Assembly (NCBI GenBank): GCA_963833985.1
Contig: CAWIAD010000002.1
Span: 1,568,001-1,632,000 of the forward strand
Direction: 5' to 3'
DNA length: 64,000 nucleotides
Source: an uncultured Planctomycetaceae bacterium
GTDB lineage: Bacteria > Planctomycetota > Planctomycetia > Isosphaerales > Isosphaeraceae
A program made the translations under genes and the position numbers. The notes beneath the pieces were generated by a model. It did not search any database. It was given only the letters and a program-made list of their open reading frames with translations, and was not told where the DNA came from. Below, one piece after another: positions 1 to 64,000 of this stretch. The first letter of the stretch is position 1. Every line of letters begins with the position of its first letter.

Positions 1-1
1 G

Positions 2-181
2 CTCGGCCAGGGAAAGGTCGACCTTGCGGGAGTGCTCGGGGTCCTGGAAGCCCACCATTACGCCGGACCGATCACCATCGAGGTTGAGGGGATCGAGGGC
101 CAGCCCTGGGACCAGGCGCAGACCCGGCAAGCGATCGCGGATTCGGTCGCTCACCTGCGCAGACTCGCGCCTTTCCGGTGA
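2..181 (+). CDS. C-terminal end of a sugar-phosphate isomerase/epimerase (xylose isomerase-like TIM barrel), partial at window edge
   Basis: Frame 2 reads LGQGKVDLAGVLGVLEAHHYAGPITIEVEG...SVAHLRRL*, the typical 'G.G.vD...L....Y.G.i.iE' tail; TGA at 179-181. Confidence 0.75.
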   Translation, partial: LGQGKVDLAGVLGVLEAHHYAGPITIEVEGIEGQPWDQAQTRQAIADSVAHLRRLAPFR

Positions 182-212
182 GGACATCCGTAGCTGCCGT
201 CAGGAGCCGAGC

Positions 213-1676
213 ATGTGCAAGAGCAAGTGGGCAGTCAGAACCCTGATCCGCACCGCCATGAGCGCTGGACTGCTCGCCCCGATGCTTCCGGCAGCACCCC
301 CGATGCCGGTTCCAGGGCCGGCGGCCGGGGCCACGCTGCGGGCCGAGGCGCACGAATCCGGATTTTCCCAGGCGCACGATACCTATAATGGCCTCTCGGC
401 CGCGAGTGACGGGCGGATTTACTACGTGCTCAGCACCGAGCGGTTCGATGTCGGGGCGCGGATGTTCGTCTTCGATCCCGCCAGCGGGAAGGTTCGCGAC
501 CTGGGAGGCCTGACAGAGGCCTGCGGCGAGGCCGGAGGAAAGTCCATCGTCCAGGGGAAGAGCCACGTCAACTTCGTCGAGTCCAGGGGCAAGCTCTACT
601 TCGCCACCCATGTCGGCTACTACTCGATCGTCGAGGGTATGGAGACCATGGGAGTGCCTCCCGAAGGTTATCAACCCTATCCGGGCGGGCATCTCCTGGC
701 CTACGACATGAACAGCGGCAAGTTCGATGACCTGGCCATCGCACCGCACCGCGAAGGCATCCTGGCGATGAGCATGGACACAACGCGTGGGCGGATCTTC
801 GGCCTCACCTGGCCGACGGGGCGGTTCTTCCGGTTCGACCTCGCCCGCCGCGATCTCAAGGACTTTGGCCCGGTCCGGGCGCTCGGCGAGCGTGGCCGCG
901 GGGCGGAGTACCGGACGATCTGCCGGTCGATCGCCGTCGATCCGCGGGATGGGTCAGCCTACTTCACCGATTCGGAAGGGACCATTCACCGCTACCGCGC
1001 GGGCAGCGATGCGCTCGAGGTCGTGCCGGGCGACGACCTGAGGAAAGACTACTTCGGCCTCTACGATCCCACCTCGCCCGGCCACATGGGCTACAACTGG
1101 CGGCAGACGGTCTGGGTTCCGACGGCCGGGATGACTTACGGCGTGCACGGCAACTCCGGCTACCTCTTCCGCTTCGATCCCCGTGCTGGGCAGATCGAGG
1201 TGCTCGACCGCATCACCTCGCTCCCCTCGCGGCGCTCCGGCATGTTTGACCAGTTCAGCTACGGGTATCTCGGCTTCGCGCTCGGGCCCGACGGCCGGAC
1301 GATCTATTACCTGACCGGCGGACCCGTATACGTGGCGGGCAGGCGAGTGGCTGGCAAGTCGAAGACGGCCATGGGCGAGTCAAAGGGGGTCGAGAACCTG
1401 CACCTGGTCACCTACGACATTCCGACGGAGCGGTGTGTCGACCACGGCGCGATCTTCTTCGCCAGCGGGCAACGGCCTTCTTACGTGAATTCGATTGCCG
1501 TGGGGCTCGACGGCAGCGTCTACGCCCTGTCGCGCATCACCACGGATGGCAAGACGCGGACCGACCTGATGAGCGTCTCCGCCGCAGAGATCCAGGACAG
1601 GCTGGTCCGTGCTCGTGCACCGAACCAGGACACCACGCAAGTTCCGGACTTCAAGAACCAGGAGAGACAACCATGA
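213..1676 (+). CDS. Secreted hypothetical protein, probable beta-propeller
   Basis: Start moved to ATG 213 after AGGAG; signal-like N-terminus; repeated beta-rich 'DG.IY', 'G.lf.fD' blades; overlaps the next gene (ATGA). Confidence 0.6.
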
Positions 1677-3010
1677 AGCGTTCCGTCGATCGGCGCTCGT
1701 TCCTGGCAACGTCCGCGGCTGCCGGTGCCGCGCTGGCGGTGACCTCGGCGGCCTCGGCCGAAAACGACAGGCCCGCGCTCCTGGGAGGCAAGCCCATCCG
1801 CCGCGAGGCGTTTCCCGGATGGCCGCGGTTTGACCAGCGCGATGAGAAGAACCTGCTCGACGTGTTGCACAGCGGCAAGTGGTTCCGCGGAGGGGGCGAG
1901 CGCGTGAACCGGTTCGAGGCGGCCTTCGCCAGCCTCAACGGAGCGAAACACTGCGTGGCGACCGCCAACGGAACCAGTGCGCTGTACGCTGCGCTGAACG
2001 CCCTGGGCGTGGAGCCGGGCGACGAGGTCATCGTACCGCCCTACACCTTCATCGCCACCATCAACGCGGTGCTCCTGCAATACGCCCTGCCCGTGTTCGT
2101 GGACACTGACCCGGAGACGTTCCAGATCGACGCCCGCAAGATCGAGGCGGCCATCACCGACCGCACGGTGGCGATCCTGCCGGTGCACCTGGGCGGCAAC
2201 GTGGCCGACATGGACGCGATCCTGGCTATTGCCGGGAGGCACAAATTGACCGTGCTGGAAGACGCCTGCCAGGCACACCTGGCGGAGTGGCGGGGCAAGA
2301 AGGTCGGGACCTTGGGGGCGGCGGGTTGCTTCAGCTTCCAGATCACCAAGAACTTGCCCTCCGGCGAAGGGGGCGCAATCATCACGTCCGACGCCGATCT
2401 TGCCGAGCGCTGCTTTGCCTTCCAGAACAACAACCGGGCAAGGGCCGTCACGGGTTACAACTTCTCCTATCTCGGGGCACGCGGGGCGAACCTGCGGATG
2501 ACGGAGTTCCAGGGCAACCTGCTGCTCGCCCAGATGACGCGGCTCGAGGAGCAATCGCGCACCCGCGAGCAGAACGCGGGTTACCTCGCCGGCATGCTCA
2601 AGGAGATTCCCGGGATCACCCCGGCGAAGATGTACGAGGGTTGCACGCGAAACGCCTTCCATCTTTTCATGTTCCGCTACAAGAGCGAGGCGTTCGGCGG
2701 CCTGCCGCGGGCCAAGTTCCTGCATGCGCTGGACGCCGAAGGCATTCCCTGCTCGCCCGGTTACGCACCGCTGAACAAAGAACCGTTCTTGCAGGTGGCG
2801 TTCGACTCGCGGGGCTTTCGCCGGATCTACCCCAGGGAGATCCTCGAGCGCTACGAGGCACGAAACCACTGCCCGGCCAACGACCAGTTGTGCGAGGAAG
2901 CGGTCTGGTTCACACAGACCATGTTCCTGGGCACGCGCAGCGACATGGACCAGATTGCGGCCGCCGTGCGCAAGATCCGGGCCCATGCGGAAGCGCTGGC
3001 ACGAGTTTGA
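1673..3010 (+). CDS. DegT/DnrJ/EryC1/StrS PLP-dependent aminotransferase with Tat signal
   Basis: [36 protein letters not shown] (PLP Lys) motifs; N-terminal DRRSFL. Confidence 0.92.
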
Positions 3011-3039
3011 GAATCTCTTTCGCCGTCGCTGAGCGAGTG

Positions 3040-3245
3040 GAGGGACGCACCCTGCTCCCTCAATTGCCCGGATCAGGTCGCGCCGTTTTCGAACCTGCAA
3101 TACCAAGGGCAACCGCCCGCCATCTGCGGGAGCCGGTGGCTTCTCATTGATGACCAGGAAATGGTATCCGTGATGGACGTTTACCGGGTGCTCATCCAGC
3201 GAGTCACCCTGGCTGAAGATGCCGGGAACATCGACGAGGTATCTG
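3040..3245 (-). pseudogene. Decayed hicB-hicA toxin-antitoxin remnants
   Basis: Minus strand reads YLVDVPGIFSQGDSLDE (HicB 'PG..SQG.tldE' motif) and, further downstream, KRRDLIRAIEGAGCV (HicA N-terminus); no intact starts. Confidence 0.55.
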
Positions 3246-3259
3246 GCTTACCGTCGCCT

Positions 3260-3487
3260 CTATGCGGCATCGACGGCTTCATACACTTTGCCGACTTGCT
3301 TCAACCAGGCGACCTCCCCTTGTTGTGCATGTTCCTCAACCTCTCTGAGCCAGTTTATTGTTTCCGACTCATAACATGGCTCAGTGGGGTCGTCTGGGGG
3401 AATCACCATCTCAACCTCTACGGCCACAACGTAGCGCTCGGAGTGGACCCATCGAGTTGTCTTGATACGCTCTCCTGGAATCCGCAT
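3260..3487 (-). CDS. Small hypothetical protein (75 aa), possible antitoxin-like
   Basis: MRIPGERIKTTRWVHSERYVVAVEVEMVIP...GKVYEAVDAA; GAGG RBS upstream; lies between TA remnants. Confidence 0.6.
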   Translation of the reverse strand: MRIPGERIKTTRWVHSERYVVAVEVEMVIPPDDPTEPCYESETINWLREVEEHAQQGEVAWLKQVGKVYEAVDAA

Positions 3488-3492
3488 AGCGG

Positions 3493-3592
3493 TTAACCTC
3501 GATCGAAGAAATGGACGGTCACCAGTTTTGCAACCTCGCTCCTCGGCAGGTAGGACCAGACTGCCTTGAATTCGGTTCCGTCGGGCAGAGAA
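3493..3592 (-). pseudogene. 3' fragment of a small toxin-like gene truncated at the MITE
   Basis: GSLPDGTEFKAVWSYLPRSEVAKLVTVHFFDRG* ends 5 nt before the 75-aa gene; its 5' part is replaced by the repeat element. Confidence 0.4.
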
Positions 3593-3739
3593 CCAGCGCG
3601 GTTTTCTGACGGTTGCGGCAGTTTGTGAATTCTTGAAAGGGGGGGCAGACATTCCTGTCTGCCAGGGCAGGCCTGCTCCGGCAGGCAGGAATGCCTGCCC
3701 TCCGGTGTCAGTCTGCGATCCGAGTGAAAACCGCACCTG
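3593..3739 (+). mobile_element. MITE/REPIN-like element, copy 1
   Basis: TIR GCGGTTTTC...GAAAACCGC; internal palindromes GGCAGACATTCCTGTCTGCC and GGCAGGCAGGAATGCCTGCC; homologous to 51847-51984 and 61837-61987. Confidence 0.85.
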
Positions 3740-3787
3740 TGACCCATTCATGGCCTCTCACCGCATCACGAGCGTCCTGCCCAGATT

Positions 3788-3828
3788 GCGTAGGTGAGCG
3801 GGTGCCATCGGCCCGCACGACCTACGCA
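3788..3828. repeat. GTAG-type REP-like hairpin
   Basis: GCGTAGGT..GCGGG..CCCGC..ACCTACGC inverted repeat just downstream of the hyi-like gene. Confidence 0.5.
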
Positions 3829-3865
3829 CTTATTACTGGTTTGCTCACTGGCGATGCGGCACATC

Positions 3866-4768
<903 letters not shown>

Positions 4769-4849
4769 CTGCGAGTTCTCCTGATACAAGTGCGGCAGGG
4801 GCAAACCTGGACACATTGTCGCAACCCGGGCGGGCTGTCGCCAGAACCC

Positions 4850-5160
4850 AGCGAGTCGTCCGATCTCACGGGCTGGCCGCGACGGCAGTGTGGCGTTGCC
4901 GCGCAGGTCGCGCGGGAACCCGGGCGGGCAGGGAGGAGCGACGTAAAGATCGCGGCCCCCGGGCACCCAGAACCGGCCGAACGGATAGTGGCGGCAGGCG
5001 TAGGTGAAGTAGGACCACGCGCCCATCTTGATGAGCCGCGGGTCCTGGGTCGTGGCTCCGTTGAACCCACGACGCTCGGGCCCAGCACCGGTTCCCGCGA
5101 GACGCGCTCGAAGTGTTCGCCGTCGCGGCTGGCCGCCAGGCCGAGGGAACGCTCAGACCG
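4850..5160 (-). pseudogene. Fragment of a GH130-like glycosidase/phosphorylase
   Basis: SLGLAASRDGEHFERVSREPVLGP, then in another frame DPRLIKMGAWSYFTYACRHYPFG; ~100 codons, broken frames. Confidence 0.55.
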
Positions 5161-6500
5161 ATTCCACCTCAGGATGAGCATACGGCTGCCGGTAGGCCCG
5201 GCGCAGCAGCCGGTTTGCCTCTTCATCGTCGCGCACGCGTCCCTTGTCGGCGTCCCAGGCGATGGTGCGGCCGAGCTGGAGCGACAGGTTGGCGAGGATG
5301 CAGCTCGCGGTCGAGATGTGCCCCTCCTCGATGTCGGCCACCGGCTTGCCCCGCGACTGGATGGCCCTCAGCAGATCGATCAGGTGGTAGCGAATGGCCG
5401 GCGCGACGTGCCGCTCCAGGTCCTTCTCGGTGCGGTCCTCCGGGTACCGGTCCAGCTCGTAGGTGACATCCTTGTGGATGGGCGTTCCGCCTCCGTAAGG
5501 GATGAAGTCGTAGCTGTAGACGCTCAGCTTGAGCGTTCCCTTGTCGCCGTAGAGGGTCGCGCCCCAGGGATAGTTCGGGTCGACCTCCTGGCCCCAGGTG
5601 CGGTGCTGCCAGACGACGTTCAGATCGTCGAAGTCAAAGGTGGCGATCTGGGTGTCCGGAACGTTGGCCTTGCTGTTCTTGTCGACCAGGATGCCACCAG
5701 CCGAGGAGATCCGCCGGGGCCAGCCCAGACCCAGCATCCAGCGCACCATGTCGAGCATGTGGATGCACATGTCTCCCAGGATGCCGTTGCCATACTCCTT
5801 GAACGACCGCCAGCCGCGCGGGTGGATCATCGGGTTGAAGGGCCGCATCGGGGCCGGCCCGCACCACGCGTTCCAGTCCAGCGAATCGGGCGGTGCGGCG
5901 TCGGCTGGCTGACCTTGTCCGCGCATGTGATAATAGCAATACACTTCGGCATGGCCAATCTTGCCGAGCTTCCCTTCCTTGATGATCCGGTCGCGCGCTT
6001 CGATGAGGTGTGGCGTGCTGCGGCGCTGGGTGCCCACCTGGACAACGCGGCCGTGCTTGCGCCGCGGCGACCATGGCCTGACCCTCCACGACGTCCACGC
6101 TGATCGGCTTCTGGCAGTAGACATCGGCGCCGGCCTCGACGGCGGCGATCATCGTCAGGGCGTGCCAGTGATCGGGCGTGGCCACCAGCACGAGGTCGAG
6201 GTCTTTCTCGGCGAGCATCGCGCGGTAGTCGGTGTAGGTCCGGGGCGTCTTCTTCGACGCCTGACGCGCCGCGGCCATCTCGGCGGCTCTTGCAAGCATG
6301 TTGCGGTCGACGTCGCAGAGCGAAACGATCTCGATGGGTGCCACCTGGATGAGCCGCCAGAGATCACACTTGCCGTACCATCCCGAGCCGATGAGGCCCA
6401 CGCGCTTCGGCCTGTCATCCCAGAGCGCCCGGGCATGCTCTCCGAACGACGATAACGCAAGCCCGGCGGCACCGGTTTGCAGGAACGCGCGACGATTCAT
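5153..6500 (-). CDS. Gfo/Idh/MocA oxidoreductase, Tat-exported (frameshift near 6060)
   Basis: MNRRAFL, GLIGSGWYG, ATPDHWH, YCQKP then VQVGTQRRS, GDMCIHMLD; two overlapping ORFs join. Confidence 0.9.
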
Positions 6501-6650
6501 GGCAAGTCTCCCTGGCCGAGGCGATCTGGCACGGACCCAGCTCTTACACTTTAGTGAGGCTCCGGCCCCTCCGCGAGGGGGCAGTCCTCAAACCGGGCCG
6601 ATCGGGGGCGGTGTGCGTTGCGGTCGCCCTCGTGATCCGGCCCGACACAG

Positions 6651-6679
6651 AAAAACGGCCAGGACAGTTGTCCTGGCCG
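6651..6679 (-). terminator. Probable intrinsic terminator
   Basis: 11-bp stem CGGCCAGGACA/TGTCCTGGCCG followed by TTTTT on the minus strand, downstream of the HEAT gene. Confidence 0.6.
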
Positions 6680-6709
6680 CGGGATGAACCGGCGTGAGAC
6701 GAGGCGCCG

Positions 6710-7393
6710 TCACCGTGCTCTGGGGCGGAGCGATTCCTCGGCGCGGCGAGCGCCCGTCTTGACGTAGTCCGGCACGTCGGCCTTATCGAGATGCTCGTAG
6801 ATCGCCTGGGCCTCCTTGCGCTGGCCCTGGCTGCGGAGGACGTCCGCACAGCGGAAGAGGCCTTCGCTGACGGCGATGCGGTTGGCCTGGGGCGTGCTGG
6901 CGAGGGTCTTCTCCAGCGCGGTCGCGGCTTCGAGGTTGCCAATCTTGCCGAGCGCCCGCGCGGCCGCCTGCACAACCTCGGGATCGGACTCGCCAAGGCA
7001 CTTGACGAGTGCCGGGACGGCTGTCGGGTCGCGGCGCACGCCAATGCTGCCGATCACCCCAACGAGGAGACGGCCCTTGACCTTGCCGAGCGTGTCGCGA
7101 AGGGCGCTATCCACGGCCGGGTCCGGAATCGGTTCCAGGCCGTAGCGCGCCATGTGAGAGAGTTCTTCGTTGCAGAGCAGCGCGGCCAGGGGTGCTACCG
7201 ATTCACGAGTACCAATGCGTGCCAGCTCGCGGCAGGCGTCGGCCTTGGCCTTGCGGGGCGCATCCGACTTGAGGACGGCGATCAGCCTGGCTTCTTCGTC
7301 CTTGGCCGAGCCCTGGGCTTTCTGGGCGAAGGATTGCGGGGACGCGGCGACCAGCAGGGAAACCGCTGCGAGGGAGACGAGCGTTCTGTACAT
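6710..7393 (-). CDS. Secreted HEAT-repeat protein
   Basis: Signal peptide; KADACRELARIG, ARYGLEPIP, AVPALVKCL..D.EV..AAARALGKIG repeats. Confidence 0.85.
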   Translation of the reverse strand: MYRTLVSLAAVSLLVAASPQSFAQKAQGSAKDEEARLIAVLKSDAPRKAKADACRELARIGTRESVAPLAALLCNEELSHMARYGLEPIPDPAVDSALRDTLGKVKGRLLVGVIGSIGVRRDPTAVPALVKCLGESDPEVVQAAARALGKIGNLEAATALEKTLASTPQANRIAVSEGLFRCADVLRSQGQRKEAQAIYEHLDKADVPDYVKTGARRAEESLRPRAR

Positions 7394-7419
7394 GAGAGGA
7401 AGTCCTTCCTGAGGGATGT

Positions 7420-8754
7420 TCACATGATCCATGGTTCACGCTGGGCCCGGCTCCGCAGCCGGTTGGCTTCCGCATCGTTGACGAATTCTTCCTTCACGGG
7501 GTCGTAGTGCATGTCGCGCTTCAGCCACATGCAGATATTGGCGGCGTGCACCGTGCTCATCGAGCGGTGCATGACCTCGGGGTTGGCCACGGTCTGCTGC
7601 CGCGACTTGACGCAGTCGAAGAAGTTGCGGACGTGGTTCATGGGCCGCCGGGTGCGTTCCATGTACTCGGCCACGAGTTTGTCGGCCTCGGCGAGCAGTG
7701 ATGGCGAGGAGACTTCGGGCTTGTCGTAGCCGTCGGCGATGGTCACCCAGCCCTCGGTGCCCTCGAACCTCATTCCACACGATCCGTGCCAGCCCTCGCG
7801 CTGGAGGATCATCTGCACGCCGTTTGCGAACCTGGTCACCATGCCGTCACCGCTGTCGTTCTTGACGTAGCGGTATTCGATGGCGGAGGTGTTGAGTGCG
7901 TCGATGCCCGCCTGTGACTGGGCAAAGGTGTGGGCGCCCCATTCACCGATGCAACTGGTGTGAAAGTCGTAATGGCCGCGCCAGCTGCCGCGCACGTACG
8001 CGGGGTTGTAGGGCCGCCAGGGGCAGGGGCCAAGCCAGGTGTCCCAGTCGACTTCCTCCCTGGGCGGCTGAGTCTCGGCGGGGAGCCATGCGTGGTTCAT
8101 CTCGGCGGCATCCCAGGGGGCGATGTGCGCGCGGGCCGTGTGCACCTTGCCCAGCCGACCGGAACGGGCCAGCTCGATGGCAGCCACGAAGTTGCCCTCG
8201 CTGAGCCGCTGAGTGCCCGTCTGGTAGATGCGGCCGTAGTGGCGGGCGGTCTGAACCACGGCGCGGCCCTCGGCGATGGTCATGCACGAGGGCTTCTCGG
8301 AGTAGACGTCCTTGCCGGCCCGCATGGCCATGATGGTGGCCAGCGCATGCCAGCGATCGCCGGTGGCGATGAGCAGGGCGTCGATGTCGCCGCGGGACGC
8401 CAGAAACTCCCGCATGTCGGCGTACATCTTGCAGTCGCTATTGCCGTACTTCTTGTCGACCAGGCTCTTCACGTGTGCGCGACGCTCCTTGCGCACATCG
8501 CAGATCGCCACGAACTGCACGTCCTTCTCGGGCAACATCCAGTTCAGGTCATGCTCTCCCCGACTGCCGATGCCGATCGCCCCGAGGACAATCCGCTCGC
8601 TGGGCGCGACCGCACCGTCCCGGCCGAGCGCCGAGGCCGGCACGATCGTCGGTGCCAGCACGGCCCCGCCCGCTGCCGCGGTGGCCTTGAGACATGCGCG
8701 GCGCGTCAGTCGGGACCGGTCCTCTGTCCCTGTTCCGGATTTCGTTCCATTCAT
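7420..8754 (-). CDS. Gfo/Idh/MocA oxidoreductase, Tat-exported
   Basis: TRRACL, APSERIVLGAIGIG, IATGDRWH, YSEKP, YQTGTQR, EWGAHT. Confidence 0.92.
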   Translation of the reverse strand: MNGTKSGTGTEDRSRLTRRACLKATAAAGGAVLAPTIVPASALGRDGAVAPSERIVLGAIGIGSRGEHDLNWMLPEKDVQFVAICDVRKERRAHVKSLVDKKYGNSDCKMYADMREFLASRGDIDALLIATGDRWHALATIMAMRAGKDVYSEKPSCMTIAEGRAVVQTARHYGRIYQTGTQRLSEGNFVAAIELARSGRLGKVHTARAHIAPWDAAEMNHAWLPAETQPPREEVDWDTWLGPCPWRPYNPAYVRGSWRGHYDFHTSCIGEWGAHTFAQSQAGIDALNTSAIEYRYVKNDSGDGMVTRFANGVQMILQREGWHGSCGMRFEGTEGWVTIADGYDKPEVSSPSLLAEADKLVAEYMERTRRPMNHVRNFFDCVKSRQQTVANPEVMHRSMSTVHAANICMWLKRDMHYDPVKEEFVNDAEANRLRSRAQREPWIM

Positions 8755-9256
8755 TGCATCGCCTCCCTAGAGGTTCCTGGAGTTGGCCACGATGGCTTGC
8801 TTGCAAGGTCTCTTCGAGGCATGGACCCGCAATCCAGATACAGCATTCCCAAACCGGGCATCCCACTTGCAGGGGACGCATTGGGTTCACTTGAACGAGG
8901 AGCCACTGTTCCGAGTGGAACCCTGCCATCAATGGAACGCGATTACGCGGGGTGGGGACGTCCGGCCCGGCGGGTGAGCCTCTTGAAGTACGCGCGCATT
9001 GTCTCTCTTGGACTTCCCGGATACAAGCACCGACCCGGACCCCGGAAGTGAATTGCAACGCGTACCCCATGCGTGGCCGCGACGCATGGGAAGATGGCTG
9101 GGACCTTGGATTCTTGCAGCCCCGAATCCCTGGGGCCAGCGGAATTCTACGCTTATCCGCCGGCAGGATTTCTGTAAGATGAATTCAGGTGCGTGGAACA
9201 CATACGAAGTCACGCGTCAACAGGCCACCAGAGACTTTCACGTGAGGTGCAAGGGA

Positions 9257-9752
9257 GTGGTCGACGAGTCGATTTGCCGCCGCTTGCGTTTCCGGACAGG
9301 AACTCCGATCACCCTGGCTGACCACCAGGTCTGGACTTTCCCCGCGCCCACCGCCGATCTGGAGTCTGCCTCGGTGGCGGCCGAGGGCGAGTATCTCGGG
9401 CTCATCCACGCGATTCTCGACTCCGAGGACCAGAGTGAGCGGCGGCTCGCGGAGCTCGCCCTGGCGATTTTCCTGGTCAGTCTGAACTATCAGCTCAGCT
9501 CGGGCCAGCTCGCCGAGCTGTTCAGTTTCGGGCTACGATCACCCGAGCTGGTTGAATCGCAACGCGCGTTTCGAACGGCTCGCGCACGATCACATCCAGG
9601 CGCTCGCGAGGCGCGACGTGCTCGGTGCAACGGCACCGGCTCACGGCCCGGCCTCGCTGCCTCCCCATCGCCGCGTCATGGCCTGGATTCGCAACCGCGG
9701 CATCCTCCGCAGGTGGCTGACGAGTTGGCGCGGTGGGGAAGCCGTCCCTTGA
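9257..9752 (+). CDS. Hypothetical protein (frameshift near 9575)
   Basis: GTG after AAGGGA; VDESICRRLRFRTGTPITLADHQVWTFP...; continues in the 9552-9752 frame. Confidence 0.55.
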
Positions 9753-9887
9753 ATCGAAGGGCCGGCGCCGGTACCGGCCAGAGCAATCGATCAGGAATAT
9801 GCGGGAGGTTCCGTTACCGGGGCGAAGACCGGTGATCGCTCACCGGTCCCGCATCGGTCCGCGTCGAGTGACTCAGTGGCCGGTCGG

Positions 9888-10382
9888 TCACCGCGCCGCG
9901 GATTGAACGTTGACGTGTTTCTCGGCGATCTGGTTGAGCAGCTGGTCAGCCTGCTTCTCTTCCTCGAGCGTCTCACCCAGCAGGCGCTTGACCTCGCCAA
10001 GCGAGAGGTGCTCGGCCCAGGTGGACAGGCAGCCGTAGCCGGCGATCTCGTAGTGTTCCACTTTCTGGGCGGCCGCGATGAGACCGGCGTCGCGCACCTC
10101 GGGCTCGGCCTTGGCGTCCATCAACTCCTTGCCTTCCTCGACCAGTCCCTCCATGGCCTTGCAGCTCTTGGCCCTGGGCGAGTGGCTGAGATGCTTGAAG
10201 ACTTCCTCGAGCCTGGTGACGTGGCCCTTGGTCTGCTGGAGGTGGTCTTCGAAGGCTTGCTTTAGCTGCGGCGCGTGCGCCGCTTCGGCCATCTTCGGCA
10301 GCGCCTTGACCAGTTGCTTCTCCGCGTCGTAGAGGTCGCGCACCTGGTCGAGCAACAGGTCTTGCAGGGTCTGCATCTTCAT
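9888..10382 (-). CDS. Ferritin-like DUF892 (YciE/YciF) stress protein
   Basis: DLYDAEKQLVKALPKMA, CKAMEGLVEEG, DAGLIAAAQKVEHYEIAGYG, TLEEEK. Confidence 0.93.
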   Translation of the reverse strand: MKMQTLQDLLLDQVRDLYDAEKQLVKALPKMAEAAHAPQLKQAFEDHLQQTKGHVTRLEEVFKHLSHSPRAKSCKAMEGLVEEGKELMDAKAEPEVRDAGLIAAAQKVEHYEIAGYGCLSTWAEHLSLGEVKRLLGETLEEEKQADQLLNQIAEKHVNVQSAAR

Positions 10383-10545
10383 CAGCCTGGTTCCTTTCGA
10401 TGAGTGGTTGGTGGAGATCTCGCGGCAGCAAGGGGGGCGGCCCCAGGGCCTGCCGGTATTCCGCGTAGCTTCCGCAAAACAGATACCGCCCGGTGATGCC
10501 CGGCCGAACAACGTCTCAAGCATCATCCCCGCCCGCAGGCGAGGT

Positions 10546-11586
10546 TCAGTTTCGCGCTGGCCAGCCGGCCTGTCGTCGAGTGGCGAACCCCAGGGCCAGG
10601 CCGGCCACCGCCGCGCCGGCGACGGCAAACCACCGCCGGTTGAGATCGAGCCAGAGCTGCCAGCTCCCGTTCCGGGAACGGCTGTCGAACGTGCCATGGG
10701 CGCCGTGGTCGCGCTCGACGGGATGCCAGAGGTTGTCGGGCCGATCCGGATCCTCGGGCTCGTCGGTCATCTGGGCGTCATAACCGTGGCGCGCCAGGTA
10801 GTGGTCCAGCCATCCTGGGGCAACCTTGTTGCCCACAATGGCCTCGACGGTGGGCCAGCCCACGGCGATCTCGCGGCGGTCATGGAAGGCCGCCCAGACG
10901 ATGGCCCGGGCCGCGACTTCCGGCTGGAAGATCGGGGGGACCGGCTGCCCCTTGCGCGGCAGGCGGCTCTTGACCCAGCTAAACTGGGGTGTATTCATGG
11001 CCGGCATCTGCACCATCGTGAGCCGGACCCTGCTGCCATCGTGGATCAATTCACAGCGGAGCGAGTCGCAGAAGCCCTGGATCGCGTGCTTGGCAGCGCA
11101 GTAAGCCGACTGAAGCGGGATGCCCCGGTAAGCCAGCGCGGAGCCGACCTGGATGATGACGCCGCGGTCGCGAGGCAGCATCCGGCGCAAGGCGGAAAGC
11201 GTGCCGTGCACATATCCAAGGTAAGTGACCTCCGTCACGCGGCGGTACTCGTCGGCACGCATCTGGGCGACCGGAGAGAAGACCGAGAGCATGGCGTTGT
11301 TGACCCAGACGTCGATCGGGCCGAGCTGTCGTTCCACCTCCCCGGCCGCGGCCTCGACCGCGTCGGCGTCACTCACGTCCAGAGGCAGGACCAGCCCGCG
11401 GCCGCCCATTGCTTCGACTTCGCGGCGTGCCGCCTCCAGCCCTTCGCGACCACGTGCGAGCAGGCCGATCGAAGCGCCGAGTTCGGCGAAGGCACGCACC
11501 GTCGCCCGCCCCACCCCGGCGGACGCCCCCGTGACCACCACGACACGGGGTGTGACCTGTTCCTTGAGCGCTATCCTCTCCATCAT
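10546..11586 (-). CDS. SDR family oxidoreductase with C-terminal membrane anchor
   Basis: VTGASAGVG, WVNNA, YCAAK catalytic motif. Confidence 0.92.
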   Translation of the reverse strand: MMERIALKEQVTPRVVVVTGASAGVGRATVRAFAELGASIGLLARGREGLEAARREVEAMGGRGLVLPLDVSDADAVEAAAGEVERQLGPIDVWVNNAMLSVFSPVAQMRADEYRRVTEVTYLGYVHGTLSALRRMLPRDRGVIIQVGSALAYRGIPLQSAYCAAKHAIQGFCDSLRCELIHDGSRVRLTMVQMPAMNTPQFSWVKSRLPRKGQPVPPIFQPEVAARAIVWAAFHDRREIAVGWPTVEAIVGNKVAPGWLDHYLARHGYDAQMTDEPEDPDRPDNLWHPVERDHGAHGTFDSRSRNGSWQLWLDLNRRWFAVAGAAVAGLALGFATRRQAGWPARN

Positions 11587-11637
11587 GCCTCCCGCCCGGG
11601 GGTGTCCTGTTGCTCCGCGGTCTTCCTTCCCGAGGAC

Positions 11638-12378
11638 CTAGAGGCGGATCAGGGCCAGCCCGCTCTGGGGATCGTGCTCCTTGTGAAGATGCTCGGGAGC
11701 TTCCACGAGCATGACCTCGAGGGTTGGCCGGACGTGAGCCTCGAGCAGGTGGCCGCCCCGCGTGCTGCCGTCGGAGCGGCCCAGCACCACGTGGGCATGG
11801 AGCTGCGGCTCGCCATGATCCAGCGCGATGTCCCCCACCAGCGAGAGCACCTCGACCTGCTCGCGGATGGGGATCTTGCGATATTCCTTCGTCTGCCAGT
11901 CAAAGTATCCGAGTGTGGCACCGGAGAAGGCTCCGATGGCCGTGAACCGCGCTCCGCCAAGATTGTTGCGGCGCGCGAATTCGCGCAGGCCGGCCACGGC
12001 CTCGTCGCCGGTCTCGAACACCACCGCGTAGGTCTTCTCGCCCCCCTGGTCCTGGATCAGCTTGGATTTCACGATGGGTTCTCCGCTTGTCGGCTCCTGG
12101 TTGATGGGATCATCGGGCGGGTTGCCCCGGCCAATCCACGTCGCCTTGCAGGTGTAGTAGACGCGTCCTGCGCGGTTGTGCCGCTCTCGGGTCACTCCGT
12201 AGCCATGACGCTGGAGCCGATCGGCGATCTGACGGATCGTGTCCTGGCCCTCGTCGATCGCGTCGAGCTGGGTGTAGCATCCCCGATCGTCCTGGCGGCC
12301 GTGCACCCGGACGCCGTGGTAGGTGTAGATGCGCCGGTCGCGCTGAACCTCGCCGGTTTCCGTGAGGATCTCTGCCAT
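11638..12378 (-). CDS. PPC/DUF296 domain protein with an in-frame ~100-aa unknown N-terminal region (or two genes; DUF296 alone from GTG 12072)
   Basis: FTAIGAFS, EVLSLVGDI, LHAHVVLG...GGHL..AHVRPTLEV; no stop between ATG 12378 and the domain. Confidence 0.8.
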   Translation of the reverse strand: MAEILTETGEVQRDRRIYTYHGVRVHGRQDDRGCYTQLDAIDEGQDTIRQIADRLQRHGYGVTRERHNRAGRVYYTCKATWIGRGNPPDDPINQEPTSGEPIVKSKLIQDQGGEKTYAVVFETGDEAVAGLREFARRNNLGGARFTAIGAFSGATLGYFDWQTKEYRKIPIREQVEVLSLVGDIALDHGEPQLHAHVVLGRSDGSTRGGHLLEAHVRPTLEVMLVEAPEHLHKEHDPQSGLALIRL

Positions 12379-12379
12379 C

Positions 12380-15300
12380 TCAGGCTCCTGGTACGCGGCC
12401 GCTCCGGGCAGGGTCCGCCTCGTGTTGTGGAGTGTGAGAACGGCCATTGCGGGCGTGGCCGTTGACTCCGTTGTCCGAGCCCGGCTTCCACTTGCCCAGA
12501 GGCTGGTAACGCTCCTCCGGCGGCACGTCCCCCGGTCCTGCGGGACCGTCGTGGAGCGCCATCTGGAGCAGTTGTGCCAGGTGCAGCGCGCCCCGGCCGG
12601 TGAGTCCGGCAATCTGCTCTCGGCAACTGAACCCGTCAGCAATGATGAGCGTGGTGGCGTCGGCATTGCGGACGGCCGGCAGCAGCACGCGCTCTCCCAC
12701 GGCGACGGAGACGTCGTAGTGTCCTGCTTCGAAGCCGAACGAGCCGGCCATGCCGCAGCAGCCGGAATTGAGGATCTCGAAGTCGAGGCCGAGATCGCGC
12801 AGCAGCATGCCCTCGTCTTTGAACCCCATCACGTGATCATGATGGCAGTGTTTCTGGACCAGGGCCTTGCGCTCCAGCCGGGGCGGGCGGAAGTGGGGTG
12901 CCTTGCGCTGGAGGAACTCGCTGAGCATGAACGTGTTGCCCGCAAGCCGACGCGCGTCCTCGTTCATGGGGAACAGGTTGACCAGCTCGTCGCGGAAGAC
13001 CGCCACGCAGCTTGGTTCCAGGCCCACGATCGGCATGCTGGACTGGATCACGGTGCTCAGGCTGTCAAGGATCTGCCGCAACAGTTTCTTGGCCGTGCCG
13101 AGCATGCCGAAGTCGTAGAGCGGGCGTCCGCAGCAAAGCGAGTGCCGGGGAATCTCGACGGAGAAGCCGGCGGCCTCGAGCACCTCCACCGCGGCGATCG
13201 CCGTCTGGGGATGGAAGTGATTGTTGAAGGTATCGGGCCAGAGCAGCACGCGCGGCCCGCCGGTATGGGGCGGCTGGTGGCGGTGGAACCAGGATCGGAA
13301 CGTTTCCGGTGCGAAGCTGGGCATCTCCCGCTGCCGCGCGATTCCACCCAGGAACTTGAGTGCGCCACCGAGCACGCGGTGATGAGACATCGCGTTGGCG
13401 AGACCCGGGGCGATGGAGGCCATCCTGGCCCACCAGTAGATCCAGCCCATCGCGTACGCGTGCCTGGGCCGCAGCCGCCACTCATAGTAGTGAGAGAAGA
13501 ATTCGGCCTTATAGGTGGCCATGTCCACGTTCATGGGGCATTCCGTGCGGCAGCCCTTGCAGGCCAGGCAGAGGTCGAGCGCCTCGCGCACCGGGTCGCT
13601 CCGCCAGCCTCCGCTCATCGGGTTGCCCTGAAACATCTCGAAGAGCAGGTGGGCGCGTCCGCGGGTGCAGTCCTTCTCCTCCTTGGTCACCATGTAGCTG
13701 GGGCACATGGTCCCGTTCTGTTCCTTGCGGCACTCGCCGATGCCCACGCACCGCTCGGTGGCGTAGGAGAAGCTCCCCTTGTCGTCCGGAAACCGGAAAT
13801 GGGTCTCGAGCTGAGGCGGGTTGTAGTGTGGCCCCAGCCGGAGGTTCTCTCCGGGCAGGTACGGGTCCACCACCTTGTGCGGGTTCATCGCGTTGGTCGG
13901 GTCCCAGATCGCCTTGAACTCGCCGAAGGCGCGGACCAGCTCGCTGCCGAACATCTTGGGCAGGAGCGCCGCCTTGGACTGGCCGTCGCCGTGCTCGCCG
14001 GAGATCGAACCGCCGTAGGCAACCACCATGTCCCCCGCCTCGTCGAGGAACTTGCGGTACTGCTGCACTCCCTCGACGGTCTTCAGGTCAAAATCGATTC
14101 GTGTGTGGATGCATCCCTGGCCAAAGTGACCGTACAGGGAGCAGCCGTAGCCGTACTTCTTGAGCAGCTTGCGGAGATCGCGAAGGTAGTCGCCGACCCG
14201 ATCCGGCGGCACGGCCGAGTCTTCCCACCCCTCCCAGGCGTCTTTCTCACCGGGAATACGGGCCGTGGCTCCCAGGCCCGATTCGCGCACTTTCCATAGG
14301 TGCTCCTCTTCGGCCTCGTCGTCGAATAGCTTCATCGAAGGAGCGTTCTCCTTCGACTTCAGCCGATCCATGAGCTGGTGCGCCTTGTCGTCGGCCTCCT
14401 CCTTGCTCTCACCGCCGAACTCGACGAGCAGCCAGCCCCCGCCCGCCGGGAGAAGTGTGATGTCCTGCGGGTGGATGCCCTTCCGCTTCATGTCCCTGAC
14501 CAGGACGTCGTCCAGCCCCTCGAGGCCGGTCGGACGGAACTCGAGGACATCCGGCACGTGGTCCCCGGCGGCGTAAACGTCGGGATAACCGAGGACGAGC
14601 ACCGACTTGACGGCCGGGCTATGAACCAGGTGCAGGCTGGCTTCGAGCATCGTCACGCACGTTCCCTCGGTTCCCGCCAGCGCCCGGGCCACGTGGAACC
14701 CGCGCTCGGGCAGGAGGTCGTCGAGGTTGTAGCCGGAGACCCGGCGCGGCAGGTTCCTGGGATAGCGGAGGCGGATCTCCTCGGCGTAGCGGTCCCGCAG
14801 GTCGCGTAGCTTGCTGTAGATCTCGCTGCGGCGCGAGCCCTCGGCAATGATCTTCTCGAGCTCCTCCTCCGTGGTGGCTCCCACGGTCATCCGGGTGCCG
14901 TCGTAGAGCAAGATGTCCAGCTCATGCACCTGGTCGGACGTTCGCCCGGTGCCCAGGCCCATGAGCGAATGCACACCGCAGGAATTGTTGCCGATCATCC
15001 CCCCCAGCGTATTGTGCGTGTGCGTGGAGGGGTCCGGGGCAAAGGTGAGGTGGTGTTTCTCGGCATCCCGGCGCAGGACGTCCAGCACCGTACCCGGCTG
15101 AACCCGCGCGAGCTTCTTCTGCGGATCGATCGACAGGACCCTGTTGAGGTACTTGGACCAGTCCATGACCACGGCCACATTGCAGCAACCGCCGGTCAAG
15201 CTGGTTCCGCCACCGCGCAAAGGATCGGAGCGCCGCGGTCCCGGCAGATCCTCACGGTCCGGATCACGTCCTCCACCGTCCGAGGAATGACCACGCCGAT

Positions 15301-15480
15301 GGGCACCTGGCGGTAGTTCGAGCCGTCGGTGGCATAGAGGGCGCGGCTGCCCGCGTCGAATCGCACCTCTCCATCGAGCGCTTCGCGAAGCTGGGCGGCC
15401 AGCGCCGAGGCGTCGACGAAGAGCGGCCCTTTGCGCCGGTCGGCCGCGGTTCTGCCGTTGCTCTCGTTCCCCATGGTCAT
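12380..15480 (-). CDS. FAD-linked oxidase / Fe-S (GlcD-GlcF-GlpC type) fusion dehydrogenase (frameshift near 15210)
   Basis: YATDGSNY, RGGGTSL, GGMIGNNSCG, GEHGDG, CVGIGEC, CLACKGCRTECP, CCG motifs. Confidence 0.92.
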
Positions 15481-15507
15481 CAGGCTTTCCTCATCGCGGG
15501 TCCCGGA

Positions 15508-16629
15508 TCAGACGGAGTAATGCTGAGCGTCCTTGCGCTTCAGCTCGATGCCCAACCCGGGGCGGCTCAGGTCGGGGTACAGCTTGCCGGCTCGCGGCAC
15601 TGGGGCGCCGTCGAAGAGCATGTGCTCGATCCGATCGTGGTCGTGGAAGTACTCGAGATGCCGCAGGTTCGGCAGCGCGCAGGCGGCGTGGAGGTGCAGG
15701 GTCGGCGCGCAATGCCCGGAGAGGGCCAATCCCCGAGCCTGGCAGAGGGCGCCTACCCTCAGGAACTCGGTGATGCCTCCGCATCGTGTCCCGTCTGCCT
15801 GCAACACGTCCACCGCGCCGGCGTCGAGCATCCTCCGGAAATAAAACAGGTCATAACCATATTCGCCGGCGGTGATGTCCATTCCCGCGGGGCCGCGGTC
15901 GCGGATCAGCCGCAGCCCCTCGAGATCGTCCGAGGAGACGGGCTCCTCGAACCAGGAGACGCCCAGCCGGGCGAACGCGTCTGCCTTGTGGAGGGCCTGT
16001 TTTCGGGAATACGCCCCGTTTGCGTCGACGAACAGCTCGGCTTCCCGGCCGATGGCCTGGCGGGCGGCCTCGACCCGGCGCAGGTCCGCTTCCGGCTCGC
16101 GGCCGATCTTCATTTTCACGCGCGGGATACCCGCCGTCACCCAGCCGCCAAGCTGGTTCTGAAGCTGCTCGACGGAATACGAGGTGAACCCTCCGCTGCC
16201 GTAGACCGGTACGGAATCCTGGGCGGCTCCCAGCAGGACCACCAGCGGCAGCCCGAGCAGCCGGGCCTTCAGGTCCCAGAGCGCGGAGTCCACCGCCGAG
16301 ATCGCCATGGAGGAGACCCCCGGGCGGCCGAGATTTCGAATGGCCCCCGCCATGGCCGACCACGCGGCCGGTACGTTCATGGCGTCTCGCCCTTGGACCA
16401 CCCCGGCGAGCATGCTCTGGATGAGCGTGCCCGTGGCCGTGTCGGCATAGCTGTAGCCGAGCCCCGTGATCCCACCGCCGGACGCTTCGACAATGACCAG
16501 CGTGGTTGCCTGCCACTGGTACGTGCCGTCGGATTCCGGCAGATCCGTGGGGACCCTGTACGCCGAAACCCGTAGGGCGTCGATGGCGACTCGCGGATAG
16601 TCCGTCTGGTTCCTGGTTTCCTGACTCAT
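15508..16629 (-). CDS. Mandelate racemase/muconate-lactonizing (enolase superfamily) protein
   Basis: AISAVDSALWDLKA, KMK, VDANG, WFEEP, AGEY, GHC. Confidence 0.9.
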   Translation of the reverse strand: MSQETRNQTDYPRVAIDALRVSAYRVPTDLPESDGTYQWQATTLVIVEASGGGITGLGYSYADTATGTLIQSMLAGVVQGRDAMNVPAAWSAMAGAIRNLGRPGVSSMAISAVDSALWDLKARLLGLPLVVLLGAAQDSVPVYGSGGFTSYSVEQLQNQLGGWVTAGIPRVKMKIGREPEADLRRVEAARQAIGREAELFVDANGAYSRKQALHKADAFARLGVSWFEEPVSSDDLEGLRLIRDRGPAGMDITAGEYGYDLFYFRRMLDAGAVDVLQADGTRCGGITEFLRVGALCQARGLALSGHCAPTLHLHAACALPNLRHLEYFHDHDRIEHMLFDGAPVPRAGKLYPDLSRPGLGIELKRKDAQHYSV

Positions 16630-16639
16630 GACACCCCGG

Positions 16640-18391
16640 CTACTTCACGAGTTCCATGACCTTGTCGCGGAACAGCGTGGTCGCGATCCGCACGCGGTTC
16701 GGCTCGCCCCGCGCCAGCGATTCGGCCAGGTGCAGCGCCTGCTTGGGCGTGGCACGGGCGGGCAGGGGAGGCTCGAACGGGTCGACAACGGCTTCGACGA
16801 GTGCCGGCTTCTTCGACTGGAAGGCCATCTCGAGCGCCGGGCGAACTTCATCGGGCCGCTCGCAGTGGAAACCAACGCCACCACAGGCTTCAGCGAACTT
16901 CACGAAATCGATGGGTTGGAGCTCGACGCCGTATTCGGGATTGCCCAGGAAGACCATCTGCTCCCATTTGATCTGCCCGAGCACGTTGTTCTTGATGACG
17001 ATCACCTTGATGGGCAGCTTGTGCTTGACTGCGGTGATGAACTCGCAGCCGAGCATGGTGAAGCCGCCGTCGCCGACAAAGGCGACAACTTGCCGATCAG
17101 GGAAGGCCACCTGGGCTGCGTTCGCGTAGGGCAGGCCGGGCGCCATCGTGGCGAGGTTGCCGGAGCACGAGAATTGCATGCCCCGACGGATCTTGAGATG
17201 CCGCGCCGCCCAGGTGGTAATGGTCCCGGAGTCGGTGGTGATGATGGCATTGTCGGCCAGCATGTCGTTGACATGCCTGGCTATCACCTGCGGCTTCATG
17301 GGCGTGTCGTCGCGGGTCTCGCGGGTTCGCATCGAGCTCCCACCACTCTTTCATGCGGTCCTGGGCGGTCTTGAGGAACGAGCGGTCGGACCGGCGCTCC
17401 AGCAGGGGCAAGAGCGCTTCGAGCGTGGCGCCGGCGTCGCCGCAGAGCCCGATGTCGATGGGATAACGCAGACCCAGCCGGGTGGGGTCGCGGTCAATCT
17501 GCACGCCCCGCGCCTGACCCGGCTTGGGCAGGTACGCCATGTAGGGAAAGCTCGTTCCCACGAGCAGGAGGCTGTCGCACTCCTCCATCGCCTGCTCCGA
17601 GGGCAAGGTACCCAGGAGGCCCAGCCCGCCGGTGGTGAACGGGCTGTCGTCCGGAACCACGGCCTTGCCCAGCAGCGCCTTGACGATGGGCGCACCCAGC
17701 GTGTCGGCCACCTTCTCCAGCGTGTCGCCGGCGCCCATCGCGCCCTGACCCGTGAGGATGACCGTGCGCTTCGTACTGTTCAGGATCGCGGCCGCAGTTT
17801 TGATGGTCTCGGCTTCCGGCACGACCGTCGGCGGCCTCCAGGCCACGGCGGTGTGCCCCTTGACCATCATGTCCGACGATTCCTCGTCGGTCAGTTCCTG
17901 CCAGTCGTTGGGGCAGTTCAGATGCGCGACGCCCCGCCGGGAAAGCGCGGTGCGGCAGGCGGCGTCCACCAGCGAGTGAGCGTGCCGGGGGCCGTTGATC
18001 TGCTGGTTGTACACCGTCACGTCCTCGAACAGACCTAGCAGGTTGACTTCCTGCTGATAGTGCATGCCCATGAGGTCGTGATAGGTCTGTCCCGTGATGG
18101 CCAGCACGGGCGCGCCGTCCATCTTGGCGTCGTACAGCCCGTTCAGCAGGTGGATGGCACCGGGTCCGCTGGTGGCGATGCAGACGCCCAGGCGCCGGTG
18201 AACTTGGCGTAGCCGCAGGCCATGAACGCCGCGCCTTCTTCATGACGCACCTGCACGAAGCGGATCCTGTCGCGGCACTCACGCAGACCTTCCATGAACC
18301 CATTGATGCCGTCACCGGGTAAGCCGAAGATGACATCGACGCCCCAGGCCATCAGGCGCTCAAAGATCACATCCGAAGTCGTCTTGGCCAT
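16640..18391 (-). CDS. poxB: TPP-dependent pyruvate oxidase/dehydrogenase, PoxB-like (frameshifts near 17335 and 18190)
   Basis: IFGLPGDGING, VRHEEGAAFMACGYAK, GLGLLGT, GDGGF..(N) TPP motif. Confidence 0.85.
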
Positions 18392-18556
18392 CTCAGGTGC
18401 GCTCCTTTTCTGGGACATCGACCGAAGCGGAGATCGCGTCCCTTCCATGAACGCGACTTCAGGGCCCGGCCTCTGCGGGTGGGGCGACATGCCGGCTTCG
18501 CCCCCAGCCCCGCCGGTCTTGATGGAAATCCACGTAGAACGAGCAATTCCCGATCA

Positions 18557-18572
18557 AGCAAACGGCTTGCCA
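18557..18572 (-). promoter_or_regulatory. sigma54 (-24/-12) promoter of the poxB-led operon
   Basis: Minus strand TGGCAAGCCGTTTGCT with exact GG-N10-GC spacing, ~165 nt upstream of the poxB-like ATG. Confidence 0.7.
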
Positions 18573-18691
18573 AGGCGCGCCGATCATCAGACGTTGCGGC
18601 ACGCTTCACTTCATGAGCCCCAGGTACCGGCCCGCTGCGGATTGGCACGGAACGTGATGTCCCACTGCACGTGCTCGCGGGGAGGCAAATC

Positions 18692-19573
18692 ATGAGCGGT
18701 GGTAGAGCTTCGGTGACGGTGGTGATGATCACGCATAACCGCCGGGAGGAGGTCTTGCGGTCGCTGGCTCACCTCGAGAGGATGCCCGAGCAGCCGACCA
18801 TCGTGGTCGTCGACAACGGGTCCGGCGACGGGACGGCTTCGGCGGTCGCCAGCCGCTTTCCTCTGGTGAAGCTGGTTCGGCTGGAGGAGAACCGTGGTGC
18901 CGCGGGCCGGACGGTGGGTGTGCATCAGGCAGGCACTCCCTATGTCGCGTTTTGCGACGACGACACCTGGTGGGAGGACGGGGCGCTGGCCCTTGCCGCG
19001 GCACTCTTCACCGCACACTCGCGGCTTGCCGTGATCACCGCACGCATCCTGGTTGGGCCCGAGAACCGTGAAGACCCGATTTGCGCCGAGCTGGCGCGAA
19101 GCCCGCTGCCGGACGAGCCCGAGCTGCCCGGCCATCCGCTCCTCGGTTTCCTGGCGGGTGCCTCGGTGATCCGCTGCTCCGCGTTCCTCGAGGCCGGCGG
19201 ATTCGAGGAGCGCTACTGTATCGGTGGAGAAGAAGAGTTGCTGGCGCTCGATCTGGCCGCCCGGGGTTGGCTGCTGCGCTATGTCCCGGAGCTGGTGGTG
19301 CATCACCATCCCTCTCCGCTCCGCGATGCCGCGGGCCGGCGCCATGCGCTGCTTCGCAATGCACTCTGGTCGGCGTGGCTGCGGCGCCCGCTCGGGAGTG
19401 CCCTGCGGCAGTCGATTCGCCTCATCCGCAGCTCACCCCGCAGCCGGACGGCGATCCTCGGCGTGGGGCACGCGCTGGCGGGGCTGCCCTGGGTCCTCCG
19501 GAATCGCCAGGTCGTCCCGCCCTGTGTGGAGGAGGGCCTGTGTCTGCTCGATTCCCACCGGCCCGCGTCATGA
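18692..19573 (+). CDS. Glycosyltransferase family 2
   Basis: VVMITHNR, VVDNGSGDGT, AFCDDD, GGEE. Confidence 0.9.
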   Translation: MSGGRASVTVVMITHNRREEVLRSLAHLERMPEQPTIVVVDNGSGDGTASAVASRFPLVKLVRLEENRGAAGRTVGVHQAGTPYVAFCDDDTWWEDGALALAAALFTAHSRLAVITARILVGPENREDPICAELARSPLPDEPELPGHPLLGFLAGASVIRCSAFLEAGGFEERYCIGGEEELLALDLAARGWLLRYVPELVVHHHPSPLRDAAGRRHALLRNALWSAWLRRPLGSALRQSIRLIRSSPRSRTAILGVGHALAGLPWVLRNRQVVPPCVEEGLCLLDSHRPAS

Positions 19574-19641
19574 GCTGCCGACGTGAGCAACCCGCGGCGA
19601 AGATCACGCGTCGGACGCCCGCGACCGAGGAGCGTTGATAG

Positions 19642-20797
19642 ATGTTCTTTAATACGGATATCAAGGCAAACCTGCTGCCGCGGGGCACGCTCTGCCTGAC
19701 GTACGACGACGGCCCGGGCCAGTCCGCCCAGGAAGGCTCAGGCCCGCGTACGCTCGAGCTTGCGAGCTACCTGCACGAACAGGAAATACCGGCGACGTTC
19801 TTTGTGCTTGGCAGCCACGCCGCGAAGTATCCCGGATACCTCGGCCAGCTCAGTCGGTGGAAGCACACGATTGGCAATCACACGACCAGCCATCCGGGCC
19901 TTGTGGGCCTGGCGGCAAGCGGAGGCGACGTCGTCCTCGAGGTCGCCCGTACGGCCGAACTCATCGCCGCCGAGACGTCGCCGCCGGTCGTGTTCTTTCG
20001 CCCGCCCTATGGAAACTGGAGGGAGACGTCCGGATCGGGCAAGAATGGCGACAAGCCGATGTCGATTGTGGCCCGGGTCCTGAACGGCTCGGCGCTGGCT
20101 CGAACGCACGTCGGCCCCATTAACTGGGACATCTCCGGGCATGACTACGATTACTGGCGGCAGCAACGGTCGGCGGACGAATGCGCTGCCGAATACCTGG
20201 CCGAGATCGATCGTGTGGGCCGTGGCATCGTCCTGCTCCACGATAGTTCCGAGGATCCCGGGATACGCGATCGGAATTGCACGTTCGAGCTGACGCGGCG
20301 GATCATTCCTCCGCTCAAGCGTCTCGGTTACAGGTTCATCGCGCTGGATGCCATTCCCCAGGTGCGTTCCGCGGTGCGGGTGGAACGGCAAATCGCCTTG
20401 CAGGCCGAAAACGGCCGGCTTGTGACCACGGGGACCGGGGACGGCGTCCTGCGCCAGCAGCACGGCGATTGGCCCGGCTGAGCAGTTCGGAGTTGTCAAC
20501 CTGGGAGACAGCCGGTTCGCCCTGCGTGCATCCACCGGGGTATTCATCTCGCTCCGAGAAGCGGATGGTTTTTTCACTGCGGGAGCAGCCGCCATCGGCG
20601 ATCACGAGGTCATCCACGCCATCGCAGCCGACGGCCAGCGAATCGCCCTGAAGAGCGCGACAGCCGGCATCATCGCCATCGATCCGAAGGATGAGACGCT
20701 CCGCTGTGGTGGTGGTCCCTTCATGGCGGATTGCTTGTTCCGGGAGATCGACCTCTTCAGCCCGGACCCGGGAGTACTGCCGCTCTCCGGCTCGTAG
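19642..20797 (+). CDS. Polysaccharide deacetylase (NodB/CE4) fused to a fascin-like beta-trefoil (frameshift near 20455)
   Basis: LTYDDGP, GNHTTSH, FRPPYG, VLLHD; then IALQAENGRLV / EQFGVVNLGDSRFALRASTG / RIALKSA repeats; TAG at 20795-20797. Confidence 0.8.
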
Positions 20798-21275
20798 ACG
20801 ACTCATGCACCTCTTCAAAGCGGCGGATTGTGTCATCATGGTGACACCCTGCGCAGGCCAATGCGCATGCGTGCGAACCATGGCACGCGGCAGATGCCAG
20901 CCGGAATTGACCTGGACGCGGGCGCAGGATAGGGCGGGCCGGTGCGAGCGACCGGGGCGGTTGTCTTCATATGCGTGTTGGTATGAGAATTGCCCTGAAG
21001 ACAGCACCGAGATCGGTTGTCGGTGTCCCGACTCGCCGGTTCGGTGGTGAGATGTCATAGGTGAATGAAGCTTCATCTGAGACCAGGAGAACGAGGATGA
21101 CCTGGGCGCCGGGGCACAAGCGCGTGTCGTCTCCAGGCCCAACTGTAGGTCGCTACAGCCAGGTCAAACCAGCAGGGACGGATCACAACTGCCATTCCTG
21201 AACCAAGATCCGTTCGTCACTCGTTCCTGTTCGCGATTCACACGAGATTTCAGGTCGATACAAGGGGCGATCACG

Positions 21276-22397
21276 ATGGCATTGCACCGTCTCGGGGAGC
21301 GGTCTCCCCGTCGTGTCGCGATTCTCCGCGCCTTGCAGCTCGGCGATATGCTCTGCGCCGTCCCTGCGCTGCGGGCCATCCGCGCCGCGTTGCCGGACGC
21401 GGCGCTTGTGCTCATCGGCCTTCCCTGGGCACGCGCTTTCGTTCAAAGATATTCCATTTATCTCGATGAATTCCGAGAGTTTCCCGGCTATCCGGGCCTT
21501 CCCGAGCGGCCGCCCCGGCCCGACCTGATTCCGCCCTTCCTCCAGGAAATGCAGTCCGAGAGCTTCGACCTCATTATCCAGATGCACGGGAGTGGAACGA
21601 TCACCAACCCGTTGACGGTCCTCATGGGCGCGGTGATGACCGCTGGCTTTTACCAGCCCGGCGGTTACCGCCCCGATCCGGAGCGTTATCTGCCCTATCC
21701 GGAAACGGGCCTGGAGATCGATCGGCTGCTGGCGCTCGTGGAGTTTCTGGGCATCCCCGCACAGGGAACGGAGCTGGAATTCCCGCTCACACCGGCAGAC
21801 CACGCCCGGCTGGAGACGGTCCCCCATGCCAGCGAGCTGGAACCCGGGCGGTACGTCTGCGTGCACGTTGGCGCCAGCACCGCGGCGCGGCGGTGGCAGC
21901 CGGAATATTTTGCCAGGGTTGCCGACTGGCTCCTGGAACGCGGGCTGACGGTCGTGCTCACGGGAACTGCCGCCGAGGCCGGGCTGACCGCCGAGGTTGA
22001 GAACCAGGTCTCCGGTCACGTGATCAATCTGGCCGGGGCCACCGACCTGGGGAGCCTGGGGCAACTTCTGAGCCGGGCGGCCATGCTGGTCTGCAATGAC
22101 ACCGGCGTGTCCCATCTGGCCGACGCGCTGCGGGTGCCCAGCGTGGTGATCTCCACCGCAGATCACCCCGCGCGGTGGGCCCCGCGTGACACGAGCAGGC
22201 ATCGGGTGCTCTGCCGGGCGGAGACGGTGCCCGTGCAGGACGTGATCGAGCAGGTAAGCCTGATCCTCTCCCATCATCGCGAACGCACCGCGGCAGGCTC
22301 TTCGGGCAAGCAGGCGGCCCTGTCCGCCCCGGCCAGCGCTGGCTTCCCAGCGCGCCGCTCTTGCGGCCGCTGGGTCACGGAGACCATATCCCCATGA
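21276..22397 (+). CDS. Glycosyltransferase family 9 (heptosyltransferase-like)
   Basis: RALQLGDML, HVGAS..RRW, CNDTGVSHLADA. Confidence 0.9.
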   Translation: MALHRLGERSPRRVAILRALQLGDMLCAVPALRAIRAALPDAALVLIGLPWARAFVQRYSIYLDEFREFPGYPGLPERPPRPDLIPPFLQEMQSESFDLIIQMHGSGTITNPLTVLMGAVMTAGFYQPGGYRPDPERYLPYPETGLEIDRLLALVEFLGIPAQGTELEFPLTPADHARLETVPHASELEPGRYVCVHVGASTAARRWQPEYFARVADWLLERGLTVVLTGTAAEAGLTAEVENQVSGHVINLAGATDLGSLGQLLSRAAMLVCNDTGVSHLADALRVPSVVISTADHPARWAPRDTSRHRVLCRAETVPVQDVIEQVSLILSHHRERTAAGSSGKQAALSAPASAGFPARRSCGRWVTETISP

Positions 22398-23385
22398 GAC
22401 CCTTACGAATCCTGACCTGGCACGTTCATGGAAACTATCTCTACTACCTCTCGCACTGCGGGCAGGAGCTGTACTTGCCCGTACGTCCCGGGCGGCCCGA
22501 GGGCCATGGAGGCCGCGGCACCAGCTTCCCCTGGGCCGACAACGTCATCGACGTCCCGGCCGAGGCCGTCGCCTCCATGGACTTTGACTGCGTGCTCTTC
22601 CAGTCCCGGCGCAACTACTGCCAGGACCAGCACGAGCTGCTCTCGAAATCCCAGCGCAGGCTGCCGCGGATCTACGTTGAGCATGACCCTCCCCGCGAAC
22701 ATCCGACCGACACGCGGCACCCCGTGGATGATCCGAATGTCCTGCTGGTACACGTGACTCATTTCAACAACCTGATGTGGAATAGCGGCCGCACGCCGAC
22801 CCGCGTCATCGAGCACGGGGTCGTCGTGCCCCCGAACGTGCATTACCGGGGCGACATCGCCCGCGGTCTCGTGGTCATCAATAATCTTCAGTCCCGGGGC
22901 CGCCGGCTGGGTGCCGATCTCTTTGAGCGCGTGCGCGACCATGTGCCGCTGGATCTGGTGGGGATGGAATCCAAGGCGCTGGGCGGTCTGGGAGAGGTCC
23001 CGCCGCCGGAGCTGCCGGCCTTCGCCGCACGCTACCGGTTCTTCTTCAATCCGATCCGCTACACCAGCCTGGGGCTGGCCGTGTGTGAGGCAATGATGAT
23101 CGGCATGCCGGTCATTGGACTGGCAACCACGGAGATGGTCACGGTGGTGGAGAGCGGGGTCTCGGGATACCTGGACACCGCGGTCGAGCCACTGGTGGAG
23201 AAGATGCGCGAGCTGCTGAACGATCCCGCCGAGGCCCGTGCCCTGGGCAGGTTGCGCGCCGCCACGCGGAGCGGCGCTTCGCCATCAGCCGGTTCGCGCT
23301 TGACTGGAATGACGCATTCGGGCTGGTGACCGGCAAGAAAGCCGGCACGGAAGTGCCTTTGATCACCGGGAGAGCCGCATCATGA
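22394..23385 (+). CDS. Glycosyltransferase family 4-like (frameshift near 23250)
   Basis: ILTWHVHGNYLYYL, NPIRYTSLGLAVCEAMMIGMPV; shifted frame ends in ATGA overlap at 23382-23385. Confidence 0.85.
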
Positions 23386-25316
23386 GACGGCGCGTTGCAC
23401 TGATCAGCGAGCACGCCTCGCCCCTGGCCGTGCTTGGGGGTGTGGACAGCGGCGGGCAGAATGTCTATGTCGGCCAGGTGGCCACTCACCTGGCGGAGCT
23501 GGGCTATGAGGTGGACGTCTTCACGCGCCGCGACGACCGCCTGTTGCCGCGGTTCGTGGACTGGACCCCGGGAGTGCGCATCGTCCACGTGCCGGCGGGT
23601 CCTGCCGCGCCGGTTCGCAAGGAGGCGATGCTCGGCCTCATGGGCCCGTTCACCGACTTCCTCTGCCGCACTTTCCGCCGCCAGCCATACGACCTTTGCC
23701 ACGCGAACTTCTTCATGTCTGGTCTGGTGGCGGCCGAACTCAAGAAGCTGCTCGGAACGCCCTTTGTCGTCACCTTCCACGCCCTGGGCCGGGTGCGCCG
23801 GCTGCATCAGAAGGAAGCCGACGGCTTTCCCGCCGAGCGGCTGGCGATCGAGCAGCGGATCATCGCCGAGGCCGACCGGATCATCGCCGAATGTCCCCAG
23901 GACGAGGAAGACCTGATCCGCCACTATGACGCCGATCCCGAAAAGATCTCCATCGTGCCGTGCGGCTTCGACCCCGGCGAGTTCTGGCCGGTCGACCGGA
24001 CCGTCGCGCGCCAGGAGCTGGGCCTGGACCCGCGTGAGCCGATCATATTGCAGCTTGGCAGGATGGTGCCACGGAAGGGGGTCGAGACCGTGGTCCGTGG
24101 CCTGGCGCGGCTGCGCGGCAGCCATAACATCGAGGCGCGGCTGCTGGTGGTCGGCGGCGAATCCGACGACGCCGATCCGCGCATCACGCCGGAGATCGGC
24201 CGGCTGCAAGCCATCGCCACTGAGGAGGGAGTGGCCTCGCAGGTGACCTTCCTGGGCAGGCGCGGTCGCGATCAACTCAAGTATTACTACAGCGCGGCCG
24301 ACATCTTCGTCACCACTCCCTGGTACGAGCCGTTCGGCATCACTCCGGTGGAGGCGATGGCCTGCGGTACCCCGGTCGTGGGCTCGAACGTCGGTGGCAT
24401 CAAGTTCACGGTGCGCGATGGCGAGAGCGGCTATCTTGTACCGCCCAACGACCCCGAGTCCCTCGCCGAGCGGATCGCGCACCTGTACTTGAACCCCAAG
24501 CTTCTGGGAGTGCTCAGCCGGCAAGCCGTGCGACGTGCCAACGACCTGTTCACCTGGCAGCGCGTCACGGGGGCCGTGGCCGACCTCTACGAGGAAGTCC
24601 TTTCGGCGAGCCAGCCGTGCCGGAGCGACGAGGCGGGCGACCTGGCCGTCATCGACGACTCGTTCGACGACATGCTGGAGACGCTCCAGGAATCGCGCCG
24701 GCGCCTCAGGCCCTCGGTGCTTGCCGTGGCCGAGCTGCTCTGGTCGTCGCTGGCCCGCGATGGCAAGGTGCTGGTGTGCGGCCCGGGCAGAGACGAGATT
24801 GCAGCGCGGCAACTCGCCGCCGAGCTGATCGGCCTGCATCGCGTGATGGGCCGGTCCGGACTGCCTGCCATGGCACTAGACCGGGATGGCGCGGCGATCG
24901 GGCTGGAGCCGGAGTCCATGCCGGGCGGATCCATGCTCGCCAGACAAATCGAGGCGCTGGGACGGCCCGGTGACGTCCTGATCGGCCTGTGCAGCGACCC
25001 GGCACACTGCGTGGAGATCGTCCGGGCCACCCAGTCGGCACGGTCCTGCGGACTGGTCAGCGCGGCGATCCTGGGGGGCGGATGCGAACTCGCTGGCAAC
25101 CCGCCGGACGTGCTGGTTCCAGTCCCCTGTGATCACCCGCACCAGGTGCGCCCGATGCTGTTCATGATCATTCATCTGCTCTGCAAGCTGCTTGCCGAGC
25201 GGAGCAGCCGCCGGCGCCCGCCCGTCCACCGCGGTAGGTCCACCTCGCGCACGACCTGGGAGCTGCGCGTGGTGGGCAGCAGCCGGCGCGATGCTCCGCG
25301 GGTCGCGGCGCGCTAG
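23382..25316 (+). CDS. MshA-like GT4 glycosyltransferase fused to a degenerate SIS (GmhA-like) domain
   Basis: HASPL..LGGVDSGGQNVYV, YEPFGITPVEAMACG; C-terminal GKVLVCG..LAAEL, ARQIEALGRPGDVLIG. Confidence 0.88.
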   Translation: MRRRVALISEHASPLAVLGGVDSGGQNVYVGQVATHLAELGYEVDVFTRRDDRLLPRFVDWTPGVRIVHVPAGPAAPVRKEAMLGLMGPFTDFLCRTFRRQPYDLCHANFFMSGLVAAELKKLLGTPFVVTFHALGRVRRLHQKEADGFPAERLAIEQRIIAEADRIIAECPQDEEDLIRHYDADPEKISIVPCGFDPGEFWPVDRTVARQELGLDPREPIILQLGRMVPRKGVETVVRGLARLRGSHNIEARLLVVGGESDDADPRITPEIGRLQAIATEEGVASQVTFLGRRGRDQLKYYYSAADIFVTTPWYEPFGITPVEAMACGTPVVGSNVGGIKFTVRDGESGYLVPPNDPESLAERIAHLYLNPKLLGVLSRQAVRRANDLFTWQRVTGAVADLYEEVLSASQPCRSDEAGDLAVIDDSFDDMLETLQESRRRLRPSVLAVAELLWSSLARDGKVLVCGPGRDEIAARQLAAELIGLHRVMGRSGLPAMALDRDGAAIGLEPESMPGGSMLARQIEALGRPGDVLIGLCSDPAHCVEIVRATQSARSCGLVSAAILGGGCELAGNPPDVLVPVPCDHPHQVRPMLFMIIHLLCKLLAERSSRRRPPVHRGRSTSRTTWELRVVGSSRRDAPRVAAR

Positions 25317-25386
25317 CCAGGCAAGCATCGACCGGACGTCATCCAGGTTCCGGGTTCGTTTCGTCACCCGAGGGGAGAACGCTTCC

Positions 25387-26112
25387 GTGGAGAAACTGCA
25401 TGGCAAGGTCGCCCTGGTCACGGGGGGCGGGGGCGGCCTGGGGGCGGCCCTCTGCCAGACCCTGGCCTCGGCCGGGGCAAATGTGATCGCGGCCGATGTG
25501 AATCGCGAGCGCTGCGAGGCGGTCAGTGCCGGCGTGCGGGCTGCCGGCGGCCAGTGCATCGCGGCGCGACTCGACGTCACGGCGGAGCAAGACGTCGACC
25601 GGCTCATCGATCAGCTCGTCGCCGAGTACTGCACACTCGACATCCTGGTGAACAACGCCGGCGTGGACGTGACCGCACCGGCCGATGAGCTCTCCGTCGC
25701 ACAGTGGGACAGGATCCTGGGTGTCAATCTGCGGGGTCCATTCCTCATGTCGCGAAAAGCGATCGAGGTCATGCGCAAGCAAAAATCTGGCCACATCGTG
25801 AACATCGTCTCGACGGCGGCCAAGCGCGCCTGGGCCAACGCCTCGGCCTACCATGCCAGCAAGTGGGGCCTGCTGGGCTTGAGCCACGCCCTGCACGTCG
25901 AGGCCCGGCCCCACCAGGTGAAGGTGACCGCCGTCATCGCCGGCGGCATGCGCACGCCGTTCTTGACCGACCGATTCCCCGACCTCGACCCCGGAGTGCT
26001 ACAGGATCCGCGGAACGTCGCGGACACCGTCCGCTTCGTCCTGGAAATGCCGGCGGAGAGCGTCGTCCCCGAGATCATGGTCATTCCCATGCGCGAGACC
26101 TCGTGGCCCTGA
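25387..26112 (+). CDS. SDR family oxidoreductase
   Basis: VTGGGGGLG, NNAG, YHASK; GTG start after GGGGAG. Confidence 0.9.
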   Translation: MEKLHGKVALVTGGGGGLGAALCQTLASAGANVIAADVNRERCEAVSAGVRAAGGQCIAARLDVTAEQDVDRLIDQLVAEYCTLDILVNNAGVDVTAPADELSVAQWDRILGVNLRGPFLMSRKAIEVMRKQKSGHIVNIVSTAAKRAWANASAYHASKWGLLGLSHALHVEARPHQVKVTAVIAGGMRTPFLTDRFPDLDPGVLQDPRNVADTVRFVLEMPAESVVPEIMVIPMRETSWP

Positions 26113-26116
26113 GCCC

Positions 26117-26692
26117 ATGAACAACGCATGCATATTTCTGGATAAAGACGGGACGCTCGTGGAAGACGTTCCGTACAACGTGGACCCGGCTCGGATCTGC
26201 CTGTCGCCCGGGGCTGCGGAGGGGCTGTCCTTGCTGCGCACCGCCGGCTTCCGGCTGATCGTGGTTTCCAACCAGTCGGGCGTGGCGCTGGGCCGGTTCC
26301 CGGAATCCGCCCTTCAGGGAGTCAAGGCGCGGCTCGAGGAGCTGCTGGGAGCATCTGGCGTGGCTCTCGACGGATTCTACTACTGCCCGCATCATCCCGA
26401 GGCGTCTGTTCCGGGCTACCGCGCGGCCTGCGGCTGTCGCAAGCCGCACCCGGGCCTGATCACCCGCGCCGCAGCGGAGCACGCGATCGACCTAGAGAGA
26501 TCCTACTTCGTGGGCGACATCCTCGACGACGTCGAGGCAGGCCGGCGCTCCGGCTGCCGCACGGTGCTGATTGATAACGGCCATGAGACCGTGTGGCGGC
26601 GCTCGCCCCTGCGCTGGCCCGACCACGTTGCACCGGACCTGCACGCGGCCGCGCTGCGGATCCTGGCCGAGGCCGGGAGTCCCTTGCAATGA
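26117..26692 (+). CDS. gmhB: HAD-IIIA phosphatase, D,D-heptose-1,7-bisphosphate phosphatase-like
   Basis: FLDKDGTL, VSNQSG, YCPHHP...CGCRKP, VGD. Confidence 0.85.
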   Translation: MNNACIFLDKDGTLVEDVPYNVDPARICLSPGAAEGLSLLRTAGFRLIVVSNQSGVALGRFPESALQGVKARLEELLGASGVALDGFYYCPHHPEASVPGYRAACGCRKPHPGLITRAAAEHAIDLERSYFVGDILDDVEAGRRSGCRTVLIDNGHETVWRRSPLRWPDHVAPDLHAAALRILAEAGSPLQ

Positions 26693-27855
26693 GCACAGCA
26701 GCCGGCTGGAGCACGGCCGAGACGATCCTTGCCGTGCGGCTCGACGCGCTCGGCGATGTGCTCATGACCACCCCCGCGCTGCGGGCACTCAAGGAGGCAC
26801 GGCCCGGCCGGCGGCTCACCCTGCTGACCTCGCCGGCCGGCGCCGAGGCCGCGGCGCTGGTGCCGTTCGTGGATGCGGTGATTGCCTATGAGGCCCCCTG
26901 GATCAAGGCCACTCCGCCCCGGGCGAGCAGCCAGGCCGACCTTGCCCTGATCGAGCGCCTGGCGGCGGCGCACTTTGACGCGGCGGTCATCTTCACGGTC
27001 TATAGCCAGAACCCCTTGCCCGCGGCCATGGTCTGCATGCTGGCCGAGATCCCCTTGCGGCTGGCGCACTGCCGCGAGAACCCGTACCAGCTTCTCACCC
27101 ACTGGGTTCGCGACCCGGAACCCGAACAGCTCGTCCGCCACGAGGTGCGCCGGCAGCTCGACCTGGTTCGAAACGTCGGCTGCTCGGTGAGCGACGAGCG
27201 CATGGCCATCCAGGTGCCTGCGGGTGCCGTCAAGCGCGTCCGGTCGAGGCTACGGGAACTGGGACTCAACCTCCGCCGGCCCTGGGTGGTCATTCATCCC
27301 GGCGGCACGGCGCCGTCGCGGCGCTATCCGCCACAGCTCTTCGCCCAAGCGGCACGGCAGCTTGTCGTGCAAAGCGATGTGCAGCTTGTCTTCACGGGCA
27401 ATGGCAGCGAGCAGGCCCAGGTGGACGAGATCCGCGGCGCGATGGGCGCTCCCTCGATCTCGCTCGCCGGGGAGCTCGGGCTGGGCGAGCTGGCGGGGCT
27501 CCTCTCGCTGGCACCGTTGCTGCTTGCGAACAACACCGGGCCGGTGCACATCGCAGCCGCGGCAGGCACTCCTGTCGTCGACCTGTACGCCCTGACAAAC
27601 CCTCAGCACACGCCCTGGCAGGTGCCGCAGCGCGTGCTCAACCATGATGTCCCCTGCAAGTATTGCTACAAGAGCATCTGCCCCGAGGGGCATCACCACT
27701 GCCTGACCCTGGTTCCACCGGAGGCGGTCGCGGAGGCCGTCCTGTCACTTCTGAGCGAAATCGGCAGGCCGGCAGACGGCCGCGTGGTCGCTGCACCGAT
27801 CAAACCGTCGGGAATCGTCTCCGAGCCATCCACTATCCGAGCGAGGTCTCTGTAG
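26689..27855 (+). CDS. Glycosyltransferase family 9 (heptosyltransferase II-like)
   Basis: RLDALGDVLMTTP, HPGG..SRRY, NNTGPVHIAAA, C..C....CP.GHH.C. Confidence 0.9.
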   Translation: MSTAAGWSTAETILAVRLDALGDVLMTTPALRALKEARPGRRLTLLTSPAGAEAAALVPFVDAVIAYEAPWIKATPPRASSQADLALIERLAAAHFDAAVIFTVYSQNPLPAAMVCMLAEIPLRLAHCRENPYQLLTHWVRDPEPEQLVRHEVRRQLDLVRNVGCSVSDERMAIQVPAGAVKRVRSRLRELGLNLRRPWVVIHPGGTAPSRRYPPQLFAQAARQLVVQSDVQLVFTGNGSEQAQVDEIRGAMGAPSISLAGELGLGELAGLLSLAPLLLANNTGPVHIAAAAGTPVVDLYALTNPQHTPWQVPQRVLNHDVPCKYCYKSICPEGHHHCLTLVPPEAVAEAVLSLLSEIGRPADGRVVAAPIKPSGIVSEPSTIRARSL

Positions 27856-27857
27856 CC

Positions 27858-29575
27858 ATGCACACCCTGGGCATCAACGCGGTCTATCACGATTCGGCGG
27901 CCTGCCTGGTCCGTGACGGCATCGTGGTCGCGGCCGCCGAGGAAGAGCGGTTCACGCATCGCAAGCACGCCAAGCGGCCCGTCCCCTTCTCCACCTGGGA
28001 ACTCCCCTTCCACGCGATCGACTACTGCCTGAAGGAAGCCGGGATCCATCTCATCGACGTCGATCACGTGGCCTACTCCTATGATCCGAACTTGTTCACC
28101 GCCGGCTACCAGAACAACGCGACGATCACGCTGCCGCTGGAGCCCAGCGCTCACCCGGTTTCCGCAGAGTGGGAAGCCGCGTGGGACCCGCTGTTTCTCT
28201 CCTCGATCGTCAATGCGCCCGGCAGCTTGCGGACGGCGCGCCGCATCATTTGAGGGAGCGCTTTCGCGGCGCCCGGCCCGATGGCCCGTACCGCTGGAAC
28301 TACGTGGCGCACCACCTGGCGCACGCGGTCAGCGCGTTCCACGCCTCGCCCTTCGACCACGCAGCGATCCTCACGCTCGACGGCCGCGGTGAGCGGGCCA
28401 CCACGGGCTATGCCACCGGTGACGGCAACGCGCTCTCCTGGCTGGGCCAGGTCGACATGCCCCACTCGCTGGGCATCCTGTACGAACAGATCACCACTCA
28501 CCTGGGGTTTCTTCACTCGTCCGACGAGTACAAGGTGATGGCCCTGGCCTCCTACGGCAAGCCGGCATTCCTGGCGGCATTCCGCGAGATCGTTCAGGTT
28601 CGAGAAAACGGGCAGTACACGATTGGACCGCTGGCGCTCGAGGAGCGGTTCGGGCCGGCGAGGCAGCGCGGCGAACCGTTCGAGCAGCTCCACTTTGACA
28701 TCGCGCACTCGCTTCAGGTGGTTCTCGAGGAGACCGTGCTCGACCTGGCGCGGTGGCTGCATCAGGCCACGGGACGCCGCAATCTCTGCATGGCCGGCGG
28801 AGTGGCCCTGAACTGCGTGTTGAACGCGCGGCTTCGTGATCGCGGCCATTTTCGACGCATCTGGGTGCAGCCGGCGGCAGGCGACGCCGGGACCGCGCTG
28901 GGCGCTGCGCTCTGGATCGACGCCGCCCAGCGCGGTGGCGACCAGCGCCCTTACCGCATGGATCACGCGTTTCTGGGCCCGTCCTACAGCGACGACGAGA
29001 TCGAGGCGTTCCTGCGCTGGTCCAAGCTGCCGTACCGCCGGATGAGTAACGTGGCGGCCGAGACGGCCGCACTGCTGGCGCACGACCAGGTCATCGGCTG
29101 GTTCCAGGGACGCATGGAGTTCGGGCCCCGGGCCCTGGGGGCGCGGTCGATCCTCGCCTCGCCGATCCACGCCGAGATGCAGGCCAGGCTCAACGACATC
29201 AAGGACCGCGAGGACTTCCGGCCGGTCGCTCCGGTGGTTCTCGAGGAGGAGGCGGGGAACTGGTTCGTCGACGCGGGCGTCTCGCCGTTCATGCTGTTCG
29301 TACATGACGTCCGCCCGGAAAAGGCCGATCGGATTCCGGCGGTCCGGCATGTGGATGGCACGGCACGGATCCAGACCATCAACCGCGCTCAGAACCCGCG
29401 CTATTACGACCTGCTGCGTGCATTTCACGAGCGGACGGGCGTGCCCGTGCTGGTCAACACCTCATTCAACACACGCGGTGAGCCCATCGTGTGCACGCCG
29501 CGCGACGCTGTCGAATCGTTCTGGACATCGCCCCTGGACGCGCTGGCCATCGGCTCGTTCCTGGTGCAGAAGTGA
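27858..29575 (+). CDS. Carbamoyltransferase, NodU/CmcH/TobZ family (frameshift near 28222)
   Basis: HDSAACL..DG..AAEEERF, HHLAHA, DGRGE, AGGVALNC, GRMEFGPRALGARS, KDREDFRP, NTSFN. Confidence 0.93.
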
Positions 29576-29596
29576 TGCGGGCGGGGAGACCGGCTC

Positions 29597-30559
29597 ATGC
29601 GTGTCTCGATTGTGGTTCCCACGTTCCGGCGGCCCGAGTTGCTGGACCGCTGCGTGGCGGCACTCATCGCTGCGGATTTCGACGTGAACGACTACGAGAT
29701 CCTCATCGCCGACGACGCCGCCAGCACCGAGACCCGTGCCCAGGTGGAAGGGTGGAAGCACCCTGATGGTCCCCCGGTGCGATACATACCGGTGCGGGGC
29801 GCACACGGACCGGCCGCGGCCCGCAATGCCGGCTGGCGTGCCGCCCGTGGCGCCGTCATCGCGTTCACCGACGACGACTGCATCCCCGACTCAGGGTGGC
29901 TCAGGGCCGGGACCCGCGCCTTCGGCCCGGACGTCTGGGCCGTCACCGGCCGCGTGGTCGTACCGCTCCCGCCTTTCCCGACGGACTACCAGCGCGACGC
30001 GGCCGGACTGGAACGCGGGGAATTCGTCACGGCCAACTGCTTCGTGCAGCGTACCGCGCTGGAAGCGGTCGGCGGTTTCGACGAGCGTTTTGCCGCCGCC
30101 TGGCGCGAGGATAGCGATCTGCACTTCACCCTGCTGGCTCATGGCGGGCGCATCGTCCGGGCCGAGCACGCCGTCGTCGTGCACCCGGTCCGTCCGGCGC
30201 GGTGGGGCGTCAGCCTCACCCAGCAGCGCAAGAGCCTCTTCAACGCGCTGCTCTACAAGAAGCATCCGCGGCTGTACCGGCTGCGGATCAGGAGCGGGCC
30301 GCCCTGGGGTTACTACGCAAGCTGCACCGCGCTGGGGGTCGCCATTCTCTGTGCGGCGGCGCGCCTGCCGCTGGCGACGGGGGTTGCCCTGGCTGCCTGG
30401 CTTGTGCTCACGCTCCGCTTCTGCCTGCGCCGGCTCGCCGGCACAAGCCTTGCCGCTGGCCACGTCGCGGAGATGGCTGTGACCTCGGCCCTGATCCCTC
30501 CGCTCTCCGTCTTCTGGCGGCTCTACGGCGCGTGCCGGTTCCGTGTGCTTTTTCTCTAG
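29597..30559 (+). CDS. Glycosyltransferase family 2 with C-terminal TM helices
   Basis: SIVVPTFRR, GPAAARNAG, FTDDDC, REDSDL. Confidence 0.9.
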   Translation: MRVSIVVPTFRRPELLDRCVAALIAADFDVNDYEILIADDAASTETRAQVEGWKHPDGPPVRYIPVRGAHGPAAARNAGWRAARGAVIAFTDDDCIPDSGWLRAGTRAFGPDVWAVTGRVVVPLPPFPTDYQRDAAGLERGEFVTANCFVQRTALEAVGGFDERFAAAWREDSDLHFTLLAHGGRIVRAEHAVVVHPVRPARWGVSLTQQRKSLFNALLYKKHPRLYRLRIRSGPPWGYYASCTALGVAILCAAARLPLATGVALAAWLVLTLRFCLRRLAGTSLAAGHVAEMAVTSALIPPLSVFWRLYGACRFRVLFL

Positions 30560-32069
30560 TTCTACTGTATCCTGGGGTTGACGAACTGTAAGGTTTTTTC
30601 TGATATTCGCTTCCGTCAAGGATATTACAAGGAAGCGAGGGCGTCATGGATCGACGATACGAAGCACGGTTGGCTGACATGCTGGCACAATCGCAGGTGT
30701 CGCCTGACTTGGTCGATGGTCTGCTGGAACGGTTGGACGTCTTCATCGAGCCGTTCGCTGCGACCCTGAGTGAACCTGAACAACATCGACATGCAACCGA
30801 GTACGTTACCGGTCTGCTGTCGAAGCTTGAGCACAAGACCGGCGAGGGAATCGCTTATCTCCACGATCAAGAACGACAAGGAATCCAAAAGTTCATCGGG
30901 CACGTGCCATGGGATCATCAACCCCTGCTCACGATCCTGGCGCAGCAGGTCGGCGAGCAACTGGGCGAGAAGGATGGGGTGATTATCTTCGACCCTTCGG
31001 GCTTCCCCAAGAAAGGGACTATGTCGGTGGGCGTCGCGCGGCAGTGGTGCGGCCGGCTGGGGAAGGTTGAGAACTGTCAGGTTGGCGTCTACATGGCTTA
31101 TGCGTCTAGAAAAGAGCATACGATTACCAATGTAAGGCTTTACTTGCCCAAGGAATGGGCCAAGGATCGCGACCGCCGGAACAAGGCTGGCGTCCCCAAG
31201 TCCATCAAGTTCCAGACGCGCCATCAATTGGCCCTGGCGATGCTGGATGAGCAAGGTGGGTTGCTGCCACACGCGTGGGTGGCGGGGGACGATGAAATGG
31301 GCCGTCCCGCGAGTTTTCGCCAGGCGTTGAGGGAGCGGGGGGAGCAGTATCTGTTGGCGGTTCCGTCGAACACGACGATCCGCGATCTGGAGGCACCGCC
31401 ACCGGAATATGGGGGGCGGGGTCAACCCCCCAAGGCTCCTTTCATGCGTGTGGATCATTGGCGTGCGGCCCTGCCGGAATCGGCGTGGACGAGGCTCGAC
31501 GTCCGTGATGGCGAGAAGGGACCTTTGGTGGTCGACGCGATCAAGCGGCGCGTCCAATCTCGAGGACCGGGCAATCGTGCAGGTTTCGAGGAGGTCCTCT
31601 TCATCACGCGTGAGCAACAGGCCGATGGAACAGTTAAACATGATTATTATTTATCAAATAGTAAAGCCGAAACTCCGTTGATCGAATTTGGCCGGGTGGC
31701 CAAACTGGCGCATCGGATCGAGGAGTGCCTGGAGCGGGGCAAAGGGGAGGCGGGCCTGGCCGATTACCAGGTGCGGAACTGGATCGCCTGGCATCACCAT
31801 CAAACCATGTCGCTCGTGGCCGCGTGGTTCCTGAATCAGGAGACGCGGCGGGGAAAAAATACAGACACCGGCATTGACGTCACCGCGGTTGCGGCAACTG
31901 ATCGCAGGGATCATCGAGGAACGTCTCAACGTCAACAGCCCCGAGAAGCTCTCCCGGTGCACCACACGTTGGTTGGAACGCAACGAGCTCGCCCGATTCT
32001 TCCAGCATTACTCACGCAAACTCTTACCCCCTTTGAAGAACCAACTACGAACGTAGAGATACAGTAGAA
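30560..32069 (+). mobile_element. IS701-family insertion sequence
   Basis: Perfect 12-bp TIR TTCTACTGTATC (30560-30571) / GATACAGTAGAA (32058-32069), flanked by CTAG on both sides. Confidence 0.92.
30646..32067 (+). CDS. IS701-family DDE transposase
   Basis: IFDPSGFPKKG..SVGVARQWCGRLGKVENCQVGV, VAGD, RIEECLERGKGEAGLADYQVR.W..WHHH. Confidence 0.95.
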   Translation: MDRRYEARLADMLAQSQVSPDLVDGLLERLDVFIEPFAATLSEPEQHRHATEYVTGLLSKLEHKTGEGIAYLHDQERQGIQKFIGHVPWDHQPLLTILAQQVGEQLGEKDGVIIFDPSGFPKKGTMSVGVARQWCGRLGKVENCQVGVYMAYASRKEHTITNVRLYLPKEWAKDRDRRNKAGVPKSIKFQTRHQLALAMLDEQGGLLPHAWVAGDDEMGRPASFRQALRERGEQYLLAVPSNTTIRDLEAPPPEYGGRGQPPKAPFMRVDHWRAALPESAWTRLDVRDGEKGPLVVDAIKRRVQSRGPGNRAGFEEVLFITREQQADGTVKHDYYLSNSKAETPLIEFGRVAKLAHRIEECLERGKGEAGLADYQVRNWIAWHHHQTMSLVAAWFLNQETRRGKNTDTGIDVTAVAATDRRDHRGTSQRQQPREALPVHHTLVGTQRARPILPALLTQTLTPFEEPTTNVEIQ

Positions 32070-32074
32070 CTAGG

Positions 32075-33103
32075 ATGCTGCGGCAAGGAAAGGAATGCGT
32101 GATGGTTCCGCTACCCAGGTTCCTTCAGCTTGAACCGGTCGGCCAGTGCAACTTGCGGTGCCAGATGTGCCCCATCCAGTTCCGGCAAGACGGACCTCCG
32201 TTCGGTCCACCGGCGTTCATGGATTTCGATCTGTTCAAGCGGATCGTCGGCGAGTTTCCGGACCTGGAGGAGTTGCAGTTGCAGGGGCTAGGCGAGCCAA
32301 TGATGCACCCGCGCTTCTTCGAAATGGTGCGTTATGCCGCGAGCAAGGGGATTCGCGTCGGCACGAACTCGAACCTGACGCTCCTGAACGCCCGCCGCGC
32401 GGAGCTGTGCGTGACCAGCGGCCTTCACGAGCTGCACGCGTCGATCGATGGTGCCTCGGCCCGGGTCTACGAGGCAATCCGCGTGCGCGCCCACTTCGAC
32501 CGGATCATCGCCAACCTGGAACGTCTGGTCGCAATTCGCCGGCACCTAGGCAGCGAGACCCCGCACCTCCGGATGGTCGTTGTGGCCATGCGGCAGAACC
32601 TCGAAGAGCTGCCCGATCTGGTACGGCTGGCCCATCGCCTGGGCCTGGGCACGGTCTTCGTCCAGCACCTTTGTCACGACTTCCAGGAGTCGAGCCTGCC
32701 ACAGCACTACCGGCCGATGCGCGAGTTCGTCACGGAGCAGACCCTCACGTCCGAGGACCAGGGGCGTGTGGAACAGTTCTTCCAGGACGCCCGCGCCGTG
32801 GCGAGCGAGCTGGGTGTCGAGCTGCGCTTGCCCCACACCCGGCCCCGTCCGCACCCTCCCGGAACGCCGGGACCGAAGCGCTGCAACTGGCCCTGGCACG
32901 GCGCCTATGCCAGCTACCAGGGGCTCGCGATGCCCTGCTGCATGGTGGCCACGCCCGACCGTGTCCAGCTTGGAGACATGGCCAGCCATGCCGTGTCTGA
33001 TGTCTGGAACGGCCCCGCATACACCGCGTTCCGCGAACAGCTCTCCTCGGACGAGCCACCGGAAGTCTGCCGCTCGTGTGCCGTCTACGCGGGAACGTTC
33101 TAA
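32075..33103 (+). CDS. Radical SAM protein with SPASM/twitch domain (start may be 32102)
   Basis: CNLRCQMC, GLGEP, C-terminal CNWPW..PCC..CRSC. Confidence 0.92.
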   Translation: MLRQGKECVMVPLPRFLQLEPVGQCNLRCQMCPIQFRQDGPPFGPPAFMDFDLFKRIVGEFPDLEELQLQGLGEPMMHPRFFEMVRYAASKGIRVGTNSNLTLLNARRAELCVTSGLHELHASIDGASARVYEAIRVRAHFDRIIANLERLVAIRRHLGSETPHLRMVVVAMRQNLEELPDLVRLAHRLGLGTVFVQHLCHDFQESSLPQHYRPMREFVTEQTLTSEDQGRVEQFFQDARAVASELGVELRLPHTRPRPHPPGTPGPKRCNWPWHGAYASYQGLAMPCCMVATPDRVQLGDMASHAVSDVWNGPAYTAFREQLSSDEPPEVCRSCAVYAGTF

Positions 33104-33126
33104 ATAGCTCCCCGTAAGAGGGAAAG

Positions 33127-33180
33127 TGTGGAACGGCCGCCCTCGGCCGTCCTGAGCCAGCCGAGGGCGGCTGGCCCACA
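33127..33180. repeat. REP doublet (REPIN-like)
   Basis: TGTGG..CGGCCGCCCTCGGCCG paired in inverted orientation with CAGCCGAGGGCGGCTG..CCACA. Confidence 0.6.
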
Positions 33181-33360
33181 TTCCAGGAGGCGAGGATCTA
33201 TCAAGTGCTGGCGAGCCGTCCGGAACGGCGAACGCCCGGAGGGACGGCGGAGGCGCGAACCGGGGTGGATGAGGTTCCAGCTTGGGCCTTGCAAATCCCG
33301 GCCGCGTGCCGCACGCTTGGGACAGGATGAGAGCCCGTGTGGCCCGCGGAGGTGAGACTC

Positions 33361-34305
33361 GTGAAGATCGTGGTTCTGGATGGGCGGCCGCTGGCCACCG
33401 AACGGCATGAATGGTCCGGCCTGGATGAACTCGGGGAGCTGGAGCTTCATGACTACAGCACGGCCGCCGAAATCCCCACCCGCGCCGCCGGGGCGTCTGT
33501 CCTGGTCATCAACAAGTCGCCGATCCGTGAGGAGCTTCTCGCCGTTCTGCCGGACTTACGGTTCATCACCATCACAGCCACGGGATTCGATTGCGTGGAT
33601 CTCGCCGCGGCCCGACGGCGCGGCATCCCCGTATCCAACGTTCCGGTCTACGGCACGCTCTCGGTGGCGCAGTACGTGTTTGCCCTGGTCCTGGAACTGT
33701 GCCACCACGTCGCCCTCCACGACGCCGCGGTCCGCGCCGGCGACTGGACCCGCCAGCCCGATTTTTCGCTCCGCAAGACCCCGCTCCTGGAGCTGGCCGG
33801 CCGCACCATGGGCATCGTCGGTCATGGCCGGATCGGCCGCAGGGTCGGCGAGCTCGCGCGGGCGTTCGGGATGGAGGTACTCGCTTTCGACCCCATGTCC
33901 ACTCCGTCCGAGGTGGCGCACTGTGACCTGGATGAACTGTTCGCCCGCTCGGATGTGATCAGCTTGCACTGCCCGCTCACCGCCGAAACCGCCGGGCTGG
34001 TGAATCGCGAGCGGCTGCGGCTTGTAAAGCCGGGAACCCTGCTCGTGAACACGGCCCGAGGCGCCCTGGTCGTCGAGAGCGACCTGGCCGAGGCCCTGAA
34101 CGCCGGCACGCTCGCCGGCGCCGCCGTGGATGTGGTTTCGCGCGAGCCGATCGAGCCGACCAATCCGCTCCTGCACGCGAAGAACTGCCTGATCACGCCG
34201 CACATCGCCTGGGCCACGGCAGAAGCCCGGGGCCGGCTCATGGACGCCACCGTGGCCAACGTGCGCGCGTTCCTCGCGGGGCATCCGGTCAACGTCGTCA
34301 ACTGA
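33361..34305 (+). CDS. D-2-hydroxyacid dehydrogenase (glycerate dehydrogenase/hydroxypyruvate reductase-like)
   Basis: ATGFD, GHGRIG, SLHCPLT, NTARG, TPHIAW. Confidence 0.92.
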   Translation: MKIVVLDGRPLATERHEWSGLDELGELELHDYSTAAEIPTRAAGASVLVINKSPIREELLAVLPDLRFITITATGFDCVDLAAARRRGIPVSNVPVYGTLSVAQYVFALVLELCHHVALHDAAVRAGDWTRQPDFSLRKTPLLELAGRTMGIVGHGRIGRRVGELARAFGMEVLAFDPMSTPSEVAHCDLDELFARSDVISLHCPLTAETAGLVNRERLRLVKPGTLLVNTARGALVVESDLAEALNAGTLAGAAVDVVSREPIEPTNPLLHAKNCLITPHIAWATAEARGRLMDATVANVRAFLAGHPVNVVN

Positions 34306-34316
34306 GTCGATGACGA

Positions 34317-35173
34317 TCAGTTCGGCGGGGGGCCCACCCCGCCCAGCCGCGACGGCCTGGCGCGCCTGGGCTTGCCGGCTTTGGTGGTCGCCGCCGGCGC
34401 TGGCTCGGAGGAGATCTTCGCTGCCTCTTTCTCGAACTTCTCGGCAAGCTTGGCGTTCTCGTGGAACTCATGCGAGGGCCCGAGCTGGGGCCTCGGCTTC
34501 ATGCTGGGATCGAGATTCGCCAGGGCCCTGGCCACCTCGCTGTTTCTGGCCAGCGCCCGTACTTCTCCTTGGTCGAGGAGACAAGCTGCGACAGGTCGTG
34601 CGCACCCTGCACGAACTCCTCCTGCCTGGTCTGGACCTCCTCGTCGATCTTCTGCTTCGTCTTGGCATCGAAGGGTTGCCGTTTCGCCTGGTTGAGAACG
34701 GCGTTCTGCTGGTTCAGGTTGAAGTTGAGCTGGTTGCGATACATCTGGAGCTGGGCGTTCTGCTGCTGGTTGTAATAGCCGCCCATACGGCCCCGAAAGC
34801 GTGGCGTGGCGCGCATCTGCTGGCTCACGGCGTTGATCTCGGCCCGGAGCTGCGCCACCTGGGCAGTCATCCCCTGGATCATTGCCTGGTGGTCCTGCGG
34901 GCTGCCGAAGGATCGCTGCTTGAGCAGCGCCACGTTCCATTGCCTTGATAGCAGCTTGACTTCACCCACCTTTTTCTTCACATCCAGCTCGCTCTCGAGC
35001 ACGTAGGTCGGCCCCATCGGCCTCAGGCCGTTCCGATGCAGGATCTCCTCTTCCGGCGACTCGGTGGCCGCGGCCCCGGACGGTCTGGCTGCCTCCTGCG
35101 GGTCACCCGCGTGGAGTCCGACAACCCAGGACGTTGCGGCCATGAACACGAGCCCCGTCAACCGCCTGCCCAT
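34317..35173 (-). CDS. Secreted Gln-rich coiled-coil hypothetical protein (frameshift near 34550)
   Basis: Signal peptide from ATG 35173; two overlapping ORFs join at ..KEKY/ALARNSEV. Confidence 0.65.
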
Positions 35174-35548
35174 GATTTGCTCCCCTCGAGCTGCCCGCTC
35201 ACTCGCCTCCGTCCCCGTCGCGTCATGCCGCTCTGCTCGGAAACCTCTGAGCGCGTGCATGCTTCCGCCGCAACCGTGACGGACCCACCATACCAATCCT
35301 ACCTTATTGTTGAACCCCGACCACCGCTCGTGGCACCGCGGACGGCCTCTTCCTTGCTTCTGGCGGCCGGTTCTTCTTGAACCAATCCAATCAAGCCACG
35401 TATGATTGGCCAGCCAGGACTTGGCGGGCTGGAACCAACAATTCTAGCCATGGATTCCCCTGACGTCTGGACCACGAGGGGATTCGCTCATGTCCTCGGA
35501 CGTGGTTACTTCTAGCATTTCGTGGGTGCCGCCGTCAGGTGGAGTCGA

Positions 35549-36283
35549 ATGATTCTCTCACATAAAAATAGATTTATCATGCTTCTGCCCTGGAAAACGG
35601 CCAGCCAGACGGCCGTACGACGACTTGCAGAGTACCAGGAAAGTCCGTACAGCCAGCTCTTTGAATTCAACCCCTACCTGAATCGAGTTGTGCATCAGCA
35701 CATCACGTGTGCAGACCTTGCCGCGCTTCCGGAAGGCAGGCTCGGATACTTCATCTCCGCGTTCGTGCGTAATCCTTACGACCGGGTCTACTCCGGCTTC
35801 CGGCAGCTTCAGACGGACATCCGCGACCAGTCGCTGCCGTCGTTTCCGTTCCCGGCGCCCTGGGTTCGCGACCAGGTCCTGAAGCAATTGACGGACAACT
35901 TCGCCCAGCTCTGCCAGGCCCAGTTCCAGTTCGACCGCTGGCTTGACCTGGTGGGTGACGATCAGATTTACGAGACAGGCCGGAATACCAATTTTCCGCT
36001 GCACCCAGCGCATTACTGGACCCACCATGCGGGCAGACAGGTCGTGGACTTCATTGGACGGGTGGAGAATTTCGAAATCGATTTCCGGACGTTCCTCTCG
36101 CTCGTCAAGATCGATGAGGTTCAGATCGTCAACTCCAACGTGGTCGAGCTGGAAGGGGGCTCCTCAAGCAACCCTTTCGGTTATCGGTATGTGGATCGCA
36201 TGGATCCGTGCTCAATTCGAAAGATCAACCGTCTGTTCAAAGAAGATTTTGAGTTATTTGAGTACAAACGGTTGGACGCATGA
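35549..36283 (+). CDS. Sulfotransferase family 2 protein
   Basis: ILSHKNRFI...PWKTASQT (5'-PSB), FVRNPYDRVYSGF (3'-PB), DFIGRVEN, DFELFEY. Confidence 0.85.
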   Translation: MILSHKNRFIMLLPWKTASQTAVRRLAEYQESPYSQLFEFNPYLNRVVHQHITCADLAALPEGRLGYFISAFVRNPYDRVYSGFRQLQTDIRDQSLPSFPFPAPWVRDQVLKQLTDNFAQLCQAQFQFDRWLDLVGDDQIYETGRNTNFPLHPAHYWTHHAGRQVVDFIGRVENFEIDFRTFLSLVKIDEVQIVNSNVVELEGGSSSNPFGYRYVDRMDPCSIRKINRLFKEDFELFEYKRLDA

Positions 36284-36485
36284 AGTTGCACCAGCAGCGG
36301 GTGCCAGGTACGCCAGCACGCAGCGAATCCGCTCGCGATTGTAGAAGTCGTTCAGGAACCGCGCCGGGCTCGGCAGAATGCTGTCAGGAAGCTTCCATTC
36401 CTCACCCGCGCGCGGTACAGAGTTGCTGCCTTTCGTACTCGGTTCGTCCCTTTCCGGCACCTTGTTCTGCCGATTGGAGTTCGTC

Positions 36486-37229
36486 ATGCGTCGATTTGTG
36501 GGGCTTGCGGTCGGGGTGAGCTTGTTTTTCATCGTGGTCGGCCGGGCTTGCGCCGATGACCAGGATGTGAAGTCGATTCTCGCGAAAGCCGTCAAGGCAC
36601 TGGGAGGTGAGGAGAAACTTGACAAGGTCAAGGCATTCTCCTGGAAGGCCAAGGGCACCGTCACCTTCAACGGCAACGAGATGGATTCGAACAGCGAGGC
36701 GACCGTCCAGGGCCTTGGTCACTACCGCAGGGAATTCGGGAATGACCAGTTTCACGGCGTCGTCGTACTCAGCGGCGACAAGGGCTGGCGCAAGTTCGGT
36801 GATAACAATACGGAGCTTGACGAGTCGGGCGTCGCCAACGAAAAGCGCAATGTCTACCTCCATGTCATCCCGATCACAGTCGTACCGGTCAACGGCAAGG
36901 GATTCAAAGCCGAAACCGCCGGCGAGGAGCAAGTGGGCGACAAGCCAGCCGCGATTCTCAAGATCACGGGGCCTGACGGCAAGGACTTCACACTCTCCTT
37001 CGACAAGCAGAGTGGATTGCCCGTCAAGCAAGTCGCGCGTGTGGTCGGCTTTCAGGGCCAGGAGATGACCCTGGAAACGACCTTCGCCGATTACAAGGAC
37101 TTTGACGGGATCAAGAAAGCCACGAAGATTGAAGTCAAGCGCGACGGCGAGAAATTCCAGACCATGGAGCTCACCGAGTTCAAGGTCGTGGAGAACGCCA
37201 ATCCCGAAAGCTTCACGGAGCCGAAGTGA
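36486..37229 (+). CDS. Secreted hypothetical protein (LolA-like / DUF620-like fold suspected)
   Basis: Signal peptide; ILAKAVKALGGEEKL, FDKQSGLP, FADYKDFDGIK, N....F..P. Confidence 0.7.
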   Translation: MRRFVGLAVGVSLFFIVVGRACADDQDVKSILAKAVKALGGEEKLDKVKAFSWKAKGTVTFNGNEMDSNSEATVQGLGHYRREFGNDQFHGVVVLSGDKGWRKFGDNNTELDESGVANEKRNVYLHVIPITVVPVNGKGFKAETAGEEQVGDKPAAILKITGPDGKDFTLSFDKQSGLPVKQVARVVGFQGQEMTLETTFADYKDFDGIKKATKIEVKRDGEKFQTMELTEFKVVENANPESFTEPK

Positions 37230-37476
37230 ACCCGTGCCAGGAACTTCGACCCGCACGCCCGCCTGGTGCTCGAGCAGCCACCTCGGAGGTTGCGGTGGTA
37301 TTGCCGCCGATGAACACCAGGCGGGGGCGAGCCGGTTGAAGGTTGATCTGTTTCTCGGCCGGCCAAGCCATGTCCAGGCGAACTTTTGACTCGCTGGCTC
37401 AGCATGATCGGGTACGGGTCGTGAAACCGGTGAGATCCGCACACGATCGACCGCCGTTATATTTCACTCTTTGATG

Positions 37477-37510
37477 AAAACGTGGCACTCCGCGGCTGTG
37501 GAGTGCCACG
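37477..37510 (-). terminator. Intrinsic terminator after the ELWxxDGT gene
   Basis: Stem CGTGGCACTCC/GGAGTGCCACG followed by TTTT on the minus strand. Confidence 0.75.
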
Positions 37511-37533
37511 CTCACTGGCTGCGGTGGCTCCGG

Positions 37534-38886
37534 TCACTTGAGGGACCAGAGCGATGCCCCCGGCTCGGTGAAGAACAGGGTGCTTGACATGGGGGCGAGG
37601 TTCGAGGGCGAGGAGCTCTTTCCCTGGCTCAGGTTGGTGTCCATGACCGTCCCCTGCGCCGCACCGTTGCTCTCCCAGACCTGGTATCCATTGGCTACGG
37701 TGTAGGCGGTGAAGTGGAGCTTGCCGTTGACATTCTTCAGGTTCCCCAGGTAGGAGCCCGAGTTGCCGTTGATGGTCGTGACCATGGCCGTGCCGCTGGT
37801 CGAGCCGTCGCTCTTCCAGAGCTGGCTGCCATGCGTGCCGTCATTGGCTGCGAAGTAGAGTTCGCCACCCACCGCCGCCAGCGACTTGGGGGCCAGTCCC
37901 ACCGGACCGGGATGGACGTTCGTGACCATCGCGGTGCCGCTGGCCGAGCCATTGCTTTTCCAGAGCTGGCTGCCATGCGTGCCGTCGTTGGCCGAGAAGT
38001 ACAGCTCGCTTCCCACGGCCGTCAGTGATGCCGGCATCAAACCGATGTGCGCAGGGCCGCTACTGGTGAGCTTCTGCGTACCGCCGGTAGTGCCGTTGCT
38101 CTCCCAGAGCTGGTAGCCCGTACCGTCGTAGCCGTCGAAGAACAGCGTACTGCCCGCGGCAGTGAGATTCCCGGGCAGCGTACCCGCCCCACTGTAGTTC
38201 GATGTGGTCAGCATGGTCGCTCCACTGCCGGTGGTATCCCAGAGCTGGTAACCATGAGTGCCATCGTTGCCGCGAAAGAAGAGCGTGCTGCCCATCGCCG
38301 TGAGTTGCGACGCATTGGCGCCGCCGCCCGTCGGGTTGATGTTCGTGACCGCGACCGTCCCGCCGGCGGTACCGTCGCTCTTGAAGATCTGGTGCCCCGC
38401 GCCGGTCTTGTAGCCGATCATGTAGGCTGTACCGTTCACGTTGGTGATCGAGCTGGGCATGAGCCCGAGACCCGGGTTGACGTTGGTGACCATGGTGGTG
38501 CCGCCCGGCGTACCGTTGCTCGTCCAGAGCTGCATTCCGTGATGGCCGTCGTTGGCGGAGAAGTACAGGGTGTTGCCCACCGCGGTGAGGTACGAGGGGG
38601 AAATCCCGTAGGGGGCGTTCACGTTGGTCAGCATCTGCGTACCGGACGAGGTACCGTTGCTCTCCCAGAGCTGGTAGCCATGGGTCGCGTCGTGGGCACC
38701 GAAGAACATGTTTCCACCCGCCGACACGAAACCGGTTGTGACGGTGGCGCCGTAAGGGAGAGTGATGCCTGAAACCGTCCCGGTGAGCAATGCGCGGCCT
38801 TCGAGGCTCTCAACCTGGAGCCGGCGGCTCGTACTTCTGCGCCGAACGGCCGGCGTGAAGAAGCGTTGCTTCAGAATGTGTAGCAT
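37534..38886 (-). CDS. ELWxxDGT-repeat extracellular beta-propeller protein with planctomycete leader
   Basis: RRLQVESLEGRALL leader; eight ~48-aa repeats 'LYF.ANDG.HG.QLW.S(N/D)GT..GT.MVT'. Confidence 0.9.
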   Translation of the reverse strand: MLHILKQRFFTPAVRRRSTSRRLQVESLEGRALLTGTVSGITLPYGATVTTGFVSAGGNMFFGAHDATHGYQLWESNGTSSGTQMLTNVNAPYGISPSYLTAVGNTLYFSANDGHHGMQLWTSNGTPGGTTMVTNVNPGLGLMPSSITNVNGTAYMIGYKTGAGHQIFKSDGTAGGTVAVTNINPTGGGANASQLTAMGSTLFFRGNDGTHGYQLWDTTGSGATMLTTSNYSGAGTLPGNLTAAGSTLFFDGYDGTGYQLWESNGTTGGTQKLTSSGPAHIGLMPASLTAVGSELYFSANDGTHGSQLWKSNGSASGTAMVTNVHPGPVGLAPKSLAAVGGELYFAANDGTHGSQLWKSDGSTSGTAMVTTINGNSGSYLGNLKNVNGKLHFTAYTVANGYQVWESNGAAQGTVMDTNLSQGKSSSPSNLAPMSSTLFFTEPGASLWSLK

Positions 38887-39170
38887 GACACAGCTCCTGT
38901 GATCAGGTGAACCAGCGAAACACAGTTGCCGGGCCTGGTGGCACTCCTTGCGCTGCGCGGGGAGCGACCGGGCCGGAACCGCGTCCCGGCGATCGAACTG
39001 TCATGGATTCACTCTTGTCCGTCGTCGACGAACGTCGTTCCCGGATATCGTGCTTTGCGACGTCAGGACACTTCTGCCCCGAAGGTCAGTTCCAGGTGGC
39101 TGGGCTCTGCGCAGAGTCTCAAGGCTGTTGCATCGTGCTCGACGCTCACGCCGTTTACAAGCGGCGAGTT

Positions 39171-39199
39171 AATATCACCGAGCGCGAAGGCATTGTCAA
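39171..39199 (-). promoter_or_regulatory. sigma70-type promoter of the ELWxxDGT gene
   Basis: TTGACA-17 nt-GATATT on the minus strand with an AT-rich upstream tract. Confidence 0.55.
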
Positions 39200-39256
39200 G
39201 TATCCATCCAAGAATCTTTGAGAAGAAAGGTCATTGCGCTTATCTTAGAACTACGT

Positions 39257-39280
39257 GACTCTATCATTAGTGATATAGTC
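39257..39280. promoter_or_regulatory. Palindromic candidate operator
   Basis: GACTCTATCA-TTAG-TGATATAGTC (9/10 inverted match). Confidence 0.45.
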
Positions 39281-39755
39281 GAAGTCTGCATTCGTGCCTG
39301 CAAGCCCGCGGGCCCCTCGTTGCTTCCGCACGTCAAGCGCTGCTGTTCCTGCTGATCGTGCAGTGTCCGGATGGCACTGTGGTGTCCATGCAGGATGCCG
39401 GAAACGGCCGCATCCACGCTCGTCAGTGAGCACGCAGTAGTGGAAATATTCAGAAATATTAATGAATTTCGCTTCGGAGTCGAACTCCGCAACATGAATT
39501 CTGAGCCGATATTGACGTGCGAGATGGGCGCGGCCGAAGACGGGCTACGAACAGACTAGCAACCTGAGCTGCGCTCGATGGCCTGGAGTTGTCTGATCCT
39601 TCAAAGCAACATCGGAACCTTCAATAATGCTCAGAACACGCTTTCATTGGCCAGGCTGGGGCCAGCTCACCCGCAACTCAGGGTCCGGATGATGAGACCA
39701 CACGACCGGAATGATTGGTGCGGCCGGGGCCTGACGTTCTGTGCAAGCATGCAGC

Positions 39756-40955
39756 TCAGTGGATGATGAGGAAGCCTCCGTCGGGCGTGGCCACGACAGT
39801 GGCCAGGCTCCAGACAGGAATGCCCAGCGAAATGCGTCCTTTTTCGCCGGTCGGGTTGTTCTGCGCATCAAAGACTTGCCACGCCAGGGCTCCGTCCCGA
39901 GCCCAGCCGGTGCCCTCGGCCCAGACGAGAATGGTCTCCCCGATCTGATTGACCGCCAGGGCCGGATGTTTCTGCCCGGCCGGTCTCCCTCTGGGGGCAG
40001 TGGGTGGTGTGAACCGGAGCGGATCCGGATCGATTCTCGAGAAGAACACTTTCCCCTCCGACTCCCAGCCGGCAACGATGCCAGCAGGTCCCTCGGCGAA
40101 CGCCTCGCTGCTCATCGGGCACAGGTTGATCTCCCAGGGATGGAGAACCCTGTCCACGAAGCGAGTACCGTGGTCGCTGGACTCGAGCAGGATCATGTCC
40201 CGCTTGATGCCCCCGGTAGCTGCGCGATAGAGAGCCCACACATCGCCGCTACGATCCACGAAAGCACGGCTTCCGCAGCACCCGCACGCACCCGTGGCGC
40301 GGTCGATGGCAGCTCGTTCCGTGGCAAATGTTTGACCTTCGTCCTCGGACCTGGTGATGAAGAATCGCCGCGCGTCTTCTCCCGCTGGAGCGCCGCTGGT
40401 CCGGCCATGCCAGGCGACGAACACGCGACCTGCGCCGTCCGCGGCAACCGTGCCTCCGCCGTCCAGGGCCGTTGTACAGGTCATCAAGTTGCGCTCGGCC
40501 TCGAAGGCAACCCCGGCGTCATTCAGCCGGGAGTAGAGCATGGGAGACCCGCCGCTGGGGTTTACGATCTTGCCTCGTCCAGAGCCATTCCACGCCACGT
40601 GAATTCTGCCGTTCTTACCCACAGCGAGCTGTGCACCGCGGATGGTGCCCATTGCAATGGCACTTCCGTCCTGGGCGTTGACCCTCATTGCCCGCGAGAA
40701 CCCGCTCTCACCCGGCAACAGACGCGCATAGTACAGGTTGCCGCCGGCTGGATCGCCCACGTAGAAGACCAGGTGTACTGTGCCTCGGGCATCGATGACC
40801 GCCTGCGGCTGGATGCCGCCGTCGGGCGTCGTGAGCACCTTCACCTGAGAGTGACCCGGGCCTTCGGCCGCGGCCGATTCTCGTCTCATCAGAGATGGGG
40901 CAAGCATGACATTTATGAACAAAACAGTGCATGCAAGTGCACGTGTCATCGGCAT
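39756..40955 (-). CDS. Secreted BNR/sialidase-like beta-propeller hypothetical protein
   Basis: Signal peptide; Asp-boxes SEDEGQTF and SSDHGTRF; GACGCC and W.I..CPMS motifs. Confidence 0.75.
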   Translation of the reverse strand: MPMTRALACTVLFINVMLAPSLMRRESAAAEGPGHSQVKVLTTPDGGIQPQAVIDARGTVHLVFYVGDPAGGNLYYARLLPGESGFSRAMRVNAQDGSAIAMGTIRGAQLAVGKNGRIHVAWNGSGRGKIVNPSGGSPMLYSRLNDAGVAFEAERNLMTCTTALDGGGTVAADGAGRVFVAWHGRTSGAPAGEDARRFFITRSEDEGQTFATERAAIDRATGACGCCGSRAFVDRSGDVWALYRAATGGIKRDMILLESSDHGTRFVDRVLHPWEINLCPMSSEAFAEGPAGIVAGWESEGKVFFSRIDPDPLRFTPPTAPRGRPAGQKHPALAVNQIGETILVWAEGTGWARDGALAWQVFDAQNNPTGEKGRISLGIPVWSLATVVATPDGGFLIIH

Positions 40956-41285
40956 AAAAGTTCTCCTTGGGTGATCCGGCCACGTGGTCCAGGCCGTGAA
41001 CCATTCTAACCCTGAACCAGGCATGATTTGAGGCTTTCGAGTGCTCTGGTAAGAAAATACCCGGCACCCTGGTGCCTTCAGCCCAGGAACTGCCTGCCTG
41101 CCTGTCTTGCGGATCGAGAGGGGACGAGCCCATGCGGTGGACCGGTGAGGTCTGACCCCGACCGCCAGGGCGCGGTATGCTGAACCTTCGAGCTGCAACC
41201 CCCGGCGCTGGGGCCGGGGTGACTTGCCGGCGCTCGCGGAGACCGCGGCGCTGATTCTCCGGGACGGGAGGGGAGCAATCCGACC

Positions 41286-42173
41286 ATGACGAACGTGCAT
41301 TCCATCTCGCGGCGTGGTTTCCTGGGCGCGTCGGCCACGGCCGCCGCCGCCGGTCTCGCTCGATCACGCGCCCAGGAGCAGGAGCAGCAGCAGCCGTCGC
41401 CTCCCGCGGACCTCGGGTTTCCGCTCGTCGACCTGCACGCCCACCTCGACGGCAGCAGCATCGACCCGGTGGTGCGGCTGGCGCAGGGGCGTGGGGTGAA
41501 GCTGGGCATCGTGGAGCATGCCGGGACGAAGGCGAACAAGTACCCGGTCGTGCTCAGCAATGATGACGAGCTCTCGGCCTATCTGAACCGGCTCGAAGGC
41601 AAGGGCGTGTACCGCGGTGTGCAGGCCGAGTGGACTGACTGGATGACCTGCTTCTCGCCGGCCGCCCTGGCCCGGCTCGACTACGTGCTCACCGACGCCA
41701 TGACATTTCCGGGCCGGGACGGTGGGCGCGTCAAGCTCTGGGAGAAGGACGCCGAGGCCCGCGTGGACATGCGCGACCAGGAAGTGTTCATGGACCGCTT
41801 CGTGGACTGGCACGTCGAGATCATGGCGACGGAGCCCTTCGACATCCTGGCCAACGCATCGTGGCTACCCGACGCGCTTTTGCCCGCGTACGACAGCCTC
41901 TGGACCGAGCGGCGCATTGCCAGGGTGCTGGACGCCGCGCTCAAGTACGGGGTGGCCATCGAGATCAGCTCCAGCTACAAACTCCCTCACCTGGCCTTCC
42001 TGAAGCAGGCCAGGAGCGCGGGGGTGAAGTTCAGCTTTGGCTCCAACGGCCGCTATCCCAAGATGGCGCAGCTCGATTACAGCATCGCCATGGCAAGAGC
42101 CTTGCACCTCAGCGCCGCGGACATGTTCGTGCCCGGCAAAGAGGGCGAAAAGGCCGTCCAGAGGCGAAGATGA
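41286..42173 (+). CDS. PHP-like (amidohydrolase fold) protein, Tat-exported
   Basis: SRRGFL; DLHAH, VEH, DYVL, AIEISS, FSFGSN. Confidence 0.75.
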   Translation: MTNVHSISRRGFLGASATAAAAGLARSRAQEQEQQQPSPPADLGFPLVDLHAHLDGSSIDPVVRLAQGRGVKLGIVEHAGTKANKYPVVLSNDDELSAYLNRLEGKGVYRGVQAEWTDWMTCFSPAALARLDYVLTDAMTFPGRDGGRVKLWEKDAEARVDMRDQEVFMDRFVDWHVEIMATEPFDILANASWLPDALLPAYDSLWTERRIARVLDAALKYGVAIEISSSYKLPHLAFLKQARSAGVKFSFGSNGRYPKMAQLDYSIAMARALHLSAADMFVPGKEGEKAVQRRR

Positions 42174-42241
42174 CGGAGCATTCGCGCCGGCAGCGCAGTC
42201 CCGGGTTGACCGACGAGAGTGCGGCGGTCCCGCGATTGCCG

Positions 42242-43177
42242 TCAATCCACGGTCTGCTTGACACGTCGCTTCGAGACCGTCTTCACAGGCTTGGCCTTGG
42301 TTTTCTTGGCGGCCGGCCTGGTTGCTGGTTTCGCGGCTGAAGCCTGGGTGCGCTTTTGCGTGGACTTCGCGGCCTGTGCGGACTTTGTTGCCCGCGGCCT
42401 GGCCGGAGCCTTCGCCTTCACCTTTGTAGTGGGTGCGGCAGCGGGAACCGGGGCTGCGGCCTCGGCCATTTCGATGCCGAAAACATCGGCCAGAGCATCG
42501 GCGGCAATTGTTTTCTTGCCGCGCGGCTGGCCGGTCCTGGCGGCTGGAGCACTGTCGACGGCCCCGGCGATCAGTTCCAGGTGATCAACCTTGCGCAGCA
42601 CGAAGAGGAGTTCCGGCTTCTCGTCGAGCCGGGCGCCGATGCCGTACATCACGGCGGCGACATGCTTGCACATCCCGGCCCAGTCGGGGCATGAGCAGTG
42701 CATCTTGATCTCGGCCGGCTTCGGGAAGAGACCCTTGTCGTGCTGCGTGACCACGTCCATCACGCTCCTGGAGAGCTTTCCCTGGAGCAGCTCCACGAGC
42801 GAACCGATCTGGCCGGAGCACTGGCTCTTGACGCTCTTCCATTGAGCATCCCCCAGCGGCGCAATCGTGATTTCCACCTTGTACAGCTCGGACCCGCTGA
42901 CCATCGCCGAGATCTTGCCCGGCTGGATCTCCAGGTGGACAACCGAGCCGTTGCGCACGTACGTCCGACCGCGTGGCAGGCGATTGGCGTAGTCGCTATA
43001 GGACTCGAGGTTGTCACACCAGGCCTTGCCCCAGAACGTCCGTGCGATGATGCGGCCGGCGATGGCAACCGGAGAAACAGCGAGTCCCTGCTTGCGGCGC
43101 TTTTCCATCTCGCGCATCGCCTGCTTCCTGCGCTCGGCAACCGACACATATGGCCTGTATCCGTAATCCCAACCCAT
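42242..43177 (-). CDS. SWIM zinc-finger protein with Lys/Ala-rich tail
   Basis: FWGKAW, NRLPRGRTYVRNGSV, CSCPDWAGMCKH, DEKPELLFVLR. Confidence 0.92.
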   Translation of the reverse strand: MGWDYGYRPYVSVAERRKQAMREMEKRRKQGLAVSPVAIAGRIIARTFWGKAWCDNLESYSDYANRLPRGRTYVRNGSVVHLEIQPGKISAMVSGSELYKVEITIAPLGDAQWKSVKSQCSGQIGSLVELLQGKLSRSVMDVVTQHDKGLFPKPAEIKMHCSCPDWAGMCKHVAAVMYGIGARLDEKPELLFVLRKVDHLELIAGAVDSAPAARTGQPRGKKTIAADALADVFGIEMAEAAAPVPAAAPTTKVKAKAPARPRATKSAQAAKSTQKRTQASAAKPATRPAAKKTKAKPVKTVSKRRVKQTVD

Positions 43178-43203
43178 CAAGGACTCCTTTCTCGAGAGTC
43201 ACG

Positions 43204-45904
43204 TCACGTGTCGAGAGCCTTATGGATGTCCAGCCGGACAAAGTCGAGGAGCTGCTTGTCGCTCATCTCGGTGAGCAAGGTTTCCGCGCCGTCGATCACT
43301 TCACCGGAGAGGTTTGACTTCTCTCCAATCATCTGATCGATGCGCTCCTCGACGGTACCCCGGCAAATAAATTTATGTACCATGACGTTGCGTCTCTGTC
43401 CAATACGGAACGCTCGATCAGTCGCCTGATTCTCGACGGCCGGGTTCCACCAGCGGTCAAAGTGGAGTACGTGGGAGGCGGCCGTAAGGTTCAACCCTGT
43501 GCCTCCCGCCTTGAGCGAGAGGACGAAGAACGGCGGCCCGTCCTCGCTCTGGAAGCTCTCGACAAGCTTGCGCCGCTGGGCAACCGCAGTGCCTCCATGG
43601 AGCACCAGGCCCGCGCGGCCGAAGACGCCCTCCAGCAGTTGCGCAATCGGCCCGGTCATCTCGCGAAACTGCGTGAAGACCAGGACTTTCTCCTGGCGTT
43701 CGGCAATCTCCTCGCAGAGCCCCGCCAGGCGCTGGAACTTGCCGCTCCACTCGGTCCTGTAGTCGCCGGTGCCGGCAAGCTGTGCGGGGTGATTGCAGAT
43801 CTGCTTGAGCCTCATGAGCTGGGCCAGGATCAGGCCCCGGCGCTGGATGCCCTCGGCTGCCTCGAGCTTCTCTTCCAGATCGCGCACGGCTTGCTGGTAA
43901 AGCGCAGCCTGTTCCCGGCTCAGGTTGCAGAAAGCGGACATCTCAATCTTCTCCGGCAGGTCGGCGATCACCCGCCTGTCGGTCTTGAGCCGGCGCAGGA
44001 TGTACGGCCCGACGAGGGTGCGCAGGGGCTGGTACGACGATCTGGACTCCATCTGCTTGACGAAGCTGGCGAAGGCCTTGGAACCGCCGAGCAACCCCGG
44101 ATTGAGGAAATCGAAGAGCGACCAGAGATCCGACAGGCGATTCTCCACGGGCGTACCGGTCATGGCCACCCGTGCGCTCGCCTTCAGCTCCTTGACCGCG
44201 CGTGATTGCCGGGTGCCGGAGTTCTTGATTGCCTGGGCCTCATCAAGGATCACCAGGTCCCAGCCTTGCTTTCGCAGCCACTCGGTGCGCGACAGCATGC
44301 CGTAAGTCGTGATGAGCAGATCCGCGCTCCGTGCGTCCTGCTCCTCGACCGGCCGACCGCCGGCAGTTGCCGAGGGATGGACGATCAGGAACGACAGGGA
44401 AGGAGCGAAACGCTCGAGCTCAGCCTTCCAGTTGGCAACCAGTGAGGCCGGAACGACCAGCAGACTCGGCCTGGAGTCGGCCGATCCGTTCGCTTCTCGC
44501 TGTGCGTTGCGGTGCAGCAAGAGGCCGATCACCTGTACTGTCTTGCCCAGTCCCATGTCGTCGGCGAGGCAGGCTCCCAGGCCCAGACCGGTGACGAGCT
44601 TCAGCCAGCCCACTCCGGTTTGCTGATAAGGGCGCAACTGTGCGTGCAGACCGGGAGGGCTGGAACCACCGAGGGACCCGGGCGATCGGAGCTTCTTCGA
44701 GCGTTTCCGCGAGCGCAGGGCCGGCGCTCAGGCCGACCCAATGCTTCTCCTCGCTGGCGGCCTCGGCGCCCTCGCGCGGCGCCACGGCACCGGCGAGCAG
44801 CCGCATTCCCTCGTAGAACGAGAGTCCGTTCTTGCGCGCGTTGCGCTCGACATGCTTCCAGTGCTGGAGTGCTTGCTGGAGCTTCTCCTGGTCCACTTCG
44901 ACCCACTTCCCGCGGATGGCCACCAGGCCACCGGTCGATGTCAGCAAATCTTGCAGCTCGGCCTCCGTGAGCGGTTCACCTTCGAGGGTCACGTTCAAGG
45001 AGAAATCGAGCAGGGCGTCGACGCCAAGCCTGCTCTTCTTGCGGCCATCAATCTGGACGTTCACGACCGGCCGGGGCGGGCGGTTCGCCTGCCACCAGTT
45101 CGGTACACGCACGATCAGGCCGCTCTCCTCGAAGACCGGAATGTCTTGCAGGAAGCGGTACGCCTCGCGCGGCGTCCAGGCCAGCGGGTGATAGATCTCG
45201 CGGGTCTCGAACAACTCCCTGACCAGCGTGCTTTGCTCGCTGGCGCGCTGGATGGGCAGAAGCAGAGAGAGCAGCGCGGGCCGGTTCTTCTCGCCGGCGT
45301 ACTGCTCCAGTGCCTTCGCCAGCGGCTGATGCTGCACGCCTCCCCGGGCGGAAAGCCTGGGAATGTAGGTCGCCAGGAACGCAAAGGGATGCTCCGGATC
45401 GCGCTTGTTTTCCGCCAGGTGGAAGGTGACCCGTCCGACCAGCCGCCATTGCGGGTTCCGCTCGCTGAGGTACGCCTGGATCCCACCCGGATGATTCCTG
45501 GCCTCGCAGCGGACCAGCGCATCAAGCTCCGTCCACCACGCGGCAAGAACCTCGGCGTTCAGGTACTCGGCCCCGGGCATGGGAGGCGCCTGGAGCACCT
45601 GGAACGCGAGCTCCGTTTCCGCGGGAGCCGCCACCGCGGCAGGAACTCCTGCCTCGCCGTCGGCCGGCGTTTGACAGAGCCTCGTCAGGTAAAGGCGCGC
45701 GAAGTCGCGTGCGTAGCCGAACGCAGGTGGAAGGGCTGACTGGAGCTCGGTCGTGGCCAGGTGCAAGAGACCGTGATCACATCCTTTCGTGAAAGCGGCA
45801 TGCACGCGCTTGCCCGGAGCGCCGTCAAGCGCAGTAGTGCCGGCTTTCTGCACCTCGCGGACATGGAGATGGCCCTGGGGGGATAGCGTCAGCTCGAAAG
45901 GCAT
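43204..45904 (-). CDS. SNF2-family helicase/ATPase (frameshift near 44690)
   Basis: LRPYQ, LADDMGLGKT, DEAQ, TGTPVEN, LRRLK, SLKAGGTGLNLT, WWNPAVENQATDRAFRIGQ. Confidence 0.93.
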
Positions 45905-45948
45905 GGACGGCTCCGTCAAACCTCGTTCCCGATCAATCGCTACTTCTT

Positions 45949-46926
45949 CTACGAATCATGGTTCAGCACAGATCCATGATTGAAGGCCGTGGTCCAGAGC
46001 AGCGACGTGGCAGGCAAGCCAGAACGATCGACGAGGAGCTGGGCCACCGCATCAAGATCGCGTGGAGGAAGCGCGCTGAAGGCGTAGAGCGTTGGCCCCC
46101 ACGAGCTCTGCCCTGCGCCGGTGAGGCCAAGCTGGTTCAGTAGGGCGATGATCGTCTCGGCTTGCGGGCTGGCGTAGAGCCCCCCCTGGACGGGTGCGAA
46201 GGCGGCGCCGGTGTGGGCTTGAAGCTCGGCCACCGCCGCGCCGAAGTCCTCGAGGTTGTGCTCGGCCACGGCGGGAAGGATGCCCAGCAGCACCAGCCGG
46301 CAGAGCCGTTCGCTGACCCGTTCGGTCAGGGGAGCGAGGGCCTGGAACGCCTGGACCTCGTCCGGACCGTGCCTCCCCTGCGGGCCCGGCGGCTGCACGA
46401 TGAGGATCGACCAGTCGTCCGGGAATGGCATGCGGGCAATCAATGGCGGTGGATGCGCGTCGTCGCGCCGGCCGCCATCGACAATCAGTCCTCCCTGGGC
46501 GAACCCGTGCAGGCCGATCCCCGATCGGCGGCCCCGGCCGGTGAGCACCGCGAGTTCCTGGACCGTTGGCTCGAGGTGGCCGGAGAGGTGCAGCACCAGC
46601 CGCGCCACGGCGAGAGCAAGCTGAGTTCCGACTCCCAGGCCCACGTGGTGAGAGGGCGCGGTGATGACCTCGATGCGGGCCGGCACCATGTCGCCGCCTG
46701 CGGCCTTGGATTCGTGCCACTGCCGCCGGATCTGGGCAATCACGGCTTCCACGCGATCCGCGAGCGGACCAGTCACACTCCAGCGCGCCGCGGGAGCGGC
46801 GGTCAGCTCGATGCCGGGGTCTGCCACCATGAGCCCGACCCCGCCGAATTGCCGGGGGACGTGCGGTCCCCAGCCAAGTAGACCGAAATGGAGCCGGCTC
46901 GCCGTTCCGATTCGAAGGTGCGTCAT
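45949..46926 (-). CDS. mptG: beta-RFAP synthase (GHMP-kinase fold), methanopterin biosynthesis
   Basis: SRLHFG, HVGLGVGTQLALA, GRGRRSGIG..GF..GGLIVDGG, GQSSWGPT. Confidence 0.88.
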   Translation of the reverse strand: MTHLRIGTASRLHFGLLGWGPHVPRQFGGVGLMVADPGIELTAAPAARWSVTGPLADRVEAVIAQIRRQWHESKAAGGDMVPARIEVITAPSHHVGLGVGTQLALAVARLVLHLSGHLEPTVQELAVLTGRGRRSGIGLHGFAQGGLIVDGGRRDDAHPPPLIARMPFPDDWSILIVQPPGPQGRHGPDEVQAFQALAPLTERVSERLCRLVLLGILPAVAEHNLEDFGAAVAELQAHTGAAFAPVQGGLYASPQAETIIALLNQLGLTGAGQSSWGPTLYAFSALPPRDLDAVAQLLVDRSGLPATSLLWTTAFNHGSVLNHDS

Positions 46927-47528
46927 GAGCGTGTCGCGACGGGATCGGCGGGTGCGATCTCGGGCGCCTTGAGAACGTGGTCCCGCAGGATCCGCAGGGC
47001 TTCCTCTTCGATGGGACCTCCGGTTTTGACAACGATCACGGCCAGCCGGTCGAGTTCTGAGAGGATCCCTGCGCGGGGCAAGAACGCGGTACGCGTGGCC
47101 AGGATCGCGGCCTCCACCACGGCGTGGCGGGCGCGGTTGAAGCCGACGAAATCGCGGAGCCGGCCCTCGGCCAGCGTCTGCACGCGGAACCGGGCACGGT
47201 CCGCTTCGTCGTCCACGTCCGTCACGCGGAATTCATAGTAGCGGCAGGCGCTGGCCAGGATTGAGCCGGCCACCTGCCGGGCGGGACGAAGCACGGGAAC
47301 GGGTACCAAGGGTGCGCCAATGGCCGACTGTGCCAGCAGCAGGACATCATCGATCACATGGAAGACGCCCTCGCCCCGCGACTTCAGGTTCTGATACGTG
47401 ATGGACGAACGAAAGGGGCGAATCTCGAACACGCTCATGCTGGAGTCCGGGCCGATCTCCGGCCCCATGGGGGCGATGTTCAGCCGGTCCTCGGAGCTGA
47501 GGGTGGTGACGATGCCTTCAATGATCAC
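46923..47528 (-). CDS. DUF447 family protein (H4MPT gene cluster)
   Basis: IIEGIVTT, NIAPMG, RPF.SS.TYQNL, GFNRARHAVVEAAILATR; GTGA overlap with the upstream gene. Confidence 0.85.
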   Translation of the reverse strand: MIIEGIVTTLSSEDRLNIAPMGPEIGPDSSMSVFEIRPFRSSITYQNLKSRGEGVFHVIDDVLLLAQSAIGAPLVPVPVLRPARQVAGSILASACRYYEFRVTDVDDEADRARFRVQTLAEGRLRDFVGFNRARHAVVEAAILATRTAFLPRAGILSELDRLAVIVVKTGGPIEEEALRILRDHVLKAPEIAPADPVATRS

Positions 47529-48953
47529 GCGCGCGTCTCGTGGTCCTGGTTGCGGCTCATCGCGTGCCGGCGCGCCAGGTGGCTCTGTTCCGGCTCGGTC
47601 AGGAAACCCCACTGGAGCGCTTGATCCTGGCGATACGCTTTGCCGAGAGTCAAGGCGGTTTTCGCCTTCATGAGCTCGTGGCCAAGGTAGAAGGCGTGCG
47701 CGGGATCGGTGATTTGCATGAGATCAAAGAGCTCAAAGGGATCGGGGCTGCTCAGGAACGACGAGTTGTTCAGCGCGTAGATCCTCCCGTTCTCGGCGTA
47801 GATCCGCCAGTTCGGGTCGCGAATCCGCCGTTGCAGCTCTTCCAGGTTTTCAAGTCCGAACGACGCACTCCGCGGATCTCGAAGCATGACCAGCCCCGGC
47901 TCCAGGTGCTTGGGGAGTGTCCGGTGCGTGACGGCGTGGTACATGAGCCGGCGCGCCAGGTCGATCTCGCGAACCGACGATGCGGCCCAGGGGATGACCG
48001 CGGTGGTGAGCACGCTGCGGATGGAGAGTTCCTGGCAGAAGCCGATGAGCACGGTATTCACTCCGGCCGAATCGACGTCGGTCAATTCCGTGAGGTTGCC
48101 GGTGCCCATCATGAGCGCCGCGTCAGGGTAACGTCTGCGAACTTCCAGGTACCGGCCCAGCGATGCAGCGAACCCAAACCCGATCGGTTCGAGGATCGGA
48201 TCGATACGGAAGGGAATGCGCTTCCTGTCCAGAAACTCCACCGTCTCGTCCAGCCCGTCGAGCGTGCCGGGCCGATCGGGAATGGCCACCACCTCGACGC
48301 CCCATTCTGCCGCGTGCTGCCGATTCGAGGCGTTCACGCTGAGCACGAGCCGTGCGCCCGCGACGGCGGCCAGGGCGACCTCTGCCGGGTTGAAGCTGTC
48401 GATCGAGACACGGATGTTCCGATCAGCGAGCGCCTGCACCGCGTCGCCGACGCCGTGCCAGGTTTCGCCCGGAAGGCAGCCGAGGTCGATGAGATCAGCC
48501 CCGTCGCGGACAAACTGCTCGGCCTCGGCGAGGAGTTGTTCGCGGGAGAGCCGCGGGGCATGGTTGATCTCGGCCAGGATCTCGATGTCGTGGGCACCGT
48601 AGTCCAGGACCTGCGCTGGCCCGAGTCCGAAGTGGCGGGGAAGATCCCGCAGGTCCTCGGGCCCGAGCTCGACCGCTGCGCCGGCCGCTTTCTCAAGGAC
48701 AGGTGCCAGCTCGCCCCGGCAATGGCCCGGCAGGATGACCCGATCGACGTCCGGCGGAATCTCGATACGTCGCGCCACCCAGGCCGGCGTCATCGAGCGC
48801 GGCCACCGAGATCGGCAGGACGGCGATTTGCGGTTGGAACCCGGCGCGCGGAGCGAGATCATCGAGCACCTGCCGGAGCGCGAACTCGGCCAGGCGCCCG
48901 GTGACGAAGAGAATGCGTGGAAACGCGTTCGATCCGGTTTCACCTGCGCTCAA
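47525..48953 (-). CDS. Dihydropteroate-synthase-related protein (Orf20/DUF6513 type; frameshift near 48795; start approximate)
   Basis: ILFVTGRLAE..L, ILAEI, GADLIDLGC, SIDSF, DPILEPIGFG, GNLTELTDVDS, HAFYLG.EL.KA..A..LGK.Y.QD. Confidence 0.85.
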
Positions 48954-49356
48954 CGACGCAACCTGAAGCAGAGGCCCTCGGACTCGGTCACTCCGTCCAG
49001 TGTAGCAGCTTCCCAAATCCAGCCGCAAACCCGGGTGCGCGGCCGCGGTTTCGGCGATGCGATCGACTAACGACAGGAATGCGGACTGAATTCGAGTGCC
49101 GTCTCACTCACGACACCTTATGCAACCCATGGGACATGACCGAGCTTGGACCGTCGGGAATGCGAGGTGTTCGCTTTGGCCCCCGCGCCGGGCGGACCGG
49201 GCTCGAGCACCTGGCCGGGGCGCGCTTCGGCGGCAGGATTCACGGCGGCTTTCGAGGCGCGGTATTGACTGCGAGGTGGAAACCATCGCGACGCGCACTC
49301 GAGAGCCGGACGGATGGGGCGCTACTCGATCGGCTGCAACGGGACGCGGCAGCCGC

Positions 49357-50872
49357 TCAGTCGCTGCCCACCGGGTTGGGCGCGGTGTAGCCGTCGGAGA
49401 GCGTCGACAGGAAGTTGACGAGGTCCTGCTCCTCCGAATCGGTCAGGCCGAGGTTGCCGATCTGGGCGATACCGGGCGTGTTCGAGCGTGACCCCTGCAC
49501 ATTGTTGACGTTGTCAATGACCTCCGGCGGCGCGAAGAGCGGCGTGTAGCCGGCCGGCGGCCCCGCGACGAGGTTGAAGACCACCGTGGCGCCCTTGGGG
49601 TTCATCGCCCAGTTTCGTTTGTTGTAGAAATGAACGACCTCGCTCAGGCTCTTGAAGACGCCGTTGTGCATGTAGGCCTTCACAAAGCCAGGGTTCGGCC
49701 GTTTGTCGACGTTGCGAGTCGTCGGTGCCTGGAAGAGCCCGCGGTACTGGGGGATATCACCCGGCGTGCTGTTGTAAAACTTCGTGCCGTCGGGGGCGGG
49801 GTTCGGGTTCGCACCCAGACCATAGTCAACGAAGGCCGTACCCATGGGGTTGCAGCCATGCGGGTTGCTCGTGCAATCCGTCTCCTGATAGAACGGGTTG
49901 CCGTAGTTCTTGGGGACGCCGATGTTGGCGAAGCAGTACATCGTGAAGGTGTCCTTGCCGTTGGTCATCGCGGACACGGGCGGGAACATTGAAGACGAAT
50001 GGCACTCCGAGCAGTGGGCATTGACGGCCGTCCCATCCGGCCTCATGTAGTTGCCGAAATAGAGCCTCCATTCCCCTGAGTTCGGACGCCGTGAGGATGT
50101 ACTTGGTCTGCGGTGGAACGCCGAACATCGACGCGTCGAACTTCGAGCTGAAGGGACAAACCTCGCCCGAGGACTCGAAGGCCGCCTCGGCCTGCGTGAT
50201 GATCTCGTACAGCTGGGGGACAGTGTACTTCGTGAACACGTCCTTGCCGAAGATTTTCTTCATGAGCCGGGCGTAGGGCCGTTTCTCAACCTTATGAACG
50301 ACGAGTGCGGAGTAGCCGCCCAGTGGTGGCGGATACACACCGTTTGTAGGGGTGTTGTCCATCTCGTCGGGGTTGATGAACGGCTGCATGGCCTGGGTGG
50401 AGAGGTCGGGGACCCGGCCGTCCCAGAAGTCTCCCCCCACATAGGCCGCGGCGAACTCCGCGTCATAGTACGGTCCGACCGGGCTGAAGGCCGCGTAGGC
50501 GTAGCTCTGGGGCCTGCGATTTCCGCTCCGCCCGGGGACGACTCCCGGTTGCGGACCGGCGCCAAGGTTAACGACCGAGACCGACCCGCTGGTGAAGCCG
50601 GTCTCCTGAACGTGGCACGTCGCGCAGGCGTATCCTGGAGGATCCGACAGAGTGTCGTCGTAGAGGATGTCCTTGCCTAGTTGCTCCACGTCGCTCAACT
50701 TGATGATGTTGCGCGGCGTCTTCGGTGGTGGTAGGGGTGGGTAAAACACGAACGGCGTGACCTGCTGGGCGCGTGCCGGGATCGCCCTTGGAAACGACAG
50801 CAGAACCAGCGCGGCGAGTGCCGCAAGCCCCATTGCGGCCATCGCTCCGGCAACCAGATGCTTCCTGGTCAT
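49357..50872 (-). CDS. Secreted diheme cytochrome c peroxidase (bCCP/MauG superfamily; frameshift near 50065)
   Basis: CATCH, FWDGR, QAMQPF.NP.EM, CSECH, F.APT.RNV, YMHNGVF. Confidence 0.9.
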
Positions 50873-51534
50873 AGCTCGGGTCTCCCTGGTCAGTGACGCG
50901 TCACGCGCGAGAAAGCTGCGACGGGGTGGCCGACACCACGTTTTCAGTGGAGACGGCTGGTCGGCCATCGGCGTCGCTCTTGCTGTGCGCGACCTGTTCA
51001 ATCAACACTCATGGAGCCCATTCCCTTGAGCGCTCACGAATCGATCAGTCTGTGTCTTCCGCCTGGTTGTTCCCCATCGGCTCGACGCGGTGCGCAGGCT
51101 GGATGGTGCGCAGTGGAACCGGTCAGGTTCCGCGCGAGTCCCTCCGGCCCGTGCCCGCGTGCCTGTTGAAGCTCTTGGCTGAGTGGCCCTGGTCGAAGGC
51201 CTGGAGTTATTGCCCCGCGCCCTGAAACGCGGGCAGACAGGTCCCTACCCTGCAACGTCTCATCCCTGGACGTGAGCGCCACCATGGTGAGCAGGCGAGA
51301 ACAGTATGTGCACAGAGCGCTGGTTGTGCGCTCGTGCTACTGGTGGTGGTTGCTTCGCCACATCCGATCCGCGGCGTGAACCTCAAGGCAAGGCAGGCGC
51401 GCAGATCGAGCCGCGTCGGACATCACTGCCATGGTCGCACGATCGTCGGAGTAGTCAAACAGGCATTGAGCCGGAATCCCAGGCCAGTTAGAGAGGAGGG
51501 AAACATTCATCCCCGCTGGTCGATTCGTCTGGCG

Positions 51535-51563
51535 ATTATTGGCGTCTCTGATGGGCCAGTCAA
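51535..51563 (-). promoter_or_regulatory. sigma70-type promoter upstream of the peroxidase gene
   Basis: TTGACT-17 nt-AATAAT on the minus strand with an A/T tract upstream. Confidence 0.5.
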
Positions 51564-51846
51564 TGTCAAATCCATGTTCTTAATTATTTTTTAATGATGG
51601 AACCTTGAGGACAGCATCCCGTTGTTCACCCGGCACCGAGTGGTGAATTCCTTGTGAAACATGTCGCGGCACATCGCGCAACGGCACGGAGTTTTCATAT
51701 GGTGCCTAAATTTGCGTGTGAGTGCGGATGCACGGCATGGTGACTAATATGACGCGATTGACGGGATGCATGCCGCTGAGACAGTTGCAAGAATGATCGT
51801 CGCGAACGACCGACCCGCCGATCGAGGAACCGGAACGGGGACGCAG

Positions 51847-51984
51847 CCAGGGCGGTTGTCTGACGGGTTGCAGGCAGTTTCTGAGTTTTGGAAAGGAGGC
51901 AGACATTCCTGTTTGCCGGGGCAGGCTTGCTCGGGCAGGCAGGAATGCCTGCCCCCCGAGCTCAGTCTGCGATCCGGTGAACCG
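51847..51984 (+). mobile_element. MITE/REPIN-like element, copy 2
   Basis: Colinear with copy 1, degenerate ends (GGCGGTTGTC...GTGAACCG). Confidence 0.8.
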
Positions 51985-52090
51985 AAACGGGGACGGGAAC
52001 CGAAACGGAACCGAAAAGGGGACGCAGCTCGTATGGGAACCGAAACGGAACCGAAACGGGGACGGAACCGAAACGGGTCGCAGCTAGTAT
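51978..52090 (+). repeat. Irregular tandem array of GAACCGAAAC(GG) / GACGCAGCT(A/C)GTAT units
   Basis: Six AACCGAAA cores, plus a variant copy at ~51827-51847 on the far side of the MITE. Confidence 0.85.
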
Positions 52091-52125
52091 GACAAGGTGT
52101 GAGCGAACGGCTATGCATCAAGGCC

Positions 52126-52270
52126 ATACCAGGGACAGCCCGCAAGGCACCTGGTCTGGTCTACCACGTCCTGAACCGCGCGGAAGGCAGGAAGCACCTG
52201 CTTCGCGGGGATGATGACTTCCAGGCGTTTCAGCGAGTCCTGGTGAAGGCCCACTCTCGGCATCCTTTGA
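52126..52270 (+). pseudogene. 5' fragment of a RAYT (IS200-like Y1 HUH transposase)
   Basis: (I)PGTARKAPGLVYHVLNRAEGRKHLLRGDDDFQAFQRVL..AHSRHPL; start codon decayed to ATA; ends before the M.NH.H (HUH) motif. Confidence 0.8.
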
Positions 52271-52480
52271 TGTTGTTCTGGCTGGCACCGTCCTGGATGC
52301 GAATGCCGCGCTGCACATTGCCCAGCCCAGGGCCGTGCCGCCGGCTGATGTCAGGCCCACGAGATTGTCGGCCACGACGTTCTGCGTGTCGCCCCGCTGA
52401 TGCGGCCTCCATGTCCCGCATCGCCCGGGATCACATTGGCTGCGCCGGCCGTCGTGCCGCTCACGGTTTCGCCGGTGGAA
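52265..52480 (-). pseudogene. Fragment of a parallel beta-helix surface protein
   Basis: Across frames: TVSGTTAGAANVI.G.AGHG.RISG / NVVADNLVGLTSAGGTALG / NVQRGIRIQDGASQNNI. Confidence 0.6.
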
Positions 52481-52818
52481 ATGATGGCGAACGATCTCGG
52501 CTCGCGGGGGCGGACGATCCCCCACCCATGCGGCGCGGCTCGGATTCTGGGCGACGCCGCGGGTGCCGGCGGGGGCGCGGCTGACGATTTTGCAGAAGCG
52601 GTCCGCGCTTGACGGGTCCGATGTTCGCTCTTCCACGCGCGGTGCAGTCCGGTGATGTGCCCTGTTCAGGCCGGCTTGCAATCATGCGGGGGCAGCGCGC
52701 GGCCAGAAAAGGGAGTGGACCCTACTTTTCCGTTCACCGGACTGCAACAATCCAGCACGGGCCAGTCATATGAAGCGCAGACCTGCCCGGGTCCCGGGCC
52801 CTGGAAAGGAGAGTCATC

Positions 52819-53754
52819 ATGCACACGAGACGAGACTTCGGGAAGATTGTGCTGGCCGGACTGCCACTCTCGCTGGCGTGCAAGCCGGTTCGCGCCGGTA
52901 CCGAGGGCGTACGGATCGGCGTCCAGTCGTACAGCTTTCGCACCTTGCCACTCGACGCGGCCATCAAGGCGATGTCCGAGATCGGCATCGGCGAATGCGA
53001 GCTGTTCGCCGGCCACGTCGAGCCCAGGCCCACGTCCGGTGGCGGCGGAGCCCGGCGGAAAGACGCCGGTGGATCCGCGGCGAAGACCGAGTCCGCGAAA
53101 GGTGGAACGTCCCGCAGGTCGGGCCAGGAGGAGCTGCGGCACTGGCGGCTCACGGTGCCGATGGACCACTTCACGGCCATCCGCCGCAAGTTTGATGACG
53201 CCGGCATCCGCCTGCACGCCTACAACCTCAGTTTCAACGACAGCTTCAGCGACGAGGAGATCGATCGCGGCTTCGAGATGGCCAGGGCCCTGGGCGTGGG
53301 CATCATCACCGCGTCTTCAACCCTCAGCGCGGCGAAGCGCGTGGCCCCGTTCGCCGACAAGCACAGGATGATCGTCGCCATGCACGGCCACGACGATACG
53401 CGCGACCCGAACCAGTTCGCCAAACCCGAGAGCTTCGCGCAGGCCATGGCGCTGTCGAAGAACTTCTGGGTCAACCTCGACATCGGCCACTTCTTCGCCG
53501 CGGGGTATGACCCCGTGGCCTACATCGAGGAACACCACGACCGCATCAGCAACCTGCACCTCAAGGACCGCAAGAAAGACCACGGGCCGAACACTCCCTG
53601 GGGGCAGGGGGATACACCGATCAAGGAGGTGCTCCAGCTCCTCAAGAGCAAGAAGTACGATATTCCCGCGGATATCGAGTACGAGTACCGGGGAGCCGAC
53701 CCCGTGGCCGAGGTGCGCAAGTGCTTCCAGTATTGCAAGGACGCGCTCGCGTAG
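52819..53754 (+). CDS. Sugar-phosphate isomerase/epimerase (TIM barrel), Tat-exported
   Basis: [38 protein letters not shown]. Confidence 0.9.
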
Positions 53755-53859
53755 CCGAAACCATGACAACACGCCGGTCCGATCCGCGCGGGCCGGCCGC
53801 CCCTGTTTCGAACGGATCGCACTGTGGAGAAACTAACGACTACGGGGAGGGGGGATGGT

Positions 53860-55392
<1,533 letters not shown>

Positions 55393-55445
55393 GCCGGCAC
55401 CACGACGGGCTGCGCGTGCCAGGTCGCCGCAGCCCGTATCGCTCT

Positions 55446-56138
55446 CTACACGGTCTTCCTGGCCGCCGCCAGGCGCGCAACGAACGCGGCGTGTTCCGGG
55501 GTGGCACAGCCGAGGTCAATCGCGGCGCGCAGCCGTTGCCGATCCCCGGTAAGAAGTGCTTGCGGGTCAAGCCACAGCCCGGGAAAGGCCGTCGAGCGAT
55601 AGAGCCCGTCAGCATCCGTCGGATGTGGTTTCAGCGCACCTTGTTCCTGTGCAAACCAGGCAATTTCGTCTGGATCCATGGCATGCACCACGTACTCGAA
55701 GACCCCGGCTTGCTGATATTCGTTCCGCTTCGGACCAAGGTCCAGATACCGCGTGGCCCTGGCAACCTCGACAATCAATTCCGGCGCGCCATGCACGTAC
55801 CCGCCCTCGTTCCAGGTCCGGCCTCCGCATTCCGGAATGATGCGGAGTAACACATCCGGTTGGGGCTCGCTCTTCCAGCCGAGGATCGTCGTGGTGTTGT
55901 CCATGACCTGAACCCCGGGAGTTCTTTCGGCATAGTAGTCGAGCCAAACGATCGACGAAACAACGGCCATGCCATGATCCATCCCCACAGGACTGGGCAC
56001 GTAAACGACTCCATCAATAAGCTCCGCCCGAGTACCAGGCGGCATCGCCTCGTAAAGCGCGTGAAAGCTCGGCTGGTCGAGCCGCTGCCCCTCGACCAGC
56101 GTTCGGGACGATTCAAGCGGCCTGGCGCCGGTGGACAT
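55446..56138 (-). CDS. Uma2/DUF820 family endonuclease-like protein
   Basis: AELIDGVVYVPSP, EPQPD, GAPELIVEVA, K...Y...GV.EY, FPGLWLD. Confidence 0.92.
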   Translation of the reverse strand: MSTGARPLESSRTLVEGQRLDQPSFHALYEAMPPGTRAELIDGVVYVPSPVGMDHGMAVVSSIVWLDYYAERTPGVQVMDNTTTILGWKSEPQPDVLLRIIPECGGRTWNEGGYVHGAPELIVEVARATRYLDLGPKRNEYQQAGVFEYVVHAMDPDEIAWFAQEQGALKPHPTDADGLYRSTAFPGLWLDPQALLTGDRQRLRAAIDLGCATPEHAAFVARLAAARKTV

Positions 56139-56411
56139 GACCTGGACGACTCCTCTGTGCATGGGCAACCGATCCACATCGAAACTATCCGTCCTGGGTC
56201 CTTCCTTCAAGCCTCGTCGGGGCGTCCTCGCGGCCACGGGGTTCGGGCTCCGCGGCAACCACCTTCGGAACTGTCTCCGGTCGTGCCCATGCATACAAGC
56301 GGGCGGGTTGGGATTGGCGCTTCGGGCCGTAGCGAATAGATTCGGCCCTTCCCGGCCGAGCTGGACGGTCGGCGGGGCTCCAGCTCCCACCTCATGGAGG
56401 AGCGACGCTTC

Positions 56412-58521
56412 ATGGGAAGAGGCAAGACCGCAAGATTCACCGCTATCGAGACGGCCGGGACGTCGCGCCTCGGTCAACTCGTGCCGGTCTGGGGCGCGCT
56501 CGTCGCCTGCGTGTGGACCACGTTCGCTCCTGTCCTGAGCAACGGGTTCATCGACTGGGACGACCCCAACTGGATCCTCCGGAACCTTTCGTTCCAGGGC
56601 CTGGGCTGGGAGCAGATCCGTTTCGCCTTCACGACGTTCAAAGGCGGCGTCTACCAGCCGCTCGGCTGGCTTTTTCAGAGCCTCACCTACGAGCTTTGCG
56701 GACTCGACCCGCGGGGCTACCACCTGGTGAGCCTGCTCTTCCACGTCGTCAACGTGATCCTCCTTCATCTCCTCTGTCTGAAGCTCCTCGAGACCGCAAT
56801 GCCCGAGGCGGCGAAGCGGCTCGGAGCTGCGCTCGGCTGGCTCTGCGGCGTTCCCGTGGTGCTTTACGCCGTCCATCCGCTGCGGGTCGAGCCGGTTGCC
56901 TGGGCCTCGTGCCAGGCGTACCTGCCTGGCGTGGCGTTCTCGCTGCTGGCGACCCTCGCCTACCTGCGCGCCCATCCCGCCGCGGAGCAGACCGCCGTCC
57001 CTGGATGATCGGCTCGTTCTTCCTTGTCGTGCTCGCCGTGCTCTCGAAGGGCTCGTCCGTCGTCCTGCCATTCGTGTTCCTCATCCTCGATGCCTATCCG
57101 TTGGGGCGGCTCGGCCCGGGCGTCCCTTCCTGGCCCTCGGTCCGGAAGGTGCTCGTCGAGAAAGGCGCCATCCTTCTCTTCTGCCTGACCTTCATGGCCG
57201 TGGCCTTCGCGGCCAAGCAGACCGGGACCGATCTCGAGGTGACCGCGCAGCCCGTGCCCGTCGCCAGGTTGGCCCAGGCCAGCTTCGGTGCCTGGTTCTA
57301 CCTTGCGAAGACCCTCTGGCCGTTCGGGATCACGGCCTTTTATCCCCGACCCGAGGGCGGCGATTTCCAGACGCCCCTTTTCGTTGCGTGCTTCGCCGGG
57401 CTCATCCTGGCCGCGGTGGTGCTGCTCTGGCAGCGGAGGAGACGGCCCTGGCTGCTGGCGGCCCTGGCCGCTTACCTGGTGATCGCTTCCCCCTATCTCG
57501 GCCTGGCGCGCGTGGGCAACGCCCTGGCGGCGGACCGGTACAGTTACGCCCCGACGCTGGTGTGGGTCGTCCTCGCCTGCGCTGGTCTGTGCCGGCTCGC
57601 CCAGCGCCGCTGGCCGCGACCGGTATGGATTGGAGCCGGGGCCGGGGCCGGCACGCTCGCGATCGCGTGCGGCCTCATGACGCTTGGCTCTGCCCAGTGC
57701 CGCGTCTGGGGCGACAGTGAGCGGCTCTGGGGCCAGGCGCTGCGCACGCCGGATGGAGCGCGGATGTGCACCATTTCATGGGCACGGCGCTCGCGGACGA
57801 AGGGAAGCTGGATCGTGCCATTGCCGAGTATCGCGAGGCCCTGCGCATCCGTCCCCACGACCATGAGACGACGTGCGACCTGGGTGCCGCGCTGCTCCAG
57901 AGAGGCGAGCACGATGCGGCCATCGCCTGCCTTCGCGAGGCCGACCGCATGGGACCGAAGGATCCCAGGGTCCTGCTCGGCCTGGGCCGGGCCCTGGTGC
58001 GCCGGGGAGATGCCGCCGAGGCCATCCCGCTCTATCGCGAGGCGCTGCGGTTCGAGCCGGATCATCCCAGCCTGCACTTCAACCTGGGCGTCGCCCTGCT
58101 CGATCAGAACAGGGTCGAAGAGGCGGCCACCGCGCTGCGCCGGGCCGTGGAGCTGCGGCCGTCGAATGCCGAGGCCCACGCGATGCTGGCTGGGGCACTG
58201 GTGCTCCAGGGCCGGCAGGCCGAGGCCGTCACGCAGTACCGGCAGGCCCTAGAATTGGAGCCGAACAACTCGGACTCGCGCATCAGCCTGGGACTGGCAC
58301 TGGCCCGGCAGGGACGTTTTGATGATGCGACCATCGAGCTGCGCGAAGCCATCCGGCGCGATCGGCAGAACGCCAAGGCCCACCACGTGCTCGCCGCGAT
58401 CCTCATGAGCCGTCGCCGAGTGGATGAAGCGACCGCCGAATTCGAGGAGGTCCTGCGGCTCCAGCCCGATCACCCCCAGGCGCGCATCTCCCTGGCGAAG
58501 CTGAGAAGCCGCCTCAGGTAA
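56412..58521 (+). CDS. TMTC-like membrane protein (GT-C-type N-terminus plus TPR repeats; frameshifts near 56985 and 57745)
   Basis: FIDWDD..I..N, YQPLGW, GYHLVSLLFH..N, HPLRVEPVAW, ADRYSY, about seven TPRs. Confidence 0.85.
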
Positions 58522-58785
58522 GAACCTCCGCTCTGGACCCTCCTCCAGGCTGCACCGCGGGGCGACTCCACGGAGTCACCGCGACACCGGCCCGGTGTTC
58601 CGCCAGGGCCGTTTGCTCAGAATTCAAGGTCGGAGGGTAGCCTGGCCGGTCGACTTGCCGCGGCCGGGCCGTCTGGCGTCGAGCGCCGCTCCGAAGCCAC
58701 ACTTGATGGCTCACGAAACGAGTGCCCTGTCCAGATCGGGACGAAATCTGAACGGCGCGCCGAGCGGCTTACTCAAAAACGCCAA

Positions 58786-58892
58786 TCAGGTGCCCAGCAG
58801 GGGCTTCAGCTTTGCTCTGGCCTCGGTCAAAACTTCAGCAGGAGCGTTCCCGGCATACTCCGCGGAACGAACTCGCCAATCAGCGATCTCCG
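58786..58892 (-). pseudogene. C-terminal remnant of a MazF/PemK toxin
   Basis: RS(L)/DWRVRSAEYAGNAPAEVLTEARAKLKPLLGT* resembles the MazF tail 'kSlDWraR.a...g.....l......l..Ll'. Confidence 0.6.
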
Positions 58893-59183
58893 CGTGATTC
58901 CGGCGTGTCGTGCGAACGGCTGCTCATCGACCAGGAATCCCGGCGCGGTGGGTTCAGACATCAACCCGCCCAGACTGCATTCTGATCAAGCGTGCCGATG
59001 AAGGGGTCATCTGCCCAGACGCTGAAGAGGAGTCCAGGGGTGGCCCTCTTTGACTCAGTCCTTTCTTTTTTCCTGCTGCGGAAGCTGGGCCAGGGCCGGA
59101 GGCACACCCACGCACACAATCAGCCTCGCCCTGGCGCTGCCAGCCGGCTGTGATAAGCTGGGAACCAAAGGAGAAACCAGAGC

Positions 59184-59492
59184 ATGACGATCAATTTACC
59201 CGAGCATCTGGGGCAGCACGTGCACGACCAGGTCGTGGCAGGCCGTTTCCGTAGCGAGGACGACGTCATCATCGACGCCCTGGAGCGGCACAGGCAGGCC
59301 CAGCAGCCGGCCTCCCCGGCAAACTGCCGCGACGAGCCCAGCAGCCTGGAAATGCAGCGTCGCCTGTTCGAGGCCGGCATCATCAGCGAGATCAAGCCGG
59401 CGATCACCGACCTGACCCCGTATGGGAATCGCCCGGCCATCCCGGTCCGTGGGGAACCCCTCTCCGAGGCCGTCATCCGTGAGCGTCGCTAG
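59184..59492 (+). CDS. Antitoxin-like protein (RHH/ParD-like N-terminus, VapB-like C-terminus)
   Basis: MTINLPEHL...V..GRF.SEDDVI..AL; C-terminal GEPLSEAVIRERR; AAGGAG RBS. Confidence 0.75.
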   Translation: MTINLPEHLGQHVHDQVVAGRFRSEDDVIIDALERHRQAQQPASPANCRDEPSSLEMQRRLFEAGIISEIKPAITDLTPYGNRPAIPVRGEPLSEAVIRERR

Positions 59493-59494
59493 CG

Positions 59495-59722
59495 GTGGCC
59501 GCCTACGTCTTCGGCAAAAGTGCGGTGCGGGGGAAGCCAGCCGAGGAGGTAGCGATCCAGGATCAGGAAATCAAGACGCTGAAGGGACTCGTGACGAGGC
59601 TCGCCTTGGCGAAGGAGCGCGCTCAAGACCCAAAGCGGGCGAGTGAGATCGAGAAAGCGTACAAGGCCACCAAGGCCGAGCTTGATGCGCACATCCAGGA
59701 GCGCGCGGCCTTCTCGCATTGA
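59495..59722 (+). pseudogene. Chimeric ORF: first ~11 codons of a VapC/PIN toxin fused to an unrelated helical fragment
   Basis: Starts 2 nt after the antitoxin stop; MAAYVFGKSAV resembles PIN 'MA.Yf.DtSAlvK', then diverges. Confidence 0.5.
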
Positions 59723-59954
59723 CGGACCCGTGGTACCCCCGGAGGCATGGTGCAGTGCGGGAGGTCCGGATGCGGCATCGCGGGCAGAATGACACCGATC
59801 ATGATGTCCCCGGCGATTCAGCCGCAGATGCAGACGCTTGTTTTGAAGGATCGCTTGTTCTACCGGGACTATGCCAGGTTCATGTTTTTTGTCCGGTTCA
59901 GGTTGCCCTCAAGAATCAAACTCCGAGGCAGGCAGTGGCCTGTCTGACGCTCCC

Positions 59955-59984
59955 TGGAAAAAAACCGCAACCGCTTCCTATAAT
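59955..59984 (+). promoter_or_regulatory. Candidate sigma70 promoter of the Panacea operon
   Basis: Perfect TATAAT at 59979-59984, TGGAAA 18 nt upstream; ~80 nt before the start codon. Confidence 0.5.
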
Positions 59985-60064
59985 TAGCCTTCGGCTGAGG
60001 AGGAAAGAATTGCCTGTCGTAAGTCGAGGTGAGCCGGGAGGCGGGCCTCGGGAGGTGAGAAACC

Positions 60065-60508
60065 GTGGCTCCTTTCCCAAGACTCTGTAAGTCGCTTGAA
60101 TACCTTGTCGATCGATGGGGGCCTGTCGAGGGCCGTACCCGCATCATGAAGCTGATCTACCTCGCTGACCTGGAGTGGGCGAGGACGCACCGCAACACAC
60201 CGTACACCGAAGCGAGCTACTACCGCTGGAACCACGGGCCGTTCTCCCGCGAGGTGCTGCGTGCCCTTGAGTGGATGGACGGGATTGAACTCGTCACGTC
60301 GAACATCCCGTGGGTCGACGGCAACGCGTTCCGCTACAGTTCCGGGGAGAGCACCCGCCTGTCGGATGTAGAGATTGACCCCGAATTCGTGCATCTGCTC
60401 GACACGATCGGAAGCCGCTGGGGAAGCCGGCCGTTGCGGGAACTTCTGAAGCACGTCTACGGGGACGCAACGTTCACGAAAAAGGAGTTCGGTGAGCATC
60501 TGTTCTAA
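60065..60508 (+). CDS. Panacea (DUF4065/SocA-like) antitoxin-domain protein
   Basis: GRTRIMKLIYLAD, T...YYRWNHGPFSREV, L.EL..HVY motifs; GGAGGT RBS. Confidence 0.85.
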   Translation: MAPFPRLCKSLEYLVDRWGPVEGRTRIMKLIYLADLEWARTHRNTPYTEASYYRWNHGPFSREVLRALEWMDGIELVTSNIPWVDGNAFRYSSGESTRLSDVEIDPEFVHLLDTIGSRWGSRPLRELLKHVYGDATFTKKEFGEHLF

Positions 60509-60522
60509 AGTGCGGGGAAGAG

Positions 60523-61758
60523 ATGCTCCACATCGAGCACAGCGAGGACTACAAGAAACGGTGGCCGGTCGCTCAGAAGGCGGGCCTTATCCAGTCCCCG
60601 TCGTTGAAGGATAAGCCGCCAACCCCTTTGAAGATTCTGAACGCTGATGGTCTCCTTGATCTCTCGTTCATCTTCTTTACAGGCTGGCTCTTCACCGGCA
60701 TCCTGAACCGCACGAAGGACATCATCCGGATCTCCCTCGTCCCGTTCGGCCCGAACGACGAATCATCCATACTTGTGCTCTACAATCCGACGACCCACCT
60801 CGCCTCACCGTCCAGAGCGATCAGCGAGCTGTTTGATCCGGATTACTTTGTCTGCCCATTGGACCGCTCCGAGGGAAGGGATCTCTCGGGGACGCAAAAG
60901 CACCTCTGCCCTGTCGTCAACAAGCTCCGCTACAATCTGGCGCATGCCCGCCCGGATCGGAGCGTCGATGGTCTCAAGGAGCCTCACAAAACGCAGTATT
61001 GTTGCGAGTCGAGGAAGGTAAAGCTCTGGGAATACCTGCAAGGTGCAATCCTTGCCGACCCTGAGGTCTACGGGCCGATGGTCGGCGGTCGGTGCTACCC
61101 AATCCGGCTGCCGTTTTCGTTCCTCAGGAACTACCTGACGGGTATCGAGCCGAAGAACCTCGACCTCGGCAAGCTGCTCGAGGAGACACTCCTCTGGTAC
61201 GCGATGGACGCATCCGGCGTCGTCATGGGATTCGCCCACGCGCAGCCGATCGTGCCGATCGCTTTCAATGAGATTGACCTGATGCTCTACGAGCCGGGGA
61301 CCGACTTGCAAGGCGTTCTGATGCCGCCAACCGGACCGTGGGAAGCGTATCTGGGCAAGCACGCCGTCTGCCTCATGGAGCTCACCGTCGGGCACCAGCC
61401 GGAAGTCGCAAAGGGAGCTTCAGCTCAGCAGAAAGGAGAGACCGGCCCAGGTAAGGATGTGCCGAAAAACAAGCTGATGAACTTCTACGCGATGAAGTCA
61501 TTCGGCTTCCGCCTGACGCATGGTCACTACTTCACGGTGCTCGGCGAGTCGAGCCTGGCACCGCCCACTTTGCGGACGCTGGAAACCACCGAAGGATTCA
61601 CCTACCGTTGCTTATCGAACGAGTGCGGTGACGACATCGGGCGGCTCGTGCTCAACCATTCGGATGCTCCCGTTCCGTGGGAGAGAATCCGGAAATGGCA
61701 TGAACACCTTATCCGTATGGTCCTCGACGCTGCTAACATATTCCGGAGCAAAATCTAA
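60523..61758 (+). CDS. Hypothetical protein with putative PD-(D/E)xK-like nuclease domain; candidate toxin/effector
   Basis: 14 nt after the Panacea gene; FLRNYLTG..GKLLEE...NEIDL...LMELTVG; intact 411-aa ORF. Confidence 0.65.
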   Translation: MLHIEHSEDYKKRWPVAQKAGLIQSPSLKDKPPTPLKILNADGLLDLSFIFFTGWLFTGILNRTKDIIRISLVPFGPNDESSILVLYNPTTHLASPSRAISELFDPDYFVCPLDRSEGRDLSGTQKHLCPVVNKLRYNLAHARPDRSVDGLKEPHKTQYCCESRKVKLWEYLQGAILADPEVYGPMVGGRCYPIRLPFSFLRNYLTGIEPKNLDLGKLLEETLLWYAMDASGVVMGFAHAQPIVPIAFNEIDLMLYEPGTDLQGVLMPPTGPWEAYLGKHAVCLMELTVGHQPEVAKGASAQQKGETGPGKDVPKNKLMNFYAMKSFGFRLTHGHYFTVLGESSLAPPTLRTLETTEGFTYRCLSNECGDDIGRLVLNHSDAPVPWERIRKWHEHLIRMVLDAANIFRSKI

Positions 61759-61836
61759 AACCGGCTCGAGTTGAAACAGGCTCAGTGGGTTTACTGGATG
61801 ACGATGCGAACCTGATCGCGCCCAATCTACAGCGTA

Positions 61837-61987
61837 TTGGAGCGGTTTTCACTCGGATCGCAGACTGAGACCGGGGGGCAGGCATTCCTGCCTGCCGGAG
61901 CAGGCCGGTCCTGGCAGACAGAAATGTCTGCCCCCCCCCTCTCCAAAACTCAGAAACTGCCCGCAACGCGTCAGAAAACCGCTCTAA
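61837..61987 (-). mobile_element. MITE/REPIN-like element, copy 3 (best preserved ends)
   Basis: TIR TTGGAGCGGTTTTC / GAAAACCGCTCTAA (13/14); reverse complement of copy 1. Confidence 0.88.
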
Positions 61988-62081
61988 ACTGTCGCCGCGA
62001 CCCAGCTTCCCAACCCCGCATGGGCCAGAAGAAGCTCAATTGCCGCCCTGTCCCCTCAAGCCCGTGCGCGGGTCCCTGACC

Positions 62082-64000
62082 ATGCCGAGAAGAACGCTGA
62101 GCGACAAACCTGAAACACTGCCGAATGGCATTTGTGGGGGCCTTGGACTCCGAGTCCGCGGGATGTGGTCCTGGGCCGGCGCCTGGGTGGCGTGCCTGCT
62201 CTGCATTCATACGCTCCTCATTGGCCTGAGCCTGCCGCGAAACTCGGTGACTGTCGACGAGGTGTACCACCTGCCGGCCGGCATGAGTTACTGGCAGTTC
62301 GGCGAGTTCTGGTGCTATCACCACAATCCCCCGTTTGTGAAGCTCGCGTTCTCGCTGCCTGCTGTCGTGGCGGGCGTGCCTACTGATTACCGAAAGTACA
62401 TTCCCGGAGGCGACTGGCGGGGCGGCGAGATGAGCCGGGACTTCATGACGCTGAACAAAGACCGTTACATGAGCCTGTACGTGATGTGCAGGCTTGTGGT
62501 TGTGGCCATCTCGGTGCTCGGCGGCTCCCTTGTGTTCCGGTGGTCAAGGGAGCTATTCGGTGCGTGCGGCGGGTTCATCAGCCTGTCCATGTGGGTGTTC
62601 TGCCCGGAGATCCTCGCCCACGGCGGGCTGACCACGATCGATACCGGCGCGACGGTCGTGGCGCTCGCCGCGAGCTACGCGTTCCGGGCCTATTTCAAGG
62701 AGCCCAGCCTGGAGCAGGCGATCCTCTGCGGCGTGTTGCTCGGCCTCGCGGAGGCGAACAAGTTCTCGCTCGCGGTGTTGCCGGCGGTGTGGGTGGTCCT
62801 CGCGCTCCTGGCGGCCTGCACGGGCCGGCTCACCGCGAGCGGCGTAGCGGTTCCCTGGCGCCGCGTGCTCGGCCACGCGGCGTTCGTGTGCCTCGTGTCA
62901 CTCTACGTCCTGAACAGCCTCTACCTGTTTGAGGGCACCGGACGCCGCCTGGGGTCGTTCACGTTCAAGAGCCGGTTGCTGATCGGGCGGGAGGCAAACG
63001 ACCCCGAGACGCCCCGGCGCAGGGAACTGCTTCCAGGATACGTTGCTTGGCCGGGTGCCCATGCCGCTTCCCGAGCAGTACCTTCTGGGGTTCGACGACC
63101 AGATTCATGACGTGGATAGTGGCCACTATTACAAGTACCTGCGCGGTGAGCTGCGGCGTGGCGCCGGGTGGTATCACTATTATCTCTACTACCTGGCGGT
63201 CAAGACGCCGGTCGGTATGCTCGGCCTCATGTTCCTCGCGGCCTTACTCGCGTTGTGGCGCCGCGCGTACCGCCGGGATCTCGTCGATGAGGCTTGCCTG
63301 ATCGTCCCGGCCCTCGCGCTCTTCGTGGGTCAGCTCGCAAACGGGACTGAACTTCGGGCGCTGCGCGCTGCCCGTCTACCCCTTCGTGTTCATCCTGACC
63401 GGGCGGCTGGGGCCGTTCCTCGCGGCCAGCCGGCGATTGTGGTCGGTGGTCGTGGCCGGAACCCTGGTCTGGTCGGCGGCCGGAGCGATTGCCGTCTACC
63501 CTTACTTCCTGACCTATTTCAACGAGGCCGCCGGCGGCCCCGAGCATGGGCTCGAGCACCTGGCCGACAGCAATATCGACTGGGGCCAGGGTCTGGTGGG
63601 GCTCAAGGACTGGCTCGACGAGCACGCACCCGGGCGGGCCGTGGAGCTCGCCTATTTCGGGTTCATGTATCCGGAGGTCCTGGGCATTCGCTACGAGCTG
63701 CCGCCCTTCAGCGCGAGCGCCAATCCCGGCCGCGACGATGATGTCATCGGTCCCATCCCCGGCCTCCACGCCATCAGCGCCAATTACCTGATCGGCGTCC
63801 CTTTCATGTCGTCGAACGGTCATGGCTTGCAGACGGGTATACCGCTGAAGGCATACGCGTACTACCGCCGGTTCCGGCCCATTGCGGTCGTGGCTCGTTC
63901 GATTTACATTTATGAGATTGACCTGGACGAGGCGAATCGCGTGCGGCGCGAGCTGGGGCTGGCCGAGCTGAAGGACGGCGAGGCTCTTTTGCAAGCCCCC
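62082..64000 (+). CDS. ArnT/PMT-like (GT-C) membrane glycosyltransferase, frameshifts near 63020 and 63340, runs off window
   Basis: SVTVDEVYHLPAG, HNPP, PEILAHG.L.T.D, WYHYY.YYLAVKTP, YFNEAAGGP..G..HLADSNIDWGQ. Confidence 0.85.

Follow-up and report, generated by a model that had tools for sequence, protein, structure and literature searches.

We found that two adjoining genes at 60065..61758, on the forward strand of a 64,000-nucleotide window (the whole stretch of DNA analysed here), are best explained as a type II Panacea toxin-antitoxin unit with a Can2-like nuclease as its toxin, a reading that the sequence and a structural model make somewhat probable. Gene 1 (60065..60508, + strand, GTG start, 147 aa) encodes a stand-alone Panacea/SocA (DUF4065) protein. 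Gene 2 (60523..61758, + strand, ATG start, 411 aa) encodes a protein whose model suggests a CARF-less Can2/Card1-like PD-(D/E)xK nuclease fold, and which is the likely toxin. The 14-nt spacer between them (60509..60522, +) is purine-rich and probably contains the ribosome-binding site of gene 2; similarly short intergenic spacers occur in related loci. Both reading frames are open, with no frameshift, as the original prediction had it, and the motifs it had listed (KLIYLAD, HGP, FLRNYLTG..GKLLEE, NEIDL, LMELTVG and KNK) are all present. So are the TATAAT box and the lower GC content that it had noticed. The box is part of a candidate sigma-70-like promoter, TGGAAA-18-TATAAT (59955..59984, +, 10 of 12 matches), with TGGAAA as -35 element at a spacing of 18 nt; TATAAT ends at 59984 and the GTG of gene 1 follows 80 nt on. 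The + strand of the window has TATAAT at only two places (the genome has about 30 per Mb), and the closest homologous locus, L001, keeps it at the same place. Taken alone the promoter candidate is weak, since positions 59000-64000 hold two promoter-like sites where shuffled sequence gives 0.7 on average (sd 0.9). The gene pair has 58.7% GC versus 64.9% for the genome, within the lowest 4.2% of 5,995 genome tiles of equal size. Judging from the sequences, purifying selection acts on both genes (dN/dS against L001 of 0.17 for gene 1 and 0.14 for gene 2). Two short contigs from one soil-metagenome study match parts of gene 2 (one difference in 188 nt, none in 151 nt), which is weak support for the gene because they possibly lie close to the source sample.

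The assignment of gene 1 to Panacea was borne out, as the protein scores 30.1 bits against Pfam PF13274, above the cut-off of 25.7, and its orthologues in loci L007 and L010 span 107-109 of the 113 profile positions. It is the only Panacea gene found in the host genome, and PADLOC models match it only weakly (E 0.024). In place of the GPV motif gene 1 has the variant HGPF (H57 codon at 60233). HGPF is shared by 36 of 42 members of the gene 1 family; GP is present in all 42, with F after it in 39, Y in 3 and V in none. PanA of V. harveyi tolerated single changes of G or V in the GPV motif. The same domain family includes the antitoxin of SocAB of Caulobacter, a type VI system, and Panacea might act as a SocA-like adaptor that delivers the gene 2 toxin to a protease and leaves its active site unblocked. 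Gene 1 does match the SocA/Panacea Pfam model, and two modes of neutralisation may coexist (PMC8832971). Yet the NCBIfam SocA model gives only a weak match (E 0.04, 13.6 bits against an equivalog cut-off of 190), the partner gene is not SocB, and the PanAT pairs tested in the literature needed neither ClpXP nor Lon. We regard the adaptor mode as quite improbable.

The pairing of the two genes is conserved, as the original prediction had proposed to check. Of 12 related loci, 11 have Panacea immediately before gene 2, and the twelfth is a 5'-deleted remnant that lacks both Panacea and the 5' half of gene 2. The linkage holds down to 36% identity, while the flanking genes vary and no third neighbour is common to the loci. 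Among 121 genomes of the same family, the Panacea clade of gene 1 occurs in four, each time directly upstream of gene 2. For 23 of the 48 other gene 2 homologues, a Panacea homologue was found on a contig of exactly equal size. The identity matrices of 21 Panacea/gene 2 pairs are correlated (Spearman 0.60, reached in 0 of 5,000 permutations); the Panacea tree, with none of 18 branches strongly supported, is too poorly resolved for a test of congruence. Panacea genes are often found near unrelated mobile genes (PMC8832971), so that the two genes could have come to adjoin by chance within a mobile island. The linkage across loci and the correlated divergence of the two genes speak so clearly against this that we rejected it, the probability left to it being negligible.

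The way in which the pair decays is informative on the roles of its genes. All loci with a complete gene 2 (L001, L003, L004, L007, L008, L010 and the window) have a complete Panacea, L002 and L005 carry a broken gene 2 beside a complete Panacea, and none of the related loci showed an intact gene 2 lacking Panacea. Breakage of gene 2 beside a whole Panacea is what one would expect when an antitoxin and its toxin decay, although numbers are small. It argues against a two-subunit defence nuclease in which Panacea would be the required reader or activator, responding to modified DNA or a phage cue, and the nuclease would be inert alone. The antitoxin-first gene order, the usual one (PMC8832971), and the direct neutralisation of toxins known for stand-alone Panacea proteins (PMC10440598) count against such an arrangement as well. 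Yet several observations favour it. In 90% of the pair comparisons Panacea is the more conserved of the two proteins, which also goes against the toxin-antitoxin reading. No other partner was seen in the clade of gene 1, an absence of partner swapping that is unusual for the hyperpromiscuous PanA; one weak, remote match (E 1.3e-4) precedes an HD-motif gene, which is not a recognised toxin. Restriction or defence genes are direct neighbours of the pair in L003-L006, no methyltransferase is linked to it across loci, and a sensor role for Panacea is favoured by PMC10440598. The charges of the two proteins give no hint of complementarity. All in all, we consider an activating Panacea unlikely.

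The module is patchily distributed: it is present in none of 400 genomes sampled across the phylum and in none of 13 genomes of the same genus, and three of the four gene 2 homologues of the same family are broken. We propose that this rare module spreads horizontally and often decays.

Gene 2 has about 50 homologues, and no description of its family was found in searches of the literature and its supplements. It has no family match in profile searches of Pfam, PADLOC and NCBIfam; 39 members gave nothing beyond single-member chance matches in Pfam, PADLOC and PHROGs. The PADLOC check suggested by the original prediction came back empty, as PADLOC 2.0 defence-protein models recognise no family in these 39 members at E up to 0.5, placing gene 2 outside the catalogued anti-phage systems. 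Sequence comparison with solved structures gave one chance match (E 0.22), and no copy was found in the viral contigs, plasmids or phages searched. The structural model is more telling. It is confident (pLDDT 88.4, pTM 0.89), and its second half (aa 214-410, 61162..61752, +) has the helix-strand-strand-strand-helix order of a predicted PD-(D/E)xK restriction-enzyme-like core, a placement that conservation counts and structural neighbours also suggest. The top 7 rows of a Foldseek search and the top 9 of a second look with VIA are all Can2, Card1, Can1, Cdn1 or VC1899 (Z 7.4-8.9, rmsd 3.5-5.8). In a wide VIA search, chains that have a nuclease fold by their title or family fill the top 18 rows, the best at Z 8.7. 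Hence the predicted restriction-enzyme fold of the original prediction stands, with Can2/Card1-family structures (DUF1887: TbrCan2 8Q3Y/8Q41, SthCan2 7BDV, Card1 6WXW, Cdn1 8Z4I, Can1 6SCE, Can2 8BAO) ranked first. The alignments begin at chain residues 141-161, past the CARF domain of these relatives, and the core is thus predicted from the model to be closest to the post-CARF part of Can2.

These scores are modest, with Foldseek E of at least 0.026 and Z near the 7-8 that VIA states as its typical best. EcoRI scores equally well (Z 7.8), and the BbvCI alignment spans 200-205 residues. Alignments with type II restriction enzymes and with Can2 extend about equally far into the N-terminal half, a point in favour of Panacea as an activator. 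A viral structure search gave nothing at E < 0.001. Matches in the ESM Atlas to unnamed eukaryotic clusters (0.90-0.91) and to an HSDR_N cluster of type I restriction (0.84-0.85) are leads only. Identity to the Can2/Card1 proteins is about 10%, PF09002 (Card1_endonuc) is unmatched by the 39 members at E up to 0.5, and profile comparison found no significant similarity to Can2 (hhalign probability < 1%, against single Can2 sequences and a shallow profile of 4-5 sequences). Since profile similarity is not significant, the residue equivalences between gene 2 and Can2 rest on motif order and secondary structure.

The putative active site follows that order. An acidic residue at position 220 (E or D), E250, D252, E286, T or S at 288 and K317 are found in all 39 aligned members, and gene 2 is thereby predicted to have the conserved acidic metal ligands and the catalytic lysine of the PD-(D/E)xK superfamily. 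The residues are encoded on the + strand at the core acidic position E220/E221 (from 61180), the core motifs E250xD252 (61270-61278) and E286xT288 (61378-61386), and K317 of KNK, the core lysine (61471-61473). The active-site order of the Can2/Card1 family is E-ExD-(E/S)CK or, in clade-1 Can2, E-ExD-SxTTS-K with a displaced lysine; in TbrCan2 the latter reads E304-E341xD343-S356xT358-K369, and K369A abolishes DNase activity. Gene 2 has a hybrid order, E-ExD-ExT-K, with matching secondary-structure positions: like clade 1 it has Thr for the canonical Lys and a Lys on the next helix, and unlike clade 1 it keeps Glu in place of Ser. Spacing also differs, with 34 residues from D252 to E286 (13 in TbrCan2) and 29 from T288 to K317 (11 in TbrCan2), and the core holds two insertions. 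Residues 293-310 form a variable loop of low model confidence. The original idea that the catalytic lysine is replaced and supplied by KNK is thus supported by K317 and its likeness to Lys369, whereas the novelty claimed for ExT is not. We rejected a new catalytic variant because the displaced-lysine site has been described for clade-1 Can2.

The N-terminal half (aa 1-212, 60523..61158, +) is modelled as helices and a beta-hairpin and shows no Rossmann strand-helix alternation. None of the 39 members has a CARF match in Pfam, and all 39 lack the NxTGGxK/NxTGGTK motif. By sequence and model, this half is not a CARF domain. It aligns in part to the insertion region of Can2. Four cysteines, C111, C129, C160 and C161 (+ strand, codons from 60853, 60907, 61000 and 61003), form a possible metal site; 37 of the 39 members keep them, and P0162, which diverges most, has lost all four together. 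N133, R136 and N138 are conserved too. From the model, this half is more likely a substrate-binding insertion that has grown in size and contains the four-cysteine site than the sensor first suggested, which we set aside as unsupported.

How does this compare with known systems? PanAT are type II toxin-antitoxin systems with Panacea/DUF4065 (Kurata et al. 2022, PMC8832971; Ernits et al. 2023, PMC10440598). They share with the pair a stand-alone Panacea in first place, a short gap, pairing across species, varied neighbours and a patchy distribution. The in silico criteria of PMC8832971 ask that the partner share the strand and lie at most 100 nt away; here it does share the strand, at a distance of 14 nt, so that the pair qualifies. 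It differs in its HGPF, in the lack of swapping and in its partner: 411 aa is large for a type II toxin, which goes against the toxin-antitoxin reading. The ten characterised PanTs (PMC8832971, Table 1) are membrane, RNase (MazF-like), toxSAS, Fic/Doc or cyclase toxins, with no PD-(D/E)xK nuclease among them. The nearest predicted precedent, likened by description, is PanAT cluster T71 (PMC8832971, Dataset S1: Halomarina oriensis WP_124956118.1, Natrinema gari WP_049910555.1), where Panacea likewise precedes a protein whose best HHpred match is VC1899 (95.45%); it differs in coming from two haloarchaea with overlapping genes (gaps of -26 and -29). A Panacea and VC1899-like pair had thus been predicted before. 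VC1899 of Vibrio cholerae (PDB 1XMX), an orphan DUF1887 protein, is also the best wide VIA match (Z 8.7, rmsd 4.5, 189 residues aligned) and is not CRISPR-linked; unlike gene 2 it keeps a CARF domain, has no reported Panacea partner and aligns only over its residues 144-383.

VC1899 also bears on whether gene 2 is toxic at all, since its RNase activity is weak and unregulated (PMC7969007). Of 25 predicted PanAT pairs, 9 were validated in E. coli and 8 of the PanTs were not toxic (PMC8832971), and the N-terminal half has no assigned function. Gene 2 might thus be a non-toxic enzyme or a narrowly specific nuclease, whose substrate would be, for example, a nucleotide or a particular structured nucleic acid, within a mobile accessory operon. 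The full conservation of metal-binding acids and lysine counts against this, and patchy distribution with frequent pseudogenisation fits a selfish or defence element instead. We find the non-toxic alternative rather unlikely.

A role in defence would be a further step. Strong defence genes accompany the pair in 4 of 8 long loci versus 2 of 10 control regions (p = 0.20, not significant), in a test with PADLOC at E up to 1e-20 that left out generic kinase, sigma-factor and partial AAA matches and scanned 30 of 123 locus ORFs (chosen after Pfam) against all 116 control ORFs. Defence-island enrichment was hence rejected as proof. None was found in the 10 flanking ORFs scanned in the window. Type II restriction-modification would call for a linked cognate methyltransferase, and none is conserved beside the pair in the loci scanned; L008 alone has a D12-type gene, 1.8 kb upstream. 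A search of 30 relatives gave no empty insertion site, no tRNA lies within about 70 kb either side of the locus, and no RNA holder is listed. Unlike Can2/Card1 enzymes of type III CRISPR loci, gene 2 is not accompanied by cas genes in the 78 locus ORFs that were scanned, and searches of the host genome, 96% complete, gave neither Cmr2/Csm1 (Cas10) nor a gene of the Card1 family. That neither was found fits a switch without cyclic oligoadenylate. One may picture an abortive-infection system in which a nuclease of the Can2/Card1 lineage lost its CARF domain and came to be gated by a phage-detecting Panacea, but this is possible at best and we put it forward tentatively.

In the toxin-antitoxin reading that we prefer, Panacea would bind and silence the nuclease. 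As a CARF-less Can2-like fold is paired with Panacea, a protein partner would likely replace the cyclic-nucleotide switch. E220, E250, D252 and E286 would support two-metal hydrolysis, with K317 on the following helix acting like Lys369 of clade-1 Can2, and single-stranded DNA or RNA might be cut or nicked as in Can2. The N-terminal half would serve as the enlarged substrate-binding insertion, held by the four-cysteine metal site. Loss or displacement of Panacea, by stress, phage or loss of the element, would free the nuclease and arrest growth. The original interpretation thus keeps its Panacea, its pairing, its predicted fold and K317, and loses catalytic novelty, novelty of the pair and the sensor. 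The two building blocks had been recorded before, as had the displaced lysine of the active site and, as a prediction, the pairing of Panacea with a VC1899-like protein.

If gene 2 is bound by Panacea, the Can2 nuclease scaffold can be switched by a protein and not by a cyclic nucleotide, in contrast to the Can2-family enzymes of the literature surveyed, all built with a CARF domain. If the phage-gated reading is true, it would link type III CRISPR effectors to toxin-antitoxin immunity, provide the first validated Panacea-controlled PD-(D/E)xK toxin and give a tractable case for what Panacea senses. A nuclease bound by Panacea would also allow a simple two-gene test of whether stand-alone Panacea inhibits or senses, and would add to Planctomycetota a candidate defence module that current annotation libraries miss altogether.

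The two genes lie on the forward strand, gene 1 at 60065-60508 (147 aa, GTG start) and gene 2 at 60523-61758 (411 aa), separated by a purine-rich spacer of 14 bases. Both are free of frameshifts and their DNA has a GC content of 58.7% against 64.9% for the genome (lowest 4.2% of tiles), which bears out the intact, closely coupled and less GC-rich pair described in the original prediction. Purifying selection acts on both, with dN/dS of 0.17 for gene 1 and 0.14 for gene 2, each relative to the closest homologous locus (L001). A promoter-like site, TGGAAA-18-TATAAT, ends 80 nt upstream of gene 1, and its TATAAT, a motif rare in the host genome (about 30 per Mb), is retained in L001; the scanned 5 kb contain two promoter-like sites against 0.7 +/- 0.9 in shuffles. 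Shortly upstream of the pair, an orphan ParD/CC2985-like antitoxin gene is followed by an ORF resembling the start of a PIN protein for only about six codons (59184-59492 and 59495-59722, +), so that its PIN partner is cut short, and an intact PIN-type toxin gene follows its paralogue elsewhere in the genome. A non-coding, MITE/REP-like element (61840-61984, about 145 nt) lies 80 nt past gene 2; its ends are 11-bp inverted repeats, and it has 44 genome matches of 130 nt or more. The flanking PMT-type glycosyltransferase gene (62040-64000, +) and membrane/TPR gene (56394-58521, +) each appear split over more than one frame by frameshifts or assembly errors; matches of relatives run across both.

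Gene 1 was rightly taken for a Panacea protein: it scores 30.1 bits against the Pfam SocA_Panacea cut-off of 25.7, and its orthologues span nearly the full model. At the position of the family signature GPV it has HGPF, found in 36 of 42 sequences, against 0 of 42 for GPV. The host genome (10.2 Mb, 96% complete) yielded no other Panacea gene. Gene 1 stays far from the SocA equivalog cut-off, and that it serves as a SocA-type adaptor, for all its place in the SocA_Panacea family, is quite improbable. A same-family genome carries a distant Panacea-like gene (L053, 2-1773, -; E 1.3e-4) directly upstream of a gene whose motif we take to be HD-phosphohydrolase-like. The best plasmid match of gene 1 is a Haloarcula gene with 31% identity (L052, 2968-4378, +), and an ORF 235 nt upstream of it encodes 246 aa that include a nuclease-like motif, PD...EIK.

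The conserved pairing with Panacea held on comparison of loci. Eleven of 12 loci have Panacea directly upstream of gene 2, even where gene-2 identity falls to 36%, and the exception (L006) is a remnant in which a deletion removed Panacea together with the 5' half of gene 2, the remainder being frameshifted. Four of 121 family genomes carry the Panacea clade of gene 1, all four directly before gene 2, and, as indirect evidence, 23 of the 48 other gene-2 homologues sit on a contig of exactly the same size as a Panacea homologue's, the unmatched ones being uninformative. The identity matrices of 21 pairs correlate (Spearman 0.60; 0 of 5,000 permutations); in 90% of pair comparisons Panacea is better conserved than gene 2, and its tree is unresolved. 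Genes flanking the pair vary from locus to locus, hence the unit is two genes, and the idea that they are neighbours by chance is close to negligible. Gene 2 is broken in three of four same-family homologues: besides L006, L002 has a frameshift, possibly an assembly error, and in L005 gene 2 is interrupted by an IS4-family element (8577-10112) with a target duplication of 11 bp and also carries frameshifts, next to an intact Panacea. No complete gene 2 without a complete Panacea was seen among the loci compared. An 84-aa protein (P0120), in which the N-terminal part of Panacea runs straight into the C-terminal end of a gene-2 homologue, is the trace of an internal deletion that took out the nuclease core.

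Gene 2 had been called unrecognised, and indeed no family of Pfam, PADLOC or NCBIfam matched it, nor had 39 diverse members a credible match in Pfam, PADLOC or PHROG. The family is rare: we found 49 proteins, including the query, among 2,618 candidates, 47 among 1.84 billion representatives, and members in 0 of 400 phylum-sample, 4 of 120 same-family and 0 of 13 same-genus genomes. Nearly all are about 390-460 aa or fragments, with no evident domain fusion, and all six named homologous loci are from Planctomycetota. Searches of viral contigs, plasmids and phages did not find gene 2. In L008 (3079-7080) the pair has a terminase small-subunit-like gene on one side and a gpA terminase ATPase gene on the other, which suggests cargo in a prophage-like element. 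Neighbours in L003-L006 include a type IV restriction enzyme, Shedu, a Mokosh-like helicase, Hma-like genes and BrxL; defence genes occur at 4 of the 8 loci and in 2 of the 10 control regions compared, a non-significant difference (p = 0.20), and no strong defence gene was found among the 10 ORFs flanking the pair in the window. One control region (L063, 3692-7089, in genome G437) encodes a methyltransferase and an intact-looking Septu (PtuAB) system.

The AlphaFold2 model of gene 2 (42 sequences) has a pLDDT of 88.4 and a pTM of 0.89, with only residues 293-310 low. The top seven Foldseek rows are VC1899, Can2, Cdn1 and Card1, none with E under 0.001. A wide VIA structure search placed VC1899 first (Z 8.7, rmsd 4.5, 189 aligned), then Can2 (8BAO, Z 8.6), Can1 tied with EcoRI (both 7.8) and other restriction-fold chains; in a second look the top nine entries were all Can2-family (Z 7.4-8.9). 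There, alignments to single-CARF proteins begin at their residue 141-161, and CARF domains are given as 1-145 in TbrCan2 and 3-151 in SthCan2 (10.1101/2023.09.18.558242, PMC7969007); gene 2 therefore aligns only after CARF. From the consistent matches and the motif, a predicted PD-(D/E)xK fold is well supported. Specific kinship to Can2 has moderate support, because the Z values are close to 7-8, which the tool gives as the best to be expected from background. The Card1-like nuclease fold originally proposed thus stands as a prediction with the Can2/Card1 family ranked top, but comparing profiles with Can2 sequences brought up no match.

Residues E/D220, E250, D252, E286, T/S288 and K317 are kept in all 39 members, and H239, G290 and N320 are also invariant; in the model the active-site residues lie in helix 214-231, strand 251-257, strand 281-288 and helix 314-326. 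Clade-1 Can2 is described with the motif E-ExD-SxTTS-K (E304, E341, D343, S356, T358/T359, K369), in which K369A abolishes DNase activity (10.1101/2023.09.18.558242). Motif order and secondary structure allow us to infer a residue pairing between the two, in which gene 2 is a hybrid, keeping Glu where clade 1 has Ser, with a longer spacing because of two insertions. In the printed PDB alignment the clade-1 lysine is the second K of K-x-K, which reads KNK in a planctomycete clade-1 homologue. The suggestion that KNK supplies the catalytic lysine thus gains a direct precedent, which also means that it is not novel. Clade-1 Can2 genes with SxTT occur in 7 of 301 Planctomycetota genomes searched (L035, L037-L041), some matches being short; the host genome yielded neither a Cas10 nor a Card1-family gene.

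The proposal that the N-terminal half is a sensor found no support: NxTGGTK is absent and the modelled layout is helix-plus-hairpin, not Rossmann. The simplest reading is that it would form an enlarged substrate-binding insertion, since alignments to Can2 cover 129-210 residues from model residue 1, whereas bare cores reach about 115; certain type II enzymes, though, extend just as far into this half. In Can2, four helices around two antiparallel strands make up an insertion (PMC7969007), residues of which are described as touching substrate (10.1101/2023.09.18.558242). Of 39 members, 37 have all four cysteines C111, C129, C160 and C161, and the most divergent member lacks the whole set, suggesting a shared metal site.

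None of the four libraries searched contains the family, and no description was found in the literature searched. Since gene 2 fails the CARF test, it is not a member of Can2/Card1, whose nuclease part it is predicted to resemble in action. Among the matches listed, the NetFlax supplement has no DUF1887, Card1, Can2 or VC1899. In Dataset S1 of PMC8832971, cluster T71 consists of two predicted haloarchaeal pairs in which Panacea precedes a VC1899-like partner (HHpred 95.45%), and which may be related to the present family; the three planctomycete pairs predicted in the dataset belong to T1, T2 and T8.

Genes 1 and 2 are thus a real, rare, previously undescribed two-gene module. By the in-silico criteria of PMC8832971 they classify as a candidate PanAT, a class in which 9 of 25 predicted pairs were validated, 5 were toxic without rescue, 3 were not cloneable and 8 were not toxic (PMC8832971). 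Given such outcomes, gene 2 could be a non-toxic enzyme, which we consider unlikely. Panacea might also act as an activator or reader, a somewhat less remote alternative; stand-alone Panacea is described as neutralising directly (PMC10440598). We lean, by a little, towards a type II PanAT, in which Panacea would bind the gene-2 nuclease and keep it off; loss or displacement of Panacea would set free a two-metal, Can2-like nuclease that would halt growth.
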